Notes under the pieces: model-generated
What the model saw: the letters and a program-made list of their open reading frames with translations, nothing else
The model's database searches: none
What the model was told of the DNA's origin: nothing
NCBI GenBank assembly: GCA_903851135.1
Contig: CAINNK010000023.1
Location: 1-53,534, forward strand
Source: an uncultured bacterium
Lineage (GTDB): Bacteria > Patescibacteriota > Minisyncoccia > Moranbacterales > GWC2-37-73
Direction: 5' to 3'
DNA: 53,534 nucleotides
In this document: piece by piece, positions 1-53,534 of the stretch
How the letters are laid out: every line of letters starts with the position of its first letter
How positions within the stretch are numbered: the stretch's first letter is position 1
Made by a program: the position numbers and the translations under genes

Positions 1-110
1 CAAAGATTACAGAAAGAGATGTTTATGAAATCCAAGAAAAATTAAACAATAGACCAAGGAAATCTAATAACTATTTAACACCAAACCAAGTTTACGCACT
101 CAATCAGTAA
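1..110 (+). CDS. IS30-family transposase, C-terminal fragment (5' part outside window)
   Basis: The frame from nt 3 reads KITERDVYEIQEKLNNRPRKSNNYLTPNQVYALNQ, then TAA at 108-110. The LNxRPRK...Y.TPxxV tail is the conserved C-terminus of IS30-type DDE transposases. Confidence 0.55.
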   Translation, partial: KITERDVYEIQEKLNNRPRKSNNYLTPNQVYALNQ

Positions 111-638
111 AAAGGGGCTCTAAATTCTTGAACTTGCTAATGCCAATATTTTAGTCTTTCTTAGCTCTAATTATTATTTTTCATTTTTATTTAAAGTCAC
201 AGATAAGCTTGTAAAAATCGAGCAAAAATAACACTAAAACCATTCCTCTTGTTTGAAACAATAGCATTTTACTATTATAAAAAATCAAATTTTTTGTCTT
301 TTTATTGCCCACAATCTGAACATTCATCGTATTTTGGTTAAAGTACGATAAGGAACTACCCATAAACACTCATCCAAATTTGTTGACAGAATATAATTTA
401 GTGCTAAGATGGAAAAACTTCAAGGTTCAGACAAGAAAAGGCAGTAAGCATCGGGTGCTTGTCTATTCATTTGAAAGCAAAGAAATGCGGGTGAAAATTA
501 TCCAAAATTTTCGAAAGTCGATCAAAGGTGATGCAGCCAACCAGCTACGTCAGTTTTCATCGGCTTTTTTTGTTTGAAAAATTCCAAGCTCAATTATTTT
601 AAATATAATTAATCAAATTAACGTCTAACAACAAAAGT

Positions 639-3167
639 ATGAAGACAGTCAAAAAACTTTTTCGCGCCAATCGAACTGAAAAAGACCTCAGACTAATCAG
701 AAAAATCTACGCATTGCTAACTTTGCCGGTTTTTCTGGTGCAAATGACCTCTTTTAATCTCTTCTTGCTAGCGCCAACCAAGGTTTTAGCTGAAGAAACA
801 ACAGTTGCCGCCGAGGCAACGTCTACTCCTGCGCCTGCGCAAGAGGAAAAGAAAGCTGACGCGCCAACAGTTTCAACTCCAAAAGAACAACCCGCTGCAG
901 AAAATGTTGCACCGGAAGTTAAGACACCAGAAGTTACTGAGCCCGCCTTAAACGAAGAGCCAAAAATTGCGCCAACTGAAACTCCAGTTGTGCCAACCGA
1001 GCCAACTATCGACCCGCAAGCAGCTTCAATTGAAGTGCCAAACACGACACCTGCAACTCCCGAGGCAAGTGTTGCCGAACCTGCAGCGCCACAAACAAAT
1101 GTTGCCGCCTCAGCAACTCAGCAATCAAAAGAACCTTGGTCAACTGAAAAAAGCAAGGCCACCACAAATGACTCAGTAGAACTTGGAAAAACTTATATCG
1201 CTCCGCAAAATGACCAAGTGAGTGTGACTTTCACAAAACTGCCTAAAGATGCCGGCAAGCTTTCTATTGAAGAAATTACTTTGACTGACAAGCAAGTCGC
1301 TTTGCTTGGAGCGCTTTCAAACAAGGCCTACGACATCACTTCTGACATGGCTGACGGAACTTTTGAATATTCCCTAACTTTGCCAAAACCAGCCGGTCAA
1401 AATGACATACAAATCAAATATGCTGAAAATGTAACTGAACTTGAAAATGCAAATTCAATTTCCGGCAGTGATCTTAAGACAAGCAACGACCAAGTTAGCG
1501 CAAATTTGAATCACTTCACAATTTTCGTTGCAACTATCGCAACTTTTTCAAACGACAATTACAATGTCAACAAAGGCTCCTATGCGCAAGGAGAAACAGT
1601 TTTCATTAAAGCCAGTCATCTCAACCATGACAAAAACTACAAAATTGTGGTTAAAAATCCTTTCTCAACTGTCAAATACACTTCTTCTTGTGTTTCTTTG
1701 AGTGAACATGAAACTGCAATCGAAAGAGAATACAAACTTGCCTCCGATGCACCGGTTGGAACTTGGACAACTGAAATAGTTGAATTTTCAAACAGTCATG
1801 AGCGTGGACATGAACACGACGGCGACAATTGCTCAGGCAGTGGTTCAAAAAAAGACAGCGCCACTTTTGAAGTGACTGCGATTTGCCAAGCCAATAGCAG
1901 TGTCTACACAAAAAACAGTGACTTTGCTGATTCAAAAATTTCTCTTGATTTTTCGAGAGATAGAAATTCTATCAGCGTTGCTGCAAAAAGTGGTTACAAA
2001 ATAACCAAAGTTGAACTGGATGTGAAAGATGATGGACATAATGGCTATTTTACCTATGCAAATCATGCAATATTCAATTTCAATCCAGCGCCTGGAAAAG
2101 AAATCGATAACGCCAGAATTACCTTTGAAAAAGATTGCCCTTCTGCAGACAATATTGCACCAACAGTTTCTCAAAATGAAAACATTTTCGTTCAAGCCTC
2201 AAATCCACTTGGAGAAGTGGTGACTTTTGAAACTCCAACTGCCCAGGATAATGTTGATCAGACAGTTGATGTTATTTGTTCACCTGCCTCCGGTTCAACT
2301 TTCCTCTTGGGAACGACAACCGTGACCTGCACCGCCACTGATACAACTGGAAACGTCGGCACATCTTCTTTTGATGTTGTTATCCAAGACACTAGTCTTC
2401 CAGTTTTAACCATCAACGAAGGTACTGACACAATCGAAGTACACACTTCATTTACTGACAGCGGTGCAACCTGGACTGACAACTTTGACGGCAGCGGAAC
2501 TATTGATGCAGCTACCAGTGGTTCAGTTGATACTGATACTATCGGAGATTACACTTTGAGCTATGAATATACCGATGGAGCTGGAAATACTGCTAGTGCT
2601 GACCGCATTGTACGCGTTGTTGACACCACTAAGCCTGTCATTACCTTGCTCGGTGACCCAAACACCAAAATTCATCGAGGTGAAAGCTACAATGATGCCG
2701 GTGCAACTGCCTTTGACAACTACGATGGAGACCTCACTGCTAAAATAGTTGTGACCAGCACCGTAGACTCAAGACACACTGGAGATTTCACTGTTACTTA
2801 TTCTGTAACTGACGCTGCTGGAAACGTGGCCGATCAGGTTGTGCGAAACGTGAACGTGCACAAACAACACCCTGGTAAAGGTGGGAAGAAACACTCAGAA
2901 TCACAAACTGCAACAACCAATCTCTTCAGAACTGGTAACGGCAACAACCCGCTTCTAACTGGAGCAGGAAATGGCCAAGAAAATGTTGCCGGAGCTGCAA
3001 CAGCCAACGAAGATAACGGCGCTGTGCTGGGAGAAAATACCGACAAAAACGCTGAGAATGTTTTGCCAGTTAATACTTGGAAATATGGCATCCTCTTGCT
3101 CATCGCTGCGCTTTCAGCAGGCGGCTATCTTTTCTGGAAGAAACGACATTCAAATCCGACAGTCTAG
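639..3167 (+). CDS. Large secreted/surface protein with HYR-like and DUF5011-type Ig-like repeats
   Basis: 842-aa ORF with an N-terminal hydrophobic signal/anchor and a Pro/Thr/Glu/Ala-rich linker. It has one HYR-like module (VICSPASGSTFLLGTTTVTCTATDTTGN) and two DUF5011-like modules (YTDGAGNTASADRIVRVVDTTKPVITLLG; FDNYDGDL...VTDAAGN). The C-terminus is LPVNT, then a hydrophobic helix, then KKRH. Confidence 0.8.
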   Translation: MKTVKKLFRANRTEKDLRLIRKIYALLTLPVFLVQMTSFNLFLLAPTKVLAEETTVAAEATSTPAPAQEEKKADAPTVSTPKEQPAAENVAPEVKTPEVTEPALNEEPKIAPTETPVVPTEPTIDPQAASIEVPNTTPATPEASVAEPAAPQTNVAASATQQSKEPWSTEKSKATTNDSVELGKTYIAPQNDQVSVTFTKLPKDAGKLSIEEITLTDKQVALLGALSNKAYDITSDMADGTFEYSLTLPKPAGQNDIQIKYAENVTELENANSISGSDLKTSNDQVSANLNHFTIFVATIATFSNDNYNVNKGSYAQGETVFIKASHLNHDKNYKIVVKNPFSTVKYTSSCVSLSEHETAIEREYKLASDAPVGTWTTEIVEFSNSHERGHEHDGDNCSGSGSKKDSATFEVTAICQANSSVYTKNSDFADSKISLDFSRDRNSISVAAKSGYKITKVELDVKDDGHNGYFTYANHAIFNFNPAPGKEIDNARITFEKDCPSADNIAPTVSQNENIFVQASNPLGEVVTFETPTAQDNVDQTVDVICSPASGSTFLLGTTTVTCTATDTTGNVGTSSFDVVIQDTSLPVLTINEGTDTIEVHTSFTDSGATWTDNFDGSGTIDAATSGSVDTDTIGDYTLSYEYTDGAGNTASADRIVRVVDTTKPVITLLGDPNTKIHRGESYNDAGATAFDNYDGDLTAKIVVTSTVDSRHTGDFTVTYSVTDAAGNVADQVVRNVNVHKQHPGKGGKKHSESQTATTNLFRTGNGNNPLLTGAGNGQENVAGAATANEDNGAVLGENTDKNAENVLPVNTWKYGILLLIAALSAGGYLFWKKRHSNPTV

Positions 3168-3218
3168 TTGACTTTTTCCTAAAAAGGTGTATAATTGAAG
3201 TATAAATGTCTCTAAAAA

Positions 3219-3256
3219 GGGCGTTTCACTCGGGTGAAACGCCCTTTTTCTTTTTT
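3219..3256 (+). terminator. Rho-independent terminator after the surface-protein gene
   Basis: Perfect 11-bp stem gggcgtttcac / gtgaaacgccc with loop tcgg, followed by tttttctttttt. An A-run lies upstream, so it could act in both directions. Confidence 0.8.
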
Positions 3257-3260
3257 CAAA

Positions 3261-4133
3261 ATGTCTCTAAAATTGCTCAAAAATGGCTGGTTTTTGCTTC
3301 TGGTGACGCTGATAGTGGCGGCACCTCTTCAACGCTCTCAAGCGGCCATTTTTGACGCCCAAGCAGTCATTAAGTTGGTAAACCAAGAAAGAACCGACCG
3401 AGGCATCGAACCACTTGCGATTGATAAGGAGCTTTCCCAAGCAGCCACAGAAAAAGCCAATGACATGTTCGTGCACAACTATTTCGCTCATGTTTCACCC
3501 AGTGGAGTGACTCCCTGGCAATGGATTGGCCAGAGTGGTTATGACTATTCTTTTGCTGGTGAAAATCTAGCTATCAATTTTACTGATCCACAATCCCAAC
3601 ATGAAGCTTTCATGAAAAGTGACAGCCACAAGAAAAATATTTTGAATCTGAAATACAAAGAAATTGGAGTTGCTGTTGCAACTGGCACCATGAATGGCAA
3701 GCAAACCATTATCACAGTTCAGGAATTCGGTGCCAAGACAACAGAAGCACCAATTGAAAAGACCGTTGCCGGAGTCAGCAGCAACAATCCACCAATAAGC
3801 AAAGTCAGTCTGACAAAAAATTTCCAAAATAATATTTCCTCGATTTTCAACGCTGCAACAGCAAAATTTTCAATACTAGAAAAAAACATCTCCCCAGTTC
3901 CTTTTGTAGCCTCGCTATATATCATAACCCTACTGATTGCCTTTGCTTTCTTTGCCTGCGAAATGTTTGGCACCAATTTTCATTTTGCCATTCACTTCTT
4001 TTCCTTGCACCGAAAACCGAAACTTTTTTCAACAAGTAGCAAAGAACCCCTCCCTTATTCCCCACCTTTTAATTTGGATCTGATTTCCCAGGTTAAAAAA
4101 ATATACCTCACGCACATGAAAATGAAAAAATGA
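3261..4133 (+). CDS. CAP/SCP (YkwD-like) domain secreted protein with C-terminal membrane segment
   Basis: Signal-like N-terminus, then NQERTDRGIEPLAIDKELSQAATEKANDM...YFAHVSP...GENLA...MKSDSHKKNIL..YKEIGVAV, typical of the CAP/SCP family. I use ATG 3261 because GTG 3234 in the ORF track lies inside the terminator stem. Confidence 0.75.
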   Translation: MSLKLLKNGWFLLLVTLIVAAPLQRSQAAIFDAQAVIKLVNQERTDRGIEPLAIDKELSQAATEKANDMFVHNYFAHVSPSGVTPWQWIGQSGYDYSFAGENLAINFTDPQSQHEAFMKSDSHKKNILNLKYKEIGVAVATGTMNGKQTIITVQEFGAKTTEAPIEKTVAGVSSNNPPISKVSLTKNFQNNISSIFNAATAKFSILEKNISPVPFVASLYIITLLIAFAFFACEMFGTNFHFAIHFFSLHRKPKLFSTSSKEPLPYSPPFNLDLISQVKKIYLTHMKMKK

Positions 4134-4220
4134 ACACGGCCTACAAAAATTTAAGACATTTTTGCTTTATCAAAAATCTTCATCAAAAAAACAGGCACCA
4201 CAGTTGCCATCTTCCAAAAA

Positions 4221-4246
4221 ACTCTCCCCCGAAGGAGAGTTTTTTA
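4221..4246 (+). terminator. Rho-independent terminator after the CAP-domain gene
   Basis: Stem actctcc / ggagagt (7 bp), loop cccgaa, then ttttt. Confidence 0.6.
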
Positions 4247-4287
4247 TTTGTCCTGCAGAAAGAATGAGGGAGGCCCTGAGCTCTCTT

Positions 4288-4316
4288 TTGCATTGACAAA
4301 AGTCTCATCCTATAAT
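4288..4316 (+). promoter_or_regulatory. Candidate sigma-70-type promoter for the gmk-like gene
   Basis: TTGCAT, a 17-nt spacer, then TATAAT (4311-4316). An AAGGAG SD precedes ATG 4401. Confidence 0.3.
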
Positions 4317-4400
4317 ATCCTATACGGTTATCTCTCAGCTCTTTATCAGCAAAATTATCCTTAAATCCCAAAACTCAATCCACTCTCAAAGGAGCTCACT

Positions 4401-5006
4401 ATGCTTGTGATTATCACTGGAACATCTGCGAGTGGAAAAACGACGCTCATGAATTTGTTGCAATATGTTTTTGACAACACAGGATTCGTAAAAGCCGTCA
4501 CGACTCGTGCGCCAAGACCAGATGATTCTTCAGAATATGAATATATTTCATCTGAAGAATTCCAAAAATTAATAACCAACAAAGAACTGGTTTCTTGGAG
4601 AAAAGCCAGTACCAATGAGCAACAGAAGGATGATTATTACGGAGTGAAATTTTCAGCCGTTGAAAGGTCGTTCATAGACAATGCAATTTCCATTCGTTCA
4701 GTTACGCCTGAAAATATTTCTGATTGGTATCGATATTTTGGGGAAAAAACTGTTTTCATTCATCTGCTGGCTCCGACTAAAGCTGAGGCCAGACGCAGAA
4801 TGCACAAAAGAGGTGGTCTGAGTGAACCGGCGATTGAAAAAAGAATTCAATTTGAAAAAAATTGGGACCAAGACGTTCGCGCGCTCAAAGAAAATGGCAT
4901 TCTAATCCACCTAATTCCGGCCGGGGCTCTGAAAAATGTGTTTTTTAAGGTTTCTAACATCATTCTGAACTCCAGAATGAAAAGTTTTCTCAAACATAAT
5001 GCCTGA
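4401..5006 (+). CDS. gmk: Guanylate kinase-like P-loop kinase
   Basis: Walker A motif GTSASGKTT and a TTRAPRPDDSSEYEYISSEEF block matching the guanylate kinase TTRxPRxGExxGxxYxF signature. An Arg-rich lid (RRRMHKRG) is present. Confidence 0.6.
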   Translation: MLVIITGTSASGKTTLMNLLQYVFDNTGFVKAVTTRAPRPDDSSEYEYISSEEFQKLITNKELVSWRKASTNEQQKDDYYGVKFSAVERSFIDNAISIRSVTPENISDWYRYFGEKTVFIHLLAPTKAEARRRMHKRGGLSEPAIEKRIQFEKNWDQDVRALKENGILIHLIPAGALKNVFFKVSNIILNSRMKSFLKHNA

Positions 5007-5028
5007 CTCTCAAGAGCCAGGCATTTTA
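4999..5028 (+). terminator. Terminator hairpin overlapping the gmk-like stop codon
   Basis: Stem atgcctg / caggcat with a 12-nt loop, followed by tttt. Confidence 0.45.
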
Positions 5029-5201
5029 ATTTATACTGTTAAAAATGGCCTTCTTGTGGAAAAGCAAGAATGACCAACGCTTGCTTTTTTAGCCGTTTTC
5101 GTGTAATCATTAAAGACAAAATCAAAAAAAGAAAAGGTCTTTGACAAAATAATTTTCAGCAAACAACCATCAACATTTAACCACTATCAGGGAGACATAC
5201 T

Positions 5202-6197
5202 ATGTCACACAACGGTCTTGTTTTGAGGGGCCTGAGATTTAACCCAATCTTTGGGGCCTCAGGGACGCTCGGCAATTTCAACGAAGGTTATGCTTATCAT
5301 GCCTATCTCAAAAAATTGTTTCCGGAGAGTTTTGATCTCACTGGAGCAACTTTTGTTTCAAAAACTACCACAGATGCTCCGCGGGAAGGCAACATGCCGC
5401 TTGATGAGCATTTCCAACCTCGGGAATTTTTGCCAAAATGCATTTATGCTAATCCATTTAAAGGTATCGCACTAAACACAGTTGGTCTCAGCAATCCAGG
5501 TATCAATGCCCTACTCGCAACCGAAAAGTGGCAAAGAATGACGCAGCCATTTTTCATTTCCTTTGCACCGGCAGATGGAAAAAATCTGCAAGAACGTCTT
5601 GAGGAAACAATAGCTTTTGCTAATTTAATCAAAAAAAACGAGAAGTTTTTCAAAGCAAAATTCGGGATTCAGATAAACATTTCCTGTCCCAACATGAATC
5701 ACGATCTCGCCCTTTTCATTAAAGAGGCAACTGAACTTGGCTATGTTTTAAGATCGATTTTGGGAGAGATTCCAATTGACCTCAAAATCAATGCCATGAC
5801 CAAGCTACAAGCCATCAAGGCAATTCAAAAAGAAAGAGCCTATGATTCAATCACCTGCTCAAACACGATTCCTTTCGGGGAAATGCCAGAGTGGATCAAT
5901 TGGAAAAAACTTTTTGGCTCCGATGTTTCTCCTCTGATAAAGAGGGGTTTCAAACAGCCAGGGGGTCTTTCTGGAAAGCCGCTCTTGTCAATTGTGGAAA
6001 GATGGATCAAGGAAGCTCGCGACGGTGGCATCAAAATACCCTTGATTGCTGGCGGAGGCATCCTTTGCCCTGACGACGTTATTCTCTTGAAAAATGCTGG
6101 TGCAAGTGCAATCGCAATCGGCTCAGCTGCATTTCTGCGGCCTTGGAACGTTCAAGCAATCATTCAACAAGCCAACTCAATCTCTTGGAGGAGATAA
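5202..6197 (+). CDS. pyrD: Dihydroorotate dehydrogenase family protein (class 1-like)
   Basis: Motifs NTVGLSNPG, INISCPN, CSNTIP, GGLSGKPL and IAGGGI match the DHODH/DHPD TIM-barrel family. AGGGAG SD upstream. Confidence 0.7.
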   Translation: MSHNGLVLRGLRFNPIFGASGTLGNFNEGYAYHAYLKKLFPESFDLTGATFVSKTTTDAPREGNMPLDEHFQPREFLPKCIYANPFKGIALNTVGLSNPGINALLATEKWQRMTQPFFISFAPADGKNLQERLEETIAFANLIKKNEKFFKAKFGIQINISCPNMNHDLALFIKEATELGYVLRSILGEIPIDLKINAMTKLQAIKAIQKERAYDSITCSNTIPFGEMPEWINWKKLFGSDVSPLIKRGFKQPGGLSGKPLLSIVERWIKEARDGGIKIPLIAGGGILCPDDVILLKNAGASAIAIGSAAFLRPWNVQAIIQQANSISWRR

Positions 6198-6199
6198 CA

Positions 6200-7267
6200 A
6201 TGAAAACAATTACAATTACCAAACCGTTTAACGCCCACGTTCATTTTCGCAGCGGCCAGATGATGCGAGACGTTGTGCCCTACACCGCCCAACACTATTT
6301 TGGTGGTGTCTGTATGGGAAATTTGCCAGGCGATGCAGTCATTGACACAATTGAAAAAAATTTAGCCTACAGAGTAGGTATTATGGCTATTGCTCCATTT
6401 TTCAAGCCAACTGTTCCTTTGATGGTAACCAGTCAATTGCTTGAAAATTGCAAGACTATCATCCCAGCAGCCAAAAAACTTGGCATTCGAGTCTACAAGT
6501 TCATCCCTGGAGGACTCACTACTAATGGAGCTCCTGGCCTGTCACTTTTTGATTTCTACACGCCAGTTTTTCGAGAATTTTTTGAGTTGCTGATTGAAAA
6601 TGATTGTGTTTTTTCTTGTCATTTCGAAGTCGGACTTGATTTGATCAACGACAAAGAACTTGATCCAAGGTGCCAAGAAAAACATGCCATCCGCTTTCTG
6701 CAATATTTGCTTGAAAACTTTCCGAAACTAATCATCGCAGTTGAACACGCTTCATCAAAAGAGCTAATTCAATTCATCAAAAGGTTGCCTCGTCGCTACC
6801 AAATAGGCGTCACCCTGGCAATTCATCATGCACTTATTCTCTATCGCATGGTTGCTGATAGAAAAGGAAACTTCCTTGATTCAAGGCTATATTGCAAACC
6901 AATTGCCAAATATCCAAAAGATCGGGAGGCAGTGATTGAAGCCATGTTTAGTGGGGATCCAAGATTCTTCCTCGGCACTGACAGTGCCCCTCATTTTTTG
7001 GAAGCAAAGATTCTGAAAGCAACTCCAGCCGCTGGCATCTTTTCCGATGTTATCTCACTTCAAAAGTATGCAGAACTTTTCGGTGCTCATGGCAAACTGA
7101 AGTATTTTGAAAATTTTGCTTCAATTTTCGGTCCTGAGTTTTATGGCACAAGGCCGAGCAACGAAAAAATCACGCTCATCAAGGAAACGGAAAAAATTCC
7201 AGAGCTGATTGCTGGAATTCCTGTTTTCTTAGGTGGTGGTGAAACTGCCTGGAGAGTTAAAAATTAA
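6200..7267 (+). CDS. pyrC: Dihydroorotase (E. coli PyrC-like type)
   Basis: MKTITITKPFNAHVHFRSGQMMRDVVPYTAQHY...MGNL parallels the E. coli PyrC N-terminus (DDWHLHLRDGDML..VVPYT...MPNL). GGAGGAG SD lies 5 nt before ATG 6200. The upstream M of the ORF track overlaps pyrD. Confidence 0.75.
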   Translation: MKTITITKPFNAHVHFRSGQMMRDVVPYTAQHYFGGVCMGNLPGDAVIDTIEKNLAYRVGIMAIAPFFKPTVPLMVTSQLLENCKTIIPAAKKLGIRVYKFIPGGLTTNGAPGLSLFDFYTPVFREFFELLIENDCVFSCHFEVGLDLINDKELDPRCQEKHAIRFLQYLLENFPKLIIAVEHASSKELIQFIKRLPRRYQIGVTLAIHHALILYRMVADRKGNFLDSRLYCKPIAKYPKDREAVIEAMFSGDPRFFLGTDSAPHFLEAKILKATPAAGIFSDVISLQKYAELFGAHGKLKYFENFASIFGPEFYGTRPSNEKITLIKETEKIPELIAGIPVFLGGGETAWRVKN

Positions 7268-7291
7268 CAATCTTCTGGATTTCTTAATCAA

Positions 7292-7328
7292 AAAGGCTCA
7301 TCTCTTGTGATGAGCCTTTATTCTTTTT
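7292..7328. terminator. Bidirectional terminator between convergent pyrC and SOD genes
   Basis: Stem aaaggctcatc / gatgagccttt (11 bp), flanked by A-rich and T-rich runs. Confidence 0.7.
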
Positions 7329-7344
7329 TATTTTCACAAAAATC

Positions 7345-7932
7345 TTATTGCGCCTCAGCAAAGCGAGCGCTGGCAACGTGCCAGCAAATGTTCTTCATGA
7401 AGGCTTCGATATAGTCAGCTTTTTTGAGACCATATTGAAGCATGTAAGCATGTTCAAAAACATCCAAAACTAAAATCGGAGTTGAGCCTGCTAAATGCCC
7501 ACCGTCATGTTCATTGATCCACACGTTGTTCAATGCCCCAGTGAAATTATCGCGATACAAAACCACCCAACCAATTCCTCGCATCAATGCAATGGCACGA
7601 AAATGTTTTTCCCATTTCTCGAAAGACCCAAATTCTTCAGCAAGTTTCTTGCCCAAAGACGAAGCACTCTCGAGAGTTGAGCCGCCTTTCATCAGATTTT
7701 CAAAATAAAGTTCGTGCAATCTCATACCATTGAATTCCCAACCGAACCTGCGAGTTGTTTCGGCAAATTCAGGTGTCGTTCCCTTTTCATTTTCAACTAA
7801 CTCAGCTGTCAAATTGACTAATTTATTGATGTTGTTAACATAGCCTTCATACAAAGTGAAATGATTCTTCAGCAGCTCATCTGAAAAACCATCTAACCCC
7901 AAAAGATGCTCAAATTTTTTTATTTCGTACAT
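7345..7932 (-). CDS. Fe/Mn superoxide dismutase
   Basis: 195 aa with H..HH-type N-terminus (HFTLYEGY), WINEHDGG and VLDVFEHAYMLQYG, which is the DxWEHAYY-type metal-ligand motif. Confidence 0.85.
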   Translation of the reverse strand: MYEIKKFEHLLGLDGFSDELLKNHFTLYEGYVNNINKLVNLTAELVENEKGTTPEFAETTRRFGWEFNGMRLHELYFENLMKGGSTLESASSLGKKLAEEFGSFEKWEKHFRAIALMRGIGWVVLYRDNFTGALNNVWINEHDGGHLAGSTPILVLDVFEHAYMLQYGLKKADYIEAFMKNICWHVASARFAEAQ

Positions 7933-7937
7933 AGAAT

Positions 7938-8054
7938 TAGCTTTTAGGAATTATTTTTGTTAGCTTTTAGAAACTAAAGAAAAAAATCCTTTTTATATTA
8001 TAATTTAAAAATTTAAAATTCTAGAAAGCTAAGAAGCTAAAGCCTAAAAAGCTG
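7938..8054. repeat. Intergenic imperfect palindrome built from AGCTTTT / AAAGCT words
   Basis: Left arm has tagcttttag twice (7938-7947, 7961-7970). Right arm is ctagaaagctaagaagctaaagcctaaaaagctg (8021-8054). The centre is AT-rich. Confidence 0.7.
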
Positions 8055-8055
8055 T

Positions 8056-8661
8056 CTATAGTTTTCCAACCAATTTCAATCCTGGCTTAAGGGTTTTTGA
8101 ACCGGGATGCCAGTTGACTGGGCAAACTTCGCTCTTGTGCTCCCTGACAAAAATTGCTGCTTGAAGTTTGCGCAAAATTTCGTCACTGCTTCTGCCAATG
8201 CTGTTGTCGTGAATATCCATGGCTTTAATAATTCCATCAGGATCAGCAATGACCGTAGCTCGCAGTGACAAACCTTCTTGCGAAAGATATGTCCTGAGCG
8301 CTTTGCAAAGTCTGCCTGTTGGATCAGCAATCATCGGGAAAGTTATATTCCTAATCAATGGAGAGTTGTCATGCCAAGCTTTGTGCACAAAAACGGTGTC
8401 AGTACTGACAGAAAAAACTTCTGCGCCAGCCTTTTGAAATTGAGGATAAAGCTCGGCAACTGCGGCCAACTCAGTTGGACAGATGAAAGTAAAATCGGCT
8501 GGATAAAAAATTAACACTACCCACTTACCCTTATAGTCTGCTAATTTTATTTTTTTCATAGCTTCTTTGTGAAAAATTTCCAGCTCCAAACCAGGGAGAT
8601 GCTGTCCAATAATCGGCTTATCGTAAAATTCTTCTATTTCCTCTAGAAAATCTTCATTCAT
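8056..8661 (-). CDS. Peroxiredoxin (AhpC/Prx family)
   Basis: FYPADFTFICPTEL peroxidatic Cys motif and a C-terminal VCPVNW resolving Cys motif. Confidence 0.85.
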   Translation of the reverse strand: MNEDFLEEIEEFYDKPIIGQHLPGLELEIFHKEAMKKIKLADYKGKWVVLIFYPADFTFICPTELAAVAELYPQFQKAGAEVFSVSTDTVFVHKAWHDNSPLIRNITFPMIADPTGRLCKALRTYLSQEGLSLRATVIADPDGIIKAMDIHDNSIGRSSDEILRKLQAAIFVREHKSEVCPVNWHPGSKTLKPGLKLVGKL

Positions 8662-8713
8662 ATGTTTTTTCTTTAAAATTTATTAAGACTCGCAAACTCT
8701 ACTACAAACTCCT

Positions 8714-9883
8714 CTATTTTTTTCTTTCCTTGCCTGCCAGAATCAGCCCCTCATAAACCTTGATTAATTTTGCAGTGCAAACTGAGCAAGTGTATCCTTG
8801 TCGAGCAATCTTACCGGCATTTTCCGCAAATTTCTTTCTGAGAATGTCATCTGCCACCAAGCGCTTGATTGCATTGGCGAATTCTTCTCTATCTTCCCTG
8901 ACCAACAAGCCGGTCACCTGACTAACAACCAAGTCCTTAACTCCTGGAGCAGCAACAGCGACAATCGGTAATCCTAGATACATTGCTTCGGAAATTGCCA
9001 TGCCTTGCGTTTCCGATTTGGAAGCAGAAACAAAAATATCACCAGCTATATAATATTCTTTTTTGATTTCATTGGCAACAACTCCGGGAAAAATAATCTG
9101 CGCGGAAAGTTGCTGCTTGGCTGCAAAATTTTTCAATTTTTCAGTGAGGTTACCATCACCACCCGCCAAAAATTTCACTTTTTTATTTTCTCTCAAAACC
9201 TCAGCCACGGCTTCAAAAAGAAATTCTAAATTTTTTTCTTGGGTAAATCTAGTAATAACAATTAGCAAAATTTCATCCTCGGCAATTACATATTTTTTGC
9301 GAATCAAAGCTTTGTCTGGATTAGCTAACTGCTTTTCATCAACCCCGGTTGGAATTACTACTATGTTTTTATTTGTAACGCCCCATTTCAAAATTATCTC
9401 TTTCACAGATGGCGTTGGCACAATCACGCAGTCCGCGCCGTTGGCGTAGCTTCTGGCGTTTCTGATTGCCCACCAAGCAGTTAAAAAGCTAGGAACAATG
9501 GGGGTGTAGTGCGCATATTGATCATAAAGAGTGTGCCAAGTGAAAACCAATGGCACTCTTTTTTTTCTGGCCCAATGTCTGGCCGACCAGCCCAACAAGT
9601 TTGGATGCTGCGCATGAATCACGTCTATTTCTAATTTCTCTAAAAGCCTACTAATTTGATAGGAATAAGGAATAGCGACTGGAAATCTAACGTTTTTAAA
9701 TTTCAAATCGATTGCTGGATATCTAAAAACATTCTTGTTTTCATCCACATAGCCTTTAAAATTCGGCGCAAAAACATAGACGATGTGCCCTAGCCTTTCT
9801 AATTCTTGGCGAAAACTTTCCACCGAACCGCTCACGCCATATGGGTTAGGAAGATAGTTATTTGTAAAGATGGCAATTTTCAT
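8714..9883 (-). CDS. GT4-family glycosyltransferase
   Basis: 389 aa. The N-terminal MKIAIFTNNYLPNPYGVSGSV is typical of GT4, and the C-terminal block SKSETQGMAISEAMYLGLPIVA is the E-x7-E-type motif. Confidence 0.8.
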   Translation of the reverse strand: MKIAIFTNNYLPNPYGVSGSVESFRQELERLGHIVYVFAPNFKGYVDENKNVFRYPAIDLKFKNVRFPVAIPYSYQISRLLEKLEIDVIHAQHPNLLGWSARHWARKKRVPLVFTWHTLYDQYAHYTPIVPSFLTAWWAIRNARSYANGADCVIVPTPSVKEIILKWGVTNKNIVVIPTGVDEKQLANPDKALIRKKYVIAEDEILLIVITRFTQEKNLEFLFEAVAEVLRENKKVKFLAGGDGNLTEKLKNFAAKQQLSAQIIFPGVVANEIKKEYYIAGDIFVSASKSETQGMAISEAMYLGLPIVAVAAPGVKDLVVSQVTGLLVREDREEFANAIKRLVADDILRKKFAENAGKIARQGYTCSVCTAKLIKVYEGLILAGKERKK

Positions 9884-9964
9884 AGCTTTTAGCTTTTAGC
9901 TTTTAGCTTTTAGCTTTTAGCTTTTTAAAATCCAAAAGCTAATGCCCAGAAAGCTGAAAAGCTG
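9884..9964. repeat. Six perfect tandem AGCTTTT heptamers plus inverted AAAGCT arm
   Basis: AGCTTTT units start at 9884, 9891, 9898, 9905, 9912 and 9919. The inverted arm is aaaagctaatgcccagaaagctgaaaagctg (9934-9964). The array abuts the GT4 start codon (9881-9883, minus strand). Confidence 0.9.
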
Positions 9965-9965
9965 T

Positions 9966-10835
9966 TTAATTTTCTTCAAGAAAATTGAGAATATCTTTGA
10001 AGACGTGTTCATTTTTGATGTCGGGAATGAAAGTATGATAGGCTTTTTGAATATAGATTTTCTTTTTTTTCTTGGAACTTATTTTTTCATAAATTTTTTC
10101 CATACTATCTTTGGCGACCATGTGATCATGGGTAGATTGAAGCAACAAACATGGTTGGGAAATGCTGCCAAGATTTTTGCGCGCCCGCCTAACCAACTCA
10201 AAAACTTCCAACACGCTGGCCACCGGATAACTTTGATAAGAAATCATCCTGGTGATACTCTCAGCTGAACCGAAAGTCGGCGGATAAAATTTGGTGCGGT
10301 ATTGCTTTGGATTAAGACAGAGCGCTAGTTTTACCAACACCACTCCGATTTTTTCGTGGCGCAATTTGTGTGGAGTGGCCATCAGCACAAGGCCAGCCAT
10401 CTCCTTTTCTTGCTCCGCCAAAATCAAGGCGATGCTTGCCCCAATGGAAGTGCCGGCCACATACACCTGGTCGCAAGTTTCTTTCAATTTCCCATAGCCC
10501 TTTTCCACGTCAGTAATCCAATCCTGAGCCGTCACGTTTTCCAAATCTTTTGGCACCGTGCCGTGACCGGAAAGCATCAAACCCAAAACGGTATAACCAT
10601 TTTCATTGAGATATTTCCCTAGTCGGCGAACTTCATAAGCTGTTGATGACCAACCATGCACCAACAAAACTCCTTTGCCATTTGAACCTGCCTCACCGGC
10701 AGACGGGCCTGCCAAAAAAAACGGCTGATTGATCAGCTGCCGCTCTTGTTTGTATAAAAGTTTTGGATCAACGAAGAGAATACTTTTCGCTTTTCCAACA
10801 GCCTTTTCTGCAAATTTTAGGAGTTGTTTTACCAT
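9966..10835 (-). CDS. Alpha/beta hydrolase (carboxylesterase/lysophospholipase-like)
   Basis: LLVHGWSST oxyanion region, GTSIGA (GxSxG nucleophile elbow) and a C-terminal QSTHDHMV...AYH typical of the acid and His residues. Confidence 0.75.
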   Translation of the reverse strand: MVKQLLKFAEKAVGKAKSILFVDPKLLYKQERQLINQPFFLAGPSAGEAGSNGKGVLLVHGWSSTAYEVRRLGKYLNENGYTVLGLMLSGHGTVPKDLENVTAQDWITDVEKGYGKLKETCDQVYVAGTSIGASIALILAEQEKEMAGLVLMATPHKLRHEKIGVVLVKLALCLNPKQYRTKFYPPTFGSAESITRMISYQSYPVASVLEVFELVRRARKNLGSISQPCLLLQSTHDHMVAKDSMEKIYEKISSKKKKKIYIQKAYHTFIPDIKNEHVFKDILNFLEEN

Positions 10836-10928
10836 GCTTTTATACTTCCAACTCTAACCTTTTTAGCGTCTTTTTGCAAGAAAAAAGCTGCACTTGATGG
10901 CAGCCTGAAAAATGCACACTTATTATGA

Positions 10929-11537
10929 CTATTTTAGAAATTCCTTTGCTTGTTTTTTCTTGTAAAGTGTAATAGCGATGAAAGAAATGATGGCGGCTGC
11001 AAAAATAATCCAACCAACCCAACTGATGTATTGCTTGATACTTCGCCAAAGATAACCATAAAAATATCCCATTGCGACCAAAAAGCCGCTCCACACCACT
11101 CCGCCCAACAAAGAATATTGCAGAAATTTTTTGAAATCCATTTTCACAATGCCAGCAGTGACGAAAGTTGCCCAACAAAGTCCCGTGGTTGATTTGACTG
11201 CAAAAATTGTTGTGCCGCCATGCTTTTGAAAATATTTTTCCATTCTCAAAACCAACTTTTCCGTAATGCCCAGATATTTTCCTGGACCGTGCACAAAACC
11301 CATACCCCATTTGCGCCCTGCGCCATAAAGTAGCACATCGCCAAGCATATCACCCAAAATTGAAAACAAAAGCACCACTGGCCAAGCAAAAGCCCCTAGT
11401 GAGGCCAGCATTGCCGCAATGATGGTCACAACTGGCCCCTCCACGATCATCAGCGGCAGCATGGCGAAATAGCCGTAGTGTTTGAGAAATTGAAAAATGA
11501 TTTGTCCTGTTTGCTCCATCCGGTAGTAGAAATTCAA
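10929..11537 (-). CDS. DedA/VTT-domain membrane protein (paralog 1)
   Basis: LKHYGYFAMLPLMIVEGP...ILGDMLGDVLLY..GRKWG is the DedA signature. Multiple TM segments. Confidence 0.8.
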   Translation of the reverse strand: MNFYYRMEQTGQIIFQFLKHYGYFAMLPLMIVEGPVVTIIAAMLASLGAFAWPVVLLFSILGDMLGDVLLYGAGRKWGMGFVHGPGKYLGITEKLVLRMEKYFQKHGGTTIFAVKSTTGLCWATFVTAGIVKMDFKKFLQYSLLGGVVWSGFLVAMGYFYGYLWRSIKQYISWVGWIIFAAAIISFIAITLYKKKQAKEFLK

Positions 11538-11690
11538 ATGGGCTATGCCCAGTAAAATTCCAATGTTTAAAGTTGACTTATTAATTTATCCAGCAGCAAT
11601 GAACTAATTATAGAATATATTTTTTGAATTCTCACTACCGGATCCATTTTTAAATTATAAACCTAGTTAATAAATATTGAAAGCAAAAAA

Positions 11691-12281
11691 CTATTTTAAA
11701 AATTCTTCTGATTGCTTTTTCTCATAAAACCCAAGCACGACAAAAATGACAATTGTGACAACCAAAATAACAATCCCGGCCCAACTGACATAGCGCGCGA
11801 TGCTTTTCCAGAGATAACCATAGAAATAGCCCATCGCCACAAAAAAACTGCTCCAAGCAATCGCGCCCAAAAAAGAATAGCGCAAAAATTTTTCAAAATT
11901 CATTTTCACAATCCCAGCTGTGATAAAAGCCAGCAAATAAGGGCCTGTCATTGATTTGACCACAAAAAGAGTTTTGCCACCGTGCCGGTGAAAATATTTT
12001 TCCATTTTCAGCACTCGCCTTTCATTAAGCCCCAGATATTTTCCCCAGCCGGCCGCAAACTGCATGCCCCAACGATAACCCACCCAATACAAAATCACAT
12101 TGCCAATCAAATCTCCCAGAATTGAAAAAAACAAAACCAAGGGCCAGAAGAAAACTCCCAACGAGGCCAAAACCGCCGCCACAATGGTTGCCCCCGCTCC
12201 TTCCACAATCATAAGCGGCAGCATCGCAAAATAGCCGTAGTGTTTGAGAAAATCAAGAGTCAATTGTCCGAGTTGATTCAT
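11691..12281 (-). CDS. DedA/VTT-domain membrane protein (paralog 2, tandem duplicate)
   Basis: Collinear with the neighbouring DedA over its full length, including the identical block LKHYGYFAMLPLMIVEG and MGYFYGYLW. Confidence 0.8.
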   Translation of the reverse strand: MNQLGQLTLDFLKHYGYFAMLPLMIVEGAGATIVAAVLASLGVFFWPLVLFFSILGDLIGNVILYWVGYRWGMQFAAGWGKYLGLNERRVLKMEKYFHRHGGKTLFVVKSMTGPYLLAFITAGIVKMNFEKFLRYSFLGAIAWSSFFVAMGYFYGYLWKSIARYVSWAGIVILVVTIVIFVVLGFYEKKQSEEFLK

Positions 12282-12371
12282 ATATTTTTATTCTACGACG
12301 GATCGGGAAATAAAAACAGATTGCGCCCATATGGGAATAATCTGTTAAACAAAAAACCTCTTTTGAATCAG

Positions 12372-12755
12372 CTACTCTTCCATTTGATTTGAATTAGATT
12401 CAAAAAGTTCGGAGATCAAAAATTTTGCTTCTCGATACTCATCCGGTCCCCTTTTCCCCGCCCATTTCAAGAGAAGCTTTTGTTCTGAATTTTTAATCAA
12501 CATAATCCCGGCTTGAAATCTTGGCCTGAGAATATTGTCGACAGAATAAAGATAGTAAAAGGCAACGCATTCGACTATCACTAAAACATACAGAACAAGC
12601 TCGATAAAAAGTGAGGCCATATCCTTAAAAAGCATAGCAAAGATAAACACATGCCAAACCGCATATAAGACATTCATAAGACACCGGCTTTTACGATCTT
12701 TCAAAAAACTTTCGAGCATTGCTCTAAGCTTGGGTGAATAATTCAATTTATTCAT
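12372..12755 (-). CDS. Hypothetical small membrane protein
   Basis: 127 aa from ATG 12755 (AAAGGA SD 7 nt upstream). It has two hydrophobic helices (VWHVFIFAMLF; LVLYVLVIVECVAFYYLY). No recognisable family. Confidence 0.45.
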   Translation of the reverse strand: MNKLNYSPKLRAMLESFLKDRKSRCLMNVLYAVWHVFIFAMLFKDMASLFIELVLYVLVIVECVAFYYLYSVDNILRPRFQAGIMLIKNSEQKLLLKWAGKRGPDEYREAKFLISELFESNSNQMEE

Positions 12756-12947
12756 GAGAATTCCTTTGTTTGATTTTTCAAGAACAAAAAATGACTTTGA
12801 AGTGTACAATGACAACGATAAAATGTCAACAAATGCGCTAAGCATGCCCTCCCCTTGATTTATTTTTTATCTATGATAGACTATCCACTGTTACTGACTT
12901 GAGACAATTTTTGGTCTTTTTATTTTTTCCAAATTCATGTTTTCCAT

Positions 12948-13018
12948 GGCGCTATCGTCTAGTGGTTAGGACACCAGGTTTTTCAGCCAAAGGCTGACCA
13001 CCCCTTGGGTGGCATCCT
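12948..13018 (+). pseudogene. tRNA-Glu 5' fragment carrying a 30-nt insert inside the anticodon, truncated in the anticodon stem
   Basis: 12948-12982 matches the intact tRNA-Glu at 13289-13323. A 30-nt insert follows (12983-13012), then catcct, and homology ends at 13019. Confidence 0.8.
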
Positions 13019-13034
13019 AGCGTTGACTACAATT

Positions 13035-13283
13035 ATGTACTATGTTTATATAATAAAAAGCAAGTTAAAAAAATATTATTATATAGGAAGCACGGAAGAT
13101 TTAAAAAGACGTTTTGAAGAACACAATAGCGGAAAAACCAAATCAATAAAACATCTCATTCCTTTTGAACTTGTTTATTACGAGGCATACAGGGAGAAAG
13201 TTTTAGCTAGAACAAGAGAAATTGATTTAAAGAAGAATAGTTTTAGAAAGAAAGAGTTATTAGATAGAATTGAAAATTTTTAG
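13035..13283 (+). CDS. Small stand-alone GIY-YIG nuclease domain protein
   Basis: 82 aa: MYYVYIIKSKLKKYYYIGSTEDLKRRFEEHNSG...YYEAY....A..RE..LK, the GIY-(x10)-YIG, R and E..N core of the GIY-YIG/URI superfamily. No extra DNA-binding domain. Confidence 0.8.
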   Translation: MYYVYIIKSKLKKYYYIGSTEDLKRRFEEHNSGKTKSIKHLIPFELVYYEAYREKVLARTREIDLKKNSFRKKELLDRIENF

Positions 13284-13288
13284 TATAT

Positions 13289-13363
13289 GGCGCTATCGTC
13301 TAGTGGTTAGGACACCAGGTTTTCATCCTGGTAACAGGAGTCCGATTCTCCTTAGCGCTACCA
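13289..13363 (+). tRNA. tRNA-Glu (anticodon UUC), CCA encoded
   Basis: Hand-folded cloverleaf: acceptor ggcgcta/tagcgct, D arm gtct-agtggtta-ggac, anticodon arm ccagg-ttTTCat-cctgg, T arm aggag-tccgatt-ctcct, discriminator A, then CCA. Confidence 0.9.
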
Positions 13364-13370
13364 AATAAAT

Positions 13371-13460
13371 CTTCGGTTAGAACCCCAGGTTTTTCAGCCA
13401 GAGGCTGACCACCCCCTGGGTGGCATCCTGGTAACAGGAGTCCGATTCTCCTTAGCGCTA
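13371..13460 (+). pseudogene. tRNA-Glu-like copy with degenerate 5' part, 30-nt anticodon insert and intact 3' half
   Basis: cttcggttagaacccc resembles the D arm. It carries the same insert as 12983-13012 with two substitutions. The 3' half (13424-13460) matches the real tRNA exactly. There is no 5' acceptor strand. Confidence 0.75.
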
Positions 13461-13473
13461 CAAATTTTTAAAA

Positions 13474-13494
13474 GCCCCACGAAATGGGGCTTTT
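13474..13494 (+). terminator. Terminator hairpin after the tRNA-Glu copies
   Basis: Stem gcccca / tggggc, loop cgaaa, then tttt, with AAAA upstream. Confidence 0.6.
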
Positions 13495-13512
13495 AAATTT
13501 GTCTAGAGATAA

Positions 13513-13616
13513 GAGAGAATCGGACGGGCGCGAGTAGGATGCGAGCAAGTGCGAGCATTCTGTGTGTAGCGCCCCAGCTTCGAGTCAGAGCGAAGAAGCG
13601 ATTCTCCTTAGCGCTA
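13513..13616 (+). other. Hairpin element capped by the tRNA-Glu 3' end (T-arm-antisense arm, ~73-nt GC-rich core, T-arm 3' strand plus acceptor 3' strand)
   Basis: gagagaatcgga (13513-13524) is the reverse complement of the tRNA T-loop/T-stem tccgattctc. The core is 13526-13598. The element ends with cgattctccttagcgcta, identical to the tRNA-Glu 3' end. Confidence 0.7.
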
Positions 13617-13626
13617 CAAACAGAAA

Positions 13627-13657
13627 ATCCCCAGCATTTATTGCTGGGGATTTTTTG
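13627..13657 (+). terminator. Strong rho-independent terminator
   Basis: Stem atccccagca / tgctggggat (10 bp), loop tttat, then tttttt. Confidence 0.8.
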
Positions 13658-13775
13658 CCTAACGATAATGGGAGCTTCCAGAGGACCATCCTCCATCAGT
13701 GTCTAATCTTAATATTACAAACCACCATACAAAAGAAACTTTTTCAAAAATAGTTCCTAGATGTGTACTACATGA

Positions 13776-13812
13776 AAAATTAAATGCGGTTATCTTTAAT
13801 AGATAACCGCAT
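13776..13812 (-). terminator. Terminator downstream of the isochorismatase-family gene
   Basis: Stem atgcggttatc / gataaccgcat (11 bp), followed on the minus strand by a T-rich run. Confidence 0.6.
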
Positions 13813-13846
13813 CACAAATAAAAAAGCAGCCAAGGAACTGTAGAAG

Positions 13847-14389
13847 TTAAACAGACATAGAAAATTCCAAAACATTATCAATACAATTGCCGTTAGACTT
13901 AAACCACTCAATGCTATTATCAAGGCTATGGAATTTTTGACCTGAGATAACTTCATTGCTTGTTATAATCCGATACCCTAGATAAATTGCATGCTCTGCT
14001 GTGCTTTTGACACAATAATCGGCATTAATCCCCATGATTAAAAGATTTTCAACCCCAATTGATTTCAAGTAAGAATTTAATCTAGTTTCTTGAAAGCCAC
14101 TGTTGTAATCTTTTTTAATTACGCGACATTTAGGAGCCTTCAGTGCCGCTCTCAAAAGAATTTTAATAGTGTGTCCATAGTTATAACTTTTTAATTCCAA
14201 AACTACAACTGGGATCTTAGCCCTCACACAATGCTTCAAGACGGCAAGCTGTCTTGCTATTATGCGCTCAGCCTCTCCGTCTCTTAACCTTCCAACAAAC
14301 TTTTCTTGCATGTCGATCAACACAACAGCAAGATTGCCGGAATCTTTAATTGGCTGCTTTTTCACAATACCTCCTTTTTTTAATTTCAA
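13847..14389 (-). CDS. Isochorismatase-family cysteine hydrolase
   Basis: VVLIDMQEKF (catalytic Asp region), a conserved Lys region, and GINADYCVKSTAEHA, which is the DxCV catalytic Cys motif. Confidence 0.8.
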   Translation of the reverse strand: MKLKKGGIVKKQPIKDSGNLAVVLIDMQEKFVGRLRDGEAERIIARQLAVLKHCVRAKIPVVVLELKSYNYGHTIKILLRAALKAPKCRVIKKDYNSGFQETRLNSYLKSIGVENLLIMGINADYCVKSTAEHAIYLGYRIITSNEVISGQKFHSLDNSIEWFKSNGNCIDNVLEFSMSV

Positions 14390-14753
14390 GTTTAGTAAAT
14401 TGCCTCAAGCTCTCAACAAAAGATCAAAGCAATCTACTAAAAGTGAAACCACAATAATTCAAAGAACAACAAAAAAGGATAGCATTTTATTGACTTTTTG
14501 TCAAACGAAAACACAAACAAAAGTACGAAAAATCCCCTAAGAAGGCCTTTAAGTTACATTTAAACTACAAAGGAACCAGACCGATAGGATTGAAAATTGA
14601 GCCAAGATAAGAAAGAAGTTAATAACAAGTTATGAACATATTACAGCTTTTTAGCTGTTATTAATGAAAAATAATGATTTATAATATAAATGAAGACAAG
14701 ACCTTGCTTAATATAGAGAAGCCTATGGAGGACCATCATCTGCTAGAATTTCA

Positions 14754-14794
14754 TTTTCATCTTGGTAACAGGAGTCCGATTCTCCTTAGCGCTA
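14754..14794 (+). pseudogene. tRNA-Glu 3' half fragment (starts in the anticodon loop)
   Basis: ttttcatcttggtaacaggagtccgattctccttagcgcta has one mismatch to the 3' half of the real tRNA. It is followed by a decayed copy of the 13627-13657 terminator. Confidence 0.8.
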
Positions 14795-15025
14795 CAAACA
14801 AGAAATCCCCAGCATTTATTGCTAGAGATTTTTATTTATCTGGCAATAAAAAAACCAGACCAACATAAACTTTCAGAGTACCATCTCTATTGTGGACTAC
14901 GTTTTTACAAAAAATAACGTGATACAATTATTTTTTCTATAAATATTGACATGCAATGCAAAATACCCTATAAAACTAGTAGCTTGCTTCTAACATGAAG
15001 CTTAATTTAACAAGGGAGATTGCTG

Positions 15026-15385
15026 ATGAAAATCGTTATTGAGAATAGTAAACCGGTCATTCAGGGACTGCCCAATGGCAATGTAACTATGTTTTTTGCC
15101 AAAATCAACGAACGGCGAGGATATTGCGTCGTGTTTGGACCAGCAGAAGAATGTTTGTTTCCTGAAGGGACAAGAATGAACGAGCTAATCTCTACCAAGG
15201 TTGCGTTCGGAACTATTGATTCCGAAATGGAAATTGTAAGAGTGACGCACGGACACAAATACGCACAAGGTGGTGGTTTTGTCGACTTTCAGGACGATAA
15301 GCAAATCTTCTTCCGCCTGTCGGGAGATGAAAAACTCAGCACCTATGAAGGAACACCCATCGAGGAAGTCTACGAGGTCATTTGA
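15026..15385 (+). CDS. Hypothetical protein
   Basis: 119-aa ORF with a GGGAG SD 8 nt before ATG 15026 and its own terminator. No recognisable motifs. Confidence 0.5.
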   Translation: MKIVIENSKPVIQGLPNGNVTMFFAKINERRGYCVVFGPAEECLFPEGTRMNELISTKVAFGTIDSEMEIVRVTHGHKYAQGGGFVDFQDDKQIFFRLSGDEKLSTYEGTPIEEVYEVI

Positions 15386-15413
15386 AAAAATCAAACATAC
15401 CAGAACAATTAAA

Positions 15414-15444
15414 AGGAGCTACGTTTTTACAGTAGCTCCTTCTT
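15414..15444 (+). terminator. Terminator after the 15026-15385 ORF
   Basis: Stem aggagctac / gtagctcct (9 bp), then tctt. Confidence 0.55.
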
Positions 15445-15543
15445 AATTAATTCCAATAAAAAAACAAAATCTAATCAAGTTACGATTATCGAGGAGCACA
15501 AAAATGTTCCTCGAATGCTTTTCAATCCCTTTCACATTGTTTT

Positions 15544-15693
15544 TTACTGAAGAACATTTCTGCCCTGCAGCAACCTGACGACAATCAAGACCAAAGCAAT
15601 GACAAGCAAGATATGAATCAGGCCGCCAAGTGTGTAGGAACTAACAAGTCCCAAAAGCCAAAGAATCAACAAAACTGCAATTATTGTCCACAT
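15544..15693 (-). CDS. lmo0937-like small membrane protein (49 aa, below ORF-track cut-off)
   Basis: Hand translation gives MWTIIAVLLILWLLGLVSSYTLGGLIHILLVIALVLIVVRLLQGRNVLQ. This matches the M.WTI...L..LWLLG......GG.IH.LLVIA.....RL..GR pattern of the lmo0937/DUF5670 family. Confidence 0.65.
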   Translation of the reverse strand: MWTIIAVLLILWLLGLVSSYTLGGLIHILLVIALVLIVVRLLQGRNVLQ

Positions 15694-15740
15694 ATTTTTT
15701 TGTAAGTTAATTATTATTTATCAAAAATAAAAACTTGTTT

Positions 15741-16136
15741 TTAAGAAATTTGGCGATTGCCGGAAAGAATCCTGATCAATTTCACAATACCCCAGGCCAC
15801 AACTGCATAAACAATAAGTGCCACCAAGGTTTCAGGTTCGAGAACTGCTTTTGTTTCTACTCCTGGAGCAAAACCTCTGCGAAAAATGCCAACGAAAGGC
15901 AAAATGAAAATTCCACTGAGAACATAGATGAGACTCACGAAACCGCTTGTCAGACTTGCGCCAGCTAATTTAAACACCAAGCGAAAAGCCAACAGCACCC
16001 CCAATATTCCAAACAAAAAATAGACCAGACGTTCAGACGTCAGCGAATTTGTCGCATCTCTGCTGGTCGGAGTTTTCGCAATTGTGTTTGCATTAGTTCC
16101 TGGGATGCTTGTGGTTTCTTTTGTAATAATTGTCAT
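15741..16136 (-). CDS. Hypothetical membrane protein
   Basis: 131 aa with three predicted hydrophobic helices and a Thr-rich N-terminus. No family assigned. Confidence 0.5.
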   Translation of the reverse strand: MTIITKETTSIPGTNANTIAKTPTSRDATNSLTSERLVYFLFGILGVLLAFRLVFKLAGASLTSGFVSLIYVLSGIFILPFVGIFRRGFAPGVETKAVLEPETLVALIVYAVVAWGIVKLIRILSGNRQIS

Positions 16137-16373
16137 ATTTTTTCACTTCCGCTAGTTTAATTACCTTATCTCAAAACTCAACCTTTAATCATTGTTTCTT
16201 TTGGCAAATATCAACGCTGCAATTATAGTACCATCAGACAAGGGCCATATTTCAACAAATGCAAATCTATCTAAAAGTAAAAGCTCCCGAGTGACTGTCT
16301 TGCGCTAGGCTCTTGTTACCAAAGTTGCCTGGAAAAATCTCATAGCTTAAACCCCAAGAATTTCCAATCCAAC

Positions 16374-16396
16374 AAAAAACCTAGCTTTAAGCTAGG
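16374..16396 (-). terminator. Terminator overlapping the sigma-factor stop codon
   Basis: Stem cctagc / gctagg with loop tttaa, and a T6 run on the minus strand. Confidence 0.5.
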
Positions 16397-17201
16397 TTTT
16401 CTTTTCTTTTCTATCTTCCTTGTCCTCTTTCACTACCTCCAACAATTTCTTTTTGGCACGATTGATGATGGTTCCGACCGTGTTGACTGGCTTGCCCAGG
16501 GCTTTGCTAATTTGCTGATAAGAGTACTCTCTGAAATATCGCATGTAGAGTATCTGCCGGTACGGTTTTGGCAATTTCTTGAGGGCCTCGGTTATTTCTT
16601 GCGTGATTTCCTGATGAAGCCAAACCGCCTCAATTGGCTCTTCACTGCTAGCCGTGTCCAATTTGTCTTTGCTGGTTGTGATATCCTCCCAGGACACAGT
16701 GTAGCGCTTGCTTTTGCGTTTCAAGTGATTGACAGCTTCATTGTGAGCGATGCGATATATCCAAGATGAAAACTTGCGAGTCAAATCAAAATTTTTGATG
16801 TTCTTGTAGGTTTTGGCAAACACATTTTGCAAAATATCTTCCGTTTCGTCCCGATCTCTGGTCAGGCGATAAATATACACAAAAAGTTTTCGTTGATAAC
16901 GCTTGAAAAGATCGCTATAAACTTCGCGGTTTTCTCTTTGGGCAATTTCAATCAATTCGGCGTCGCTCAGTTCATCACAATTTCTAATCTTGGTTCTTTT
17001 GCGATAAAATCTTTTGTTGCCAATCAGAAAAACTTCATATTCAGGGGCTTTTCCAAGGTTTAGCAAGTTTTCAACCACCCCTTTCTTGCGCCGAGAAAAA
17101 CACACTTCCGAATCCGCCAATGACGACTTCTTCTTGTCTGTTGCCTTTTTTGCAGTTTTCAACTTTTTTTCAACTGCAACGCTTTTCTTTTTGACGGCCA
17201 T
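16392..17201 (-). CDS. Sigma-70 family (ECF-type) RNA polymerase sigma factor with Lys-rich N-terminal extension
   Basis: Region 2 is RYQRKLFVYIYRLTRDRDETEDILQNVFAKTYKNIKNFD...FSSWIYRIAHNEAVNHLRK. Region 4 HTH is LPKPYRQILYMRYFREYSYQQISKALGKPVNTVGTIINRAKKKL. Confidence 0.85.
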   Translation of the reverse strand: MAVKKKSVAVEKKLKTAKKATDKKKSSLADSEVCFSRRKKGVVENLLNLGKAPEYEVFLIGNKRFYRKRTKIRNCDELSDAELIEIAQRENREVYSDLFKRYQRKLFVYIYRLTRDRDETEDILQNVFAKTYKNIKNFDLTRKFSSWIYRIAHNEAVNHLKRKSKRYTVSWEDITTSKDKLDTASSEEPIEAVWLHQEITQEITEALKKLPKPYRQILYMRYFREYSYQQISKALGKPVNTVGTIINRAKKKLLEVVKEDKEDRKEKKT

Positions 17202-17286
17202 ATGCTAGTATCGATTAACTATTATCCGAAAATGGATAGGGGTATAATGGCTCTAGAGGACTATATAATATAATAATAAGCTGATT

Positions 17287-18645
17287 ATGTCAACCAGACA
17301 AATTATTTCTCAAAAAAAATTAAAAGCAAAAACAAGGGCAACAAAAAAACTCCTAGTTCTTGCCATTGAAACTTCTTGTGATGAAACTGCAATTTCAGTC
17401 CTTAGCTACGAAAAAAATATCCCTACGATTCTTTCCAGCGAGGTTTCGTCTCAAATAAAACTACACGCCAAATGGGGAGGCGTCGTGCCAAATTTGGCTG
17501 CACGCGAACACACAAAAAACATCGACCACGTCCTTGCGACTGCCCTGGCCCACTCAAAAGTAGTACCGACCGATATAGACTTTATTTCAGTCACTCAAGG
17601 ACCGGGCCTAATTCCGGCTCTTTTGGTGGGCGTTAACTATGCCAAAACCCTAGCCTATCTTTGGGAAAAACCTCTGCTTGGAATTCACCACATTGAAGGA
17701 CACATCTACGCTAATTTTATCTCCGATAAAATTAGCGCAAGCTCCAATAACCAAAAAACAAATTCCAAAAAAAATCCAAATGCGATTCTAGAATCTAAAA
17801 TCAAAAATCTAAAATCTGCTTTGCGTTTTCCAATTTTATGTTTGGTAGTTTCCGGCGGTCACACTCAGTTGGCGCTGATGATAGATCATTTGGAATATGA
17901 AATCATCGGCCAAACTGTTGATGACGCTGTTGGTGAAGCCTTTGACAAAGTCGCCCGCATTCTTGGCATCGGCTATCCAGGAGGACCAGCCGTCGCCACT
18001 TGGGCAGCAAAACACAAAACATGGAACATGGAACATGCAGCAAAATTTCAAAATCCAAATAACCAGATGATGGCCGACCTAAAAGCTAATGAAGCTAACA
18101 GCTATAAGCTAGTCTTCCCTCGTCCAATGCTCAACAAACAAAATTTCAATTTTTCTTTTTCCGGACTCAAGACGGCCGTGCTTTATGAAACCAAAAAACA
18201 TCTCGCCCGCAACGCTTCGCAAGTGAGCTCTGCTCAAAATAAAAACTCATTACAAAATAATTGCTCCCGTAGCGATGCGAGCGGGCCAGACTCATTTGAC
18301 AAAAAATATATTGCCGAGGTTTGCCATGAATTTCAACAAGCATGTGTGGATGTGCTGGTTGCCAAAACTATCAAAGCTGCTGAAAAATATCAACCCAAAA
18401 CCATTCTGCTGGCTGGCGGCGTCAGTGCCAACACCGAGCTGCGAACGCAACTTGGCCAAGCCCTTGAAAAAAATATGCCCCATGTGTCCTATTGCATCCC
18501 AGAGTTAGAACTGACTGGCGATAACGCGGCCATGATTGGAGCCGCCGCCGCTTTTCGCTGGGAAAAAATGAGCGCTGTCCAAAAAGAAAAAGCGCTGTCC
18601 AACTGGAAAACGCTTCAACCCAATGCTAATTTGAAAATGAAATAA
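17287..18645 (+). CDS. tsaD: tRNA N6-adenosine threonylcarbamoyltransferase TsaD (with long insertions)
   Basis: LAIETSCDETA, HHIEGHIY, VSGGHTQL, GYPGGP, SFSGLKTAV and LAGGVSAN are the Kae1/TsaD signature blocks. The protein is 452 aa against roughly 340 typical. Confidence 0.85.
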   Translation: MSTRQIISQKKLKAKTRATKKLLVLAIETSCDETAISVLSYEKNIPTILSSEVSSQIKLHAKWGGVVPNLAAREHTKNIDHVLATALAHSKVVPTDIDFISVTQGPGLIPALLVGVNYAKTLAYLWEKPLLGIHHIEGHIYANFISDKISASSNNQKTNSKKNPNAILESKIKNLKSALRFPILCLVVSGGHTQLALMIDHLEYEIIGQTVDDAVGEAFDKVARILGIGYPGGPAVATWAAKHKTWNMEHAAKFQNPNNQMMADLKANEANSYKLVFPRPMLNKQNFNFSFSGLKTAVLYETKKHLARNASQVSSAQNKNSLQNNCSRSDASGPDSFDKKYIAEVCHEFQQACVDVLVAKTIKAAEKYQPKTILLAGGVSANTELRTQLGQALEKNMPHVSYCIPELELTGDNAAMIGAAAAFRWEKMSAVQKEKALSNWKTLQPNANLKMK

Positions 18646-18651
18646 GAAAAT

Positions 18652-19515
18652 TTAAGCTGCTTGGCTAAGAATGGCCTGCTGACTATCTTTAACGATAACG
18701 GGACGTACATCAAGGTTTCCGTTTTTAGTTCTGTTGACCAGGAATTCCGAAACTATTATCACCACTTTGTGCAGCCCTTCAAAAGAAGTGACACCCGGAA
18801 CTTTGCCATCCTTAACAAAGTGTGAACCGGCGCAAAGCGTTATCATTTTATTGTCCAAATGATTGCCGGTTTTCAGAAAGTAAAACATTTCAAGCAAAAG
18901 CCTCTCTTCAAAAGTCATCGTTAGCACCTTGCCACTTTCAATATCTTCCGTGGAAATATTTTCATGTTTAGCGTTGGCCTCGACATCATTCGGAGTCCAA
19001 ACTGCATAAGCCCTCTCATTGGAATTGCGATCTGATTTAATGATATCATTCAAGCTCATTTCTTCAGTTTCTTCATTATTAATACGTTTGCGAATATCAA
19101 AAAATTGCTGACATTTCTCAAAAATTTCCTGAGCAGTCAGGCCTTCTTTCATAATTATCAACTCATCAAAACCCTCAAGTTTCTCGGGAATTTCAAGTTC
19201 GGAAACATTAAGCTCAACCCCAAAAACTTTCTGATAAAAGTCTTGCCAATTGCGAATTTGTTCCAAAATCTTTCCTCGTTCAATTGCAACCTCAACTTTA
19301 GTTTTTTCTTCGCCGCCACTTTCCGCAATTTCTTGACGAACTTCTTTCAACTGCTCAGCATCCCTCTCTTCTATCTTTTTGCGTTCCTCCTCAAAATTAA
19401 TGATTTTACCATTTTTTTTGCCTGTCATATCTTCTTGCTGTTTTGCTGCAATTTCTTCTCCCAAAATCTCAGCTGGTTCTTCAATTTTGTTTTTCGGCAT
19501 TTCAAAAATATTCAT
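18652..19515 (-). CDS. Hypothetical acidic protein
   Basis: 287-aa ORF with a Glu/Lys-rich N-terminal half and a C-terminal globular part. No family recognised. Confidence 0.5.
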   Translation of the reverse strand: MNIFEMPKNKIEEPAEILGEEIAAKQQEDMTGKKNGKIINFEEERKKIEERDAEQLKEVRQEIAESGGEEKTKVEVAIERGKILEQIRNWQDFYQKVFGVELNVSELEIPEKLEGFDELIIMKEGLTAQEIFEKCQQFFDIRKRINNEETEEMSLNDIIKSDRNSNERAYAVWTPNDVEANAKHENISTEDIESGKVLTMTFEERLLLEMFYFLKTGNHLDNKMITLCAGSHFVKDGKVPGVTSFEGLHKVVIIVSEFLVNRTKNGNLDVRPVIVKDSQQAILSQAA

Positions 19516-19658
19516 AACATTTTCTTTCAGGAAATTAACTTCTATTTATATTCTACCGCCTGGATGTTCCATGTCAAACCAAAAAACCGAAAGGCGTCCT
19601 TTGCAGTTGAAATATCTCCCCGTCTTTGCTAGGATAAGGATATAATTACAATTTACAG

Positions 19659-19714
19659 TTACTGGTTATTAGTTACCAATTACTAGTTACCGATTACTGA
19701 TTACTAGTTACCTC
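19659..19714. repeat. Eight tandem TTACNNN heptamers directly upstream of valS
   Basis: ttactgg ttattag ttaccaa ttactag ttaccga ttactga ttactag ttacctc. The array ends 4 nt before ATG 19719. Confidence 0.85.
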
Positions 19715-19718
19715 CCCC

Positions 19719-22433
19719 ATGAAAGAACTGCCAAAAATATACGAACCGCAAAAAGTTGAAAGCGAAATTTATGCCCGCTGGGAAGCAAGCGGCTTCTTCC
19801 AGCCAGAGGCTGGTCAGCATCTAGCTGATAATCCTGACACGAGAGAGACCTACTGTAATATCCTGCCACCACCGAATGCTAACGGCGAACTTCACATTGG
19901 ACACGCCAGTGGCTACACCGTGATGGATATTTTTGGCCGCTATAATCGCATGAACGGCAAGAAAACCTTGCTCTTGCCTGGCAAAGACCATGCTGGCATT
20001 CAAACTCAAGTAGTTTTTGAAAAAAAATTGCAAACCGAGCTCGGCATAACTAGACAGGAACTTGGCCGCCAGGAATTTTACAAAAAAACCTATGCTTTCT
20101 GCCTGGATCGCGCCAACTATATGCGCAGCCAGGAAAAAAAGATTGGCATCAGTGCCGATTGGTCACGTGAAAAATTCACGCTTGACCCAGATGTGCTCTC
20201 AAGCGCCCTCCAGACCTTTGTAAAAATGCATGAGGACGGTTTGATCTACAAAGGCAAACGCATCATCAATTGGTGCCCACGTTGCGGCACAGCCCTTTCT
20301 GACGTAGAAGTTTTGCACAAAGACACGCCAGGCAAACTATATTTAATCAAATATCCGCTCGAAAATTCAGACTCCACCCAAGGCGGATTAAAAGAATTTA
20401 TTACCGTAGCCACCACCCGTCCTGAAACCATGCTTGGTGACACAGCCATTGCCGTTAGTCCCAAAGACGAGCGCTTTAAAACTTTGGTTGGCAAAAATGC
20501 CATCCTGCCTTTGCAAAACACTATCATCCCAATCATTGCTGACCATCGAATTGACCTTGCTTTTGGAACCGGCGCTGTGAAAATCACACCAGCTCATGAC
20601 CCGCTCGACTGGGAAATTGGCCGAGATCACAACCTTGCAGAAATTCAAATCATTGATGAAAAAGCCTTGATTACTGAGTTTGGTGGAAAATATGCTGGCA
20701 TGACAACTCACGAAGCTCGCGAGGCGGTTGTTAAAGATTTGGAAAAACTTAATCTTTTGGAAAAAATCGAAGACCTGGCTCACAGCGTTTCAATTTGCGA
20801 ACGTTGCAAAACTACCATCGAGCCCCTGACTTCCAAGCAATGGTTCATTGATGTTCAAACCTTGAAACAAAAAGCCATCACGGCAATTGAAAATGGCGAG
20901 ATTGAAATTTTTCCCAACAATTTCAAAAAAATTCTCATTGATTGGTTTGGCAACATGCGCGATTGGTGCATCAGCCGTCAAATCTGGTGGGGACCGCAAT
21001 TCCCAGTTTGGTATCGGCCCAAGGCCGACCAGCCTAGGGCTGGTTGCACGGATGACGATATGGAAATGTATGTAGGGTTAACACCACCAGAGGGCGCTGG
21101 TTGGGTTCAAGATGAAAACACTTTTGACACCTGGTTTACTTCTGGCCAATGGGTGCACACAACTTTGCAAGCTCACGGCGATGATTTCAAAACTTTTTAT
21201 CCAACCGACATGATGATCACCGGCCGCGATTTGCTTTTTTTCTGGGCTTCGAAAATGATCATGATGAGCCTTTATGCTACTGGTAAAGTGCCTTTCAAAA
21301 ATCTTTTTTTCACTGGCTTAGTGCTCGACAAAGAAGGCCACAAATTTTCCAAATCTCGCGGCAACGGCATTGACCCGCTCACGATGATTGATAAATTCGG
21401 CGCCGATGCCCTGCGCATGAGTTTGATTATGGACTCTGCTCCCGGTCAAGACTCACGACTCTATGAAGAAAAAATCGAAACTTTCCGCAATTTCGCCAAC
21501 AAACTTTGGAACATCTCCCGCTATTGTCTGACACAAGAAGGATTTGAATTGGTGGAAGAAATTTCAAATGAAGATTTGAAAACAGAATCAGATAGTTGGA
21601 TAATTCGTAAATTAGATGAAAATATTTTTGAAATTAACAAGCTTTTTGAAAGAAAACAAATCGCTGTCGCTGCTGATATTTTAAAAACTTTCACTTGGAA
21701 TGATTTCGCTGATTGGTATTTAGAAATCAATAAAATCGAAAAAAATCAAAAAGTTCTTGGCTATGTTTTAGACAAACTTCTAAGGCTCTGGCATCCGTTT
21801 ATGCCCTTTATTACTGAACAAATTTGGACATTAGCCCAGCAAGAAAAAATGCTGATGATTTCAAGCTGGCCAAAAACACTTATTTGGAATGAAAATAATG
21901 AAGTAAACCCTAATAAAGAAAACAGTCAATGGAACGAGGTCACTATAAGAGGCTACAATGTTATTGAAAGTAATTTAAAACCAATGATTACCGCATTGAG
22001 AAATATTAGGGCTGAAAATAAAATTGAATCAAATAAAAAAATTAGAATTGTCATCAATGGAAATATAAATGCAGTTCAAGAAATTGAAAAAACTAACCAA
22101 GCAGAAATCATCATGAGTCTCAGAACAGGAGTCGAATTTATTAGCTATAACCAACCAGAAGCTGGATTAAAAAATATGCTTAAAAGAACAGTTGGTACAT
22201 ACACCTTATTAGTTGATCTCACTGGTGCCATCGACACTGAAAAAGAAACCGCTAAAGCTGAGAAAGAAATTGCCAATTTGGAAAATTTCATCGCAGGACT
22301 TTCCGGCAGACTTTCAAACCAAGAATTTGTTTCCAAAGCACCGACGCAAGTCATCAACCAACAAAAAGAAACCCTGACCAAAAAACAAGCCGAACTTGCC
22401 GAGCTCAAAAAGCATTTAGCTAGTCTTACATAA
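19719..22433 (+). CDS. valS: Valine--tRNA ligase
   Basis: PPPNANGELHIGHA (HIGH), KFSKSRGN (KMSKS), a CP1 editing domain and a C-terminal coiled coil. 904 aa. Confidence 0.95.
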   Translation: MKELPKIYEPQKVESEIYARWEASGFFQPEAGQHLADNPDTRETYCNILPPPNANGELHIGHASGYTVMDIFGRYNRMNGKKTLLLPGKDHAGIQTQVVFEKKLQTELGITRQELGRQEFYKKTYAFCLDRANYMRSQEKKIGISADWSREKFTLDPDVLSSALQTFVKMHEDGLIYKGKRIINWCPRCGTALSDVEVLHKDTPGKLYLIKYPLENSDSTQGGLKEFITVATTRPETMLGDTAIAVSPKDERFKTLVGKNAILPLQNTIIPIIADHRIDLAFGTGAVKITPAHDPLDWEIGRDHNLAEIQIIDEKALITEFGGKYAGMTTHEAREAVVKDLEKLNLLEKIEDLAHSVSICERCKTTIEPLTSKQWFIDVQTLKQKAITAIENGEIEIFPNNFKKILIDWFGNMRDWCISRQIWWGPQFPVWYRPKADQPRAGCTDDDMEMYVGLTPPEGAGWVQDENTFDTWFTSGQWVHTTLQAHGDDFKTFYPTDMMITGRDLLFFWASKMIMMSLYATGKVPFKNLFFTGLVLDKEGHKFSKSRGNGIDPLTMIDKFGADALRMSLIMDSAPGQDSRLYEEKIETFRNFANKLWNISRYCLTQEGFELVEEISNEDLKTESDSWIIRKLDENIFEINKLFERKQIAVAADILKTFTWNDFADWYLEINKIEKNQKVLGYVLDKLLRLWHPFMPFITEQIWTLAQQEKMLMISSWPKTLIWNENNEVNPNKENSQWNEVTIRGYNVIESNLKPMITALRNIRAENKIESNKKIRIVINGNINAVQEIEKTNQAEIIMSLRTGVEFISYNQPEAGLKNMLKRTVGTYTLLVDLTGAIDTEKETAKAEKEIANLENFIAGLSGRLSNQEFVSKAPTQVINQQKETLTKKQAELAELKKHLASLT

Positions 22434-22583
22434 AAAATTTTGAGCAAGCATATTTTTTCTTTTTTCGCTTGAAAGTGGTTCCTGTTGATGTTAAAAATTC
22501 TGATAATGAAAGAAACACTTTCACTGGGACAAAGAGAAAAAAGTACGCGAGCGAAAAAATAACCATCAAAAAAACAAAAAATC

Positions 22584-23162
22584 ATGAAGCAATTCGAATC
22601 ATTTTTCTGGGGAATCATCGCGGCCCTCGGTGCTGGAGTTGTTCAATTCGTCTTTTTCATTTTGTTTGCAACCTTCGCTGACCCTACTGGCAACTTATCC
22701 TATGCTCAGTTTTTCGCTATTCCAGTGTTCATCGCCACTACCGCTTTTATCGAAGAACTTTTCAAGTATCTACTCCTCAGTAAAAGAATTCTGGAACATT
22801 CCTCAGAAAGAAATTTTCTGCTCAATGCTTTCTTGTTCGGACTTGGTTTTTTTGCCGTTGAGTTTGCGCTCATTTTGGCAAGCTCACCTACCTTACAACT
22901 TCCAACCACTGCCGGAATTGCCGCCCTGCACCTTGGCACCACCATCTTCATGAGCTTTTTCATTGCAACCAGAAGCTCCAAAGGTTCCAACTTTTCACTA
23001 CTGGCTTTACTGCTTGCTACAATCCTACATGTTCTCTACAATCTGGCCATTGCTGGAGCAAATCAGCTTTCCAACTACTTCGCCATCACGCTGTTAATAA
23101 TTTTGCTTTTCATTGACTTAAAACTTTTTCTTCGTTTCAATCAAGAGCTTGCGCAAGACTAA
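22584..23162 (+). CDS. PrsW/CPBP-like intramembrane protease family membrane protein
   Basis: Six or more hydrophobic helices. The IEELFKY (EExxK) and ILHVLYN (HxxxN) motifs sit inside helices. Confidence 0.4.
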   Translation: MKQFESFFWGIIAALGAGVVQFVFFILFATFADPTGNLSYAQFFAIPVFIATTAFIEELFKYLLLSKRILEHSSERNFLLNAFLFGLGFFAVEFALILASSPTLQLPTTAGIAALHLGTTIFMSFFIATRSSKGSNFSLLALLLATILHVLYNLAIAGANQLSNYFAITLLIILLFIDLKLFLRFNQELAQD

Positions 23163-23303
23163 AAATCATCATATAATAAAATCACAGAAGAATACTGCTT
23201 TATATTGCTTAACATTGACCAGTCAAAAGCAGACCTTCAACAGTTTAAATAATTTTTAAAGGGCAATCTTTGACCAAAAATTCAAAGATTCACATTCACT
23301 CAA

Positions 23304-23852
23304 ATGCTAAAAACAAAAAAATCATTTTTCGAAAGAGTAACCGGCGCATCCTCAGTTGAACCTAACAACTTACGGGAACGCGAAAGCTCCATGCCTATTT
23401 ATGCCGAGGAAGAAGAAACTGAAATGATCATGAATAACGGGGGATCGTCTTTCGGCAATTCCAGTGGCGGAAACCGAGGCTTCAACGCTTTCGAAGAAGA
23501 AACTAGCTATTCCAATGATGCCGAAGGACAGCTAACTATCGATGTGTATCAAACTGAAGGTGAAGTTGTTATCAAATCAACTATCGCAGGGGTTAAACCT
23601 GAAGATTTGGATGTTTCCATTAACAATGACATGGTTACCATTAAGGGTGAACGAAAGAACGAAGAAGTGGTTAGCGGCGAAAACTATTACTATCAAGAAT
23701 GCTACTGGGGAGTTTTTTCTCGCAGCGTGGTGTTGCCTGTTGACATCATTTCCGACAAAGCCGAGGCATCTCTGAAAAACGGAATTTTGACCATTCGCTT
23801 GCCAAAAGCTGATGTGACCAAAATCAAAAAAATCCAAGTCCGCGGATTCTAA
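23304..23852 (+). CDS. Hsp20/alpha-crystallin small heat-shock protein
   Basis: The alpha-crystallin domain is IDVYQTEGEVVIKSTIAGVKPEDLDVSINNDMVTIKGER...FSRSVVLPVDI..DKAEASLKNGILTIRLPK. Confidence 0.85.
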   Translation: MLKTKKSFFERVTGASSVEPNNLRERESSMPIYAEEEETEMIMNNGGSSFGNSSGGNRGFNAFEEETSYSNDAEGQLTIDVYQTEGEVVIKSTIAGVKPEDLDVSINNDMVTIKGERKNEEVVSGENYYYQECYWGVFSRSVVLPVDIISDKAEASLKNGILTIRLPKADVTKIKKIQVRGF

Positions 23853-23878
23853 TTCTTCCAAAAATTTTTTTCAATCAA

Positions 23879-23907
23879 AAAGAAAGTCGTAAGGCTTTCT
23901 TTTTTTG
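23879..23907 (+). terminator. Terminator after hsp20
   Basis: Stem aaagaaag / ctttcttt with an 8-nt loop, then a T-run. Confidence 0.55.
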
Positions 23908-24180
23908 TTTTAGATGAAAAGAATTATAGTTAATTCTGATCATACGCAATCTATGGTTCCGACCAAAGATTATCTCTGAATTTTTACGAGCTTGTTTACT
24001 TTTTAGACCACTATGAGCGACAGCGAATTCTGAGCAATTGGCTATAACTCCTAGCCAAGAGCGTGTCCTAAAAAGCAAACAAGAGAAATAAAAATTTCTA
24101 ACTTAGTTTTCGAAAACCATAAATTAAGCATTACCTGTTAATTCTTGTAATATCCCCCAAAATGCGGTATTCTTAAAGAC

Positions 24181-25485
24181 ATGAATACCAGGCAATATTT
24201 TTGTTTGTTTGTTGTGCTTTTTTTGGCCACCCAAAACATCGCCAGCGCCGCAGAAACCAAGCCGGCCGCGGTTGTTGATGGTGCCTTGCCAGCAAAAACC
24301 CTGACAATCTCTGTTGATCAATATTCAGAAGAAATTTCCGAAGATACCCTCAATGGATGGCAAAAACAAAAAACGAGCTTGGGCTTATCACCAGACTACA
24401 AAACAGAATTTGAAAACACGTCTTATTGTCCAGTTGACCCAACTTTTTGCGATTTAACCTTAAACACCCAAGTTCGCAGCCATATCCAACTCAAATCAGA
24501 AAATTTCATCGATGAAGCGGCAATCAAAGCCTACCTGGAAGATTTAGCCAGAAAGGTCAACAATGATCCAACTGATGCAAAGTTCACTGTTGCTGATGGG
24601 AAAGTGACAACTTTCTCCAAAGAACAAGCAGGCATCACCCTCGATGTTGCTAAGAGCGTCCAAGCAATTATTACAACTCTGAAATCAAACACACTTCCCC
24701 AAAAAATTTCCCTCAATTTTGATTCAAAAAAACCAGAAGTAAACTATTCGGAAGTTAATGATCTTGGCATAGCCTCTTTGATTGGAGAAGGAACTTCGAA
24801 TTTCAAAGGTTCACCCTCCAACAGAATTCACAATATCAAAGTCGCAACTGACCGATACAATGGTGTCCTGATAAAACCTGGTGAAGAATTTTCATTCGTG
24901 AAACTGCTTGGAGAGGTTGACGGTGATCATGGTTATCTGCCAGAATTAGTCATTAAAAATAACGTCACCGAGCCCGAATTCGGAGGTGGCATTTGCCAAG
25001 TTTCAACCACCGCTTTTCGCGCAGCGATATACTCAGGACTGAAAATTACCGCTCGCAAAAATCACGCTTATCCAGTTTCCTACTATAATCCTCAGGGCAT
25101 GGATTCAACTGTGTATGTTCCAAGTCCAGATCTTCGCTTTAAAAATAACACACCAGGTTATATTCTTATTCAAACAAAAATTGTCGGCACAATTCTGACT
25201 TTTGATTTTTATGGAACTGACGATGGTCGCAAAACAACCGTCGATGGACCAAAAATTACCGAGCGTCAACCAGATGGTGCTTTAAAGGCTACTTTCACTC
25301 AACATGTTGTCGATAAAGATGGCAAAGAATTCATCAATGATGTTTTTAACAGTTCCTACAACTCTCCTTACAGATATCCGCACCCAGGCGGACCGGTTTT
25401 GAGCGCCAAACCTTCAAATTGGTCAGAGGATGAATGGAAGAATTATAAAAAGATGCTGAAGGAGATGGCAAAAGCAGGACAGTAA
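24181..25485 (+). CDS. VanW-domain secreted protein
   Basis: Signal peptide. The GGGICQVSTTAFRAAIYSGLKITARKNHAY block is the VanW-family signature. Confidence 0.8.
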   Translation: MNTRQYFCLFVVLFLATQNIASAAETKPAAVVDGALPAKTLTISVDQYSEEISEDTLNGWQKQKTSLGLSPDYKTEFENTSYCPVDPTFCDLTLNTQVRSHIQLKSENFIDEAAIKAYLEDLARKVNNDPTDAKFTVADGKVTTFSKEQAGITLDVAKSVQAIITTLKSNTLPQKISLNFDSKKPEVNYSEVNDLGIASLIGEGTSNFKGSPSNRIHNIKVATDRYNGVLIKPGEEFSFVKLLGEVDGDHGYLPELVIKNNVTEPEFGGGICQVSTTAFRAAIYSGLKITARKNHAYPVSYYNPQGMDSTVYVPSPDLRFKNNTPGYILIQTKIVGTILTFDFYGTDDGRKTTVDGPKITERQPDGALKATFTQHVVDKDGKEFINDVFNSSYNSPYRYPHPGGPVLSAKPSNWSEDEWKNYKKMLKEMAKAGQ

Positions 25486-25549
25486 ACTATCCTGGCCACC
25501 GTTGACTAAACGAAAATAAAGTGTTACGCTTGACTAGTTATTAAAATTT

Positions 25550-25620
25550 GCGCTGTTAGCCCTGCCCGCAATGCTTCGCATAGCGATGCAGGCTGGTCAG
25601 TTGGTGTAACAAGCCATCAA
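25550..25620 (+). pseudogene. tRNA-Lys 5' shadow copy with a 36-nt hairpin inserted in the D arm
   Basis: gcgctgttagc (identical to tRNA-Lys nt 1-11), then cctgcccgcaatgcttcgcatagcgatgcaggctgg (25561-25596), then tcagttggt (D loop), then diverged sequence. Confidence 0.7.
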
Positions 25621-25649
25621 CCAAATATCAATTAGTATTAATAAAGTTT

Positions 25650-25722
25650 GCGCTGTTAGCTCAGTTGGTAGAGCAGATCCCTCTTAAGGATATGGTCGGG
25701 GGTTCAAATCCCTCACAGCGCA
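25650..25722 (+). tRNA. tRNA-Lys (anticodon CUU)
   Basis: Acceptor gcgctgt/acagcgc, D loop agctcagttggtagagc, anticodon loop ctCTTaa, T arm ggggg-ttcaaat-ccctc, discriminator A. Confidence 0.9.
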
Positions 25723-25770
25723 CAATTTTCAAAAAGTTTTTGACTTTTTGAAAAATAAAAAAAGTTAAAA

Positions 25771-25867
25771 GGGATTTGAAGGGCGCGAGTAAAATGCGAG
25801 TGTGCGAGCATTTTGTGCGCAGCGCCCAGGCTCCGAGTCGGAGCGAGGAGAAATCCCTCACAGCGCA
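25771..25867 (+). other. Hairpin element capped by the tRNA-Lys 3' end (homologous core to 13526-13598)
   Basis: gggatttgaa (reverse complement of T-loop ttcaaatccc), a 70-nt core (25781-25850), then aaatccctcacagcgca, which equals the tRNA-Lys 3' end. The 54 bp from aaatccc onward exactly repeat 25706-25759. Confidence 0.7.
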
Positions 25868-25913
25868 CAATTTTCAAAAAGTTTTTGACTTTTTGAAAAA
25901 TAAACACAGCTAC

Positions 25914-25985
25914 GCCCCCATAGCTCAACGGATAGAGCAATAGCCTTCTAAGCTGAAGATCTAGGTTCGATTCCTGGTGGGGGTA
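25914..25985 (+). tRNA. tRNA-Arg (anticodon UCU)
   Basis: Acceptor gccccca/tgggggt, anticodon loop ctTCTaa, T arm ctagg-ttcgatt-cctgg, discriminator A. Confidence 0.85.
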
Positions 25986-26004
25986 CAAAATGGAAGTTTG
26001 AACA

Positions 26005-26120
26005 CCCAGCAGGAATCGAACAGAAAAGGGGTCGGGAAAAACTAGGTTTTCCCGCGGCGGAAGTCTTGAAACCGATGGGCTTCAAAGAGCGAAGCGAGTG
26101 AGATTTTCCTGGTGGGGGTA
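26005..26120 (+). other. Hairpin element capped by the tRNA-Arg(UCU) 3' end
   Basis: cccagcaggaatcgaa (26005-26020) is the reverse complement of tRNA T-arm/acceptor ttcgattcctggtggg with 1 mismatch. A structured GC-rich core follows, and the element ends ttcctggtgggggta, the tRNA 3' end. Confidence 0.6.
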
Positions 26121-26125
26121 CGGAG

Positions 26126-26216
26126 ATAATTTAAAATTTAAAAATCAAAATTTAAAATGTTAGTGTTCACTTCGTTCACGAATTTTTTAATTTTTAATTT
26201 TGAGATTTGCATTTTC
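26126..26216. repeat. MITE-like AT-rich element with heptamer-periodic inverted arms (copy 1)
   Basis: Arms are taatttaaaatttaaaaatcaaaatttaaaatg and ttttaatttttaattttgagatttgcatttt. Both arms recur in inverted orientation at 36617-36737, including a 32-nt exact match. Confidence 0.75.
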
Positions 26217-26228
26217 CATTTTTAACAT

Positions 26229-26301
26229 GGCGGGTATCGTCTATCGGTTAAGACATCGGTTTGTGGTACCGAGAAGTTGGGTTCGACTCCCAGTACTCGC
26301 C
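26229..26301 (+). tRNA. tRNA-His (anticodon GUG) with encoded G-1
   Basis: G-1 is opposite discriminator C73. Acceptor gcgggta/tactcgc, anticodon loop ttGTGgt, T arm ttggg-ttcgact-cccag. Confidence 0.85.
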
Positions 26302-26330
26302 CCGTTTGGTTTTCAAAAATTTCGAAAATT

Positions 26331-26403
26331 GCGTTCGTAGCTCAAAGGATAGAGCACTTGACTTCGGATCAAGGGGTTGCAGGTTCGAGTCCTGCCGAGC
26401 GCA
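26331..26403 (+). tRNA. tRNA-Arg (anticodon UCG)
   Basis: Acceptor gcgttcg/cgagcgc, anticodon arm cttga-ctTCGga-tcaag, T arm gcagg-ttcgagt-cctgc, discriminator A. Confidence 0.85.
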
Positions 26404-26464
26404 CAAAGAAAAAACTCCGATTTTCGTCGGGATTTTTTGTTGCCACATTAAATCAATTTTTTGA

Positions 26465-26506
26465 ACAAAAAAGGAGGTGCACACAATAATAAATGTATGC
26501 ACCTCC
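26465..26506 (-). terminator. Rho-independent terminator of the radical SAM / small-peptide operon
   Basis: On the minus strand: GGAGGTGCA, a 16-nt loop, TGCACCTCC, then TTTTTT. It begins 7 nt after the small ORF stop. Confidence 0.75.
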
Positions 26507-26513
26507 AACGGCA

Positions 26514-26582
26514 TCAACTTCCGACACTTCCAGTGTTCGCACCGCCTCTTGAACCCTTTGAACCAGTGTTAGCTCCTGACAT
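26514..26582 (-). CDS. 22-aa Gly/Ser/Asn/Thr-rich peptide, candidate radical-SAM substrate (RiPP-like precursor)
   Basis: Hand translation gives MSGANTGSKGSRGGANTGSVGS then TGA. SD AGGGGGTGA ends 5 nt before the ATG and starts directly after the radical SAM stop codon. A terminator follows. It is shorter than the ORF-track cut-off. Confidence 0.55.
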   Translation of the reverse strand: MSGANTGSKGSRGGANTGSVGS

Positions 26583-26596
26583 TTTAATCACCCCCT

Positions 26597-27724
26597 TTAT
26601 TGTAAATTTTTTATTTGTTGAAAAATAAAAGCTTCTTCCTTGAAAGCTTCCCGAGAAAAATTTTCTCGCCACCCTATCACACACTTTTTATACAACAAGC
26701 GGAAATTACTTTCTGCAGTTACTTTCCCAATTGTATATTTTCCTAGCGCTTCCCTATTTAATTCCGCTAGGGTATGAGAAATTACATACGGCACGCGATA
26801 AACTGCATCAGCGTCAAGCATGAAAGTTTCTTTTGGTGCCATCGACTTTGGAAAATAACGTACCAAAACTCCATCAAGAACAAAACTTACAGATGAAAAG
26901 CCTATTTGAGCTTTCTCAAATGCTTCAAAAAATTTTACGCCACCAACAGCATTGACCAATTTCAACATGTCACTGACTTCATAAATCTTCAAGACAACAA
27001 CTCTCAAAACATTTACCAACTTGATTTGATTCCAACTAATTTTAAATTCATTTCCACTTAAAGTTAATTTCTTTAACTCAGACCTAGTTGGTGTGACAGT
27101 TGTGATATGCCATTGACTTACTTGCTCTGGAAGTGTTTTACAAGTTTCCAGCACTGAAGCATAATTTATTTTCGTCAGCGTCATCAAGGAATTTACCTCA
27201 CCCCCTGTTGTCAAAATTTCCTGTGCATTTCTTATGCCTTCAATCGCTGTTGCAAAAGAATTTTTGGAATCTCTTTGAAAATTATGAATTCTTTCTGGGC
27301 CATCCACTGAAATGTCCAGCCAATCAAATTTAAAGCCGGCTGATTTAATTTTGCTAATATGCTCAGAATATGAACCATTATCAATCATTCCAATTTTGCT
27401 ATCTGGTCTGATTTGACGAATTTCTTGAAGCCAACTTAAATGTTTCAGCTCAAAAATTCGACCCTCATGCACAACAATTGGATTAGGCAACATTTGGCTA
27501 ACGATAGTTTTTGCTGCGATTTCCAGAGCAACTCCATTGGAAAAATATTGCCGCTCTTTTTGAAAAATGCAATGCTTGCACTGCAAATTGCAATGCCGCG
27601 TTGCCACCACAGACATTACTTTTGGCAATTCCCTTGCTAATTGGGCATACATTTCTCCAATATCATCTTTTTCAGGTTTTCCAAGAAAATATTCGAGCCA
27701 CAAATTCATTGCAAAGTTTTCCAT
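26597..27724 (-). CDS. Radical SAM enzyme (no SPASM-type Cys-rich C-terminus)
   Basis: CNLQCKHC is the CxxxCxxC cluster motif. ISVDGPERIHNFQR resembles the xSxDG...HD..R block of PqqE/AlbA/anSME-like enzymes. I use ATG 27724 (MENFAMNLW) with GGAGGG SD 4 nt upstream. Confidence 0.8.
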   Translation of the reverse strand: MENFAMNLWLEYFLGKPEKDDIGEMYAQLARELPKVMSVVATRHCNLQCKHCIFQKERQYFSNGVALEIAAKTIVSQMLPNPIVVHEGRIFELKHLSWLQEIRQIRPDSKIGMIDNGSYSEHISKIKSAGFKFDWLDISVDGPERIHNFQRDSKNSFATAIEGIRNAQEILTTGGEVNSLMTLTKINYASVLETCKTLPEQVSQWHITTVTPTRSELKKLTLSGNEFKISWNQIKLVNVLRVVVLKIYEVSDMLKLVNAVGGVKFFEAFEKAQIGFSSVSFVLDGVLVRYFPKSMAPKETFMLDADAVYRVPYVISHTLAELNREALGKYTIGKVTAESNFRLLYKKCVIGWRENFSREAFKEEAFIFQQIKNLQ

Positions 27725-27875
27725 AATACCCTCCAATAGATAAATTGTTAAAGCAACTAATAACTGATTATTATGCTTAAACGCAAATATAATCAAATTT
27801 AAAGATGTGTTAATTAATTATATATGGCTTTATCAAGCCTATTTATAGACTAATAGTTTATAGTCATCATAATTG

Positions 27876-27904
27876 TTGACTAAATGAATAAAATATGCTA
27901 GATT
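27876..27904 (+). promoter_or_regulatory. Candidate promoter of the TrmB-like gene (near-leaderless)
   Basis: TTGACT, a 17-nt spacer, then TAGATT. The -10 box ends 6 nt before ATG 27911. Confidence 0.3.
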
Positions 27905-27910
27905 TATTTT

Positions 27911-28674
27911 ATGGAATTGATTGAAGGATTGTTGAATTTAGGCCTAACCGAAAAAGAAGCCAACGTTTATTTGGCTCTTTTGGGCTTGGAAAAAGCAACA
28001 GCCTACACTGTTGGAATTAGAAGCAAACTAAAAAATGCCACCGCCTATGTCGTGCTGAACAATTTAGTGTCAAAAGGATTCGCCCTTAAAATCCCCCAGA
28101 AAGATAAACATTATTTCATTGCCAAATCACCGCGCGAATGCATCGCTATCGCCCAAGAAAAACTATCCACCACTAAAGAAATGCTGCCGGAACTTTTGGC
28201 AATTCAAAAGAAAGCCGATGAAAAAGTCAGCGTCGCTTATTTCGAAGGATTTGAAGGAATCAAAAAAATGTATGACCAACTTATCGCCAACATGCAAAAA
28301 AAACCATCGAGGAAAGATCTTTTATTGCTTTTTATGCTCATCAAAAACACACTTCAGATTTTTTGCAAAAATACTGGCTTCAATTGAATGAAGTCTACGC
28401 AAAAAATAATATCAAAAGAAATGCCATTACCACACTGCACCCTTCAATTAAAAATTATCTACTAGCAGAAACCAAGAAAAAATTCGGGATGAATTTGCGA
28501 CCACTGCCTGAAAAAGAATATTCAAGTAATATTTCAATTGAAGTTTATGATAATTTCACGCAGATAATTTCTCATCGCTACCTGCAAGGAATTCTAATTG
28601 AAAACCCAGATATTGCTGACGTGATGCAACAAATTTTCAAGCTTGTCTGGAAAACTACTGAAAAAGCTAACTAG
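27911..28674 (+). pseudogene. TrmB-family transcriptional regulator interrupted by a -1 frame change at an A8 tract
   Basis: The N-terminal wHTH (LGLTEKEANVYLALLGLEKATAYTV) parallels the intact paralog at 39870-40613. The frame changes at A8 (28296-28303). The downstream frame reads TIEERSFIAFYAHQKHTSDFLQKYWLQLNEVY... through to 28674. Confidence 0.65.
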
Positions 28675-28717
28675 CGAGACACAATCAATGGCAACATTTT
28701 TTCTTTTCAGAATCCTT

Positions 28718-28750
28718 AAAAAAAATCCCGGGTTAATTTGGGATTTTTCA
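28718..28750. terminator. Bidirectional terminator between the TrmB-like gene and the pilus operon
   Basis: Stem aaatccc / gggattt with an A-run before and a T-run after. Confidence 0.5.
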
Positions 28751-28786
28751 TTACTTTTTTAAGTTAAGTTCCTGCCTTCAATCAAA

Positions 28787-29104
28787 TTAATACGGCAGAA
28801 AAAAATCCTTGCCCACGTCAGGCGCTTTAGCATTGTTTTGACTGCGCTGACTAATAATCTCGAGCGCTTTTCGGTAGTTATTCTCATTAAAGACCACACC
28901 TTTATCTTGAGTACCCATAAAGGCCTGCTTTTTCGCATTGCTCCAGGTTGAAGAATACAAATTTTGATTCCAAATATAAGCGCCAAAAACAATCACGCAA
29001 ACCAACGAAACAAAAAACAAGATTTTATAAACCCGCTTCCAGAAATATTCCAAGCCTGAAATAATTTTTTCCTTCTCAAGATTGATTGATGTATCAAGTT
29101 TCAT
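28787..29104 (-). CDS. Single-pass membrane protein, last gene of the pilus operon
   Basis: 105 aa from ATG 29104. One TM helix (ILFFVSLVCVIVFGAYIW). Its start lies within 5 nt of the pilO-like stop. Confidence 0.5.
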   Translation of the reverse strand: MKLDTSINLEKEKIISGLEYFWKRVYKILFFVSLVCVIVFGAYIWNQNLYSSTWSNAKKQAFMGTQDKGVVFNENNYRKALEIISQRSQNNAKAPDVGKDFFLPY

Positions 29105-29108
29105 ATAG

Positions 29109-29822
29109 CTATTGTTTTTTACTATAAAATACAACTTCCAAGGAGGCGCTTAATTTATTACCGATTTTTTTAGCTGGAGCCGGAGTTACTGACGTGCTGA
29201 CATCTTTAGGATTAAAAGGATTCAAAACGCCACTACCGCCACTACTCGTCACTGTGTTAGCATCAGCGTTGTCAATCAAATGACTGATGTTAATTAAGGT
29301 TATATCAGAGTAATATTCCAAGCTTTCAAGACTGCTGATAAACTTAAACAAGCCATTGTAATCTCCAGTTAACATGATAGTTAATTTCAAATAGTCCTTA
29401 CTGGGCAAGGAGTCGAGCAGAGCATTGTCCGAAACAGGCGCAGTGCCAGGCGCTGCAACTGGAGCAATTGGAAGATTTTTTTGTTGAGGTGCATCCTGAA
29501 TGGTAATTGCTATCGTGTTGTTTGTTTCCTGCGCAAGTTTTTCCAAACGCTCAATCAAGGCAACTGCCTGTTGCTTGTCCAACAAGATATTTATTTTATC
29601 TTGTTGATTATTAATTTCCGTGTATTGCTTACCTATTTTTGGCAAGTCAAACAAGCGCTGATTTGTAATATTTTGCTTGATAGCCCCTTGTTCTATTTCA
29701 TCCTTGATTGCAGTTATTTTTCTCAACAATGGCAAAATAACCAACGCCGCGAGGACCCCCACTATCAGAAAAAATAACGCTAGGGCTATAATTTCTCGCT
29801 GAGTTTTTAGAAATTTTTTCAT
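29109..29822 (-). CDS. pilO: PilO-like type IV pilus assembly protein
   Basis: N-terminal TM, a coiled-coil segment, and a position directly after the pilM/pilN-like genes. Confidence 0.55.
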   Translation of the reverse strand: MKKFLKTQREIIALALFFLIVGVLAALVILPLLRKITAIKDEIEQGAIKQNITNQRLFDLPKIGKQYTEINNQQDKINILLDKQQAVALIERLEKLAQETNNTIAITIQDAPQQKNLPIAPVAAPGTAPVSDNALLDSLPSKDYLKLTIMLTGDYNGLFKFISSLESLEYYSDITLINISHLIDNADANTVTSSGGSGVLNPFNPKDVSTSVTPAPAKKIGNKLSASLEVVFYSKKQ

Positions 29823-29864
29823 TCTACAAATAATTATAAAAAATAATTTTTCAAATTCAAATTT

Positions 29865-30419
29865 TTATTGCACTTTTAAGCAATCCTGACTTACAACAAA
29901 ATCCATCTGAAAATCAACATTTTCTTTCACAACAAGATCAGAGAGTGGAACGTTAACATTTTTAAAGCACGCATCCTTTTCAAGATTACTTTTAAATTCA
30001 AGCAATTGATCACGTTTTACTGCTTTTCCGGTCAAATAAATATCGTAATTTTTATTAGTGAAATTATCCACGGTGATTCCGGCGGGGATAACCTGACCCA
30101 AATGATTAAGCACATTCGCCCAGTGCAAATGACCGTTTTGAATCTTTATCAAGAGGCTAGAGGCATCATTAATGGCCTTAAAATCCTTATCATATTTATT
30201 TAGTTCTTGATATTGTGTCTGTTTTTGTTGAGTTGCATAAGTCGTGTTGTTTGAATCTCTTTGAATTTTCAGCAAATAAAAAATATTGATCAAAATAACA
30301 ATTAATACCAAGATTGGAAAAACAAAAAGCACTTCTTTATGCAAAATTTCACGAAAAAGCTTATCTCGCTTGATAGCGTCTTTTTTGTTTTGAGGTAGTA
30401 AATCCAGACTAATCTTCAT
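29865..30419 (-). CDS. pilN: PilN-like type IV pilus assembly protein
   Basis: Short cytoplasmic N-terminus (LLPQNKKDAIKRDKL), a single TM, and an 11-nt overlap with the pilM stop. Confidence 0.6.
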   Translation of the reverse strand: MKISLDLLPQNKKDAIKRDKLFREILHKEVLFVFPILVLIVILINIFYLLKIQRDSNNTTYATQQKQTQYQELNKYDKDFKAINDASSLLIKIQNGHLHWANVLNHLGQVIPAGITVDNFTNKNYDIYLTGKAVKRDQLLEFKSNLEKDACFKNVNVPLSDLVVKENVDFQMDFVVSQDCLKVQ

Positions 30420-31494
30420 ATTGGAGTCCTTTTAATGCTAAGCCTATCGCGGTCGAATATTGCAATGACTGGTTCTTTTCAATGATCGGCAATTTTTTTC
30501 CCAAGTTCACATTTGACCAAGGACTGCCTAATTCAATTTCTCTTCCCAATTTTTTTGATAAATAAGGCACAATCCCCTTGGTATTAGCGCCGCCGCCGCA
30601 AATGATTATCTTATCGATATTTTTTGAATATCCTAACCCGGATAAATAAAAATTGATTGATCTTTCAATTTCCTGAGAAAAATTCTCCAAAATCGGCTGA
30701 ACCAATTTAAACAAGGCATCATCTTTGGAATCACAACCAATGCCATGATTAAACTTTATCTTCTCAGCTTCTTCAAATGAAACACTCATTCCTCTGGAAA
30801 TAACATCTGACAAAGACTGTCCGCAGAGAGGAACGCTGGAAGTAAAACACGGCACGCCTTCTTTTGCAATTGAAAAACTTGTTCGCCTATCTCCAATGTC
30901 CACAATTAAAACTGTTTTATTATAATCACCTGGGGAAAGCAGACTGCGAGTTTGCGCAATTGATTCTATTTCTAAACCAACAACTTCCAGCCCGGCCAAT
31001 TCAACTACCTCTATTGCATCATCAACAGTTGCTCTTGAAACTGCAACAACCAAAAGATTTATTTTGTTTTTTTCAGCAGTCAAAGCTTCGGTAACCATCT
31101 GCCAATCATAATAAACTTGTTCCAACGGAAGCGGAATATTTGCTTCCATCTCCCATTTCACCGCTTCACTTATCTCACTGTCATTCATTTTTGGAATGGT
31201 TATGATCCGCAAAAAAGCCTTCGTCTCAGGCAATGAACAAATAACTTTTTTTGTTTTGATTTTTTTTGGTCCTGAAATTTCAACAAGCTTCTTTATTGCG
31301 CCTGCAACCTGATCTTTCTTTTTTATCTCACCATCACTCACCGCCCCAACAGGCAAAGCCACTGAACCGTAACTGACAATTTTTTCTTCAGAGCCGTCTT
31401 TTTCAAACTTAATAAGCTTGACCGAGAGATCACTCAAGTCAAGACCAAAAATACTGGAAGAATTGCTAAAAATTTTTCTATTTAAAACCCCCAT
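30409..31494 (-). CDS. pilM: PilM type IV pilus assembly ATPase-like (actin fold) protein
   Basis: FGLDLSDLSVKLIKF, VDIGDRRTSFSI and IICGGGANTKG are actin/FtsA-like phosphate-binding motifs typical of PilM. Confidence 0.8.
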   Translation of the reverse strand: MGVLNRKIFSNSSSIFGLDLSDLSVKLIKFEKDGSEEKIVSYGSVALPVGAVSDGEIKKKDQVAGAIKKLVEISGPKKIKTKKVICSLPETKAFLRIITIPKMNDSEISEAVKWEMEANIPLPLEQVYYDWQMVTEALTAEKNKINLLVVAVSRATVDDAIEVVELAGLEVVGLEIESIAQTRSLLSPGDYNKTVLIVDIGDRRTSFSIAKEGVPCFTSSVPLCGQSLSDVISRGMSVSFEEAEKIKFNHGIGCDSKDDALFKLVQPILENFSQEIERSINFYLSGLGYSKNIDKIIICGGGANTKGIVPYLSKKLGREIELGSPWSNVNLGKKLPIIEKNQSLQYSTAIGLALKGLQYED

Positions 31495-31582
31495 TTTTTA
31501 TTTTTCGCTTATGTTTATTTTTATGTCTGCTTTAATTTTACACTATTTTTTCAATAATTCATAATCAATTTTTCACAATCAA

Positions 31583-33217
31583 TCACAACTCTTCCCAAAG
31601 ATCAATGGAATATTGCGTACCGGTTGGAAAATATGGTGGCGGAAAATACAACAAATTATTGTCAAAATTAAGATTGCGAAAACAGTACCCGTCTCCGACG
31701 AAAACCCCACCTCCACAATTGTAATCATTCCCAACGTAAGCAAAACCATAACGAACATTTGTAGCAATAGAGCCATTCACGGTAATGGTACTTTTATTAC
31801 TGGTGTAGGCGACTCTTCCAACACGTCCTTCTTTAGCAAGCAAAGCTCCGTCAATTGTTAAGTTAGTCAAACTATTTCTAATAATTTCCACATCTTTTTG
31901 GGCTATAACACCTATGATGTCATTACCGTTAAAATTCGTGTAAAGCAAATTATCCATGCCCAAAAATACGCTCTTACCTCCGCCGGTATAGCCGGGTTCA
32001 TCTGACAATTCGGCGGCCACCAAAGAAACCCGCTTATTGCTGATCGTTCCCTCTAGCCACAAATTATTTGCCACAAACACAACCCCGTTATTCGGGATAG
32101 TATAATTAGTCATACTTAAACATTTTCCCTTGGCGTGAGTGCCATTTGCAATCCAATTGCAAGGAATTGTTGTGTTGTTGCAACAGACGGTTGTAGCGTT
32201 GGCACCAGAGCAAGACGTTCCATTGGTTCCGGCGTAAGCTCCTGTAGCCCCAGCAACAAGCCCGCTATATTTTGAAATAGCATTAGTTGAATTATCAAAG
32301 GAATCAATTTTGCAAACATCCATTGTGCCATCGGTTTTTAAAATAATCCTGCGTCCGGCGCCACTGTTGTCAAATTTTACCGTTGCTTGACTACGCATAA
32401 AAGAAATATCAGAAACTACACTGGCAAAATCAATTTGCGGTGTAGGAAATTGCCTACCACCTTTAAAGACGTCTATGCGCTGGGAAACAGCATTCGGCAG
32501 CGCCTCCAGAGGTCTTTGATTATCATTAACTCCGGTTGCCGGAGGAACATTCACGTGCGTATGCACCCCAAATTCACTGCCACCAGAATGATCTGGGTCA
32601 TCGAAAGTACTCAAAGAACTTGAAACTACGTTTGTCGCAACCCCATCAAAACGAATACCGGAGTTAGAATGGATCTTGCCATTCACAGTTGTTCCTTCAC
32701 CAAAACGCATAAAATCATTAGCCAGCACACTATTTTCACTCCAAGAAGGTCTTCGAAAACGAACCTTGATGCTTCTTTTTGTGCCTGGATATTTATATGT
32801 CCAGCCAGTAACAACCACATTGACAATTGTTGAACTAGGATCCGGTGGAGAAACAACAATACTATATCTTCCAAGTGCTCCACCTTGCTCATCAACATAT
32901 TCTCTTTCATATGGAGAATTACTTCGTAAGCCAAGCGGATCTGGACTCGTACCCTGCCAAAAAGCTCGCACTTGCATGGCAGTTTTTCCATCTGTTTGAT
33001 GTGCCAAATACCAACGATAAAAATTAACTCCGGCCTCTGCAATTTGAAAAGCTTCCTCCCTACTCTGAGTTTGATAAGCTACTTTAGCTTGATTGGCGAC
33101 AAATTGCACCACGGAAGCAAGAATAATAGAAACCATCGCAATAATAACCAGCGCATAAGCAATGGCTGAGCCTTTTTTCTTCTCATTTGCAATAGTTATT
33201 TTTTTCAAACAATTCAT
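31583..33217 (-). CDS. Large PilX-like pilus-associated protein
   Basis: 544 aa from ATG 33217 (the junction with the upstream gene is TAA-T-ATG). It has an N-terminal hydrophobic helix (GSAIAYALVIIAMVSIILASVVQFV) and a Gly/Asn/Thr-rich beta-type body. Confidence 0.6.
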   Translation of the reverse strand: MNCLKKITIANEKKKGSAIAYALVIIAMVSIILASVVQFVANQAKVAYQTQSREEAFQIAEAGVNFYRWYLAHQTDGKTAMQVRAFWQGTSPDPLGLRSNSPYEREYVDEQGGALGRYSIVVSPPDPSSTIVNVVVTGWTYKYPGTKRSIKVRFRRPSWSENSVLANDFMRFGEGTTVNGKIHSNSGIRFDGVATNVVSSSLSTFDDPDHSGGSEFGVHTHVNVPPATGVNDNQRPLEALPNAVSQRIDVFKGGRQFPTPQIDFASVVSDISFMRSQATVKFDNSGAGRRIILKTDGTMDVCKIDSFDNSTNAISKYSGLVAGATGAYAGTNGTSCSGANATTVCCNNTTIPCNWIANGTHAKGKCLSMTNYTIPNNGVVFVANNLWLEGTISNKRVSLVAAELSDEPGYTGGGKSVFLGMDNLLYTNFNGNDIIGVIAQKDVEIIRNSLTNLTIDGALLAKEGRVGRVAYTSNKSTITVNGSIATNVRYGFAYVGNDYNCGGGVFVGDGYCFRNLNFDNNLLYFPPPYFPTGTQYSIDLWEEL

Positions 33218-33218
33218 A

Positions 33219-33839
33219 TTAATTATTATCATTAAGGTTTCTAAATTCAACAAAAGATTCCAGATTGACGTTGTCTGGCGCAGTAAGTGGTTTAATATTT
33301 ACCCATAAACGCACTTTAACTAGTTTGACATTGGCAGGTACCGGATTGACAATGGGATTATTAACAGTGTCAATTGGATAATCACTATTATAATATTCAA
33401 AAACCGGCTGCGCTGCAGTGTTGACAACATAATTAGTAACCACACTAACCGTTTGGTCACCGGCTGGATAAGAAGCTGGCGTACCGCTTGGTTTAGTGAC
33501 ACCTTTCTTGAAAGTTTGTGTAACACTATCTAAATAGTAATGCACTCGCTCAGTGACATTGTCACCATCATCATCAAGATAAACTGTCAGACTGGTATTA
33601 CTCACGCTTTTAATAGGATAACTACCATCATCCGCTTGCCTGATTTTTCTCAAATTCTTAATAGTTTCATTAAGCGCCCTAGTGGCTTTGCCTGTGGCAT
33701 TGCCTGCCTCCATAACAAAAGAATTCATTTTCCAACTTTTCGAAGCCAGCATCGTAAAGCCCCCAATTCCAAGTGTAAGAATTGCTATTGCAATGAGCAG
33801 CTCCACCAGGGTCATTCCTTTTTTATTTAAGTTCCTCAT
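33219..33839 (-). CDS. Prepilin-type N-terminal cleavage/methylation domain protein (minor pilin)
   Basis: KKGMTLVELLIAIAILTLGIGGF is the class III signal (G|xTLxE). Confidence 0.75.
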   Translation of the reverse strand: MRNLNKKGMTLVELLIAIAILTLGIGGFTMLASKSWKMNSFVMEAGNATGKATRALNETIKNLRKIRQADDGSYPIKSVSNTSLTVYLDDDGDNVTERVHYYLDSVTQTFKKGVTKPSGTPASYPAGDQTVSVVTNYVVNTAAQPVFEYYNSDYPIDTVNNPIVNPVPANVKLVKVRLWVNIKPLTAPDNVNLESFVEFRNLNDNN

Positions 33840-33989
33840 TTCTTTAAAATCTTCACGCTTAAGACTTATACGTTTAATTGAAAATTATTTACAATTACCT
33901 TTTTAGTCAACAACTCTCAGACCAATAAAATTTTTTCAGTTGACAAGCTTCGCGTCAGAAATTTACAGCCCAGCTTGTAACTTCTGAAA

Positions 33990-35375
33990 TTATTCAGCCA
34001 CCATATTAATATTTTGATTAGTGAGTTTATTTATTGTTATTTCCTGGTCCGTAATACTTGTAAAGCCACCGGCAACCACGCTCAATTTATAACTACCAGC
34101 AACAAGCGTTGCACTGCTATCTGGAAAATAAACTTCTCCAAGGTTATTAGTGGTCAACGTGACATCGTATGAGCCGACCACACTCTTAAGCTCCACTGAA
34201 GCGTCAGCCAATGCAGTCCCATCTGCATCTTTAAGCACTGTGACTAATAGAGAGTCAATTTCCTTGTTAGCCAAAATCAGATTAGCGTCAAGCGTCGCAT
34301 CTGAAGCTAAGTTGAAAGCATCGGGAGAACCACCAGCGACATCCAGATATAATAATTGGTATTTATCATTTTCAGTTCCACTCGGATAAGTAAAATAGTA
34401 AGGACCAGGACTTACAGCTGAAAAGTTAACCTCACCTTCAGCTCCTGAATTAAAAGTTGTTTTCGTAAGTGACCAAACTGGCAAGGGTGGCACGGCTGTC
34501 GTGTTGCCAATTTTTCTGCCTCCCGCTAGAGAAAAATCAACATTAGGAATTACGTCTCCCAGAGGAGATTTGGTATAAAAATTAATATCAGAAGCCTTGT
34601 CCATCACAATTGTTTTCTGATTAATACTTGCATTAACAATGCTAGCATAGGTATCAATCGGATTAAAACTGCTAATAGGATAAGGTGGATAAGTTTGCAC
34701 TGAAAAATAACCATTTTTTGAAACCTGGATGTTATATGTCTGCAAAGATGGCAGAACTTCCGGCAAGAAAAGATTACCGGAATTATCTGTCGTATATTGG
34801 ACATTAACTGCTGGAGAAACTGTGCTATTCACAATTTTAACATTGGCCTGCGAAATTCCAGCCGCAGAACTATCCAAGACATTTAAAGACAGGATCCCAC
34901 CAGTATACATAGCTTCAACTCCCGGAGGAGAAATCGTAGCCACAGCAGTTGTTGCTTTGGCTGGATTATTATCCTCCCAATAAACAATAACTTTAATTTG
35001 CTTATAATCAGCTGGTCGAGTGTCGGTCCCAGCGGCCAAAGTGCCATCAAACGGATCATCTACCGCCACCACTGAACAATGCACGTAATAAGTTTTTCCT
35101 GAACGAGTGTCGGTTTCTGTTTGAGGAATCTTTCCAGCAGGGATTCCACCCAGAGTGCCAATATCTTCATATTTAAGATTATGAATTGTTTCGATTTTTT
35201 CGTTTGCAAGTTGAATTGCCCCCAATCGGCTTCGAACACTGCTCATTGCTTGAGTGCCAGTGGCGAAAACCTTGTAAAAAGTTATCCCCGTGATTGTAAA
35301 GATGAAAATAAAGACCATCATCTCTATTAAAGTGAAGCCTTTGTGATTGTTTTGGATGTTTTTGAATTGAATCAT
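33990..35375 (-). CDS. Large pseudopilin with prepilin-type N-terminus
   Basis: HKGFTLIEMMVFIFIFTI class III signal, followed by about 400 aa of beta-rich repeats resembling carboxypeptidase-regulatory-like folds. Confidence 0.7.
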   Translation of the reverse strand: MIQFKNIQNNHKGFTLIEMMVFIFIFTITGITFYKVFATGTQAMSSVRSRLGAIQLANEKIETIHNLKYEDIGTLGGIPAGKIPQTETDTRSGKTYYVHCSVVAVDDPFDGTLAAGTDTRPADYKQIKVIVYWEDNNPAKATTAVATISPPGVEAMYTGGILSLNVLDSSAAGISQANVKIVNSTVSPAVNVQYTTDNSGNLFLPEVLPSLQTYNIQVSKNGYFSVQTYPPYPISSFNPIDTYASIVNASINQKTIVMDKASDINFYTKSPLGDVIPNVDFSLAGGRKIGNTTAVPPLPVWSLTKTTFNSGAEGEVNFSAVSPGPYYFTYPSGTENDKYQLLYLDVAGGSPDAFNLASDATLDANLILANKEIDSLLVTVLKDADGTALADASVELKSVVGSYDVTLTTNNLGEVYFPDSSATLVAGSYKLSVVAGGFTSITDQEITINKLTNQNINMVAE

Positions 35376-35384
35376 TTGCTAAAC

Positions 35385-36611
35385 TTATTTTATACTATCC
35401 ATCAAACTATACATCGGCTGCAACATAGCAACTGCAAAGAAACCAACGGCGCCACCGATAAAAACCATCAAAATCGGCTCAATGATTGCTGACATATTCT
35501 TGGTGACTTGGTCGACTTCGTCTTCATAATACTCCGCCATTTGGAGTAACACCGTTTCTGTTTTTCCTGTTTCTTCTCCAACTTGGACAATTTGAGAAAC
35601 GAGCATCGGAAAAATGTCCGGGTGACTTGCCAAAATAGTACTTAAAGGAATTCCTTTTTGAATTTCTTCCATGCCATCTACTAAAGCTTTTTTATAATAG
35701 TAATTTGCCAGTGTATTGGAAATAATTTTAAGTGCATCTACTGAACTGACACCGCTTTTCAAAAGTGAGCTATAAATTCTGGCAAAACGAGCACAATTAA
35801 CTTGTTTGACAATGGGACTAAAAATTGGCACATGTACCGTAAAATAACTCAAAGCTTTTTTGCCAGCTTCTTGCTGAAGAAAAAAATTCAAGAAAACTAC
35901 CAAGCCAACAAACACAACGGCCACCGCCACTCCATTGTGCCTCATCATTTCGCTAGTATTGACCAAAAATTGAGTCATTGGTGGCAATTCAGCGTTCATA
36001 TCCTTAAACACTCCCATCATCTGCGGCAAAACATAGGTGAGCATAATTATGCCAATTATAATCATCACCGACAAAATAACTGTTGGATAAATCATCGCCC
36101 CCTTCACTTTGCCTTTCAAATCATGTTCCTTTTCCAATTGTACTGAAACTATTTTCAAAACTTCATCAAGATTTCCCGCCACTTCTCCGACTCTAACCAT
36201 GTTAATAAAAAGATCTCCAAAAACAGCAGGGTATTTTGAAAATCCTTCACTAAGAGTTTTTCCGCTTTGCATTTCATCAAAAATATCCCCAAGAATTTTT
36301 TTAAAACCTTTATGCTCAACTTGCAGCGCAAGATTGCTCACCGCCCGAGAAACCGTCAGCCCAGAGCTAATCATTACACTGAGATTGCGAGCAAAAACCA
36401 TTTTTTCTTTCAAGGGAACCCTGTCAAATCTTTCCAAAAATTTAACCTGGACACCACCATTGGCCTGTTCTTCTTTCACAAGCGAAATGGACGTCACCAA
36501 AAAACCATCGCTGCGAAGTTGCCCTGCTAATGTTTTTTCATCACGCGCAACAATCTCGCCGCCTTTGGTTTCACCGCTATAACTTTTAGCTGTGTAAATA
36601 TATTTAGGCAC
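35385..36611 (-). CDS. pilC: Type IV pilus platform protein PilC (GspF family)
   Basis: 408 aa with two GspF repeats (FSRQLATL-like ARNLSVMISSGLTV and ARIYSSLLKSGVS) and three TM regions. Confidence 0.85.
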   Translation of the reverse strand: MPKYIYTAKSYSGETKGGEIVARDEKTLAGQLRSDGFLVTSISLVKEEQANGGVQVKFLERFDRVPLKEKMVFARNLSVMISSGLTVSRAVSNLALQVEHKGFKKILGDIFDEMQSGKTLSEGFSKYPAVFGDLFINMVRVGEVAGNLDEVLKIVSVQLEKEHDLKGKVKGAMIYPTVILSVMIIIGIIMLTYVLPQMMGVFKDMNAELPPMTQFLVNTSEMMRHNGVAVAVVFVGLVVFLNFFLQQEAGKKALSYFTVHVPIFSPIVKQVNCARFARIYSSLLKSGVSSVDALKIISNTLANYYYKKALVDGMEEIQKGIPLSTILASHPDIFPMLVSQIVQVGEETGKTETVLLQMAEYYEDEVDQVTKNMSAIIEPILMVFIGGAVGFFAVAMLQPMYSLMDSIK

Positions 36612-36616
36612 GTTTT

Positions 36617-36737
36617 TAAAATTAAAATGTAAATCTCAAAATGAAAAATAATTGAGTCGCTTCATAAAAACTTTTAAAAAATATGAGCAAAGCGAATCCT
36701 AAAATTTTAAATTTTGATTTTTAAATTTTAAATTATT
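36617..36737. repeat. MITE-like AT-rich element with heptamer-periodic inverted arms (copy 2)
   Basis: aaaatgtaaatctcaaaatgaaaaat and aaaattttaaattttgatttttaaattttaaattat match the reverse complement of the arms at 26126-26216. The centre differs. Confidence 0.75.
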
Positions 36738-36739
36738 TA

Positions 36740-38488
36740 TTATTCCTTGGTTACTCTTAAAATTTCCTCAATAGAAGTGACGCCCATCGCCGCCTTAACA
36801 AAACCATCTTCGTACATTTTCTGCATCCCATCTTTTCTAGCTTCTCTTTCTATTTCATCAGCTGAAGCGTTGGATGTGATTAATTTGCCGATTTTTTCAT
36901 CCATAACCAAAACTTCGTAAATTCCTTGGCGTCCACGATAACCTTCATTATTACACTGCTCGCAACCTTTGGCCTTGAAAAATTGCACATCTTTCCAAGC
37001 AGCTTTAGCCCCGAAAGCTCCTTTAAGTTGAGGCGTTTTTTTCAGTACTGCTAAAATTTCAGTCATATCAAAACTTTCACCCAAGTTTTCAATATCTTTT
37101 TCTTCGAAGTTATAAGCCACCTTGCAATCATTGCATAATTTTCGCACCAAACGTTGAGCGACAATAACATTAACGGTCGACGCCACCAAAAAAGCCTCAG
37201 CTCCCATATCCAAAAGACGCGGCAAAGTTCCGGCTGCACTATTGGTGTGCAGGGTTGAAAGAACCAAATGTCCTGTCATTGCAGCTTCAATAGCAATCTG
37301 CATTGTTTCACCATCTCGAATTTCACCCACCATGATGATGTCCGGATCTTGACGAAGCAAACTGCGAAGCGCGGCGGCAAAAGTCATGCCGATTTTAGGA
37401 TTGACCTGAGTTTGATTAACTCGTTGCATGCGATATTCCACTGGATCCTCCACGGTACTAATGTTCACTTCTGGCGTATTTAAAATATCCATGACTGTAT
37501 ACAATGTGGTGGTTTTTCCACTACCAGTAGGTCCAGTTACCAAAATCATTCCGTTTGGTCGCTTAATATTTTGATGAACTTTTTCCAGTGCCTCACCAGA
37601 AAGTCCCATTTTTTCTAACGTCAATCCCTTTGAAGTCTCATCCAAAAGTCGCATCACGATTTTTTCACCTTCAAAAACCGGCAAAATGCTGACGCGAAAA
37701 GAAATTTTATAACCTTCTTTTTCAATTTTAAAACGTCCATCTTGAGGTAACCTGTGCTCGTCTAATTTCAAACTCGAAAGCACTTTAATGCGCGCAATTA
37801 AGCCGCCCATTACTTGCTTTGGCAACGTCATAGCGTCGTGCAAAATTCCGTCGATGCGATATCTCACTCGAACCTCTTTTTCATCCGGCTCAATGTGGAT
37901 GTCACTGGCAGACTGCAAAATTGCATGCTTGATCAAGGTGTCAACAATACGCACAATTGGAAGATCTTGCGCAATTTTTTCCAAATCATCATCTGAATCA
38001 TCCAAAGAAACACTTTCTGAATCTCGACTGATAATGTCTCCGAACTCTGCCTTGAGACTTTTTTCATATTGCTTCAAAACTATCTTGATGTTATCCTCAC
38101 TCGTCAAGCAAGGCACGATCTTAAGCCCTGTTTTCTTTCGAATAAAATCTATTGTCTGAAGATCTTCGGGATTCTTCATTGCTACTTTCAAGTTGTTTCC
38201 TTCTTTTTCAAAAGCCACGATTCCGAATTTCTTCGCAATCGGCTCTGGAATGATGTGCAAAATGTCATTTTCAATCACTTCCTTTTCCAGATTCACAAAT
38301 GGAATCCCCAAAATATATGAATACAATTTTTTTAAATCAATTTCACTGATAAGATTTTTTTCCATCAACAAATCACCAAGCTTTTTGTTTTCCTTGGCTG
38401 CTTGGTTGAAACTTTCTTCAATCACTCCGACTTCCAACAAACCCGAATCAAGAATAAAATCTTTTAACTGTTTGTTTTCTATTTGCAT
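36740..38488 (-). CDS. pilB: Type IV pilus assembly ATPase PilB (GspE family)
   Basis: N-terminal T2SSE_N domain, Walker A GPTGSGKTTTLY, Asp box, Walker B IIMVGEIRD, His box, and a tetracysteine motif (CNDC...CEQC). Confidence 0.9.
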   Translation of the reverse strand: MQIENKQLKDFILDSGLLEVGVIEESFNQAAKENKKLGDLLMEKNLISEIDLKKLYSYILGIPFVNLEKEVIENDILHIIPEPIAKKFGIVAFEKEGNNLKVAMKNPEDLQTIDFIRKKTGLKIVPCLTSEDNIKIVLKQYEKSLKAEFGDIISRDSESVSLDDSDDDLEKIAQDLPIVRIVDTLIKHAILQSASDIHIEPDEKEVRVRYRIDGILHDAMTLPKQVMGGLIARIKVLSSLKLDEHRLPQDGRFKIEKEGYKISFRVSILPVFEGEKIVMRLLDETSKGLTLEKMGLSGEALEKVHQNIKRPNGMILVTGPTGSGKTTTLYTVMDILNTPEVNISTVEDPVEYRMQRVNQTQVNPKIGMTFAAALRSLLRQDPDIIMVGEIRDGETMQIAIEAAMTGHLVLSTLHTNSAAGTLPRLLDMGAEAFLVASTVNVIVAQRLVRKLCNDCKVAYNFEEKDIENLGESFDMTEILAVLKKTPQLKGAFGAKAAWKDVQFFKAKGCEQCNNEGYRGRQGIYEVLVMDEKIGKLITSNASADEIEREARKDGMQKMYEDGFVKAAMGVTSIEEILRVTKE

Positions 38489-38615
38489 ATTGTTTTTGTT
38501 TTTCTAACTCCTCAGATTATATCATGAAAGACCTCACAAAAAAAGCAACCCACAAAGGCCGCTTGTATTTTGTATTTTTCTATTGTTTTTTATTCATTGA
38601 TTATTGTTCACTGCC

Positions 38616-39677
38616 CTAAACCTTAAATTCCACCACCTCACCATCCGTCATCACATAATCCCTGCCAACAGTTTTAACCGCCCCAAGTTCTTTGGCTTTG
38701 CCCCAAGATCCAATTTCCAAAAGCTTGTCCCAAGCAATGACATCAGCGCGGATGAATTTTTCTTGAAAATCCGTGTGAATAGCCGCGCCCGCTTCCGGAG
38801 CAGTTGCCCCTTTCTTGATGGTCCAGGCGCGCGTTTCAATTTTGCCCGTCGTCAAAAAAGTTTGCAGCCCCAGCAAATCATAGGCGGCCACAATCAGATT
38901 ATCAATATGCGAAACCAAGCCCATTTCAGTTTTTTCCTCCTGCGTCATTTCAATCAACTCTTCTTCGATTTTAATGTCGAGTTTAATATGTTTTTTGTTT
39001 TCCAATTCGGGTAGTAATTTTTCTTCCACGTCAGCCACGTTGAAAATATACAAAAACGGTTTCATAGTTAGCAACGACATTTCCCTAACGATTAATTTGC
39101 CATATTCCTCTTTGAGCATCTCATCCAAACCAGAAGTTTCATTGGCTAGTTTGCCAGCTTCCAAGGTTGCTTTAATTTTTCCGATAACTTCCAATTGCTT
39201 GTCAGCACCTTTTTTGTTGCCTTTGGCTTCTTTTTCAATCCGAAACTGAGTTTTGGTCGCAGTTTCCAAATCAGCCAAAATCAATTCCAAATTAATAACC
39301 TCCATGTCACCCACTGGATTAATCGCATTGTGCACATGCGTAATGTTGGAATTTTCAAAAACCCGCACCACTTGCGCAATCGCATCAACCTCTCGAATGT
39401 TGGCCAAAAATTTATTGCCCAAACCCTCGCCTTCTGAGGCGCCTTTCACAATTCCAGCGATATCCACAAATTCCACCACCGCTGGCACAATTTTTTCGGT
39501 CTGCGACATTTCTGAGAGTTTCAAAAGTCGTTCATCCGGCACTTTCACCACGCCCACATTAGGCTCAATGGTGCAAAACGGATAATTGCTAATTTCCACT
39601 GGATTTTTGGTCAGGGCTTTAAAAAGGGTGCTTTTCCCAACGTTTGGCAATCCCACGATTCCGATTTGTAATGACAT
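38616..39677 (-). CDS. ychF: Ribosome-binding ATPase YchF
   Basis: IGIVGLPNVGKSTLFKALT, FCTIEPN, DIAGIVKGAS and a C-terminal TGS-like domain (RAWTIKKGATAPEAAGAIHTDF). Confidence 0.9.
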   Translation of the reverse strand: MSLQIGIVGLPNVGKSTLFKALTKNPVEISNYPFCTIEPNVGVVKVPDERLLKLSEMSQTEKIVPAVVEFVDIAGIVKGASEGEGLGNKFLANIREVDAIAQVVRVFENSNITHVHNAINPVGDMEVINLELILADLETATKTQFRIEKEAKGNKKGADKQLEVIGKIKATLEAGKLANETSGLDEMLKEEYGKLIVREMSLLTMKPFLYIFNVADVEEKLLPELENKKHIKLDIKIEEELIEMTQEEKTEMGLVSHIDNLIVAAYDLLGLQTFLTTGKIETRAWTIKKGATAPEAGAAIHTDFQEKFIRADVIAWDKLLEIGSWGKAKELGAVKTVGRDYVMTDGEVVEFKV

Positions 39678-39869
39678 ATGCAAAAAATTTCTAACTCCTA
39701 ATTTCTAAATCCTAAACAATCAGACATACTTCTTTTTTAAAGCATTAACTAATTGAAAATTCAATAAAAATTGTGAATTGAAAATTGAAAATTTATAACT
39801 TAACTTAAAAACAATACCGCAAATAAATGAAACAAGCAATAGTGAGCCACAAAATCGAAATTTATAATC

Positions 39870-40613
39870 CTACATCGCCACCGTTTCCCAGAGCAGATCA
39901 AAAATAGTTTTTTGCGCTTGGGCAAATTCTGGCGATTCAATGATAAAGCCCATTTTTTCTTGACCGGAAATCACCACCACCTTGTCATCATAAATTGCCA
40001 GATAGGGACTAACGACATATTTTTCAGGCAAAAATCTGACCTTGCGATTTTGCTGAGAATGCGTTTCGCTTTGCTCCCACTCGGGATGATATTTTTCAAA
40101 AGCCCGCAGGGACAAACTGTTGATGCCAAGCTTGATGCGCTTTTTGACAAAATTTTCCACAAATTCCACCCCCAGCAACTCTTCCAGAAACGTTCCCGAC
40201 AAATAATAGCGATCAACTTTTTCTTGGCTTTTGAGTAAATCTTCGAACAGTTTTTGCAAGCCTGCCACATTGCGATAGATTTTAATTTCTGGCTGAGACA
40301 AACCGATACCAAAAATATTTTTTAATTCCGGCACAACTTCATGGACAGTATCTTGTTTTTCTTTCAATAAATTGCCCAGCGCTTCCTTGGGGTCTTCAGC
40401 CACATAAAGTTTTTTGTCATTTTTGACGACCGTAGTTACCAGATTTTTGCCGATCAAACTTTCCAAACAGTGATACACGGTGGTTCTTTTCAAATTTGTT
40501 GCTTTGGCCAATTGAATCACACTGGCGGATTTTAATTTTAGCAAAGCCAAATAGGCATCAATTTCCTTGCCTGCCAGGCCTAACTTTTCCAAATTTTTGG
40601 TTATTTTTTCCAT
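39870..40613 (-). CDS. TrmB-family transcriptional regulator
   Basis: The N-terminal wHTH is LGLAGKEIDAYLALLKLKSASVIQLAKATNLKRTTVYHCLESL. 247 aa. Confidence 0.7.
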   Translation of the reverse strand: MEKITKNLEKLGLAGKEIDAYLALLKLKSASVIQLAKATNLKRTTVYHCLESLIGKNLVTTVVKNDKKLYVAEDPKEALGNLLKEKQDTVHEVVPELKNIFGIGLSQPEIKIYRNVAGLQKLFEDLLKSQEKVDRYYLSGTFLEELLGVEFVENFVKKRIKLGINSLSLRAFEKYHPEWEQSETHSQQNRKVRFLPEKYVVSPYLAIYDDKVVVISGQEKMGFIIESPEFAQAQKTIFDLLWETVAM

Positions 40614-40787
40614 ATTGTCGACATTATTGGTCGTCTTTTCTGACGATTTTTTAGCCTTTTATAAACATATTCTAGCATATAATTTTAACTTTGTCCACGC
40701 TTATTGGCCTATTTTTCTCTTAGGTGTATGCTTGCTCGTTATCCACTGATAACATCTGCATCTTAAAAAAATTAAACTAACACCACT

Positions 40788-41582
40788 ATGTCAAACTCAC
40801 GCCTCAAGGAACGTTACGACAAAATTGCCCCGCTTTGGGATAGCAAGGCATACGCAGGACTCAGGAGAGATGATCTTCTTCTTGAAATTCTAAGACTTAT
40901 AAAATTAGATAAACTACCAAAAAATCCAAGCATTCTTGACTTAATGTGTGGCACTGGCATCGTCGGTCTAACCATTAAAAAGTACCTACAAGAAAAAGGC
41001 ATCGACAGTAAAGTAAGCTTTCTTGATTTTTCCCAAGCTATGTTAGATCAAATTCCAGATGACGAGGCTGAAATCAAGATGTGCGATGACATCACCATGA
41101 TGCCGTTTAATCATTCTTTTGATCGGATAGTTCTCCGCAATGGACTTTACGATCTCGAAGAAAGTTCTCAACTACCAACTCTGCGACAAATCTACAAAGT
41201 GCTCAAAGAAGATGGTCTTTTTGTTCTCATTTCCTACTGCCCTACCAAGAAGTTGCAACCCTACTACAATGGAATTGTAAATTTCAAAGATCAGTTGGCT
41301 GGCTGGAATGATGGGAAGCATAATCGCTACTTCACAACTGAAAAAGAGCTGCGAGAAAAATTTTCCAAGGCTGGCTTTAAAAATGTCGAAAGAAAATTCA
41401 GATTTTTTGGAACACTTCGCTATGAAAAAACTGGGGAAATGAACAAGACAGCTTCGGAAAAATGGAAGAGGTATGTTCTTGATATCCCTAAGCCAATCCG
41501 AAACAAAATGGGAATCAAATTGCAACCAGATGAAACTGTGGAATATCAATTCCCCGGGATAATCTTAGTGGCTGAAAAGTAA
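40788..41582 (+). CDS. Class I SAM-dependent methyltransferase
   Basis: ILDLMCGTGIVG is motif I (GxGxG-type). An acidic residue follows beta-2 (FLDFS). Confidence 0.7.
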   Translation: MSNSRLKERYDKIAPLWDSKAYAGLRRDDLLLEILRLIKLDKLPKNPSILDLMCGTGIVGLTIKKYLQEKGIDSKVSFLDFSQAMLDQIPDDEAEIKMCDDITMMPFNHSFDRIVLRNGLYDLEESSQLPTLRQIYKVLKEDGLFVLISYCPTKKLQPYYNGIVNFKDQLAGWNDGKHNRYFTTEKELREKFSKAGFKNVERKFRFFGTLRYEKTGEMNKTASEKWKRYVLDIPKPIRNKMGIKLQPDETVEYQFPGIILVAEK

Positions 41583-41597
41583 AAAATACTGCAACAC

Positions 41598-41632
41598 AAG
41601 GGTCGACAAATATACGTCGACCCTTTTCTTTT
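41598..41632 (+). terminator. Terminator after the methyltransferase gene
   Basis: Stem aagggtcgac / gtcgaccctt (10 bp), then ttctttt. Confidence 0.7.
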
Positions 41633-41720
41633 GCTTCGCTTCATGTTATCAATAATTAATACAATAAAGACGTTACCACCTTATTACTTTATAACTTTCC
41701 ACTTTATTACTTTTAACTCC

Positions 41721-42899
41721 ATGCAACCTGACCACATCCTGATCCGCTACGGCGAAATTTCGCTCAAAGGCAAGAACCGCAACTATTTTGAGGCGCGTTT
41801 GATTAAAAACCTCAAAGACCAGCTCAATGCTTTTGCGCCGAGCAGTTTTGAGTTTGTGAAAAAAATTTCCGGCGCTATTTTGGTCAAACTTAACAAAAAT
41901 GGACTAGCAGATATTGAAAAAGTTGAAGCTGCTATCCTGCACACCTTTGGCATCGTGAATTATTCCTTTGCCACCAGTCTCGAGCAAGACCTGGAAAAAA
42001 TCAAAGCCTTTTGCTGGGATTTAATCAAAGACAAAGATTTTCAAACTTTTCGGGTCACCTGTCAGCGCTCTAACAAAGAATTTCCAATGAAATCAGCCGA
42101 AATTGAATGTGAAGTTGGCGGTTATATTTTTGAAAAATTTGCCGACAAAAAGTCTGTCAAACTCAAAAATCCAGACTGTGAAATTTTTCTGGCCATCATT
42201 AATGATTATGCCTTGGTTTCGTTGGACAAAAAACAAGGGCTTGGCGGTTTGCCAGTTGGCACCAGTGGTCGAACTTTGGTTTTGATATCAGGTGGGTTTG
42301 ATTCACCAGTGGCCGCTTTCAGTGTTCTACGCCGCGGAGTGACCACTCGCTTTATCCATTTTCATTCCATGCCCTACACCTCGAAAGCTAGTCTGGAGAA
42401 AGTGACTGACCTGGTCAAAGTTTTGAAAAAATATCAATCTTCTGGAATTTTATACTCCGTTCCTTTTGCCGACGCTCAAAAAGAAATTATGCTAAGTTGC
42501 CCTGAGTCTTTGCGCATAATTCTTTATCGCCGACTGATGCTGAAAGTTGCCCAACAAATAGCCCAGAAAGAAAGAGCCCTCGCATTAGTGACTGGCGATT
42601 CAATCGGTCAAGTTGCTTCCCAGACTTTGGAGAATATTTTTGCAGTTAGCCAGGCTACAGATATGCCAATCTTTCGTCCACTTATCGGAACCGACAAAGA
42701 AGACATTATGAACACCGCCAAGGCAATCGGCACCTATGACATTTCAAAACTCGCCCACGATGATTGCTGCACCCGTCTGATGCCCAAAAAACCCGAAACC
42801 CGAGCCAAACTTCCCAATGTTCTAGCGGCCGAAAAAGCCCTTAATATTCCAAAGATGCTTAATGAGATTCTTGGCAAAGTTGAAAAGATAAAGGTTTAG
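41721..42899 (+). CDS. thiI: tRNA 4-thiouridine synthase ThiI
   Basis: ILIRYGEISLKGKNR (N-terminal ferredoxin-like/THUMP) and the PP-loop LISGGFDSPVAAF. Start taken at ATG 41721 (MQPDHILIRYGE). Confidence 0.85.
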   Translation: MQPDHILIRYGEISLKGKNRNYFEARLIKNLKDQLNAFAPSSFEFVKKISGAILVKLNKNGLADIEKVEAAILHTFGIVNYSFATSLEQDLEKIKAFCWDLIKDKDFQTFRVTCQRSNKEFPMKSAEIECEVGGYIFEKFADKKSVKLKNPDCEIFLAIINDYALVSLDKKQGLGGLPVGTSGRTLVLISGGFDSPVAAFSVLRRGVTTRFIHFHSMPYTSKASLEKVTDLVKVLKKYQSSGILYSVPFADAQKEIMLSCPESLRIILYRRLMLKVAQQIAQKERALALVTGDSIGQVASQTLENIFAVSQATDMPIFRPLIGTDKEDIMNTAKAIGTYDISKLAHDDCCTRLMPKKPETRAKLPNVLAAEKALNIPKMLNEILGKVEKIKV

Positions 42900-42902
42900 T
42901 CT

Positions 42903-42934
42903 CTACGAATTACGAACTGATACAAATGTACGAA
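42903..42934. repeat. TACGAAT-word repeat (copy related to 51358-51390)
   Basis: ctacgaattacgaactgatacaaatgtacgaa differs at 2 positions from ctacgaattacgaattgatacgaatgtacgaa at 51358. Confidence 0.75.
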
Positions 42935-43000
42935 AAAATGTTAATAGAAAAAATCCGCCAGCTCGACGGATTTTTTAATTTATACTTTTTCAATTCCCAG

Positions 43001-43028
43001 TTACTAGTTACTGATTACTAGTTACTTT
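43001..43028. repeat. TTACNNN heptamer array (second locus)
   Basis: ttactag ttactga ttactag ttacttt. It shares the 19-mer ttactgattactagttac with 19694-19712. Confidence 0.8.
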
Positions 43029-43084
43029 TTCTACTGTTATTAGAGACATTGGAAATTAAACATTAGGATTTAGGATTTTCACAT

Positions 43085-43822
43085 CTATCCTTCAATCTTT
43101 ACAATCCTATCAAAATATGTAGCTACTGTTGAGACCCAGCCTGGAGCTCCAGGATCGCCAGCGCAGCTTCGGCCGCACTTCCAAGTGTCAACCATCTTAG
43201 CTGGGGTGTTTCGGTCATTGCCAACCAAAACCTCAATCCGATTTCCCACTATTTCAATTGCTTCTTGAGCGCTAGCAAAACAACTATACCCAGAAACCGC
43301 TCCTCGGGAGCCGGTTCCTTTATAGCCCCAATAATTGTGACAGTCATCACCATTTTTAGAAGGTGAGGCCAAACCAAAACTGCTTTCTTTTTTGGCAATC
43401 CCAATCAAAAAGGCAGCCACCTTGCTATCGCGCTTGGCAATGAAGGGCACCATCTCACGAATAGGTGTATCGCCGACAATGCTGAGCAGGTTTTCTTCCA
43501 AATTGCCAATCTGAGCATCCCTTGAAGTTGCTTGCTCTTTGACAATCGGATTTATATTTTCCTTCTTATTGTTAATTGTAAAAATATTTTTTTTCTCAAA
43601 CATGGGAGAATTTAATTCCCTTAAAACTTTTTCTTCGCCAACATATGCCTGAGCATATGGAGCAGGCTGAAAGTCCCAAACCTTTCCAAAGATTCCCATC
43701 ATCATCACTCCGATTACAATGAAAAGAAATTTGTTATTTTTAATAATATTTAATGAACACTGCAAATCTTTTTTCACAAAATTTAACAGTTTTTTCCCCC
43801 TAGACGGTAAGGGATCACTCAT
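43085..43822 (-). CDS. Membrane-anchored lysozyme-like (SLT-like) protein, paralog A
   Basis: N-terminal TM. The C-terminal domain has IGIAKKESSFG (an SLT-type E-S catalytic motif), NYWGYKG and conserved Cys residues. It is collinear with the neighbouring paralog. Confidence 0.4.
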   Translation of the reverse strand: MSDPLPSRGKKLLNFVKKDLQCSLNIIKNNKFLFIVIGVMMMGIFGKVWDFQPAPYAQAYVGEEKVLRELNSPMFEKKNIFTINNKKENINPIVKEQATSRDAQIGNLEENLLSIVGDTPIREMVPFIAKRDSKVAAFLIGIAKKESSFGLASPSKNGDDCHNYWGYKGTGSRGAVSGYSCFASAQEAIEIVGNRIEVLVGNDRNTPAKMVDTWKCGRSCAGDPGAPGWVSTVATYFDRIVKIEG

Positions 43823-44030
43823 ATAGTATTTCTCAAAAAATTAATGGTCTTTCCTATTTCTGTCACCAAAGACGCAGATTTAATGCTAACAGGCAAATCA
43901 AAACCAGTCAAACGTTTTATCCACAATTTTGGCCAACTATCTCGTTATTTTGCCTTTTATAAGGGCTTTTTAGACAATTAAAAAAGTCCCCGAAAAGGAC
44001 TTCTTTAACAACATTAAGAAAAAATATTTG

Positions 44031-45095
44031 CTAACTCTTAAATTTTTGAAAATACATATCTACGTCACTGATCCATTTGTCAGCCGCGGCTTGTCCACCT
44101 GTTGCAGCGCAACTGCCACCACATTTCCAAACTACCATTTTTGCAGGTGTGTCTCTGCCATTTTCTTGTGTCAATGTCTTAATACGTTTTGCAACAGTGT
44201 CCACCGCGTCCTGAGGGTTGTTGAAACAAGTATGTCCGCCTGTTCCCATCTTGTCTCTTTGTCCTCGATACCCCCAATAATTATAACAATCTTCACCATT
44301 CAAAACCGGATAGTGCTCTCCCCAGCCGCTTTCCTTTTTTGCAATCGCCACGATGAAGGCTGCTACTGTTCGATCTTGCTGAGCAATATACGGCACCATT
44401 TTTTCAATCGGATGACCTTTAACCATGCCATAGATTTCCTTTTCCAAAGCTGCTCTATCACTAGCTTTTTGAATCTCTTCTACTTGCGCAGAAAATGAAG
44501 CTTCCGAACCAGCCTCTTTGTCAACGGCAGTTGTCATAGCCAAAACTTTTCCTTGCTGAGCAGGGCTAATCATTTGCTCTTGAGCGGCAACCTGTCTTGA
44601 ATCACCTGCAGCGGCAGCTGCACCTTGTCCCAAATATCTATACACGAAAGTCATGGTCACCATTCCAAACAAAATCGAACCCACAATCGAGAGATTCCAA
44701 AGCCTTATCAGAGAAAATTGCCCAACCAAATTTTCGGAAGTTTGCCGAGCGCTTTCTTGCATTGCAGCATAACGCTTTTCCAAAAGATTCAGCAAAAGAC
44801 TTGTCTGGCTTGGTTTATATCTGACAAAATCACTAACAACTCGTGAACTAAGGTTATCCCATTTACCAGTTGCCCGATCAAGCTTTACGCCACTTTGCAA
44901 CAACTTAGCTTCCCTGGGAGTGATGTAAAGTTTTGAATCCTCGGTAAAAAATGCCTCGGTTTTTTTGCCACGCGAATATAGAACAGCTTTGCCAGAATTG
45001 CAATTAGCACTGTTCTTAAAATTATTTTCAATGTTTTTATTTTTATTTTTGGACTTGACATCCAAATAGCGTAAATTTTTTCTTTTTAGTTTCAT
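44031..45095 (-). CDS. Membrane-anchored lysozyme-like (SLT-like) protein, paralog B
   Basis: The C-terminal domain has AIAKKESGWG, NYWGYRG and WKCGGSCA, matching paralog A block for block. The N-terminal region is longer and has a TM. Confidence 0.4.
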   Translation of the reverse strand: MKLKRKNLRYLDVKSKNKNKNIENNFKNSANCNSGKAVLYSRGKKTEAFFTEDSKLYITPREAKLLQSGVKLDRATGKWDNLSSRVVSDFVRYKPSQTSLLLNLLEKRYAAMQESARQTSENLVGQFSLIRLWNLSIVGSILFGMVTMTFVYRYLGQGAAAAAGDSRQVAAQEQMISPAQQGKVLAMTTAVDKEAGSEASFSAQVEEIQKASDRAALEKEIYGMVKGHPIEKMVPYIAQQDRTVAAFIVAIAKKESGWGEHYPVLNGEDCYNYWGYRGQRDKMGTGGHTCFNNPQDAVDTVAKRIKTLTQENGRDTPAKMVVWKCGGSCAATGGQAAADKWISDVDMYFQKFKS

Positions 45096-45170
45096 GAAAA
45101 AAGTTTAACTATTAAAACTTTCCCGTGCTTTGAAAATTAACTTTCGCAGATAAAGCAAAGCAACGTAACA

Positions 45171-46031
45171 CTATTTTATTGTAGCACTCTTTTTGTTTTT
45201 TAAAAATAGCCACCATAGTGAAATAAGAATAAAAATAAAAGAGAGAGTTTGTCCCATAGTTAAGCCCCAAAAAACAAAACCAATTTGCGCATCCGGACTG
45301 CGAAAAAATTCGCAAACAAAACGCACGACGTTATAACTGAAAATATAACCTACCAACAATGACCCGCTTTGCATTTTAAATTCATTTCTAAACTTCCACA
45401 AAAAAACAAAAAGCAAAATTCCTTCAGCAAGTGCCTCCAACAATTGAGAAGGATAACTCAAAACATTTGGACTACTTGCAAAGTACACCCCTAGTTTTGA
45501 AGAAGTCGCTCGACCAATCAATTCACCGTTGAGAAAATTTCCAATTCTGCCAAAAAAATAACCTAGCGGCAAAGCAGGCACAACAAAATCAGCATAGGCC
45601 AAAAAATTAAGCTTTTTGATTTTTGCAAACAAACATGTCCCAAATATCGCGCCCATCATCGCGCCATGATAACTCATGCCATAAAGTCCTTCAAACTTCC
45701 CACCATCAATGCCGTAAGGCGAAATAATCTGCAAAGGATGAACGCAAAAATAACTCAAATTATAAAAAAACACGTAGCCAAGCCTTCCTCCCACAAGGCC
45801 GCCCACAAAGGCAATCAGCGTTAAATCAAAAATAGTGTTTTGAAACTCTGACTTTGAAGTTTGAAAAATATTTCTAGCTTCGCCCTTGCTAATTCGCCAT
45901 TGCAACAAACCGCATACAACTACGAAACCCACTAAATACATCAACGAATACCAACGCACCGACAAAAATCCAATCGTAAATGCGATTGGATTAATCGTTT
46001 GCGGAAGATGTTGATAAAATTCAAGAAACAT
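45171..46031 (-). CDS. lgt: Prolipoprotein diacylglyceryl transferase
   Basis: GRIGNFLNGELIGR signature, an N-terminal IRWYSLMY-type motif (VRWYSLMYLVGF), and a polytopic topology. Confidence 0.85.
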   Translation of the reverse strand: MFLEFYQHLPQTINPIAFTIGFLSVRWYSLMYLVGFVVVCGLLQWRISKGEARNIFQTSKSEFQNTIFDLTLIAFVGGLVGGRLGYVFFYNLSYFCVHPLQIISPYGIDGGKFEGLYGMSYHGAMMGAIFGTCLFAKIKKLNFLAYADFVVPALPLGYFFGRIGNFLNGELIGRATSSKLGVYFASSPNVLSYPSQLLEALAEGILLFVFLWKFRNEFKMQSGSLLVGYIFSYNVVRFVCEFFRSPDAQIGFVFWGLTMGQTLSFIFILISLWWLFLKNKKSATIK

Positions 46032-46152
46032 AAGTCGTTAAAGATATCCCAGCAGTAAGTTAAAATGTGAATTGAATTTCAAAAAATACAAAAGCCAAGC
46101 AAAATATCCTTGGCAACTTATCTTCGCCAAAGGCTCACTAATTTAAATTGAA

Positions 46153-47223
46153 CTATGACTCTTTACCATTATATCGCTTCAATTGGCCTTTGAATTCTTT
46201 TGCATAAATATCCCAAAGTGCCAGAAAAAGAGCCACAATTATTGGCCCAATAATGAAGCCCAAAAAGCCAAACATGCTTATTCCTCCCAAGGTCGCAAAG
46301 AAAACCACTAAAGGATGCATTTGCGTATTTTTGCCAACTAACTTCGGCCGCAAAAAATTATCAATCGAAGAAAGTATTCCAAAACCAACCGCCAAAATAA
46401 CCCAACCTTGCCAGATGTTTCCAGTGATAAACATCACTAAAGCTGTTGGCATCCAAATCAAGCCCGATCCAACTATTGGAATCAGTGAAAAAAACATCAT
46501 AGCGATTCCCAAAATAAAAGCCGAAGGAATTCCTAAGGAAAAAAACAAAAGCATGCCAATCGTCCCTTGAATAAGCGCAATTGTCAGCGCACCCTTTGCA
46601 GTTGCCCTGGAAATTGAAATGAACTTTTCAATTAAAATCTTTTCATAAGAATTTTTAAGGGGACTCAAATACATAGCCCGACTAACCAAGTGCTCTCCTT
46701 CTATCAGCAAATAATAAAGGGTGAAAAAAACGACTATGATTAAAAATATTGTGCTTGTGATTCCCTGATAGGTCTTCTGCAACATCATAAACATTCCCTG
46801 ATCAAGTTGCGAAACAAATTTTCCAATCGTATCTTTGTTGACCACGTTGTCAAAACCAAGAGAAACCAAGACTTGACTATGATTAATATAATCGATAGTC
46901 GGTTGAGCATATTTGTTATAAACATTACCACCCGAAATAGTGTTTTGATACAAGGAATTAACTTCACTCGCCAGGATGCCAACAATCCCCCCCATGATGA
47001 CTACCAAGAAAATTATACCGAACAAAGAAATCAACATAGAACTTAAATTCTTCCGGCCGCCAGTAATCTTCACAAAAAAATGATACGGCTCTTGCAGTGC
47101 GACTGCCAAAATCCCAGCCAGAATGATTGCAAGAAAGAATGGCTGAAAGATAAAATAGGTGATTGTACTTATTCCAAGCAAAACCACTAAGAAAAAATAG
47201 ATGTTGTATTTTTTTTGTTCCAT
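46153..47223 (-). CDS. AI-2E family transporter (PerM/UPF0118)
   Basis: 356 aa with about 8 TM segments and the conserved LIPIVGSG...W.P motif in the C-terminal half. Confidence 0.75.
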   Translation of the reverse strand: MEQKKYNIYFFLVVLLGISTITYFIFQPFFLAIILAGILAVALQEPYHFFVKITGGRKNLSSMLISLFGIIFLVVIMGGIVGILASEVNSLYQNTISGGNVYNKYAQPTIDYINHSQVLVSLGFDNVVNKDTIGKFVSQLDQGMFMMLQKTYQGITSTIFLIIVVFFTLYYLLIEGEHLVSRAMYLSPLKNSYEKILIEKFISISRATAKGALTIALIQGTIGMLLFFSLGIPSAFILGIAMMFFSLIPIVGSGLIWMPTALVMFITGNIWQGWVILAVGFGILSSIDNFLRPKLVGKNTQMHPLVVFFATLGGISMFGFLGFIIGPIIVALFLALWDIYAKEFKGQLKRYNGKES

Positions 47224-47332
47224 TGCTGTTTTATTGCTTTAATATGATTGTCTTGCTAGAATTATACCATGTGCTGAACTTTCTTCAAACAATATAGCAA
47301 GAAGTAAGGACTCTTAAAACTACAAGGACATT

Positions 47333-48037
47333 ATGGAATCATACGAATCAAACAGAGGCAGAATCATTGTTACTGCAGACGATTTCGGTTTAAACAGCCA
47401 AACAAATCGAAACATTCTTTATCTGCTCAGCCTCGGAAAAATAAACCGGGTTGCTGTCATGGCGCACGGACAAATTTCACCAGCAGAGGTTGATGAACTG
47501 ATCAGAAGCCATGTAAAACTGGATATCCATCTTGATATCCTGCATGAGTTTGATGAAAATAAGGCCAAAAGAACCGGCGCCATTGGCAGAGGTATTGATT
47601 TTTGCTTAAAAATCGTAACCCAGAAGCTCACCATCAAAAAAGTTACTGCTGACTGGGAAAATCAGATTGAAATATTTCAAAAACTTTTTGGAAAAAATCC
47701 AGATGGCATTAACTCCCATGAACACGTCCATCTTTTTCCGCCCTTTTTCAAAATTGCCCTTGATTTGCGAGACAAATATACTATTCCCTACATCAGATTC
47801 GGGGATAGCGTTTTCATGCCACATCATAATATAATTTCCTACATCCTCCATTTCTTGAGAAAAATCAATCTACCGACTTGCACCAAACGAAGCTGTGTTT
47901 CCTCTGGGTCCCTGGTAAGCCTTGACTGGATTGAGAATGTCGACGCTTTTCTGGCAAACATCCCCGAGGGAACAACTGAGGTTGCCTGTCATCCGGAACT
48001 GAGCGAAGACTTTGCCAAAGTTAAAAAATATTTCTAA
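47333..48037 (+). CDS. ChbG/YdjC-family carbohydrate deacetylase-like protein
   Basis: IIVTADDFGLNSQTNRNI (the D-D metal site) and INSHEHVHLFP (the His motif). Confidence 0.7.
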   Translation: MESYESNRGRIIVTADDFGLNSQTNRNILYLLSLGKINRVAVMAHGQISPAEVDELIRSHVKLDIHLDILHEFDENKAKRTGAIGRGIDFCLKIVTQKLTIKKVTADWENQIEIFQKLFGKNPDGINSHEHVHLFPPFFKIALDLRDKYTIPYIRFGDSVFMPHHNIISYILHFLRKINLPTCTKRSCVSSGSLVSLDWIENVDAFLANIPEGTTEVACHPELSEDFAKVKKYF

Positions 48038-48122
48038 GTTTAAACTTCATAAAAACAGCCTTTTCAAAAAAGGCTGTTTTTATATTCTAAAAGTCTAAGA
48101 CCTTTCAGGCGTGTCAACTTAC

Positions 48123-48749
48123 CTATTTTTTCTTCAAGGCCACTTCCTTAGAAAAAACACTCAAAATAAAACCCACGATAACAGCGGAAAACAAGAGCAA
48201 AACATTTTTGAAAATTTCAACTCCGGCCAGGGTTGTAAATATTCTTTTGTGCAAATAATAGCCCAACAAAATCAACAAAGTAGTGTGCAAAAATGAAGCT
48301 ATTGCGTTGTGAATAACAAATTTTTTTCGCGACGCTCTCAGTGAACCCAAAATGACCGGTCCAAAAAAGCGCACTCCAGCGATAAATTTCAAAAAATAAA
48401 CAGAGAAAGCCACATTGTCAGTAACCAGATGTTCATATTGAATTAGCTTATGTTTGCGCATCTTGCGATTGAACTTTTCCACAAATTTATTGCCGAAAAA
48501 GCTGAGTTGATAAAGAATGTTATCTCCAACAATAATTCCAAGCGTGGAAAGCGTCAAGACCAGCAAAATATTCATACCGGTTATCTTCACAACATAACCA
48601 ACCAACAAAAGGAAAATGGCTTCTGGAATAGGCAAAACGTAACTGACGATTATGGAAAGAAAAAAAACGCCAAAATATGATCCATTTTTAATAAAATGAA
48701 CCATCGAATTAATATCCTGAAAATGGTGATGGAGGTTTGAAATAATCAT
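48123..48749 (-). CDS. DedA/VTT-domain membrane protein (third copy)
   Basis: FFLSIIVSYVLPIPEAIFLLLVGYV and GDNILYQLSFFG resemble the DedA core. 5-6 TM segments. Confidence 0.6.
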   Translation of the reverse strand: MIISNLHHHFQDINSMVHFIKNGSYFGVFFLSIIVSYVLPIPEAIFLLLVGYVVKITGMNILLVLTLSTLGIIVGDNILYQLSFFGNKFVEKFNRKMRKHKLIQYEHLVTDNVAFSVYFLKFIAGVRFFGPVILGSLRASRKKFVIHNAIASFLHTTLLILLGYYLHKRIFTTLAGVEIFKNVLLLFSAVIVGFILSVFSKEVALKKK

Positions 48750-49041
48750 AGCAATGCAATTCTACTACAAGAATCTCAACTCTACAATGGACAAAATTTG
48801 TGAAAAGAAATAATTATCACTTGCGTATAAGCTAAAGTAAGCCTTGAAAAAGGTAAATTTAAATAATAAATTGTAAACAAAAAAAATTCACCCTGTTAAA
48901 TAATTTGAAATTTTTTAGAAAATTTAAAATTAAGATTTGAATTAAATCTGCAGGGATGAATAAGCTAAATTTAAAGAAATTAACACAAATAAGTTGTCTA
49001 CTATTGCAAAAATAGAATTCAAATCTTATTTAACAGCCTAA

Positions 49042-49440
49042 ATGAAAAAAAATATGCGAAATGCGCTGGCAATCAGCGGAATGGCTTTTGTCCTTGGCAC
49101 TTCAGGAATCGTTTTAGACGCAAATGCCAGCACCATTAAAGAAAATAATTTTCGTCATGAGCGCAGTCTGAAAGGGAAAACAACTCCCAAGACTGTCCTT
49201 GTGCAACATCGTCGAAAAGGTTTAGCTGGTATAGTTTCTGCCATCTCAGCCGATTCTCTAACAATCATTAAAGGCACAAAAACCTTCACCGTCACAAACG
49301 CCACAACTACCAGAGTTTTCAACAAGGCTTGGAAAAATATTGATTTTTCTACCATTAAAAATGGTGACAAAGTCGTAATCCACGGAACACTAACCAATAC
49401 CACCATTTCAGCTAGAACTATTCGCGATATTTCAATCTAA
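49042..49440 (+). CDS. Small secreted protein (DUF5666-like beta domain)
   Basis: Signal peptide (ALAISGMAFVLGTSGIVLDANA). The G.V.....DSLTI.....T.TV......F......S.IK.GDKV.I.G pattern is present. Confidence 0.45.
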   Translation: MKKNMRNALAISGMAFVLGTSGIVLDANASTIKENNFRHERSLKGKTTPKTVLVQHRRKGLAGIVSAISADSLTIIKGTKTFTVTNATTTRVFNKAWKNIDFSTIKNGDKVVIHGTLTNTTISARTIRDISI

Positions 49441-49492
49441 CAAAAGTTTTCATAATTTTTTGCGCAACTTACTACATAATAAACCACCAAAA

Positions 49493-49517
49493 ATCCCGAC
49501 TTTCATCGGGATTTTTG
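49493..49517. terminator. Bidirectional terminator between 49042-49440 and typA
   Basis: Stem atcccga / tcgggat with loop ctttca, flanked by A5 and T5 runs. Confidence 0.65.
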
Positions 49518-49561
49518 CATTTATTCTAAAATCTAGCTTCTAACCTCTTAAATCTATTCCA

Positions 49562-51349
49562 CTATTTCCCTTTTCTTCCAGCTTTGGTCCTATCTCCTTC
49601 TTTCAAAAATTGTTTGCGCAAACGCACTGAATGTGGCGTCACTTCCAAATATTCATCATCATTGATAATTTCCAACCCGCGTTCAATTGAAAGCGTAAAC
49701 GGTGGAATCAAATGAATTGCTTCATCGGTTCCCGAAGAGCGCATGTTTGAAAGCTGTTTGCCTTTAAGAGGATTAACGGTCATTTCGTCGCCCTTAGAAA
49801 CATTGCCAATAACCTGTCCTTCATAAACTTCCGTGGCAGCACCAATATAGAGCACACCGCGATCTTGCAAGTTGGCCAAAGAAAATCCAAGCGCTTTGCC
49901 AGTTCCATTTGAGATCATGGAGCCAACTTCGCGTTTTTTGATATCACCAACATACGGTTTAAAACCAACCACCCGTGAAGACATAATCCCTTCACCTTTC
50001 GTGTCAACCACGAACTGTCCGCGATAACCCAACATTCCTCGCGTTGGCGCTTCAAACAAAAGTCTGGTTTGTGAGCCATGAACATGCATATCAGTCATGA
50101 TGCCCTTTCTTTTGCCAAGAGTTTCAATGATGGTGCCAGCCAATTCGCTTGGCACATCCACTGTAACTTCTTCAAATGGTTCGCTTTTCACGCCATCAAT
50201 GTCCTTGATGATTACATGCGGCTGCGAAACTTGCATTTCATAACCTTCTCGTCGCATATTTTCCAAAAGAACCGCAATGTGAAGTTCTCCGCGACCAAAA
50301 ACCGTGTAATATTCAGAAGTTGAAAAATCAATCTTGAGTCCCACGTTGACTTCCAGTTCTTTCTCCAAACGTTCTTTGATTTGCTTGCTAGTCACGAATT
50401 TTCCTTCTCTTCCGGCAAAAGGTGAATCATTAACCAAAAATCGCAAGGAAATTGTCGGTTCATCAATGTTAATAGCTGGCAAAGACTCTTGTTCCTCACT
50501 TTCGCAAATAGTTTCACCAATATCAATTTTAGGAAAACCAGCCACCATCACAATGTCACCGGCATAAGCTTCAGCCACTTCATCGCGAACAGTGCCTTTG
50601 AAATTGTAAAGTTTGGTCACACGAGATTTCTCGACAGTTCCATCAGTTTTTTTCAGCACATAAGTTGCGCCAGCTTTGATAGTACCTTCATGAATGCGAC
50701 CCACCGCTAAACGTCCCAAAAAGTTATCATAACCAAGATTAAAAGGTTGCATGCGAAGTTGGGCAGCGCGATCAGCTTTAGCCGCGTGAACTTTAAGCAA
50801 AATCATGTCCAGCAAAGGTTCCAAGTTGTCAGATTCGTCTTTCAAATGCTCTTTGGCAATTCCTTGACGGCCAATGGCATATATCGTCGTAAAATCAAGT
50901 TGTTCATCATTGGCACCCAAGTCCATGAAAAGTTCATACACTTGTTCTTGCACCAAATCAGGATCAGCCGCTGGCTTATCGATTTTGTTAATCACCACAA
51001 TCGGCTTGAGTCCCAATTCCAAAGATTTTTTCAACACAAAACGAGTTTGTGGCATTGGTCCTTCTTGAGCATCCACAATCAAAAGCACGCTGTCAATTGA
51101 ACGTAGCACGCGTTCAACTTCGCTGCCAAAATCAGCATGACCTGGAGTGTCCACGATGTTGATTTTAGTGTCGCGATAGTTGATCGAAGTGTTCTTGGCG
51201 TAAATTGTGATTCCTCGCTCTTGTTCCAGGGCATTATTGTCCATGCTAACGCCTTCTTCCACCATGCCAGTTTGGCGCATAATTGCATCAGTCAGAGTTG
51301 TTTTGCCATGATCCACATGAGCGATAATGGCGATGTTTCGAATTTCCAT
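49562..51349 (-). CDS. typA: Translational GTPase TypA/BipA
   Basis: IRNIAIIAHVDHGKTTL, DTPGHADF and NKID. 595 aa with EF-G-like domains and the TypA-specific C-terminal domain. Confidence 0.95.
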   Translation of the reverse strand: MEIRNIAIIAHVDHGKTTLTDAIMRQTGMVEEGVSMDNNALEQERGITIYAKNTSINYRDTKINIVDTPGHADFGSEVERVLRSIDSVLLIVDAQEGPMPQTRFVLKKSLELGLKPIVVINKIDKPAADPDLVQEQVYELFMDLGANDEQLDFTTIYAIGRQGIAKEHLKDESDNLEPLLDMILLKVHAAKADRAAQLRMQPFNLGYDNFLGRLAVGRIHEGTIKAGATYVLKKTDGTVEKSRVTKLYNFKGTVRDEVAEAYAGDIVMVAGFPKIDIGETICESEEQESLPAINIDEPTISLRFLVNDSPFAGREGKFVTSKQIKERLEKELEVNVGLKIDFSTSEYYTVFGRGELHIAVLLENMRREGYEMQVSQPHVIIKDIDGVKSEPFEEVTVDVPSELAGTIIETLGKRKGIMTDMHVHGSQTRLLFEAPTRGMLGYRGQFVVDTKGEGIMSSRVVGFKPYVGDIKKREVGSMISNGTGKALGFSLANLQDRGVLYIGAATEVYEGQVIGNVSKGDEMTVNPLKGKQLSNMRSSGTDEAIHLIPPFTLSIERGLEIINDDEYLEVTPHSVRLRKQFLKEGDRTKAGRKGK

Positions 51350-51357
51350 ATTTTTTT

Positions 51358-51518
51358 CTACGAATTACGAATTGATACGAATGTACGAATTTTTATTCAT
51401 GCATTTGTAATTAATTCATAATTAAGTAGCTAATTATACTTATTAATATCTTTTCAAAAAAAATTACTGTTCCAAAAATTGTCTATTCGTACATTCGTAT
51501 ATTTTCGTAAATTCGTAG
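51358..51518. repeat. Inverted repeat of TACGAAT-word arms flanking a ~94-bp AT-rich centre
   Basis: The left arm is ctacgaattacgaattgatacgaatgtacgaat (51358-51390). The right arm is attcgtacattcgtatattttcgtaaattcgtag (51485-51518). The outer 8 nt and inner 15 nt are exactly complementary. Confidence 0.8.
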
Positions 51519-51691
51519 AGCTAAACAAAAAAACTGCCACCAGGCAGCAGAACCTTCTAAAGCTCTTAAAATATAGCAAGAAAGCCAGGAATTGTCAACT
51601 TTCGGAAATTTTTTCAAAAATACCTTTCAGCTTATATGGCAGTTCATCCCTGCCCAAAAAAATACGCCTCAAAATTGATGTTAACCAAAAT

Positions 51692-51739
51692 AAAAAGTGT
51701 GACAGAAGTCTGCGGCCGCAGACTTCTGTCACACTTTTT
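51692..51739. terminator. Perfect 38-nt palindrome terminator downstream of engB
   Basis: aaaaa gtgtgacagaagtctgc ggcc gcagacttctgtcacac ttttt, centred on a GCGGCCGC site. Confidence 0.8.
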
Positions 51740-52312
51740 CTAAACCATAATCTTCTCCAACAATTCTTCTCGGCCCTTTTTGGTTTTAGTGGAAAAATAA
51801 AAAATATTTTCAGTGTCAAGCTTTTCAACAATAGTTCGCTTTTTTTTGACAATTTCACTTTGTTTAACCTTGTCAATTTTATTGGCAATCACGATGACTT
51901 CATGTTCATTTTCAGTCAGCAATTCCATCATTTCCAAGTCAAATTTTGTTGGACCGATATTGGAATCAATAATCAACACAACTTTTTTAGGCCTGGCTTC
52001 ACCGGACTCCAAATACCACATAATCATCTTACGCATTTTTTCAGCCTGCTTAAGTGAAATTTTAGAATAACCATAGCCTGGCAAGTCCACGAAAAAAACT
52101 TCCTCATTGATCAAAAAGAAATTGAGCTGCAGCGTACGTCCCGGCGTGGAAGAAGAAATCGCCAAATCTTTGACGCCAACCAAGGCATTGATGACACTGG
52201 ATTTTCCCACGTTTGAGCGCCCCACAAAAGCAATTTGGGGAATTTTTTCGGCCATAATCAGATCCGAACCAGTGACCCCTTTGGCAAATTGTGCTGATTT
52301 TATTGTAATCAT
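51740..52312 (-). CDS. engB: Ribosome biogenesis GTPase EngB/YihA
   Basis: IAFVGRSNVGKSSVINAL (G1), VDLPGYGY (G3) and NKIDK (G4). Confidence 0.9.
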   Translation of the reverse strand: MITIKSAQFAKGVTGSDLIMAEKIPQIAFVGRSNVGKSSVINALVGVKDLAISSSTPGRTLQLNFFLINEEVFFVDLPGYGYSKISLKQAEKMRKMIMWYLESGEARPKKVVLIIDSNIGPTKFDLEMMELLTENEHEVIVIANKIDKVKQSEIVKKKRTIVEKLDTENIFYFSTKTKKGREELLEKIMV

Positions 52313-52423
52313 AAGTTAAAGCCTACCTCACATCGAGAAAAATATCAATAGAAAGAATAAAAAAACAATTCCACTTTGCTTGGGAATTGTTTTTAAAATA
52401 ACAAGACTTCAAAGATGTGCTAC

Positions 52424-53290
52424 CTAAATTTCAGAAATGAGATTTGGAGCTAATCCGAAATGTTTTATAAATTTACCAAGTCCTTCCTTTTCTGGAGCAA
52501 GCAAACCAGCTATTTCATAAAGATCACTATTGTTAAATGCCATTTTTTCCTTAACAGCATCAATTGCACTTTCGGCATATTTCAAATCGTTTTCAGATAC
52601 AGCAGAAAAAAAACCGCGCATACTCTCTTGCACTCCTTTGCGTACAGCAGAATCGGTTAAGATTTCCTCCGTGTCTGGCAAACTAATGATTCTTTCAACA
52701 TTATATAAATGTATTTTTCCGCTCGAAAGCAATCTCTTAAGCTCTCCGAGAATTTCTGGTTGAGCAATTAGCTCTGGTTTATTTGCATAATTAGTTAAAA
52801 GAGGAAGAATATTTTGCCCTTCTTTACTATCCGCTGCAATTTTCTTTGCAATCAAGGAAAGTTCTTCCACTGTTAAGCTTTCAAGAGCCGCAACTTTAGC
52901 TTCTTTATTCTTAATACTAACAATTCTATTGTTCAACTCAATTGCCCTAGCTCTATCCTTTTCAGGTATTTCGACTTGGGTATTATCAGAAATATCAACG
53001 AACTTAGGCGCAGCTAACCCCTCATCCAAAACTCCGGCACGAAGATTAGCTAGCCTTATTTGGTCTTGCTGCGCTGAAACGGCTTGTGCCTGTTTGAGTT
53101 CTGAATGGATTTCTATTGCCTCATCAGAGTTATCAGCCACTGCTCCATTTTCAACAGTAGGCTGTTCTTCTTCTTCCTCTTGCTTTACGCCTTCTCCCTC
53201 AACTTTCAAAGTTTCTCCTTGCTCTTGGAGTTTTTTCCCAATTGCAATGAGGTCCTCTGGAGTTTTAGCATTTAAAATCTCTTGCGACAT
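52424..53290 (-). CDS. Hypothetical acidic coiled-coil protein (start uncertain)
   Basis: 288-aa ORF from the first ATG. The same frame stays open for 62 more codons upstream and encodes a TM-like helix, but has no ATG/GTG/TTG. Confidence 0.5.
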   Translation of the reverse strand: MSQEILNAKTPEDLIAIGKKLQEQGETLKVEGEGVKQEEEEEQPTVENGAVADNSDEAIEIHSELKQAQAVSAQQDQIRLANLRAGVLDEGLAAPKFVDISDNTQVEIPEKDRARAIELNNRIVSIKNKEAKVAALESLTVEELSLIAKKIAADSKEGQNILPLLTNYANKPELIAQPEILGELKRLLSSGKIHLYNVERIISLPDTEEILTDSAVRKGVQESMRGFFSAVSENDLKYAESAIDAVKEKMAFNNSDLYEIAGLLAPEKEGLGKFIKHFGLAPNLISEI

Positions 53291-53534
53291 CTCTATTTTA
53301 GCTGCTTCAAATTTTTGCTTAAGAGCTTCCCACTTTTCTTGAATCGTTTTTTTAACACCCTCATAGGCCTGCGTAGCCTCTTCCCATTTTTTCAGGGATA
53401 ATAGTAAATATGTAATGCTGAGAATTGCATTTTGTGCGATAATATAGCCATAAACAGTAAATAACTTAGAGTATGGCTACAAAAAAACGCTCGAATTTGC
53501 ATAAAATGCAGTTCTCAACACACAAAGAAGTATG

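Follow-up and report, generated by a model that had tools for sequence, protein, structure and literature searches.

In the window, that is, the whole 53,534-nt stretch of DNA analysed here, a 441-nt segment has split the native tRNA-Glu(UUC) gene between U35 and C36. The segment carries a GIY-YIG nuclease gene and a complete tRNA-Glu gene, and is bounded by two copies of a 30-nt double hairpin (DH). On balance, it is probably a selfish element: a DH-bounded cassette splitting tRNA-Glu, with an Ssn-like nuclease for which the DH would be the cognate single-stranded site.

Anatomy of the split tRNA-Glu gene

The anatomy of the split gene and of the cassette, in window coordinates, is as follows.

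12855 to 12882, plus strand: promoter-like block of the native tRNA-Glu (TTGATT-16 nt-TAGACT), aligning with the promoter region of L097 and L098 (empty site) and of L001
12948 to 12982, plus strand: 5' half, native tRNA-Glu positions 1-35 (acceptor 5' strand, D arm and anticodon stem 5' strand, up to U35), 35 nt identical to the intact copy
12983 to 13012, plus strand: DH-1, TCAGCCaaaGGCTGA abutting CCACCCcttGGGTGG, left end of the 441-nt insertion (covariance model R1, 44.6 bits, E 2e-10)
13013 to 13018, plus strand: short inner flank CATCCT after DH-1 (tRNA positions 36-41), where the tRNA similarity stops
13035 to 13283, plus strand: 82-aa single-domain GIY-YIG nuclease gene (Pfam PF01541, E 6.5e-16)
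13289 to 13363, plus strand: intact tRNA-Glu(UUC) inside the insertion (ARAGORN; Rfam tRNA, 62.3 bits), identical to the tRNA-Glu of L097 and L098
13364 to 13393, plus strand: spacer and short inner left flank, of which 13375-13393 resembles tRNA positions 17-35 with 2 mismatches
13394 to 13423, plus strand: DH-2, right end of the 441-nt insertion (R1, 45.5 bits, E 1.2e-10)
13424 to 13461, plus strand: 3' half, native tRNA-Glu positions 36-73, 38 nt identical to the 3' half of the intact copy
13467 to 13497, plus strand: intrinsic-terminator-like hairpin of the native tRNA-Glu (terminator scan), aligning with the terminators of L097 and L098

An earlier, sequence-only reading of this DNA had described four elements here: a broken tRNA-Glu 5' portion, a GIY-YIG ORF, an intact tRNA-Glu, and a third, partly decayed copy. 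All four are present by ARAGORN, Rfam, Pfam and alignments. The length given for the ORF (82 aa) stands, and only its spacing needs correction, the ATG at 13035 being 16 nt, not 17, past the tRNA break. The intact tRNA-Glu does begin 5 nt after the ORF stop. If two upstream bases are counted, the identity of the 5' half to the intact gene extends to 37 nt.

What had been taken for two separate broken copies, on the other hand, are the 5' and 3' halves of a single native gene. Excision of 12983-13423 (441 nt), which joins 12948-12982 to 13424-13461, rebuilds the tRNA-Glu of L097 exactly (73/73), the split point being T35/C36 in the anticodon. Since the excision restores the tRNA-Glu of a cassette-free relative, the two "broken copies" together make up one native gene. 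The comparison with related genomes that the reading had proposed as a search for empty alleles found them in L097 and L098: in both, an uninterrupted tRNA-Glu lies with its promoter and terminator between the same neighbouring genes, with neither the ORF nor an adjoining DH. Occupied alleles are those of the window, L001 and L009. The flanks of the locus align over 283 nt between the window and the empty-site relatives. The suggestion that a nuclease cassette had landed in a tRNA-Glu gene, with an intact copy retained, is therefore supported by an empty site in two genomes; the kept copy, however, is located inside the inserted segment, between the native halves.

The order within the 441-nt segment is DH, 6-nt tRNA flank, 82-aa GIY-YIG ORF, complete tRNA-Glu gene, short tRNA flank and DH. 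The inner flank measures 4-12 nt in the 5'-type loci where it is detected, and the left flank of copies of the third type is kept over just 8-17 nt at other loci. The ORF list contains no second ORF within the cassette, and neither the ORFs nor Pfam indicate an integrase in or beside it. The intact inner copy is probably the working tRNA-Glu. The 3' half is followed by the native terminator and downstream sequence, aligning with L097. By gene order, transcription from the native promoter now passes through the dead 5' half, DH-1 and the nuclease ORF. The promoter-like block is found about 65 nt upstream of the 5' half. Its hexamers were read by eye and score 8/12, and a promoter scan at a 9/12 cut-off did not list the block; its role as a promoter is inferred from sequence.

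Two contigs that were assembled independently, L090 (ERZ27313161) and L091 (ERZ18626419), have the same sequence across the region; the shorter contigs L092 and L093 of the same organism end inside the tRNA repeats. Contigs L090-L099 come from groundwater sites. Because independent assemblies agree and the same layout occurs in dozens of other genomes, the arrangement is neither a chance product nor an assembly artefact. The identity of two assemblies of the same organism also means that there is no sign of current activity.

Further tRNA-Glu 3' fragments are seen at about 13497-13520 (minus strand), 13583-13617 and 14749-14798, and direct repeats made of the tRNA 3' end and terminator (13599-13655 and 14777-14833) flank an isochorismatase gene. 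These extra fragments had escaped the sequence-only reading, as had the double-hairpin nature of the 30-nt insert, the unity of the two halves, the DH copies in ValRS and the wide distribution of the family.

The double hairpin and its solo copies

The DH is a 30-nt element of two abutting 6-bp hairpins with the consensus TCAGCCnnAGGCTGACCAGCCTCTGGCTGG, and it lacks an ATTCCC/GGGAAT core. The observation that the same 30-nt insert occurs in the first and the third copy, the latter with a decayed 5' part and a perfect 3' half, is confirmed by alignment; DH-2 differs from DH-1 at two loop positions. The insert had been treated as incidental. It is, instead, a structured and apparently mobile element, which also occurs in protein-coding genes. 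DH-1 and DH-2 are each predicted by folding to form two hairpins in single-stranded DNA. DH-1 ends 22 nt upstream of the ORF start, and DH-2 lies 110 nt downstream of the ORF stop.

The stems are conserved as pairs: nine of the 12 stem pairs are changed on both sides. Mismatches in the stems comprise 10 G.T and 5 A.C, a count that does not single out a functional strand. Insertion occurs in the context T-Y^V-R, in either orientation and without target duplication; of 187 distinct DH sites, 83% have T at position -2 and 92% have a purine at position +2. In tRNA genes, the insertion points are in or adjoining the D, anticodon and T loops. Twin DHs, in which one copy is inserted inside another, number 25. 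Rfam searches at gathering and at permissive thresholds returned tRNA matches only, and the DH is therefore not among the RNA families described there. From these sequence patterns, the 30-nt DH looks mobile by itself.

The window contains four DH copies at E below 1e-8 (model R1). The two outside the cassette are solo copies within ValRS coding sequence.

19799 to 19828, minus strand: solo DH in frame in ValRS, encoding QPEAGQHLAD, with the second hairpin partly decayed (R1, 39.5 bits, E 4.7e-9)
21014 to 21043, plus strand: solo DH in frame in ValRS, encoding RPKADQPRAG (R1, 39.7 bits, E 4.1e-9), at a place where relatives have a CxxC...CxxC knuckle

In a protein alignment, the ValRS of the window has extra residues after SGFF relative to that of L009, which on our own re-reading of the alignment would be one clean 10-aa (30-nt) insertion. 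An intact DH is found at the ValRS position of the first solo copy in L001, L098, L124 and L217. The second insertion is also found in L217, and L205 has an independent insertion next to WYC. At least 120 metagenome contigs match one exact DH pattern, the majority of them with a solo DH; in nine ORFs checked among these, all of them essential genes, the element is read through in frame. The in-frame hosts in CPR include ValRS, RpoC, TopA (topoisomerase I), LigA, several aminoacyl-tRNA synthetases and other core proteins. A solo DH is retained in L098 without a nearby nuclease gene. Since the DH persists where the nuclease gene is not nearby, the link between the two rests on co-location only.

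The GIY-YIG protein and the distribution of the family

By its sequence, the window protein belongs to the GIY-YIG nuclease superfamily. The PF01541 match covers residues 1-70 with 58.8 bits against a cut-off of 22.6, and a profile search of the PDB returns UPF0213 BH0048 (E 1.9e-12); the nearest solved structures are the UPF0213 proteins 1zg2 and 1ywl. Its homologues (n = 456) are mostly 80-90 aa long, and in the family Pfam detects GIY-YIG plus an overlapping T5orf172 match and no other domain. According to Pfam and the homologue alignment, the window protein has no DNA-binding domain and consists of the catalytic domain alone. Among 49 homologues, Y5, Y16, G18 and H30 never vary and R26 and E62 hardly do, and N68 is present in the window protein when aligned to UPF0213 and I-TevI. 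The two tyrosines, the arginine, histidine, glutamate and asparagine are presumably the catalytic residues, an assignment that also leans on the known residues of I-TevI. As to what the protein cuts, we infer this by analogy with characterised relatives.

At least 575 relatives were confirmed in species genomes. The association of small GIY-YIG ORFs with tRNA genes, which had been put forward for testing, is strong: in 54 of the 80 species genomes with a homologue, the ORF stop is followed within 60 nt by the start of a tRNA gene on the same strand, against a chance expectation of about 0.0014 per ORF. The pattern that the sequence-only reading had named as refuting, homologues unlinked to tRNA genes, is thus not what the genomes show. 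Eight further loci have a tRNA within 100 nt upstream, and 16 have no nearby tRNA by ARAGORN. On the opposite side of the ORF there is usually a partial copy of the same tRNA, cut by a DH in a loop. In the genome loci, this upstream partial copy is always of the type of the adjacent tRNA, be it Glu, Asp or Ser. The DH-ORF pair also occurs beside Pro, Tyr and Ala tRNA genes in metagenome contigs, as judged from position and D-loop flanks only. In most of the 80 loci the ORF has a DH no more than about 45 nt away, and the fine structure of the cassette recurs in more than 60 genomes.

The family is found in CPR and in Bacteroidota, where hundreds of genomes have this design next to tRNA genes. 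In Bacteroidota the layout is mirrored, with the DH 3' of the ORF, and tandem arrays of 3-5 units occur; the complete genome of Marivirga tractuosa strain ac6 has five tandem units. Homologues from CPR and Bacteroidota share 55-65% identity, and a spread over both groups at this level points to horizontal transfer. One paper mentions a GIY-YIG gene that moved horizontally out of Patescibacteria. Viral contigs are essentially devoid of the family, with a single distant match (37% identity), and tblastn gave no match in plasmids. Therefore, the element is not visibly carried by phages or plasmids.

In L031 and L034, the replacement tRNA between the native halves is of a foreign type. There the acceptor strand of the 5' half, GGCCCGT, pairs with that of the 3' half (ACGGGTC or ACGGGCT) and does not pair with the inner intact copy (GCCGCCA/TGGCGGT), from which it follows that the two outer parts are halves of one gene. 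The match to the inner copy is found near the insertion point and is lost farther out, as expected of co-conversion tracts.

Interpretation and comparison with known systems

In the explanation that we favour, the ORF would encode an Ssn-like single-domain nuclease, whose cognate site would be the DH and a few flanking bases in single-stranded DNA, and the selfish unit would be the nuclease and the DH together. A DH in a tRNA gene would be viable only if the cassette brings either a complete copy of the gene or the part that has been displaced. With the DH tolerated only alongside a replacement, the nuclease gene would ride between a DH-disrupted remnant and an intact tRNA. Because the cassette is bounded by tRNA sequence conserved across species, the tRNA halves could serve as the arms through which it enters a naive tRNA-Glu gene, presumably by homologous recombination or gene conversion. 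If the direct repeats of the cassette recombined, the outcome would be its precise deletion or amplification into tandem arrays, and the presence of the sole promoter upstream of the cassette would tie the supply of tRNA-Glu to the retention of the element.

A bolder version, which we regard as possible and still on the unlikely side, is that the DH and the 82-aa protein form a new, extremely small class of single-strand-DNA transposable element, in which the nuclease recognises the hairpins and the T-Y^V-R context and drives cut-or-copy insertion. The targets would then be exposed loops, among them the cloverleaves of tRNA genes at forks or transcription bubbles as well as coding sequence. 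Insertion would proceed without target duplication, the nuclease gene would survive only where it hitches a replacement piece of an essential tRNA, and 10-residue peptides such as QPKADQPLAG would remodel essential CPR proteins.

The selfish single-strand-specific cassette may be weighed against a classical free-standing homing endonuclease of the SegB or MobA type, which would cut double-stranded, DH-free tRNA-Glu near the anticodon, be copied in by break repair, and carry the DH as an immunity insertion destroying the target site. The fixed insertion point in a conserved gene, the empty and occupied alleles among relatives and the co-conversion-like tracts of L031 and L034 are all consistent with such homing, and precedents are found in SegB of the T4 tRNA cluster (PMC2330249) and the mobA bypass cassette (bioRxiv 10.1101/2022.08.31.505936). 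Empty and occupied alleles are thus found here as for homing endonucleases, but a DNA-binding domain is absent from the 82-aa protein and the carrier allele is not immune: the cassette retains a DH-free tRNA-Glu identical to the empty allele and would remain a target. Moreover, the DH alone occupies many unrelated sites, including protein-coding genes, which is needless for an immunity insert, and the characterised single-domain relatives do not cut double-stranded DNA. Homing of this kind is therefore considered unlikely. We give even less credence to a domesticated host function, in which the nuclease and the repeats would regulate the uptake or recombination of single-stranded DNA, as with SsnA and the NTS of Neisseria, and the tRNA location would reflect only strong promoters or an old insertion history. 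SsnA does modulate natural transformation, with repeats surrounding particular genes (PMC11893778); the ORF is strongly conserved in two phyla with intact catalytic residues, and two independent assemblies of the organism are identical across the region. Presence and absence among close relatives, tandem amplification, a foreign-type replacement tRNA between native halves and, in each nuclease lineage, a partial copy of whichever tRNA adjoins are, however, hallmarks of a selfish element and not of a housekeeping gene.

Two further explanations are far less probable. In one, the 30-nt insert would act as a processing signal or an intron of the tRNA, or the hairpins together with the tRNA fragment would form a regulatory 5' leader of the nuclease mRNA. 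The CPR form does have the fragment and DH between promoter and ORF, the hairpins covary, and the insertions are in or beside the D, anticodon and T loops, as are some archaeal introns. A tRNA intron or split tRNA is nevertheless rejected on account of DH-bearing tRNA copies that are truncated and cannot become tRNAs, by DHs in both orientations and by DHs inside ORFs that read through; for the RNA-level explanation as a whole, the position of the DH 3' of the ORF in Bacteroidota, the lack of any matching Rfam family, and the absence of a group I core (for which 30 nt is too short) or a bulge-helix-bulge motif make it very improbable. The other, hardly credible for the cassette, invokes remnants of integrase islands using a tRNA attachment site, or misassembly of a repeated tRNA. 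The direct repeats around the isochorismatase gene and the contigs breaking within them would fit, and the integrase reading may apply to these downstream 3' fragments. The cassette itself has no integrase inside or adjoining, integrases do not leave a 5'-half duplication, and the fine structure is the same in independent assemblies and across the genomes mentioned above.

Of the abundant single-domain GIY-YIG proteins, none but the Ssn clade has been characterised (in 2025); here, in its natural setting, such a protein behaves like part of a mobile element, and the double hairpin with its tRNA flanks offers candidate test substrates. The cassette would represent an alternative to splicing, whereby a selfish element occupies an essential RNA gene by bringing a spare copy or the displaced part, and the host may come to use a foreign-type tRNA-Glu, as in L031 and L034. 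The in-frame 30-nt hairpin is a possible source of protein-length variation and genome rearrangement in CPR, and it probably also causes breaks in assemblies and tRNA fragments that are wrongly annotated. With Marivirga tractuosa, for which there are a named type strain (DSM 4126) and the sequenced five-unit array of strain ac6, these questions should be experimentally accessible.

In published full texts on GIY-YIG genes with tRNA genes, CPR or palindromic repeats, and on tRNA introns in CPR, the design of tRNA splitting with a replacement copy was not found. We rate this layout as a variant not found described; the combination of a single-domain nuclease with hairpin repeats is already known from Ssn.

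T4 SegB, which the sequence-only reading offered as an analogue, is probably the wrong one, being a multi-domain enzyme that cuts double strands; Ssn (PMC11893778) is closer. Like the present cassette, SegB (PMC2330249) and mobA with the 50-nt gene 60 insert have a GIY-YIG or HNH gene beside or inside essential genes; the T4 cassettes spread by gene conversion with co-conversion of flanking markers, and in mobA a short insert travels with the nuclease gene. Unlike the protein here, the enzymes of T4 include DNA-binding domains and act on double-stranded DNA, and the T4 cassettes are not known to duplicate part of the target gene. The T4 cassettes are also phage-borne, in contrast to the present family with its near-absence from viral contigs.

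Double-hairpin elements (DHEs) of fungal mitochondria provide a likeness in kind: they too are short, G+C-rich and made of two stem-loops, without flanking duplication. As further features in common with the DH, Paquin, Laforest and Lang reportedly described in 2000 compensatory changes in the stems, more variable loops, insertions in protein-coding genes and nested twins. The absence of flanking duplication is stated in PMC2800124, and the occurrence in intergenic regions and rRNA genes in PMC10085805. The fungal elements are mitochondrial and have no assigned enzyme, whereas the DH occurs in bacteria, in association with a GIY-YIG gene and with tRNA loops. In the atp6 gene of Allomyces macrogynus, a mobile endonuclease ORF is said to have brought a foreign replacement gene part and left the resident part as a remnant (Paquin et al., 1994, reportedly). 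The target there is a mitochondrial protein-coding gene; the present cassettes target tRNA genes and supply either part of the gene or a complete tRNA copy.

The DH also resembles REP/RAYT elements (REPtrons), IS200/IS605-derived palindromic elements and Rickettsia palindromic elements, which are hairpin-ended, cause no target duplication and have a short specific target. Another trait shared with the cassette is a single-copy enzyme gene flanked by its own repeats, and Rickettsia palindromic elements share the in-frame insertion in protein-coding genes, the 30-nt DH being far smaller. The enzyme of REP/RAYT and IS200/IS605 is an HUH Y1 transposase acting through covalent intermediates, in contrast to the GIY-YIG gene of the cassette. 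A GIY-YIG hydrolase alone cannot carry out strand transfer.

The closest described system is the Ssn family of single-domain GIY-YIG proteins, nucleases that act on single-stranded DNA at specific sites and whose cognate hairpin repeats are termed NTS/SRM (Chenal et al. 2025, PMC11893778). They cut single-stranded DNA just upstream of the hairpin and are inactive on double-stranded DNA and RNA, and their authors noted that the repeat-gene-repeat arrangement resembles an insertion sequence (PMC11893778). That paper makes no mention of tRNA, double hairpins, CPR or Bacteroidota. The window protein may be likened to Ssn by domain, size and repeat layout, with CDD clade cd10448 as a candidate: in both, a bare GIY-YIG domain of less than 100 aa (82 aa here) is encoded by a gene that has, on one side or on both, a G+C-rich hairpin repeat recurring elsewhere in the genome. 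The differences are that the repeat found here, a 30-nt double hairpin, does not resemble the Neisseria NTS in sequence, the NTS/SRM consensus CGTCATTCCCGCG...GCGGGAATC not being matched by the DH; that the DH is mostly found inside genes, where NTS copies are rare (2%; PMC11893778); that the hosts are CPR and Bacteroidota; and that a split tRNA gene, accompanied by a replacement copy, houses the nuclease gene.

Anatomy of the tRNA-Glu locus and its empty site

The tRNA-Glu locus comprises two partial tRNA pieces (A and D), an intact tRNA-Glu gene (C), a small GIY-YIG ORF, and two copies of a 30-nt double hairpin (DH).

Features of the tRNA-Glu locus
12948-12982: A, 5' part of tRNA-Glu (35 nt), identical to the start of the 13289-13363 gene
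12983-13012: DH-1, the 30-nt insert directly after A, followed by CATCCT; similarity to tRNA stops at 13018
13035-13283: 82-aa GIY-YIG ORF (Pfam GIY-YIG, E 6.5e-16)
13289-13363: C, intact tRNA-Glu(UUC) (ARAGORN; Rfam, 62.3 bits)
13394-13423: DH-2, the DH-1 sequence with two loop changes
13424-13461: D, 3' half (38 nt), a perfect match to tRNA-Glu

The stop codon of the ORF lies 5 nt before the intact tRNA-Glu, a decayed tRNA 5' part adjoins the 3' end of that gene and precedes DH-2, and a terminator hairpin follows D. This is the order described in the sequence-only reading, whose intact tRNA gene is also found by ARAGORN, with Rfam in agreement; the ORF is where it was placed, with its ATG 16 nt, not 17, past the end of the tRNA similarity. 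The region is identical in two contigs assembled independently from other samples, and an assembly artefact is therefore ruled out. Confidence in the anatomy is high. Among the matches listed, the proteins encoded in the window have their closest relatives under the labels Moranbacteria, Parcubacteria or Patescibacteria, which places the window in a CPR bacterium.

The neighbouring sigma-70 gene led to relatives with a matching neighbourhood. L097 and L098, the latter with sister contig L099, share the sigma-70, TsaD and VTT genes with the window, and L098 also ValRS. Their sigma-70 to VTT interval holds a plain tRNA-Glu, preceded by a promoter-like block and a leader and followed by a terminator, with no GIY-YIG gene at the tRNA-Glu locus and no DH adjoining the tRNA gene. 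Their tRNA-Glu is identical to that of the window. The aligned flanks, 80% identical over 283 nt, take in promoter and terminator as well as an unusual inverted tRNA fragment downstream. Removal of 12983-13423 from the window restores the relatives' gene at 73 of 73 positions, so A and D are the native 5' and 3' halves of one tRNA-Glu gene. By the same comparison, the 441-nt cassette was inserted within the anticodon, between U35 and C36, and the intact tRNA-Glu is part of it. The earlier interpretation is partly supported and much extended: the proposal that a nuclease cassette landed in a tRNA gene while an intact copy was kept agrees with the empty alleles found in related genomes, but the two broken copies are halves of a single gene.

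Several other features were observed around the locus. From promoter to terminator it is flipped relative to sigma-70 and VTT in the window and in occupied L009, but not in L097, L098 or occupied L001; nearby inverted tRNA fragments are possible mediators of this inversion. Past the terminator lies a decayed inverted tRNA-Glu T arm and 3' end (about 13497-13520), then a G+C-rich piece with three GCGAG repeats (13495-13600 overall); both are shared with L097 (9137-9180) and so are older than the cassette. A T arm with a 13-nt interruption occupies 13583-13617. Two direct repeats of the tRNA-Glu 3' end with a second type of terminator lie at 13599-13655 and 14777-14833; they share 93% identity over 57 nt, and the copy at 14749 reaches as far back as the anticodon loop. 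Between them, on the minus strand, is an isochorismatase-family gene (13847-14389) absent from L097. The arrangement suggests a small, separate island at the 3' end of the tRNA. On the other side, ORFs 10929-11537 and 11691-12281 are adjacent paralogues, the second matching Pfam VTT and the first similar by eye; between this pair and the tRNA promoter is a 157-aa ORF (12372-12845) with no family match, absent from L009 and L097.

The nuclease family and its tRNA partners

A profile built from 49 homologues, searched against one-genome-per-species contigs, yielded at least 575 confirmed relatives of the GIY-YIG protein. A same-strand tRNA gene starts within 60 nt past the ORF stop in 54 of the 80 loci examined, and a tRNA gene lies within 100 nt upstream in 8 further loci, against a chance expectation of about 0.0014 per ORF; linkage of the family to tRNA genes is shown by these counts. 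The partner is mostly tRNA-Glu(UUC), with Glu(CUC), Ser(GGA), Ala, Val and Asp in distant members and Pro and Tyr added by metagenome contigs. The family is essentially absent from the viral contigs and plasmids searched.

Nearly always a partial copy of the same tRNA precedes the ORF, consisting of tRNA positions 1 to x, a DH, and 4-12 further tRNA bases. The break point x falls in the anticodon (35) at most loci; at others it lies at about 21-25, in the D arm, or at about 11-13. D-type copies 3' of the intact tRNA occur in at least 10 other loci. The Cytophagales, including the complete genome of Marivirga tractuosa (Bacteroidota), exhibit a mirror layout: an intact tRNA-Glu with terminator, then one to five tandem units of ORF, GGGTTC, DH, tRNA 3' end and terminator, with the DH in the T loop (x = 55). 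The CPR and Bacteroidota proteins are 55-65% identical.

Variant arrangements were also noted. In L068, L069, L074 and L082 (about 2460-2500), a distant nuclease branch lies upstream of tRNA-Ala or tRNA-Val, and the tRNA 5' fragment is only 11 nt, followed by CCCCTCAC with no canonical DH; the fragment is enclosed in a hairpin in L069 and L074, where CCCCTCAC pairs with a GTGAGG ahead of it. The partial tRNA-Glu of L022, L026, L035 and L055 has a second, different hairpin in the D arm besides the anticodon-loop DH. The four clustered tRNA genes at 25650-26404 of the window (Lys-CUU, Arg-UCU, His-GUG, Arg-UCG) have no DH, nuclease gene or partial copies; among tRNA genes in this stretch of the genome, only tRNA-Glu hosts the element.

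The outer pieces of L031 and L034 are distinct from the intact tRNA between them: A has the acceptor strand GGCCCGT, which pairs with ACGGGTC or ACGGGCT of D, while the inner acceptor is GCCGCCA/TGGCGGT. Lineage-specific variants of the inner copy are shared by A at positions 8-35 and by D from position 36 to about 48 (L034) or 65 (L031), and are missing farther from the insertion point. Such a pattern would be left by the copying of a donor cassette into a resident gene, with co-conversion tailing off away from the insertion, and it implies that these hosts now use the imported tRNA-Glu. The direct repeats of the cassette may also explain other locus forms: recombination between C and D in their 3' halves would give the form without D seen in L009 and L001, and recombination between A and C in their 5' halves precise loss or tandem arrays (L016, L089, L043).

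The double hairpin as an element in its own right

The DH consists of two abutting 6-bp hairpins with loops of 3-4 nt (consensus TCAGCCnnAGGCTGA then CCAGCCTCTGGCTGG; T1, C2, G14 and A15 invariant). Because the sequences were selected for pairing, their 100% pairing is uninformative; the variation is informative, and 9 of the 12 stem pairs are found changed on both sides. Rfam has no family matching the DH. Searched with a covariance model, the window contains four copies, with E between 1e-10 and 5e-9: one pair at the tRNA locus and one pair within the ValRS gene. All four fold as predicted as single-stranded DNA. Both orientations are seen.

Double hairpins within the ValRS gene
19719-22433: ValRS gene
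19799-19828, minus strand: DH, in frame, encoding QPEAGQHLAD
21014-21043, plus strand: DH, in frame, encoding RPKADQPRAG

QPEAGQHLAD reads as a clean 10-residue insertion when compared with the ValRS of L009, from which it is absent; a DH occupies this position also in L001, L098, L124 and L217. RPKADQPRAG replaces a CxxC...CxxC zinc knuckle retained in L009 and L124. ValRS hosts the element in the window, L124, L205 and L217. All nine DH-bearing metagenome ORFs checked are core genes in which it is read through in frame (Ile-type synthetase, ArgRS, RecG-like helicase, UvrC, RpoC, topoisomerase I (TopA), SMC, LigA and Clp ATPase), and DH-encoded peptides such as SQPKADQPLAG recur in essential CPR genes.

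One exact DH variant occurs in at least 120 metagenome contigs. Among the metagenome matches listed, only 19 of 123 copies have a nuclease gene of the family within 500 nt, and 18 of these 19 (all but L184) also have a tRNA gene within about 600 nt; the rest are mostly solo (in frame, for example, at L196:6061-6090, L154:844-873 and L172:2211-2240). In 25 twins one element is inserted at TC^CGC of another, and the twins spread as units of about 70 nt. Across 187 distinct insertion sites, T occupies position -2 in 83%, and T or C position -1 in 81%; T is seldom seen at +1, and 92% have a purine at +2. There is no target duplication.

Mechanism and comparison with known systems

The data show the anatomy, the empty site, the linkage to tRNA genes, and a structured, dispersed hairpin with a preferred target; that the enzyme acts on this hairpin is a proposal. 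The best guide to the mechanism is the Ssn family of single-domain GIY-YIG single-stranded DNA nucleases. By this analogy, the 82-aa protein would recognise the DH and a few flanking bases, which would explain the short inner tRNA flank always kept beside each DH, and nuclease and DH would form one selfish system. A DH in a tRNA gene would be lethal unless the displaced part were supplied, and for this reason the nuclease gene would occur only in cassettes carrying part of a tRNA or a whole one. In other species, conserved tRNA sequence would supply such cassettes with ready homology arms. With the native promoter upstream of the entire cassette and the intact tRNA just past the stop, expression of tRNA-Glu is probably tied to transcription through the element. 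Confidence in the enzymology is moderate to low.

A classical double-strand homing enzyme, with the hairpin as an immunity insert, would fit the conversion tracts as well as the occurrence of both empty and occupied alleles; against it stand the absence of any DNA-binding domain from the 82-aa protein, the intact target retained in the cassette, and the independent spread of the hairpin. A domesticated Ssn-like regulator of DNA uptake is possible, but would leave the replacement tRNAs, the tandem arrays and the tRNA-specific partial copies unaccounted for. RNA-level readings of the insert are contradicted by the data, as are integrase remnants, apart from the extra tRNA 3' fragments downstream, which may be island scars.

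Full-text literature searches found no description of a very small GIY-YIG gene lying within a split tRNA gene, or of this 30-nt DH in bacterial genes. The system is likened here to an Ssn nuclease with its repeats, as an analogy and not as proven membership. SsnA, 94 aa long, has a GIY-YIG domain and no other; genes of its family are flanked by cognate hairpin repeats, in a layout that its authors likened to an insertion sequence. On single-stranded DNA the proteins bind to the hairpin and cleave just upstream, ignoring duplex DNA and RNA (PMC11893778). The DH is, however, unlike NTS, the Neisseria hairpin repeat of SsnA. For the double-hairpin elements of fungal mitochondria, a lack of flanking duplication (PMC2800124) and insertions inside genes (PMC10085805) are described. 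The DH behaves alike in both respects. Compensatory stem changes and nested twins, further points of likeness to the DH, are reportedly also described in the original paper on the fungal elements. The replacement tRNA of the cassette recalls the replacement-part trick that the Allomyces atp6 element is said to use, and likewise the integrative islands, which restore their tRNA target.

Follow-up and report, generated by a model that had tools for sequence, protein, structure and literature searches.

We describe GC-rich DNA elements of 30 nt, each built as a twin hairpin, and refer to the family as TH. It is widespread and dispersed in ultra-small bacteria, the Patescibacteria (CPR), and in some Bacteroidota. 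With a probability of roughly 0.6, its members represent selfish palindromic mini-elements and are linked to tRNA-targeting cassettes that carry a GIY-YIG gene. The searchable literature yielded no description of the family, which is apparently undescribed so far. The analysis started from a 53,534-nt stretch of DNA, hereafter the window, in which two copies lie within tRNA-Glu sequence (Table 1).

Table 1. TH copies, tRNA-Glu pieces and neighbouring features in the window. Bits and E-values of TH copies refer to covariance model R1.
Feature	Coordinates	Strand	Details
tRNA-Glu 5' pseudo-half, positions 1-35	12948..12982	+	with 2 upstream bases, 37/37 identical to 5' half of the intact gene
TH copy 1 (TH-A type)	12983..13012	+	TCAGCC-AAA-GGCTGA / CCACCC-CTT-GGGTGG; 45.2 bits, E 7.7e-10
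tRNA 3'-side remnant after TH copy 1	13013..13025	+	'catcct' (36-41) fused to 'agcgttg' (acceptor-3'-like); without T arm
GIY-YIG ORF, 82 aa	13035..13283	+	ATG 22 nt past insert; stop 5 nt before intact tRNA
Intact tRNA-Glu(UUC)	13289..13363	+	ARAGORN; Rfam RF00005, 62.3 bits
Short 5' piece, tRNA positions 17-35, 2 substitutions	13375..13393	+	directly before TH copy 2; repeat D3
TH copy 2	13394..13423	+	TCAGCC-AGA-GGCTGA / CCACCC-CCT-GGGTGG; 46.0 bits, E 4.7e-10
tRNA-Glu 3' pseudo-half, positions 36-76	13424..13462	+	repeat D1; 3'-end motif search
Terminator-like hairpin after 3' pseudo-half	13467-13497	+	terminator scan
Separate GC-rich ~90-nt element before duplicated 3' end	13511-13599	+	related element at 25779-25852
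Further duplicated tRNA-Glu 3' end	13600..13620	+	repeat and 3'-end motif search
Terminator after duplicated tRNA-Glu 3' end	13621-13657	+	terminator scan
Remnant of GIY-YIG ORF C-terminus	~14583-14598	+	sequence read
tRNA-Glu 3' fragment from anticodon loop on, without TH, with duplicated terminator	14749..14798	+	repeats D1, D2, D8
TH copy in ValRS ORF	19799..19828	-	reverse orientation, in frame (QPEAGQHLAD), one mismatched stem pair; 38.7 bits, E 3.6e-8
TH-B copy in ValRS ORF	21014..21043	+	TCGGCC-CAA-GGCCGA / CCAGCC-TAG-GGCTGG; in frame (RPKADQPRAG); 35.3 bits

An earlier note on this DNA had reported a 30-nt insert of two hairpins inside the anticodon. Reading of the sequence and comparison with the intact tRNA-Glu confirmed its position: the junction lies between T35 and C36, and no other register fits. 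Both inserts have the form T-CAGCC-N3-GGCTG-A-CCACCC-N3-GGGTGG. The core of this motif, which the preceding T completes to 30 nt, was found twice by a pattern search of the window (12984-13012 and 13395-13423), versus 0.00 matches expected from 100 shuffles. The two copies differ, as had been stated, at two positions only, both in the loops (AAA/AGA and CTT/CCT), and 12/12 stem pairs are intact. The initial T and the internal A of the insert also pair, which gives 6 bp per hairpin. The assumption that substitutions are free in the loops did not survive: position 8 of the insert pairs with position 23, as A-T in copy 1 and as G-C in copy 2, and the two differences are thus one compensatory pair rather than independent events, which fits the loop-loop complementarity seen in the whole family. 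The GC content of the inserts is 63-73%, versus 39% for the window, and the predicted two-hairpin fold of the 30-mer as single-stranded DNA has an energy of -10.7 kcal/mol (z = -4.5 and -3.3).

What had been taken for two interrupted tRNA-Glu genes proved to be complementary 5' and 3' pseudo-fragments, which flank the GIY-YIG ORF and an intact tRNA-Glu that is presumably the functional gene. The first unit consists of tRNA positions 1-35, the insert and 'catcct', and its T arm is absent; the second consists of positions 17-35, the insert and positions 36-76. Segment 12946-12982 is 100% identical to 13287-13323 (repeat D4), and 12964-13018 matches 13375-13429 at 51/55 positions (repeat D3), the inserted segment being bordered by this 55-nt direct repeat of anticodon arm plus TH. 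Over 12948-13025 the Rfam tRNA model scored 18.5 bits, below its gathering score of 29, and ARAGORN made no call. The copies that bear the insert are dead fragments; nothing in them has to be spliced. A promoter-like site is present upstream of the 5' pseudo-half, at 12899-12926.

Several familiar readings of such a locus were rejected. The insert does not reach the length of a group I intron, as the earlier note had argued. Over 12700-13800, at the gathering threshold and at E ≤ 10, Rfam gave tRNA only; the insert itself matched neither an intron or ribozyme family nor a known sRNA, and no ribozyme core (P1-P9, at least 200 nt) was recognised. An archaeal or eukaryal bulge-helix-bulge (BHB) intron was discarded since both window copies are truncated and since 0/69 insert copies at Glu 35/36 lie in a complete tRNA, in which the D arm would precede the insert and the T arm follow it. 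The same count speaks against the intron-like reading that the note had implied. Moreover, the predicted fold is an anticodon stem with two perfect hairpins in a multiloop, not a BHB motif with two 3-nt bulges and a 4-bp helix, and the locus belongs to a bacterial context, with relatives in Patescibacteria. Split or permuted tRNA genes were considered and rejected. Integrase att-site remnants were rejected as the main cause of the repeated tRNA 3' ends: no integrase was found in the 10-17 kb region, and the fragments break in loops with TH or another GC-rich element and flank a 0.44-kb cassette. No transposase was found among the ORFs of 10000-17000 either.

We give hardly any credence to the idea that TH is a new bacterial mini-intron, excised from tRNA and other transcripts by some endonuclease and ligase. 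The location in the anticodon loop would suit it, the stacked hairpins would bring the two junctions side by side in a geometry that could favour excision, and intervening sequences are known from the rRNAs of CPR bacteria. Yet, an intact gene is always adjacent to the truncated copies, neither BHB motif nor Rfam intron or ribozyme match was found, and the copies in ORFs are 30 nt long, those of the TH-A subfamily occurring only in stop-free hydrophilic frames, as if translated.

The layout of the window recurs widely. A search for further copies of the motif, set beforehand as a check, returned 25 genome loci and 65 metagenome loci with the exact motif, stems kept, and no match in viral contigs, hence no sign of phage carriage. 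A context-anchored scan that was blind to the insert revealed many different twin hairpins at exactly 35/36, and MAGs with this layout number dozens among Patescibacteria and include some Bacteroidota. The order 5' pseudo-half, TH, GIY-YIG ORF and intact tRNA-Glu was observed in loci L009, L012-L014, L016, L021, L023 and L024. Of 34 copies preceded by a D arm, 25 are followed by the GIY-YIG ORF according to a strict ORF pattern; on reading, the other nine were mostly variant N-termini missed by the pattern, or truncated contigs or ORFs. The ORF almost always begins 8-40 nt past the TH of 5' fragments and is followed by the intact tRNA-Glu.

At locus L014, the flanking halves share one acceptor stem (GGCCCGT/ACGGGTC) and the central tRNA has another (GCCGCCA/TGGCGGT), which indicates that the cassette brought its own tRNA. 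The same design occurs at Asp, Gln and Ser tRNAs with other TH types, TH lying exactly at the breakpoints proper to each. The two-ended form, with TH at the broken end of the resident gene on both sides, was seen in the window, L014 and L005. At L272, L240 and L218, a 5' pseudo-fragment with TH is accompanied by an intact gene, and a nuclease ORF is absent. Several different hairpin inserts per pseudo-fragment were found in L002, L009, L023, L123 and L131, and inserts of 31-34 nt were confined to RNA-gene fragments.

The TH design is that of two abutting hairpins, each of the form YCNNCC-N3-GGNNGR with a 6-bp stem and a 3-nt loop. Taken together, these two palindromes make up a larger, imperfect one; at locus L161 the element is a perfect 30-nt palindrome. 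In the 32 distinct 30-mers from the tRNA-Glu site, the two stems are paired at 97.9% and 99.0%, values inflated by the partly motif-anchored alignment (A1). Compensatory changes, which come from the context-anchored search and are unaffected by this, occur at 7 of the 12 stem pairs. The stem covariation score was 0.456, versus 0.129 after shuffling (0/500 shuffles). The TH stems are under structural constraint, in agreement with the stem-preserving divergence noted earlier from two copies. Stem covariation in a palindrome could also come from intrastrand template correction, without selection.

The loops covary as well. Loop-loop pairing amounted to 78%, versus 56.6±2.9% in shuffled sets, and larger sets gave 51/124 complementary loop pairs versus 28.9, and 29/71 versus 16.5. 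A kissing-loop RNA pseudoknot was judged unlikely to lie behind this, the loops being 3 nt long; dyad symmetry of the DNA would be the preferred explanation. Both subfamilies, TH-A and TH-B, share the target consensus TT^SA: TH is a clean 30-nt insertion at T-T^[C/G]-A, its flanks show no target duplication, and it begins with T/C-C and finishes with G-G/A. The anticodon stem and the two hairpins are predicted to form a three-way junction (-13.2 kcal/mol) with the TH junctions at the hairpin bases.

The earlier note had allowed for a folded RNA or DNA; of the two, the evidence favours a DNA-level element. TH has dyad symmetry, its orientation is not biased with respect to genes, and G·U pairs are not in excess in its stems (3 G·U cells versus 6 mismatches). 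The orientation is fixed at the tRNA-Glu site, where an RNA role is possible.

We considered the possibility that TH works for the cassette at the RNA level. The promoter of the resident tRNA would then transcribe the pseudo-half, TH, the ORF and the tRNA; the twin hairpin in the leader would stabilise the mRNA, tune translation or keep pseudo-half and downstream tRNA from mispairing, and the downstream copy would shield the 3' end. The fixed orientation at tRNA-Glu, the short distance to the start codon, the promoter-like site, the terminator-like hairpin past the 3' pseudo-half and the predicted three-way junction all agree with such a role. It is nonetheless improbable: TH occurs in both orientations in ORFs without bias (32:29), G·U pairs do not outnumber mismatches, an RNA function offers no obvious reason for dyad symmetry or for loop-loop complementarity, and TH is present also where no ORF follows.

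TH is not confined to tRNA genes. Model R1 detected four copies in the window, including two in the ValRS ORF. The ValRS of T. thermophilus has a 9-residue gap where the copy at 19799-19828 falls. At the site of RPKADQPRAG, the same 10 residues are present in the relative P0001 and absent from P0002 and P0007, and the site is also occupied in L188, L215, L241, L258 and L259. The protein search with the ValRS fragment gave distant, fragmentary relatives (at most 52% identity), in which occupied and empty sites are still visible. TH-B was found in at least 119 stretches, with several copies per MAG. Of 125 TH-B copies, 61 lie in ORFs of at least 250 aa, 32 in sense and 29 in antisense orientation. 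All seven TH-A copies in ORFs of this size use the stop-free, Pro/Gly-rich frame, and the in-frame copies in protein genes are apparently translated. TH was also present in duplicated 5' ends of 16S genes (L017, L309, L319 and L361). These results come from motif- and context-anchored searches and from model R1, which replaced a generic, home-made twin-hairpin finder that proved too noisy (548 matches, including ordinary tRNA arms).

The 82-aa ORF encodes a GIY-YIG domain only (Pfam PF01541, 6.5e-16; residues 1-70), and Pfam revealed no separate DNA-binding domain. Its best structural relatives are UPF0213 and SLX1: searched against the PDB, the protein itself matched 1zg2 (UPF0213, 1.5e-6), and a profile of its alignment (A3) matched BH0048 (3e-18), SLX1 (1.7e-5) and I-TevI (8.7e-4). 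The Slx1/YhbQ family has been described (PMC7017083). The GIY-YIG catalytic residues are present, with Y5, Y16, G18, R26, H30, E50 and E62 invariant in A3, and homologues keep the N-terminus MYYVYI, which supports the ATG at 13035. Its small size and lack of a DNA-binding domain count against the cassette-linked reading favoured below.

Homologues of this protein were used to fetch 79 loci. A same-strand tRNA lies just downstream in roughly 35 of these, and the protein subfamilies follow tRNA identity and breakpoint. A TH match within 150 nt upstream of the ORF was found in 15/79 loci, about 13 of them genuine by inspection, against a background of 3.7% per 150 nt; about 66 of the 79 sampled loci are without TH. 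Among the tRNA-Glu-associated loci fetched in this way, 7/8 have TH at exactly 35/36. In the Ala/Lys/Val cassette class, an 11-nt duplication and CCCTCACC stand in place of TH.

These observations are relevant to a rival account, in which TH would be a selfish mini-element in its own right, functionally unconnected with GIY-YIG. It would insert at TT^SA, including tRNA loops and the 16S 5' end, survive in essential RNA genes only in the dead duplicated fragments that cassettes create, and then be carried along. Most TH copies, such as those within ORFs, do lie a long way from the nearest GIY-YIG ORF, and the nuclease-less tRNA loci, the 16S duplications and the pseudo-fragments that gather several different hairpin inserts agree with this account. 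We nevertheless consider it rather doubtful. TH sits at exactly 35/36 in nearly all tRNA-Glu loci fetched by GIY-YIG homology, Ser, Asp and Gln cassettes have TH exactly at their own breakpoints, and the two-ended form resembles part of the inserted unit, not a later random insertion.

According to the favoured reading, in which TH is linked to the cassettes, the resident tRNA-Glu has been split at 35/36 into a 5' half (12948-12982) and a 3' half (13424-13462), each capped by TH, with the nuclease ORF and the replacement tRNA-Glu between the capped halves. The hairpins would act on DNA, as extruded hairpins, a cruciform or single-stranded DNA; they may be kept by selection or by intrastrand correction, and their structure may be recognised or processed during spread. 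From its adjacency, an SLX1/UPF0213-type, structure-specific nuclease could be the partner of TH and cut such structures or the DNA beside them. TH and GIY-YIG would then form a pair like REP and RAYT, and nuclease plus tRNA would home as a unit, taking the place of resident tRNA genes.

We tentatively extend this to an unrecognised bacterial mobile system formed by TH and the 82-aa GIY-YIG protein. The nuclease would act on TH modules, TH would pepper essential CPR genes as translated 10-aa inserts, and the cassettes would destroy the resident tRNA while delivering a replacement, in an addiction-like manner. The tie between TH and the nuclease consists in adjacency, and a partnership has against it that the majority of TH copies have no neighbouring GIY-YIG gene, that most of the sampled GIY-YIG loci have no TH, and that the Ala/Lys/Val class has other sequences in its place. 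As for immunity, the anticodon arm of the intact tRNA-Glu in the cassette is identical to that of the split resident gene, and simple sequence-specific homing does not explain it.

Alternatively, TH could itself be an immunity or anti-recombination insert, which destroys the nuclease site (35/36) in the fragments left behind or prevents loss of the cassette by recombination. TH lies exactly at the breakpoint in every cassette class, much as an intron disrupts its own homing site. This is very unlikely, however: the intact tRNA-Glu keeps an identical, unprotected site, TH in ORFs and intergenic DNA is left unexplained, and TH borders the homologous tract instead of interrupting it, a position from which it would not block recombination.

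If the reading as a dispersed element linked to cassettes is correct, a mobile element of the CPR has gone unnoticed that joins features of mitochondrial double-hairpin elements (DHE), RPE and REP in 30 nt. It would explain the recurrent 10-residue, Pro/Gly-rich inserts in essential CPR proteins, among them ValRS, a DnaG-like protein and glycosyltransferases, as well as the clutter of tRNA and 16S fragments near RNA genes, and would bear on tRNA and rRNA annotation and on MAG quality checks. It would also give a testable role to a large, function-unknown branch of UPF0213/YhbQ, in tRNA-gene-targeting selfish cassettes and possibly on hairpin DNA, and offer a compact natural system for the recognition and between-genome copying of structured DNA.

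Among known systems, bacterial group I introns and archaeal BHB introns likewise interrupt the anticodon loop of tRNAs, sometimes within the anticodon; they lie in complete, functional genes and have a ribozyme core or a BHB motif. The palindrome-associated elements of the IS200/IS605 group have subterminal hairpins and a TnpA Y1 transposase, and insert 3' of a fixed tetra- or pentanucleotide without duplication. The lack of duplication and the short target (TT^SA) of TH would fit this group; its hairpins are its very ends, and inspection of the loci turned up no TnpA. The Rickettsia palindromic elements (RPE), reportedly described by Ogata and colleagues in 2000, differ from TH in that they are about 100-150 bp long, are restricted to Rickettsia and have neither an associated nuclease nor a twin-hairpin design.

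REP/BIME sequences with their RAYT (REPINs; described in part in PMC3733652 and PMC3184786) resemble TH: they are short, GC-rich and palindromic, occur many times over, frequently form doublets and flank a dedicated enzyme gene. They served as the model for the putative partnership of TH and GIY-YIG. REP are extragenic, with a GTAG/CGTC tag and an HUH/Y1 (IS200-like) transposase, whereas TH has no tag, about half of TH-B is intragenic and the adjacent ORF is GIY-YIG.

The closest architectural counterparts are mitochondrial. DHE occur in Allomyces and other chytrids as well as in Schizosaccharomyces octosporus/osmophilus (Paquin, Laforest & Lang 2000; PMC2800124, PMC10085805). They are, like TH, short, GC-rich elements of AT-rich genomes with two adjacent hairpins, multi-copy and optional between relatives, found at intergenic, rRNA and occasional protein-gene sites without flanking duplication. 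They stay in transcripts and are near-identical across species, with differences in loops (PMC2800124, PMC10085805). DHE are organellar and fungal, whereas TH is bacterial, about 30 nt long, strictly 6-3-6 | 6-3-6 with loop-loop complementarity, and closely tied to tRNA loops and to cassettes of GIY-YIG plus tRNA. The likeness is architectural only, the two having been set side by side by description, not by sequence. The PstI palindromes that flank tRNA genes of Neurospora mitochondria and the GC clusters of yeast mitochondria (cited in PMC2800124 and PMC7218506) are also GC-rich in AT-rich genomes and concentrated at tRNA genes, as well as mobile and recombinogenic, some being translated within var1. 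They differ from TH in being organellar, in sequence and architecture, and in having no nuclease and tRNA replacement cassette.

For the cassette, the nearest parallel is SegB of phage T4, a GIY-YIG gene located outside introns, among or next to tRNA genes, and preferentially inherited together with the flanking tRNA region (PMC2330249). Homing-type traits are also seen here: each nuclease lineage is tied to one conserved target gene and site, and at L014 a foreign tRNA lies in a split resident gene. SegB and I-TevI carry DNA-binding domains, whereas the 82-aa protein is a catalytic domain alone, closest to UPF0213/SLX1. Unlike SegB, the TH cassette splits the resident tRNA gene, supplies a replacement and has hairpin elements at its junctions.

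The earlier note described two tRNA-Glu copies interrupted inside the anticodon by the same 30-nt motif. The window does contain two matches to it (0.00 expected), and comparison with the intact tRNA-Glu leaves a single fitting register, with the insert between T35 and C36, as claimed. The carriers, however, turned out to be fragments rather than genes. The first consists of tRNA positions 1-35, the insert and six further bases, lacks the T arm and scores 18.5 bits with the Rfam tRNA model (threshold 29), while the second runs from position 17 to the 3' end. Both are dead remnants, and between them lie a nuclease gene and a replacement tRNA, the latter beginning 5 nt past the stop codon of the GIY-YIG ORF. 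This segment is bounded by a 55-nt direct repeat (51/55 identical) that takes in the insert, the anticodon arm and some of the D arm. No integrase or transposase was found near the locus by ORF calls and Pfam.

Twin-hairpin (TH) copies and neighbouring features in the window
Feature	Position	Strand	Details
tRNA-Glu 5' fragment, positions 1-35	12948-12982		ggcgctatcgtctagtggttaggacaccaggtttt
Insert copy 1	12983-13012		TCAGCCAAAGGCTGACCACCCCTTGGGTGG; next bases catcct + agcgttg
GIY-YIG ORF	13035-13283		82 aa, bare catalytic domain; Pfam 6.5e-16
Intact tRNA-Glu(UUC)	13289-13363		ccaggttttcatcctgg; ARAGORN; Rfam 62.3 bits
Short tRNA-Glu 5' piece	13375-13393		ggttagaaccccaggtttt
Insert copy 2	13394-13423		TCAGCCAGAGGCTGACCACCCCCTGGGTGG
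tRNA-Glu 3' fragment	13424-13462		catcctggtaacaggagtccgattctccttagcgctaca
GC-rich element, ~75-90 nt	13511-13599; 25779-25852
Further duplicated tRNA-Glu 3' end	13600-13620		terminator present
Isochorismatase-family ORF	13847-14389	-	Pfam 5.8e-19
GIY-YIG C-terminus remnant	14575-14600		gataggattgaaaatt
Further duplicated tRNA-Glu 3' end	14749-14798		terminator present
ValRS gene	19719-22433		two in-frame 30-nt inserts
TH copy in ValRS	19799-19828	- (reverse orientation)	encodes QPEAGQHLAD; found with R1
TH-B copy in ValRS	21014-21043	+	TCGGCC-CAA-GGCCGA + CCAGCC-TAG-GGCTGG; encodes RPKADQPRAG; found with R1

The arrangement is constant at tRNA-Glu across loci (L numbers, genome or metagenome contigs): a 5' pseudo-half, the insert, 6-15 nt of tRNA continuation, a GIY-YIG ORF starting 8-40 nt further on and an intact tRNA-Glu, often followed by a short 5' piece, the insert and a 3' pseudo-half (the window, L005, L013 and L014; also L002, L006 and L201). 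In L014 the acceptor stems of the flanking halves (GGCCCGT/ACGGGTC) do not match that of the central tRNA (GCCGCCA/TGGCGGT), indicating that a resident gene was split by a cassette bringing its own tRNA-Glu. Tandem arrays (L024, L130, L164) and decayed nuclease ORFs (L005, L031) also occur. An intron, as the position inside an anticodon might suggest, is disfavoured: none of 69 copies at Glu 35/36 lies within a complete tRNA, and the element is not an intron of a working gene.

A homology search with the GIY-YIG ORF yielded 79 loci, which we surveyed. An intact tRNA (Glu, Ala, Lys, Val, Ser, Arg, Asp, Leu or Gln) follows the stop codon by 5-30 nt on the same strand in roughly 35 of them. Upstream of the ORF stands a duplicated 5' part of the same tRNA, ending at a class-specific breakpoint: 35/36 for Glu, the T loop for Asp, the D loop for Gln, Leu and Ser, and 11/12 for Ala, Lys and Val. 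The Ala/Lys/Val class has CCCTCACC in place of the twin hairpin. Cassettes before tRNA-Ala, -Lys, -Val and -Arg, in which the tRNA duplication is limited to its first 11-13 nt and precedes this conserved sequence (L037, L039, L044, L050, L061-L063, L066), represent a distinct junction type of a sister nuclease subfamily. Protein subfamilies track the target tRNA, as they do in homing-endonuclease lineages, and the Glu class shares GKTKSIKH...LKKNSFKKKEL.

In 15/79 loci (about 13 genuine on inspection), the 150 nt upstream of the ORF include a twin-hairpin match, against a background of 3.7% per 150 nt. A profile of 20 homologues matched UPF0213 proteins (3e-18 and 1e-13), SLX1 (1.7e-5) and I-TevI (8.7e-4); the Slx1/YhbQ/YazA family is described in PMC7017083. 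The GIY-YIG protein may be the cognate enzyme of the element; the characterised member of its branch is SLX1, an enzyme that cuts branched DNA. That TH is instead a hitch-hiker independent of the nuclease, or an immunity insert, is possible at a lower probability.

As single-stranded DNA, each insert of the window forms a pair of perfect hairpins (-10.7 kcal/mol; z = -4.5 and -3.3), and with the anticodon stem a three-way junction is predicted (-13.2 kcal/mol). As the flanking T and A are paired, the unit comprises two adjoining hairpins (15 + 15 nt), each with a 6-bp stem and a 3-nt loop. We also scanned with the tRNA-Glu flanks alone (GGACNNCAGGTTTT-N28-34-CATCCTG), ignoring the insert sequence. 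About half of the 80 rows were chance matches in unrelated DNA; the tRNA-Glu matches held many different twin hairpins exactly at 35/36, several from Bacteroidota MAGs (metagenome-assembled genomes) and some with 4-5-nt loops. Their stems included TCACCC/GGGTGA, TCCGCC/GGCGGA, TCAATC/GATTGA with TCAGTC/GACTGA, CCAGCC/GGCTGG, CCAACC/GGTTGG and TCCGGC/GCCGGA.

An alignment of 32 distinct 30-mers from this site (A1) gave the consensus YCNNCC-N3-GGNNGR, twice. The proposal that stems are kept under divergence was upheld: pairing reached 97.9% and 99.0%, 7/12 stem pairs showed two-sided changes, and the covariation score was 0.456 against 0.129 after shuffling (0/500), collapsing once partners were slid. 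G·U pairs were rarer than mismatches (3 cells vs 6 cells). Unexpectedly, the two loops proved mutually complementary (78% pairing vs 56.6±2.9 shuffled, 0/500). In two larger sets, the loops pair at all three positions in 51/124 copies (mean 28.9 and maximum 43 after shuffling) and in 29/71 copies (16.5, maximum 25). Taken whole, the 30-mer is thus an imperfect palindrome, with 81% pairing when folded into a single long hairpin, and a perfect one in L161. The two differences between the window copies, A8 to G and T23 to C, do lie in hairpin loops as first noted, and they are linked as a compensatory pair within the loop-loop pairing.

Further copies of the exact motif were sought and found in 25 loci of a species-representative genome collection, almost all of them from Patescibacteria MAGs, and in 65 metagenome contigs; viral contigs gave 0 matches. 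Among 74 distinct copies of this canonical subtype (TH-A), 26 are at tRNA-Glu 35/36, at least 12 in T loops of tRNA fragments (GGTTC^AAATCC), 2 in D loops, 4 in duplicated 16S rRNA 5' ends (AGAGTTT^GATCCTGG, resembling tRNA-Glu GGTTTT^CATCCTGG) and 7 within ORFs of at least 250 aa; the rest are intergenic. At the 16S loci (L017, L309, L319, L361), the first ~15 nt of the gene are duplicated ahead of it, the duplicate being split by the twin hairpin at AGAGTTT^GATCC, within the 27F primer site; in L017 a stray tRNA 3' fragment separates the duplicate from the true 16S start.

Run on the window with filters off, the TH covariance model R1 detected four copies, the two at tRNA-Glu and two inside the ORF of valyl-tRNA synthetase (ValRS). 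The ten residues RPKADQPRAG recur at the same site in P0001, a distant ValRS fragment (52% identical), and are lacking from the relatives P0002 and P0007. This site, PVWY^, is occupied by the same element in several other Patescibacteria ValRS genes and empty in others. The second subtype, TH-B (TCGGCC...-type), occurs in at least 119 stretches of the genome collection, with several copies per MAG (e.g. at least 8 contigs of one Paceibacteria MAG). It has no stop codon in any frame. ORFs of at least 250 aa contain 61/125 distinct copies, which between them use all six frames (32 sense, 29 antisense). In the canonical subtype two frames contain stops, and its copies in long ORFs (7/7) all keep to a single hydrophilic frame for each orientation (QPxADHPxGG or HPxGGQPxAE). 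Examples are a DnaG-like primase gene (in frame, antisense, HPAGGQPQAE), a family-1 glycosyltransferase (in frame, one recurrent site, QPTADHPQGG) and another long ORF (in frame, SHPAGGQPEAE), at L001 5925-5953, L004 5015-5044, L301, L305, L335 and L310/L344. TH-B is also found in tRNA D loops, T loops and at tRNA-Glu 35/36; in L233, L195 and L296 a pseudo-fragment, hairpins, a GIY-YIG ORF and an intact tRNA stand together. The two subtypes have one target consensus in common (T at -2 and -1, C or G at +1, A at +2), and neither has a flanking duplication.

The insert belongs to a family of DNA elements that are structured, multi-copy and optional. The absence of orientation bias and of wobble excess, the in-frame retention in ORFs and the dyad symmetry, by which both strands present the same hairpins, suggest that the selected structure would be DNA; an RNA leader structure is possible but less probable.

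Further features were noticed in the window and in other loci. An unrelated GC-rich non-coding element of ~75-90 nt (core GGGCGCGAG-N6-GCGAG...GTGCGAGCATTYTGTG...AGCGCCC...GAGTCRGAGCGA; no Rfam match), also present in L008 and upstream in L240, follows tRNA-Glu and tRNA-Lys. Every copy opens with the T arm of the adjacent tRNA in reverse complement and closes with a direct copy of the 3' part of the T loop, the acceptor 3' strand and the duplicated terminator; it looks like another insertion duplicating tRNA 3' ends. A different palindrome, CCTGCCTGCCGGCAGGCAGG (variants e.g. CCTGCCTGAGGCAGG), is inserted in pseudo-tRNA D loops (L009, L012, L023, L077, L151) and elsewhere (L003 ~1112, L010 ~5608), and is probably another hairpin element family of the same genomes. 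The C-terminal remnant of a second GIY-YIG ORF is 94% identical to 13263-13278 and lies 150 nt ahead of the tRNA-Glu 3' fragment at 14749. The 1.1-kb segment between duplicated tRNA 3' ends (13660-14748), with the isochorismatase-family ORF inside, recalls L005, where 1.1 kb of cargo lies between two hairpin-capped fragments. The T arm of the intact tRNA-Glu (13336-13350) has the T loop TCCGATT instead of the usual TTCGAAT, with C at position 55 in place of the near-universal U (Psi55); this loop is kept among the closest relatives (L016, L055, L201).

No published account of TH was found in the searchable literature by topic or by exact element and peptide strings. By analogy, the closest known kind is the mitochondrial double-hairpin element, followed by Rickettsia palindromic elements, REP/RAYT and the free-standing GIY-YIG endonucleases of tRNA regions. 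Rickettsia palindromic elements are in-frame inserts. Mitochondrial double-hairpin elements are GC-rich and optional, have two hairpins and no duplication, sit in rRNA and protein genes and are retained in transcripts (PMC2800124, PMC10085805). T4 SegB is a free-standing GIY-YIG endonuclease in a tRNA region (PMC2330249). TH lacks defining features of each of the four kinds, differing by organism, size, partner enzyme and intragenic location, and so may be said to work like them rather than be classed as a member of any.

Follow-up and report, generated by a model that had tools for sequence, protein, structure and literature searches.

What kind of sequence lies behind a tRNA gene, carries ends copied from that same gene in both orientations, and encloses between them a GC-rich core that recurs behind quite different tRNA genes? 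This question is raised by two loci in the window, i.e. the whole stretch of 53,534 nucleotides analysed here, which according to Pfam is a housekeeping CPR chromosome encoding ValRS, TsaD, a type IV pilus operon, ThiI, BipA and others. CPR bacteria have genomes of about 1 Mb with single-copy tRNA genes. Despite this tiny genome size, their tRNA loci turn out to host families of conserved folded elements that are flanked by copies of their own tRNA, and one of these families, termed type A here, has spread to the 3' flanks of many different tRNA genes among Moranbacteria-like CPR bacteria.

Two copies of one element in the window

The element associated with tRNA-Glu (13513-13620, forward strand, like all features below) consists of a 13-nt inverted copy of T-loop and T-stem, a GC-rich core of 73 nt and, over the last 22 nt, a repeat of the 3' end of tRNA-Glu, and all parts of the three-part structure given in the preliminary description are present in the sequence. 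The inner part of the inverted arm, A' (13513-13525, gagagaatcggac, 13 nt), is the exact reverse complement of tRNA-Glu G53-C63; by sequence comparison, A' as a whole extends over 13485-13525, with an outer part that is about 79% complementary to acceptor and flank (13485-13513 against 13451-13479). The core occupies 13526-13598. It is followed by the direct arm, A (13599-13620, CGATTCTCCTTAGCGCTACAAA), which matches the tRNA-Glu 3' end, i.e. positions 56-73 plus three flanking bases, with 100% identity to 13443-13464 and 95% identity to the intact gene at 13343-13364. That the outer arms can pair, as had been proposed, is borne out by 8 bp (gagaatcg/cgattctc) formed between A' and the first 8 nt of A, a helix termed P1.

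The source of the 3' part copied in these arms is the intact tRNA-Glu(TTC) gene at 13289-13363. The element had been placed after tRNA-Glu, and the 3' end of this tRNA is indeed copied, but what directly precedes the element is not the intact gene: it is a partial copy running from the D-loop to the 3' end (13375-13461), with a 30-nt GC double-hairpin in its anticodon loop, and a terminator-like hairpin (13467-13497). The arm ends in GCTACAAA, as do the older gene copies with their flank, and not in GCTACCA. A mimic of the mature tRNA 3' end should carry CCA where the gene does not encode it; the Glu arm copies gene plus flank (ACAAA) and no CCA-ended mature tRNA, and the earlier suggestion of a mimic with a free acceptor 3' strand, serving as primer, decoy or CCA-adding substrate, finds no direct support. 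This copy is also located behind a terminator-like hairpin. The locus is present at 99.8-100% identity in three independent assemblies and is therefore not an assembly artefact. A phage origin was also considered and rejected, since megablast against phage genomes matched only tRNA-Glu genes and the window is housekeeping chromosome.

The second copy follows tRNA-Lys(CTT) (25650-25723), the source of its arms. Here, A' (25768-25780, aaagggatttgaa) is the reverse complement of tRNA-Lys T54-T64, the core spans 25781-25850, and A (25851-25912) repeats tRNA-Lys in direct orientation, starting at A57 and including the AT hairpin downstream of the gene, which makes it a 62-nt repeat of 25706-25767. 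The two cores, judged by eye to be about 80% alike, are identical at 59/73 positions (81%). As described before, gggcgc/gcgccc is kept in both, ggatgc/gcattc in Glu corresponds to aaatgc/gcattt in Lys as a compensatory change, and GCGAG occurs three times in each core. A 20-nt core motif has two matches in the window where 0.00 are expected, and a covariance model run with filters off finds exactly two copies with 116 and 102 bits, the next match reaching 17.5 bits; the two copies are thus not a product of chance.

A family of site-matched elements at tRNA genes

The core recurs elsewhere as well. Scanning public genomes and metagenomes yielded about 30 distinct type A copies with cores of 69-73 nt, nearly all of them in AT-rich Moranbacteria or Parcubacteria MAGs. 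A co-oriented called tRNA lies 22-162 nt upstream in 25 of the approximately 30 copies, and 12 isoacceptors are represented (Ser-CGA, Ser-TGA, Ser-GGA, Glu-TTC, Glu-CTC, Lys-CTT, Lys-TTT, Gly, Asp, Pro, Trp and Tyr). The proposed linkage to tRNA genes thus holds widely but is not absolute, because two orthologous loci (L053 and L069) have tRNA-like arms with no tRNA nearby. Two further loci (L043 and L047) have a terminator between tRNA and A'.

The junctions follow a common rule. At type A sites, A' ends at the complement of T54/G53, and the start of A falls on T-loop position 56-58, which in all mapped copies is 15-20 nt ahead of the tRNA end. This junction is fuzzy by one base in each direction, lying between positions 55 and 56 at Glu, 56 and 57 in most copies, and 57 and 58 at Gly and Trp. 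The far end of A is variable, coinciding with the tRNA end or lying up to about 40 nt past it, with repeat lengths from 8 to more than 56 nt; in L042 and the Lys copy of the window, the direct repeat covers the whole downstream hairpin. The upstream tRNA remains intact. Moreover, the arms are tailored to the neighbouring tRNA, as the preliminary description had claimed: T-stem positions 62-64 pair in 60/69 cells, a value reached in 0/10000 permutations, compared to 49 after permuting arms between loci.

A direct repeat from the T-loop to or past the tRNA end together with a restored tRNA is the textbook signature of tRNA-gene integration. The copies might thus be relics of small integrative elements or phages that carried a tRNA 3' end in attP, integrated at the T-loop and decayed to the attR-proximal arm, leaving attL/attR-like repeats. 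A segment of about 1.1 kb in the window, which contains an isochorismatase-family gene, would suit such a history: its boundaries are formed by near-identical terminators and tRNA-Glu 3' copies whose start lies in the anticodon loop (13599-13657 and 14754-14835). The earlier statement that att remnants do not explain the element passed over this signature, but was right in so far as a single 70-nt core at 12 tRNA types, an inverted arm and the lack of an integrase are foreign to integrase relics. With one core at 12 tRNA types, the tRNA segment in attP would need to have been swapped again and again. In addition, the 'island' measures merely about 100-150 nt, the window contains no integrase, a junction that is fuzzy by one base is unlike a site-specific crossover, and a fold conserved with covariation (see below) is not expected of relic DNA. 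In a viral contig collection, the specific type A core pattern has 0 matches, and a loose GCGAG-triplet pattern gave almost only chance matches in GC-rich phages. Overall, we regard integrase relics as highly improbable.

Several copies behave like selfish repeats. They form tandem arrays of three copies in L079, the third of which is truncated, and of two copies in L081; in L036, a type B core (see below) is nested within a type A core; and a 'GAATAC' loop variant is common to Ser, Lys and Glu loci. One contig (L003) ends exactly at an arm.

A conserved three-way junction

The tRNA-sense strand of type A folds as a conserved three-way junction, which consists of P1, formed by A' and A and closing the junction, of P2, a long hairpin with bulges, and of P3, which is short and capped by a conserved GAGUCGGAGCGA loop. 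In the Glu core, P2 has an outer helix (GGGCGC 13526-31/GCGCCC 13569-74) and an inner helix (GGATGC 13537-42/GCATTC 13555-60) with a loop closed by tandem G.A-type CGAG/CGAG, and P3 is formed by CTTC (13578-81) and GAAG enclosing the conserved loop GAGTCAGAGC(GA). GTAG is present within TGTGTGTAG joined to GCGCCC.

Further copies keep the helices proposed from the first two: in the proposed fold, 91.7% of cells pair, compared to 38-53% in slid controls, and 0/500 shuffles reach this value. Twelve fold pairs have changed on both sides, a number to be read with caution, since the arms derive from the target and P1 therefore covaries by construction; the core helices supply 5/12. For P3, independent variants are CTTC/GAAG, CTCC/GGAG, CTGC/GCAG, TTTC/GAAA and GTCC/GGAC, including two different ones at one tRNA-Ser(TGA) target. 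P3 was drawn as CTYC/GRAG, since this explains double changes in L040, L048 and L069; the pairing CTYCG/CGGAG chosen by RNAalifold was set aside, and both may form. A T-arm-like hairpin combining the 3' end of the core with A, which appears in MFE folds, is perfect in L084 and not general among copies. In the core helices, G.T occurs 26 times and A.C 8 times, and this G.U bias suggests that the tRNA-sense strand is the one that folds. Conservation is higher in loops and junctions than in stems. Having compensatory changes beyond controls, type A qualifies in the generic sense as a conserved structured RNA.

Known RNA families and ribozymes are ruled out by the absence of Rfam matches. In the Rfam scan that had been suggested, Rfam 15 at the gathering threshold matched only 5 tRNAs in the window; at E values up to 10, nothing came near a gathering score over the cores of the Glu and Lys loci, and no family matched type A cores at related loci.

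Such conservation raises the possibility of a host-useful RNA module that is co-transcribed with tRNAs and controls or assists their maturation. In this case, A' would be antisense to T-loop and T-stem, A would be a sense decoy and mimic of the 3' half, and the core would provide a protein-binding or sensing scaffold; in a variant, the element would provide a spare 3' half that joins the tRNA's 5' acceptor strand by base pairing, in the manner of split tRNAs or tmRNA. Loops and junctions conserved above stems, compensatory changes and the strand bias of G.U all favour this idea. So does the occupancy of orthologous loci, since all sampled species carry an element at the Lys-CTT, Ser-CGA, Ser-TGA and Glu-CTC loci of type A, as well as at an Arg-GCG locus of a further family (type E), along with compensatory changes. 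Many copies reside inside tRNA operons, e.g. Lys-[A]-Arg-[B]-His-Arg in the window and Trp-[A]-Glu in L077, and must therefore be transcribed at least transiently. In MFE folds of the whole transcript, the downstream A is predicted to take the 5' acceptor strand as its partner, and A' to pair with the real T-region. Nearly all copies keep the unpaired acceptor part of A identical to the tRNA, whereas that of A' does not rise above background, and 5' tRNA fragments accompany 3' elements at the same tRNAs in 6/6 cases.

However, tandem, nested, truncated and tRNA-less copies fit a dedicated function poorly, and the Glu copy of the window is preceded by a terminator-like hairpin, while a promoter-like site is missing there. 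Most tRNAs do without the element, with 38/57 tRNA contexts having no exact 3'-end repeat, a test which diverged arms escape. The arms in L079 keep A57:T although the tRNA has G57, and the acceptor part of A has decayed in L057 and L039. A role in the service of the host is the main rival to the reading preferred below, and in our view fairly unlikely.

tRNA genes as a landing zone

Type A is not alone. At least three further core families (B, D and E) have the identical layout of A', core and A. In the window, a type B element with the same architecture and a different core follows tRNA-Arg(TCT) (25997-26121): A' (25997-26021, 25 nt) is 88% complementary to the tRNA 3' end, the core (26022-26102) ends in GAGCGAAGCGAGTGAG, and A occupies 26103-26121. 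This element is present in the window and in L080, and absent at the orthologous Arg(TCT) sites of L043, L054, L079 and L086. Small GC hairpins were found inside tRNA fragments. In the window (13035-13283) and in L054, a GIY-YIG gene is enclosed by a duplicated 5' fragment of tRNA-Glu on one side and the intact gene on the other, with a GC hairpin in both cases, and L079 contains an HNH-like ORF between tRNA-Arg and tRNA-His, with a Pfam match below the cut-off. In these bacteria, tRNA genes are a general landing zone.

These nuclease genes suggest yet another origin, i.e. by-products of homing. GIY-YIG or HNH endonucleases would cut tRNA genes, and template-switch repair would copy in a GC-rich hairpin taken from a different locus via the conserved TTCGAATC microhomology, with local inverted and direct duplications arising during break repair. 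The ORFs embedded in tRNA-Glu and the HNH-like ORF between tRNA genes would supply the nuclease, and the T-loop motif common to all tRNAs provides at least 8 nt of microhomology with every A or A' arm. By tblastn, however, GIY-YIG matches are restricted to tRNA-Glu(TTC) in the window and L054 and do not lie beside type A copies, which also disqualifies GIY-YIG as the mobilising enzyme; the HNH match remains under the Pfam cut-off; and patch repair leaves selection on the core fold unexplained. This scenario overlaps with that of a mobile element and differs solely in the core being passive; we consider it very unlikely in its own right.

Proposed insertion with copying of the target

Among the roles offered by the preliminary description, a tRNA-targeting mobile element fits best. 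Specifically, we see about an even chance that type A is a mobile element which is non-autonomous, depends on its structure, and inserts at the T-loop of tRNA genes with duplication of target sequence. Insertion itself is inferred here. The core would enter tRNA genes where the T-loop DNA is nicked or broken, and target sequence would be copied in the process, generating a long duplication with one end fixed in the T-loop and the other variable outside of the gene. The proposed target duplication would explain why each copy is tailored to its site and why an essential single-copy tRNA survives. The inverted arm could be made by fold-back or template-switch synthesis on the same target and then be retained only where paired, i.e. 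in P1, with the acceptor-complement part being lost. The conserved fold, either as RNA or as single-stranded DNA, would be recognised by a putative enzyme encoded elsewhere.

In favour of a mobile element, we count the same core at many targets, the single fixed junction, the site-matched arms, the conserved fold and the selfish-repeat behaviour, with type B present at some orthologous sites and absent from others, as well as families B, D and E with their common layout, tRNA genes as landing zone and the missing Rfam match. On the other side, no mobilising gene was found in the window: among its approximately 50 ORFs, Pfam detects no reverse transcriptase (RT), transposase, integrase or HUH gene, and there is no PF01797-type (Y1 HUH transposase) match within these 53 kb. 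Loci that are occupied in every sampled species look like long vertical retention under selection, not recent mobility; an acceptor part of A that is kept identical is unlike a purely neutral scar; and arms in L053 and L069 occur with no tRNA nearby. Furthermore, a simple fold-back model, in which flank and inverted flank would make up the hairpin behind the tRNA, does not fit all loci: it agrees with L077-Trp, window Arg-B and window Glu, but not with L042, where (as in the Lys copy of the window) the direct repeat covers the whole downstream hairpin, nor with L043 and L047 and their terminator ahead of A'. Priming by a mature tRNA at a PBS-like site was rejected too, as the arms copy gene plus flank without a CCA complement and most A' have no acceptor complement.

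Going one step further, types A, B, D and E may all be bacterial SINE-like or guide-like retro- or ssDNA elements, with a putative trans-acting enzyme that reads the core and nicks the T-loop, whose sequence GTTCRAATC is nearly universal in tRNA genes; the nick would prime copying, and fold-back would build the inverted arm. This extended proposal is speculative and, taken as a whole, unlikely. Equally speculative is an alternative in which a processed RNA from the element and the tRNA's 5' acceptor strand would pair to give a tRNA-like molecule in two pieces. Full-text literature searches found no descriptions of such elements, which is not proof of their absence.

Mobility of these elements would mean that a parasite is able to use the T-loop, a DNA motif both essential and universally conserved, as its target and yet spare the gene, and would imply a nicking or priming enzyme with near-universal specificity for tRNA genes that may be useful for programmable safe-harbour insertion. 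SINE-like behaviour would represent a new mode of tRNA-gene-targeted, target-templated insertion in bacteria. As functional RNAs, they would instead represent regulators or spare parts linked to tRNAs, and a class not seen before. In practical terms, such repeats break metagenome assemblies at tRNA loci, as in L003, and can mislead the annotation of tRNAs and att sites.

Comparison with known systems

Type A resembles MITE, REP and RPE-type repeats, including the GC clusters of yeast mitochondria (PMC4478555), in being a short, non-coding GC-rich hairpin element in AT-rich genomes, which is multi-copy (about 30 copies of 69-73 nt), nested, tandem and without a gene of its own. MITEs, however, have their own terminal inverted repeats that are the same in all copies and a fixed short target-site duplication (2-10 bp), whereas type A arms match the local tRNA, its repeats measure 8 to more than 56 nt with one variable end, and its target is a specific tRNA loop position. 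REP/REPIN-RAYT and IS200/IS605 PATE systems call for a Y1 HUH transposase (RAYT/TnpA) in the genome and a conserved GTAG-type cleavage motif at the foot of the hairpin; the 53 kb of the window give no PF01797-type match, and the GTAG mentioned above is only a candidate for such a motif.

With tRNA-gene integrative elements, type A shares a direct repeat of the tRNA 3' part that bounds the insert and restores the tRNA. Tyrosine integrases use T-loop and anticodon-loop sublocations of tRNA genes. Such elements have the integrase gene inside or adjacent to them; by contrast, the type A insert of about 100-150 nt has no integrase match by Pfam among the window ORFs and differs further by having no cargo, one core for 12 tRNA types, an extra inverted arm and a fuzzy junction. 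Like the omega-RNA guides of TnpB/IscB and other guide RNAs built from scaffold and flank, type A combines a structured scaffold with 18-20 nt (approximately) equal to the adjacent target; unlike them, it has no tnpB or iscB nearby, half of the 'guide' is held in P1, and Rfam gives no match.

Variants of Neurospora mitochondrial retroplasmids capture tRNA sequences by template switching and integrate at the matching tRNA gene; they are of kilobase size, encode an RT, and their captured tRNAs carry CCA. Type A similarly adjoins a copied tRNA and is flanked by tRNA repeats, but its arms copy gene plus flank without CCA. The attP(+) site of CTX-phi and integron attC sites are folded single-strand sites of fixed sequence that are recombined by XerCD or IntI, respectively. 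Type A likewise is a strand-specific imperfect hairpin: its inverted arms, about 70-90 nt apart, pair and thereby rebuild the target site as a duplex. Unlike in these sites, the arms change with the target.

Finally, non-LTR retroelements and SINEs insert by target-primed reverse transcription, a eukaryotic mechanism, and the TREs of Dictyostelium target tRNA genes. Type A differs from these in that no RT was found in the window and there is no poly(A)-like tail, and an RNA intermediate is putative. With SINEs and TREs it has in common a fixed junction, a target duplication of variable length, tRNA-gene specificity and a structured nature, and like SINEs it would be non-autonomous and mobilised in trans.

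The Glu and Lys copies and their surroundings

The DNA studied here is an ordinary CPR-type chromosome (GC approximately 39%) with genes for ValRS, TsaD, ThiI, BipA and Lgt, a type IV pilus operon and other housekeeping functions; no transposase, reverse transcriptase or integrase was found in the window. ARAGORN and Rfam call five tRNA genes, i.e. tRNA-Glu (13289-13363), tRNA-Lys (25650-25723), tRNA-Arg(TCT) (25914-25986), tRNA-His (26230-26303) and tRNA-Arg(TCG) (26331-26404). Behind the first two lie copies of the type A element, in which a core of approximately 70 nt is preceded by an inverted arm (A') and followed by a direct arm (A), both tRNA-derived. In the Glu copy, A' (13513-13525, gagagaatcggac) is the reverse complement of tRNA-Glu G53-C63, the GC-rich core comprises 73 nt (13526-13598), and A (13599-13620, CGATTCTCCTTAGCGCTACAAA) is a tRNA-Glu 3' end, with 100% identity to a copy at 13443-13464 and 95% identity to the intact gene. 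The Lys copy has the same three parts (25768-25780, 25781-25850 and 25851-25912), its direct repeat being 62 nt long and taking in the hairpin downstream of tRNA-Lys.

The preliminary description had estimated the likeness of the two cores by eye at about 80%, which agrees with the 59 of 73 identical positions (81%) now counted, and the helices and the three GCGAG motifs that it quoted are found in the cores. A 20-nt core motif occurs twice in the window (0.00 expected by chance), and a covariance model run over the 53.5 kb with filters off retrieves only the Glu and Lys copies (116 and 102 bits; next best 17.5). The Glu locus is seen again at 99.8-100% identity in contigs of three independent assemblies, which rules out an assembly artefact. 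Both elements are predicted to fold into a three-way junction (-44.1 kcal/mol, z = -3.45 for Glu; -40.2 kcal/mol, z = -2.57 for Lys).

The surroundings of tRNA-Glu are a nest of partial tRNA copies, more complicated than was first described. A tRNA-Glu 5' half (12948-12982) and a second partial copy 3' of the intact gene (13375-13461) both carry, in their anticodon loops, the same 30-nt GC-rich double hairpin (TCAGCCARAGGCTGA CCACCCCYTGGGTGG; 12983-13012 and 13394-13423; two occurrences versus 0 expected). A terminator-like hairpin (13467-13497) separates the latter copy from the Glu element, which is directly trailed by another hairpin (13621-13657). An isochorismatase-family gene on the minus strand (13847-14389) is followed by a further tRNA-Glu 3' half (14754-14798) and a near-identical hairpin (14799-14835). 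The edges of this approximately 1.1-kb isochorismatase segment (13599-14835) are tRNA-Glu 3' copies and near-identical hairpins; the right-hand tRNA copy begins in the anticodon loop, and the segment looks as though a miniature island had integrated at the anticodon-loop sublocation. The T-loop of tRNA-Glu itself (13341-13347, TCCGATT) has C at position 55 and not the near-universal U (pseudouridine 55), as do the Glu tRNAs of L038, L042 and L054 (L numbers denote contigs or loci from public genome and metagenome scans). Upstream of tRNA-Lys, a tRNA-Lys 5' fragment (25551-25561) precedes a 36-nt GC hairpin (CCTGCCCGCAATGCTTCGCATAGCGATGCAGGCTGG); the stretch 25551-25620 consists of copied upstream flank plus the first 11 nt of the tRNA, this hairpin and a degenerate D-arm-like sequence. 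Elsewhere in the window, a TsaD/Kae1 homologue (17287-18645, plus strand, 452 aa) matches Pfam in two stretches, which suggests an insertion of approximately 100 aa.

A family of elements behind tRNA genes

One scan of GTDB species genomes with the pattern GGGCGCGAGTANNATGCGAG yielded 18 loci, i.e. 12 genuine copies and six chance matches in GC-rich genomes, and JGI metagenomes, scanned once with another pattern, yielded 40 loci, 25 of them with genuine copies. All but one of the 12 GTDB copies (11) are in AT-rich Candidatus Moranbacteria or Parcubacteria MAGs, the other being in a 63% GC MAG labelled Bdellovibrionales. There are approximately 30 distinct type A copies, for which nhmmer and the covariance model are concordant. 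No Rfam family matches the element at the window loci or related loci, and we found no description of such elements in the literature. A called tRNA gene lies 22-162 nt upstream of the core in 25 copies, and orientation is that of the tRNA in all copies having one; at L046 the tRNA 3' end is visible with the gene uncalled by ARAGORN, and the two copies of L081 correspond to the L083 locus in tandem form, interrupted by the contig end. The tRNAs concerned are Ser-CGA, Ser-TGA, Ser-GGA, Glu-TTC, Glu-CTC, Lys-CTT, Lys-TTT, Gly-TCC, Asp-GTC, Pro-TGG, Trp-CCA and Tyr-GTA. The initial proposal of a recurrent element that is linked to tRNA genes and keeps its helices has thus held, with a sole exception: the type A copies of L053 (~1040-1170, minus strand) and L069 (~540-650, minus strand) have full tRNA-like arms and no nearby tRNA. 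These two sites are orthologous and just behind a protein-gene terminator, and their arms differ between the two genomes. In L053 a second, different element lies immediately downstream.

The 5' arm of each copy consists of the inverted T-loop and 3' T-stem of its own tRNA, and the 3' arm is the 3' end of the same tRNA. A begins 15-20 nt before the tRNA end (position 56-58) in every mapped copy, with the junction shifting by one base (between 55 and 56 in Glu, 56 and 57 in most copies, 57 and 58 in Gly and Trp), and its far end is variable, at the shortest reaching the discriminator and at the longest extending >36 nt past it. Integrase att relics would account for the direct repeat but leave the remaining features unexplained, and we regard this origin as highly improbable. 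Both the paired T-part and the unpaired acceptor part of A are tRNA-identical in almost all copies. A' has kept its T-part (10-12 of 12 positions), but its acceptor complement is usually missing (0-4 of 8); a long A' with a recognizable acceptor complement occurs in the Glu copies (26 nt, approximately 80%), L043 (21 nt) and L053, and also in two other core families with the same layout, type B (25 nt) and type E. At L079 the arms hold an A57:T pair where the tRNA has G57; they therefore co-vary as a pair and do not undergo ongoing conversion by the tRNA. The spacer between tRNA and A' has no conserved sequence, which leaves the core alone as the conserved unit.

Conservation of the fold

The structure tested on an alignment of 26 sequences comprises P1, formed by A' and A (9 bp), the long bulged core hairpin P2 (outer helix 6 bp, inner helix 6+1 bp) and the short core hairpin P3 (4 bp). 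By statistics that ignore shared ancestry, 91.7% of cells are paired compared with 38-53% in slid controls; 12 pairs have changed on both sides, and observed values were reached in 0 of 500 shuffles (shared ancestry again uncorrected). Covariation in P1 is to be expected of arms that are both target-derived; five of the 12 double changes lie in the core. The outer helix of P2 occurs as GGGCGC/GCGCCC, GAGTGC/GCGCTC and GGGTG/CACCC, its inner helix varies between G-C, A-U and G.U, and P3 appears as CTTC/GAAG, CTCC/GGAG, CTGC/GCAG, TTTC/GAAA and GTCC/GGAC. Since L040 and L047 have different P3 pairs at the same tRNA-Ser(TGA), P3 is not target-derived. Within the core helices G.T (26) is in excess of A.C (8), which favours the tRNA-sense strand as the one that folds. 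Across lineages of 36% to 65% GC, the junctions and loops GAGTA, TGTGTGTAG and GAGTCGGAGCGA are near-invariant, and so is the CGAG/CGAG tandem-GA-like motif closing P2. At T-stem positions 62-64, A' matches its own A in 60 of 69 cells versus 49 with arms permuted among loci (0 of 10000 permutations; shared ancestry uncorrected).

An RNA useful to the host is a serious alternative, albeit a somewhat unlikely one. In its favour, orthologous loci have been retained and show compensatory change, A is conserved even in its unpaired acceptor part, numerous copies are situated within tRNA operons, and predicted folds of whole transcripts offer the 5' acceptor strand with downstream A, and A' with the real T-region, as alternative pairing; a host function is harder to reconcile with the terminator-like hairpin preceding the Glu copy and with tandem, nested and truncated copies or those without a tRNA.

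tRNA loci as landing zones

Tandem arrays are present in L079 (three copies, the last truncated) and L081 (two), and in L036 (~4433-4500) a type B-like core is nested in a type A core. The loop variant GAATAC is common to copies at Ser, Lys and Glu loci, while others track the locus across related genomes, i.e. TGTGC at Lys (window, L079 and L080) and CAAGTGC at Glu (window, L038 and L042). Behind tRNA-Arg(TCT), the window contains a type B element (25997-26121; also L080, 1868-1990), with an A' of 25 nt (25997-26021, inverted tRNA 3' end, 88% complementary), a different core of approximately 80 nt ending GAGCGAAGCGAGTGAG, and a direct copy of the tRNA 3' end as A (26103-26121). Its presence in the window and L080 and absence from the orthologous Arg(TCT) sites of L043, L054, L079 and L086 indicate a lineage-specific gain. 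The A'-core-A layout recurs in type D after Ser-GCT (L085, 6148-6290) and in type E after Arg-GCG in four species (L047, ~4440-4600, minus strand; L040; L085; L083), where a 23-nt hairpin splits the inverted arm.

The 5' sides have mirror-image duplications, in which flank plus tRNA positions 1-11 to 1-35 precedes other small GC-rich hairpins and then the intact tRNA; 5' duplications with other small hairpins are seen at tRNA-Ser of L085, L048, L040 and L083. A GIY-YIG ORF (13035-13283, plus strand, 82 aa, Pfam 6.5e-16) without a DNA-binding domain has the 5' tRNA-Glu fragment with its GC hairpin on one side and the intact tRNA-Glu(TTC), which encodes CCA, on the other, and L054 (1650-1880, minus strand), from a different Moranbacteria genome, has the same arrangement; at both loci the duplication encloses the gene. 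This looks like a free-standing homing-endonuclease cassette that may carry or regenerate the tRNA. In L079, a 179-aa ORF (6951-7490, minus strand) with the HNH-type motif HHIDCNHKNNTPENLKWLCHNCH lies between tRNA-Arg(TCT) and tRNA-His (Pfam HNH_3, E = 0.0027, weaker than the cut-off). L043 has at 1987-2042 the 3' half of a tRNA-His (GTG anticodon onward) and no 5' half, flanked by tRNA-Arg(TCT) and tRNA-Arg(TCG). Taken together, the tandem, nested and lineage-specific elements, the 5' duplications and the nuclease ORFs mark tRNA loci here as a general landing zone for selfish DNA. Patch repair following homing-endonuclease attack, which overlaps with a mobile-element origin, would leave selection on the fold unexplained and seems very unlikely.

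A repeat family in contigs of 58-69% GC (L060, L066, L067, L070, L072 and L075) is possibly a distant relative of type A, judging by an ATGCGAG-N-CGAGCAT hairpin followed by GAGTCGGAGCG, which both have in the same order. It has no tRNA linkage and a marginal covariance-model score (E = 0.28); in L072 (170-358) it forms a tandem partial duplication inside a SufU-like ORF, and one of the copies in L075 is interrupted by a group II intron (869-2675, Rfam). The viral contigs L006 (2336-2444) and L019 (37-44% GC) contain GC-rich perfect hairpins with GCGAG that fit a loose pattern (marginal score, E = 0.92).

A mechanism and known systems

Overall, our data show a tRNA-linked, co-oriented family with a fixed T-loop junction, a variable repeat, target-derived arms and a conserved strand-specific fold. 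Neither coding capacity in type A copies nor a neighbouring mobilization gene was found. We give about even credence to the view that the core is a mobile, non-autonomous element and gains entry where the T-loop of a tRNA gene has been nicked or broken; the T-loop sequence GTTCRAATC is common to all tRNAs. Target sequence would be duplicated from the nick outward, so that the insertion ends up with the intact tRNA on one flank and the copy A on the opposite one; a nick-determined end combined with a variable one would follow the logic of target-primed insertions. Such a duplication explains the 'tailoring' of the arms without a re-programmed guide, and since tRNA genes are presumably single-copy and essential, insertions would survive only if the second break fell outside the gene. 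The inverted arm would most plausibly arise if synthesis on the same target folded back or switched template, with A' afterwards kept only where it closes P1. The order A, short loop, A', core, A is found at L077-Trp and at the window Arg-B and Glu elements; the fold-back step fits poorly at L042, L043 and L047. That the insertion mechanism is genuinely new, or that the product is a two-piece tRNA-like RNA, appears unlikely.

Among known systems, we class type A as a small non-autonomous repeat targeting tRNA genes. MITEs, REPs and mitochondrial GC clusters are likewise small structured multi-copy repeats, but type A is without terminal inverted repeats of its own and a short fixed target-site duplication. 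Integrative elements of tRNA genes share the direct repeat of the tRNA 3' end and the intact tRNA, whereas type A has neither integrase nor cargo. SINEs inserted by TPRT show a similar duplication geometry, although no reverse transcriptase was found in the window. Folded single-stranded DNA sites such as CTX-phi attP and attC also have paired arms that recreate the target; in contrast to these, the arms of type A change with the target.

Follow-up and report, generated by a model that had tools for sequence, protein, structure and literature searches.

Does the radical SAM (rSAM) gene of an uncultured Moranbacterales bacterium, together with the 22-codon open reading frame lying directly behind it, constitute a peptide-modifying system? 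Patescibacteria (CPR), to which this organism belongs, have tiny genomes and, to our knowledge, almost no recognised specialised metabolism. The first-pass annotation of the window (i.e., the whole stretch of 53,534 nucleotides analysed here) had proposed the pair as a candidate new RiPP-like system. Homologue and family tests support this proposal, and from them we infer that the peptide is modified. The rSAM enzyme and the mini-peptide are a real, undescribed RiPP-like family.

A compact transcription unit

The rSAM gene runs on the minus strand from an ATG at 27724-27722 to a TAA at 26599-26597 and encodes both the cluster motif CNLQCKHC and the block ISVDGPERIHNFQR, in agreement with the first-pass annotation. 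The mini-ORF begins 14 nt on (ATG at 26582-26580, TGA at 26516-26514), the intervening bases being AGGGGGTGATTAAA, and is followed by a strong terminator (Table 1). Its Shine-Dalgarno sequence, tightly behind the rSAM stop, was found where it had been described, and GGAGG/GGAGA equivalents also lie 5' of the mini-ORFs of the related loci L001-L004. A 9-bp hairpin with a T6 run had been placed seven nt past the mini-ORF stop; the distance and the T6 run hold, but the stem comprises 13 bp (seven of them G-C pairs) and is stronger than described, with a dG of -26 kcal/mol (z = -6.6 vs shuffles) and 0 of 200 shuffles folding as well. The G+C content of the mini-ORF, previously put at about 50 percent, was measured at 50.7%, the enzyme gene having 36.2% and the window 39.2%. 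Read from the DNA, these features establish one predicted transcription unit made up of a one-cluster rSAM gene, a translated 22-aa peptide and an intrinsic terminator.

Table 1 Features of the rSAM-peptide locus and the adjacent regulator gene (positions in the window)
Feature	Position	Strand	Basis or remarks
Intrinsic terminator, closes the rSAM-peptide unit	26467..26506	-	13-bp stem, 8-nt loop, T6
Precursor-like mini-gene, MSGANTGSKGSRGGANTGSVGS, 22 aa + stop	26514..26582	-	ORF, translation, comparison
Core motif copy 2, GANTGS, residues 14-19	26526..26543	-	Motif scan
Core motif copy 1, GANTGS, residues 3-8	26559..26576	-	Motif scan
Shine-Dalgarno AGGGGGTGA of the mini-ORF	26588..26596	-	Starts 1 nt past the rSAM stop codon
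rSAM gene	26597..27724	-	375 aa, coordinates including stop; ORF and translation
C-terminal region of the enzyme, residues about 222-375	26600..27061	-	No assignable fold; kept in both clades
CNLQCKHC, CxxxCxxC [4Fe-4S]/SAM cluster motif, residues 45-52	27569..27592	-	Sequence; homologue alignment
Shine-Dalgarno GGAGGG of the rSAM gene	27729..27734	-	Read from sequence; conserved in L007
Palindrome TAGTCA-N10-TGACTA, candidate operator	27861..27882	.	Repeat search; divergent promoter region
TrmB-like winged-helix regulator gene, interrupted	27911..28674	+	PF01978; alignment to L007

The mini-peptide is conserved as a protein

An ORF of just 22 codons, left uncalled in most annotations (e.g., nothing is called downstream on the contig of the relative P0003), might be no gene at all: it could have arisen by chance, or mark an RNA element such as an sRNA or a structured 3' UTR. 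Against this stands the comparison with L001, an 88%-identical relative, in which the mini-ORF differs by 11 synonymous and 0 nonsynonymous codon changes and by one in-frame codon indel. The amino-acid motif is moreover encoded by differing codons in distant loci, each copy with its own Shine-Dalgarno sequence, and third positions vary even across L001-L004. Rfam gave tRNAs only, with no match to the mini-ORF stretch, and public data contain 25 independently called peptide clusters. As the substitution pattern is protein-like, we regard the reading as RNA element or chance ORF as effectively refuted. The mini-ORF is more than a chance 22-codon ORF because it is conserved, both in its substitution pattern and in the motif present beside every testable homologue. 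It is thus a real gene, as had been argued earlier, and on this comparative evidence it is translated and under selection.

The two GANTGS copies are the only matches to the motif in the whole 53.5-kb window. The repeat unit had been given as GANTGS(K/V)GS, of which the two GANTGS copies stand, but the unit conserved in the family is N-x-G-S within the motif [AG]-A-N-[TSA]-G-S-x-G, with N5, G7 and S8 invariant in the peptide alignment. Family peptides are 19-66 aa long, the motif begins at residues 2-4, and none carries a nitrile-hydratase-like or Nif11-like leader. Most end in a Pro/Lys/Arg-rich tail, often in tandem modules, as in the tailed relative MSGANTGSAGTQQNPRPAKPIKRKKTKK; the P[KR]P[VI]K tail found in most relatives is missing from the window peptide. 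An arrangement of several modules in tandem is typical of RiPP precursors.

A single-cluster radical SAM enzyme with an unassigned C-terminal domain

The cluster motif and the model score (PF04055, residues 40-196, 37.8 bits vs a cutoff of 29.5) both place the enzyme in the radical SAM superfamily, and the AF2 model (pLDDT 91.8) shows the partial TIM-barrel rSAM fold. C45, C49 and C52 are the sole invariant cysteines in an alignment of 36 homologues, and the window enzyme has just two Cys outside the cluster motif. Since only the CxxxCxxC cysteines are conserved, the enzyme has no SPASM/twitch domain, as the first reading had supposed. The domain search proposed at that stage recovered PF04055 alone, with no match to the SPASM Pfam at E <= 1 and none to PqqD/RRE models of Pfam or NCBIfam; no RRE is recognisable. 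Pfam, NCBIfam, the Cys conservation and a fold search with the C-terminal part gave no indication of a SPASM, twitch or RRE domain, though a very divergent RRE is conceivable. That part, previously described as unassignable, indeed holds no Pfam or NCBIfam domain, and its separate AF2 model (pLDDT 89) found no fold match in the PDB by Foldseek (best E = 0.56, TM <= 0.25). It does align with the sister-clade enzymes (hhalign).

The family comprises 82 clusters at 50% identity (E<1e-30), the relative P0003 standing at 82% identity. No NCBIfam model exceeded its cutoff for the enzyme, a sister-clade enzyme or five peptides tested, and an existing curated family was discarded for the enzyme, with nothing near a cutoff. 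The closest models are SPASM-type maturases, matched in their N-terminal cores alone and at less than 40 bits vs cutoffs of 225-725. Among solved structures the best sequence match is the peptide epimerase YydG (E = 7e-5, residues 38-133), and the nearest sequence relatives are YydG, SkfB and anSME. The enzyme therefore lies outside the characterised non-peptide rSAM families, membership in which would have spoken against the initial proposal, and its nearest sequence relatives and NCBIfam matches support a peptide-modifier type. The enzyme model is nearest to viperin, SkfB, anSME, DesII and MoaA (TM about 0.5, Foldseek probability 1.00).

Two other readings were considered and set aside. IMG/VR contigs yielded no relatives, which speaks against a phage origin, and a defence system of the prokaryotic viperin (pVip) type was rejected at a PADLOC pVip core match of just 20.5 bits and a structural TM of about 0.5; the NCBIfam viperin model is absent from the best matches of the window protein.

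Enzyme and peptide are paired across Patescibacteria and a sister clade

Whether homologues elsewhere carry a conserved adjacent small ORF was the point on which the first-pass annotation had staked its proposal, and they do: motif-bearing small ORFs (1-3 per locus) accompany the enzyme at 46/46 Patescibacteria loci with usable flanks. They lie within about 1.3 kb of the enzyme gene, mostly within 700 nt, and on its strand in all CPR loci except L068, where they are divergent; the position is 3' of the enzyme gene in close relatives and 5' in distant ones. A reverse search with MAGANTGSAG against 596 Gb of genome DNA agrees, having returned six real peptide genes with the enzyme adjoining in 5/5 testable cases, the remaining matches being one peptide gene cut by a contig end and one chance match. 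Loci at 25-30% identity, which had served as a negative control, were abandoned as such: they carry the motif and by hhalign form a true sister clade of the enzyme, and the control thus turned into supporting evidence. This full-length sister clade (hhalign 99.9%) includes Brocadia, Desulforudis, Cohaesibacter and KSB1, and the same type of peptide is present at 15/15 of its testable loci. The conserved pairing in dozens of CPR bacteria points to an undescribed peptide-modifying system. Literature searches with motif strings gave irrelevant matches only (e.g., 'PlantGSAD'), and those combining CPR with radical SAM, RiPP, precursor peptide or TrmB found nothing relevant.

This co-occurrence also bears on the idea that the mini-protein works independently as a small basic protein (e.g., a nucleic-acid or ribosome binder), sharing no more than its regulation or operon with an rSAM enzyme that has some other substrate (e.g., a nucleotide, sugar or different protein). 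The Lys/Arg/Pro-rich tails of most family peptides would suit such a role, as would the weak pVip-like score and the structural neighbours that act on non-peptides (viperin, DesII, MoaA and BlsE, single-cluster or nucleotide-/sugar-directed). However, conservation falls on the uncharged N-x-G-S and not on the basic tail, which the window peptide lacks altogether; the co-occurrence is strict in both directions and spans two clades whose neighbourhoods otherwise differ; adjacency is kept even where the peptide flips between upstream and downstream; and the likeness to viperin, MoaA and DesII is that of a generic barrel (TM about 0.5) with scores far under the family cutoffs. We consider an independent protein decidedly unlikely.

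With respect to RiPP clusters in general, a precursor gene is indeed clustered with a modifying-type enzyme, and genes for leader or follower removal and for export are lacking. Within +/-4 kb of 42 CPR loci there is no conserved protease, transporter/exporter or second enzyme, and the dependence on an RRE seen in other maturases finds no counterpart in either the enzyme or a conserved partner ORF. One candidate partner, the third-largest ORF cluster at CPR loci, proved to be an antisense artefact inside the rSAM gene. The lack of a conserved leader, protease or exporter at CPR loci is atypical for RiPPs.

Sister-clade loci embed the pair in a complete Opp/Dpp/Nik-type ABC importer operon that includes a family-5 binding protein, i.e., in a cluster with an importer and no exporter, and in two of the sister-clade peptides the motif Asn is swapped for His. 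This tie of a non-CPR clade to an ABC importer goes beyond the first account of the locus. It fits the uptake of a peptide-derived compound, and the peptide could accordingly be sacrificed to make a small molecule such as a cofactor, signal or metallophore, as PqqA is for PQQ and MftA for mycofactocin: the rSAM enzyme would first cross-link N-x-G-S and housekeeping peptidases would then free the small product. The motif is extremely conserved and the remainder of the peptide variable, as in PqqA and MftA and unlike the hypervariable cores of antibiotics, and a ligand-type regulator is attached in CPR loci. Nevertheless, the PQQ and mycofactocin pathways require several further dedicated enzymes and here the rSAM enzyme alone is conserved, no auxiliary cluster is present to support an oxidative cross-link, and tandem modules, each with its own basic tail, resemble peptide products more than a scaffold. 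We therefore hold a sacrificial precursor to be unlikely.

A TrmB-like regulator and its candidate operator

A divergent TrmB-type regulator gene had been noted beside the pair. It is present (PF01978, 53.2 bits; four homologues score 29-55 bits), but the window copy is frameshifted: alignment with the intact 254-aa regulator gene of L007 shows one nucleotide missing behind an A8 run, at about 28303-28306, which breaks the gene into two ORFs. The frameshift may reflect an assembly error; otherwise this copy may be decaying or no longer under regulation. TrmB proper carries a sugar-binding effector domain at its C-terminus; the C-terminal 170 aa of the regulator here have no Pfam match, and NCBIfam TrmB equivalogs score less than 25 bits vs cutoffs of 530-650. 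Divergently adjacent in 33/42 family loci, and also in L108, the regulator is missing in the sister clade and at no fewer than five CPR loci. The palindrome in the divergent promoter region is kept between the window and L007 though the flanks diverge, and an identical one occurs in the equivalent intergenic region of L027, L043/L044, L046 and L108, which makes it a candidate operator of the TrmB-like regulator. The tailless window peptide, the frameshifted window regulator and the lack of a regulator in some loci count against a regulator-enzyme-peptide cassette.

Comparison with known systems

There are parallels in architecture with the proteusin epimerases. PoyD, OspD, AvpD and PlpD have, like the enzyme here, one [4Fe-4S] rSAM cluster, no SPASM/twitch domain and an extra C-terminal domain; they contain only the single rSAM cluster, act independently of a leader and modify short Gly/Asn/Thr/Ala-rich targets, to which the peptides of this family can be likened (PMC8326336). 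Known rSAM epimerases, however, require a conserved Cys as hydrogen-atom donor (PMC8326336), and the strictly conserved catalytic Cys of the proteusin enzymes is missing from the enzyme here (36 homologues). No sequence relationship between the two is detectable, the C-terminal domain of the enzyme is not recognisable as an RRE, and proteusin precursors have a nitrile-hydratase-like leader, whereas the family peptides are short and devoid of it.

YydG/EpeE is a peptide-modifying rSAM enzyme that abstracts a Calpha hydrogen, the role we propose here. It differs in carrying a second [4Fe-4S] cluster and in using a Cys as hydrogen donor (PMC8326336), its likeness to the enzyme is limited to the cluster-binding N-terminal part, and its substrates, leader-containing precursors modified at hydrophobic Val/Ile sites, are unlike the peptides described here. 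PqqE, AlbA, SkfB, anSME, CteB, SuiB and GrrM have an rSAM core lineage in common with the enzyme; SPASM-type maturases likewise have a short precursor gene adjacent, and GrrA/GrrM also involve Gly-rich repeat peptides. Unlike these maturases, the enzyme has neither the C-terminal Cys-rich auxiliary-cluster domain nor a recognisable RRE, and the core motif offers no Cys or aromatic residue for their known thioether or cyclophane chemistries. The streptococcal RaS-RiPP operons (Rgg/SHP: streptide, tryglysin and others) resemble the CPR loci in joining a small precursor and an rSAM gene in an operon with a dedicated adjacent regulator, and in having precursor families defined by a short conserved motif. 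They differ in their Rgg regulator and SPASM enzymes, while here the regulator is TrmB-like, the hosts are Patescibacteria and the CPR loci have no exporter.

Proposed mechanism

We consider it probable that the three parts of the locus form a compact cassette whose ribosomally made peptide undergoes enzymatic modification; both the modification by this enzyme and its nature are what we infer from the comparisons above. The enzyme would bind the short N-x-G-S motif directly and without a leader peptide, possibly using its N-terminal helices and its unique C-terminal domain. Cleavage of SAM would yield a 5'-deoxyadenosyl radical that abstracts a hydrogen from the invariant Asn, Gly or Ser. With no auxiliary Fe-S cluster available as electron acceptor, the most economical outcome would be a redox-neutral change, e.g., a PoyD-like Calpha epimerisation to a D-residue, for which an invariant Tyr would have to act as hydrogen donor in place of the usual Cys. 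The main alternative would be a small intramolecular cross-link from the Asn (or His) side chain to a Gly/Ser carbon. Neither a protease nor an exporter is conserved at the CPR loci, so the product probably remains a peptide; it may act intracellularly, possibly as a signal for the TrmB-like regulator. On the other side, the absence of a recognisable RRE-like domain counts against a RiPP cassette, and that of a conserved Cys outside the cluster motif, unlike in known rSAM epimerases, counts against an epimerase.

A further-reaching reading, which we put forward only tentatively, is that the family is a new RiPP class, in which an rSAM enzyme devoid of SPASM and RRE but equipped with a novel C-terminal domain recognises a bare N-x-G-S and performs new chemistry on Asn, Gly or Ser, the product being a signalling or uptake ligand. 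Candidate chemistries would be a cross-link from side-chain N to backbone C, suggested by the Asn-to-His swap in two sister-clade peptides, or a Cys-independent epimerisation. If true, the ligand would be sensed by the TrmB-like regulator in CPR and imported by the Opp/Nik-type ABC system in Brocadia, Desulforudis and others.

Significance

The enzyme departs from the rules of rSAM maturases in having no auxiliary cluster, no RRE, no leader to act upon and no Cys or aromatic residue in its target motif. Once solved, the reaction is likely to extend radical SAM chemistry by a new transformation or a new route of epimerisation, and with two genes and a 22-mer substrate the system is directly testable by co-expression. 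The link of the sister clade to an ABC importer provides a handle on function, pointing to a signal or a metallophore-like ligand. Finally, that the cassette is kept across about 80 enzyme clusters in tiny-genome CPR suggests that its function is indispensable.

Gene organization and selection on the mini-ORF

The radical SAM (rSAM) ORF, with its CNLQCKHC cluster motif (residues 45-52 of the translation) and the block ISVDGPERIHNFQR, is followed by a Shine-Dalgarno (SD)-preceded mini-ORF exactly as the first-pass annotation had read them, both ORF coordinates and translation agreeing. The terminator proposed there is correctly placed and has its T6 tract, but the stem is 13 bp long instead of 9 (dG -26 kcal/mol, z = -6.6; 0/200 shuffles fold as well). 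The mini-ORF had been put at about 50 percent G+C in an AT-rich region, and we find 50.7% vs 36.2% for the enzyme gene. No Rfam RNA family was found at the mini-ORF, which holds the only two occurrences of the motif [AG]-A-N-[TSA]-G-S-x-G in the whole 53.5-kb window. Compared with L001, the locus of an 88%-identical relative, 11 of the 22 codons differ, all 11 synonymously, and one codon is inserted in frame. At three more distant loci (L002, L003 and L004, enzyme identity 47-50%) an SD-preceded ORF begins 20-25 nt past the enzyme stop and encodes the identical motif with different codons, the peptides being MNINTGSAGVRMTGANTGSAGVPRRPRPVKKAK, MAGANTGSAGKPAKTRPVGTVQPKK and MTGANTGSVGCPQSPKEVMGMSGANTGTAGGQQKPKPANPPKGK. 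Judged from these substitutions, selection on the mini-ORF is evidently at the protein level, and the earlier call that the gene is real stands.

Coordinates of the features discussed (positions in the window unless another locus is named)
Feature	Location	Strand	Remarks
rSAM ORF	ATG 27724 to TAA 26599-26597	-	375 aa; GGAGGG six bases 5' of ATG
SD of mini-ORF, AGGGGGTGA	one base after rSAM stop codon	-	
Mini-ORF encoding MSGANTGSKGSRGGANTGSVGS	ATG 26582, TGA 26516-26514	-	22 codons
Hairpin and T6	seven bases 3' of mini-ORF stop	-	13-bp stem
TrmB-like regulator gene	27911-28674	+	split into 158-aa and 103-aa ORFs
Palindrome TAGTCA-N10-TGACTA	27861-27882		regulator/rSAM intergenic region
Palindrome, other loci	L007 5843-5864; L027 5411-5429; L043 2655-2673; L046 833-851; L108 3155-3171		
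Type IV pilus assembly operon	28787-33253	-	PilM, PilN, PilO-like, PilX-like
62-nt direct repeat	25706-25767 / 25851-25912		95% identical; 3' end of tRNA-Lys and flank
Exact 16-nt direct repeat	25971-25986 / 26106-26121		copy of tRNA-Arg(TCT) 3' end
Motif and basic-tail module peptides	L008, L009, L014, P0190-P0214		compared with window peptide
Sister-clade loci	L032-L034, L073-L087, L091-L095		example L082 4020-11543; operon: OppD-like ATPase, unassigned 238-250-aa protein, rSAM, peptide, family-5 binding protein, two permeases
Asn -> His peptides	L076 about 2010-2090; L083 about 1765-1850		
Motif in binding-protein ORF	L074 2525-4192; L034 7280-9064		

A single-cluster enzyme with an unassigned C-terminal domain

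PF04055 is the sole Pfam assignment on the enzyme (37.8 bits, residues 40-196), with no SPASM, twitch or PqqD/RRE model matching even at E <= 1, and all NCBIfam matches stay below 40 bits vs cutoffs of 225-725, confined as they are to the N-terminal core of NirJ-, SPASM- or MoaA-type enzymes. The enzyme is predicted to be without an auxiliary cluster, since C45, C49 and C52 are the only Cys invariant among 36 homologues, in line with the earlier expectation that a SPASM/twitch domain is absent. Other (near-)invariant residues in this set include W9, H51, H86-E-G88-R89, H95, D137/S139/D141/G142, Q150/R151, N187, W231, Y248, P292/S294, E299, Y313 and W352, H86-E-G88-R89 lying where GGE normally sits. 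The AlphaFold model is confident (pLDDT 91.8, pTM 0.90), and in the PDB it resembles, at TM ~0.5, generic rSAM barrels (viperin, SkfB, anSME, DesII, CteB, MoaA, BlsE, SuiB). Among proteins with a solved structure, sequence similarity is highest to the peptide epimerase YydG (E = 7e-5, residues 38-133), with SkfB and anSME next. The C-terminal region, described at the outset as hard to assign, proved so: because the last 154 residues modelled alone (pLDDT 89) have no significant PDB fold match (best E = 0.56, TM <= 0.25), this domain is predicted to be neither SPASM, nor twitch, nor a recognisable RRE. By their defining tests, the system falls outside the SPASM/twitch maturases, the RRE-dependent enzymes and the PoyD- and YydG-type epimerases. 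It works like a RaS-RiPP cassette. No curated model was found for the window enzyme, five family peptides or the sister-clade enzyme described below, and our literature search found the motif in no paper and nothing relevant by topic.

Linkage of enzyme and peptide in two clades

The enzyme family is small: a word-indexed search returned 40 proteins, every one from a Patescibacteria-type metagenome bin, and an exhaustive profile search 82 clusters (E < 1e-30). A set of 90 loci was drawn from genome and metagenome collections. The Gly/Ser-type small ORF expected beside homologous enzymes is present, in one to three motif-bearing copies, in all 46 testable Patescibacteria-clade loci (usable flanks, duplicates removed), within ~1.3 kb of the enzyme gene (mostly < 700 nt) and on its strand, the sole exception being the divergent ORF of L068; every peptide-less locus is truncated on the relevant side. 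It lies directly 3' of the enzyme in relatives above ~42% identity and mostly 5' in the 31-37% identity group. Across the aligned peptides, the N, G and S of the motif never vary. In most family peptides the motif leads into a Pro/Lys/Arg-rich tail around P[KR]P[VI]K, and many consist of two or three tandem motif and tail modules. Two bare motifs occur only in the window peptide and that of L001, which appear to have lost the tail and kept both motifs. In public data, 25 clusters of such peptides have been called, each of them unnamed or labelled "hypothetical".

To test the linkage from the peptide side, 596 Gb of species-representative genomes were scanned with a degenerate DNA pattern for MAGANTGSAG. 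Six of the seven matches are genuine peptides, all from Patescibacteria; one of them sits at a contig end, and the five testable ones (5/5) lie < 300 nt from a family enzyme. The seventh reads GANTGW and was rejected as chance.

Loci of 25-30% identity were rejected as outgroups, since the motif is present there too. The rSAMs of this sister clade (390-404 aa; Brocadia, Desulforudis, Cohaesibacter, KSB1 and an Olavius symbiont) align end to end with the Patescibacteria (CPR) family, through the C-terminal domain as well (hhalign probability 99.9%, E = 7e-36, 359 columns). Directly 3' lies a small ORF of the type ANSGSxG(K/R)GK, e.g., MIMNLGANSGSAGKGKPKK, MPTANSGSVGRGKPFD..., MGWANLGSLGRGK... 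and ...FATNIGSNGKGKPF, and two loci carry Asn -> His at the otherwise invariant position (AAHSGSRGKGKP and AGHSGSKGKGK). The rSAM and peptide genes form part of a complete Opp/Dpp/Nik-type ABC importer operon. Taken together, the results show that the single-cluster rSAM of both clades is obligatorily accompanied by a peptide gene that is translated and under selection, within one terminator-bounded unit.

Two side observations concern the sister clade. The GSxGKGK stretch of the His-type peptides fits GxxxxGK P-loop spacing, with no Ser/Thr following. At L074 and L034 the family-5 binding-protein ORF carries the motif in frame at its N-terminus, preceding the lipoprotein signal (MAYANLGSANRGKKLRRK...VVIFSCG...); there the motif would be the N-terminal, cytoplasmic part of a signal peptide.

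Regulator, candidate operator and surroundings

The adjacent divergent gene does encode the TrmB-type winged helix reported initially (PF01978, 53 bits) but is broken: relative to the intact L007 orthologue, 1 nt is deleted directly after an A8 homopolymer (~28303-28306), either by assembly error or by recent inactivation. Intact orthologues have 254 aa (L007) and 251 aa (the P0003 contig). When the ORFs lying up to 4 kb to either side in 42 CPR loci were all compared with one another, the sole conserved partner was a TrmB-like protein of 243-275 aa, present in 33 loci and with few exceptions encoded divergently, 120-950 nt upstream; no protease, exporter or second enzyme was conserved; L108 is one further locus with the gene, which was not found in at least five CPR loci with enough flank, nor in the sister clade. 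The intergenic palindrome TAGTCA-N10-TGACTA is kept between the window and L007 while the flanks diverge, and with a 7-10-nt spacer it occupies the equivalent region of L027, L043/L044, L046 and L108, recurring in six distinct loci with enzymes only 30-88% identical to that of the window. As we estimate about 0.4 exact matches by chance over all fetched loci, it is a credible candidate operator of the TrmB-like protein.

The window neighbours are housekeeping genes (ValRS, Hsp20, VanW, four tRNAs, a type IV pilus operon). The pilus operon adjoins the cassette also in L007, L018, L049 and the P0003 contig, an arrangement that the family as a whole does not share. Two direct repeats lie in the tRNA cluster (Lys, Arg, His, Arg), possibly left over from duplication or integration; the two copies of each repeat enclose a G+C-rich insert of 80-120 nt that has no Rfam match. 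The cassette has no relatives on IMG/VR contigs and is not phage-borne, so that a phage origin was rejected; a defence system was rejected too, as PADLOC gives only a 20-bit pVip-like core match and the enzyme is no listed defence gene.

Proposed mechanism

The cassette is real and conserved; that the peptide is modified, we infer. Without needing a leader, the enzyme would recognise the N-x-G-S motif and abstract hydrogen from it, and a redox-neutral outcome, e.g., epimerisation, would be the most economical reading because there is no electron-accepting auxiliary cluster. Proteusin epimerases offer a precedent for single-cluster, leader-independent action and depend on a conserved Cys (PMC8326336); since this family is without it, epimerisation here would need a Tyr donor, Y248 or Y313. 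An N-to-C cross-link would be a live alternative, as the Asn -> His change of the sister clade leaves a side-chain nitrogen in place. Because the CPR loci have no exporter, it is plausible that the modified peptide is intracellular and acts there as the regulator's ligand; in the sister clade, the importer in the operon suggests release and re-uptake of the product.
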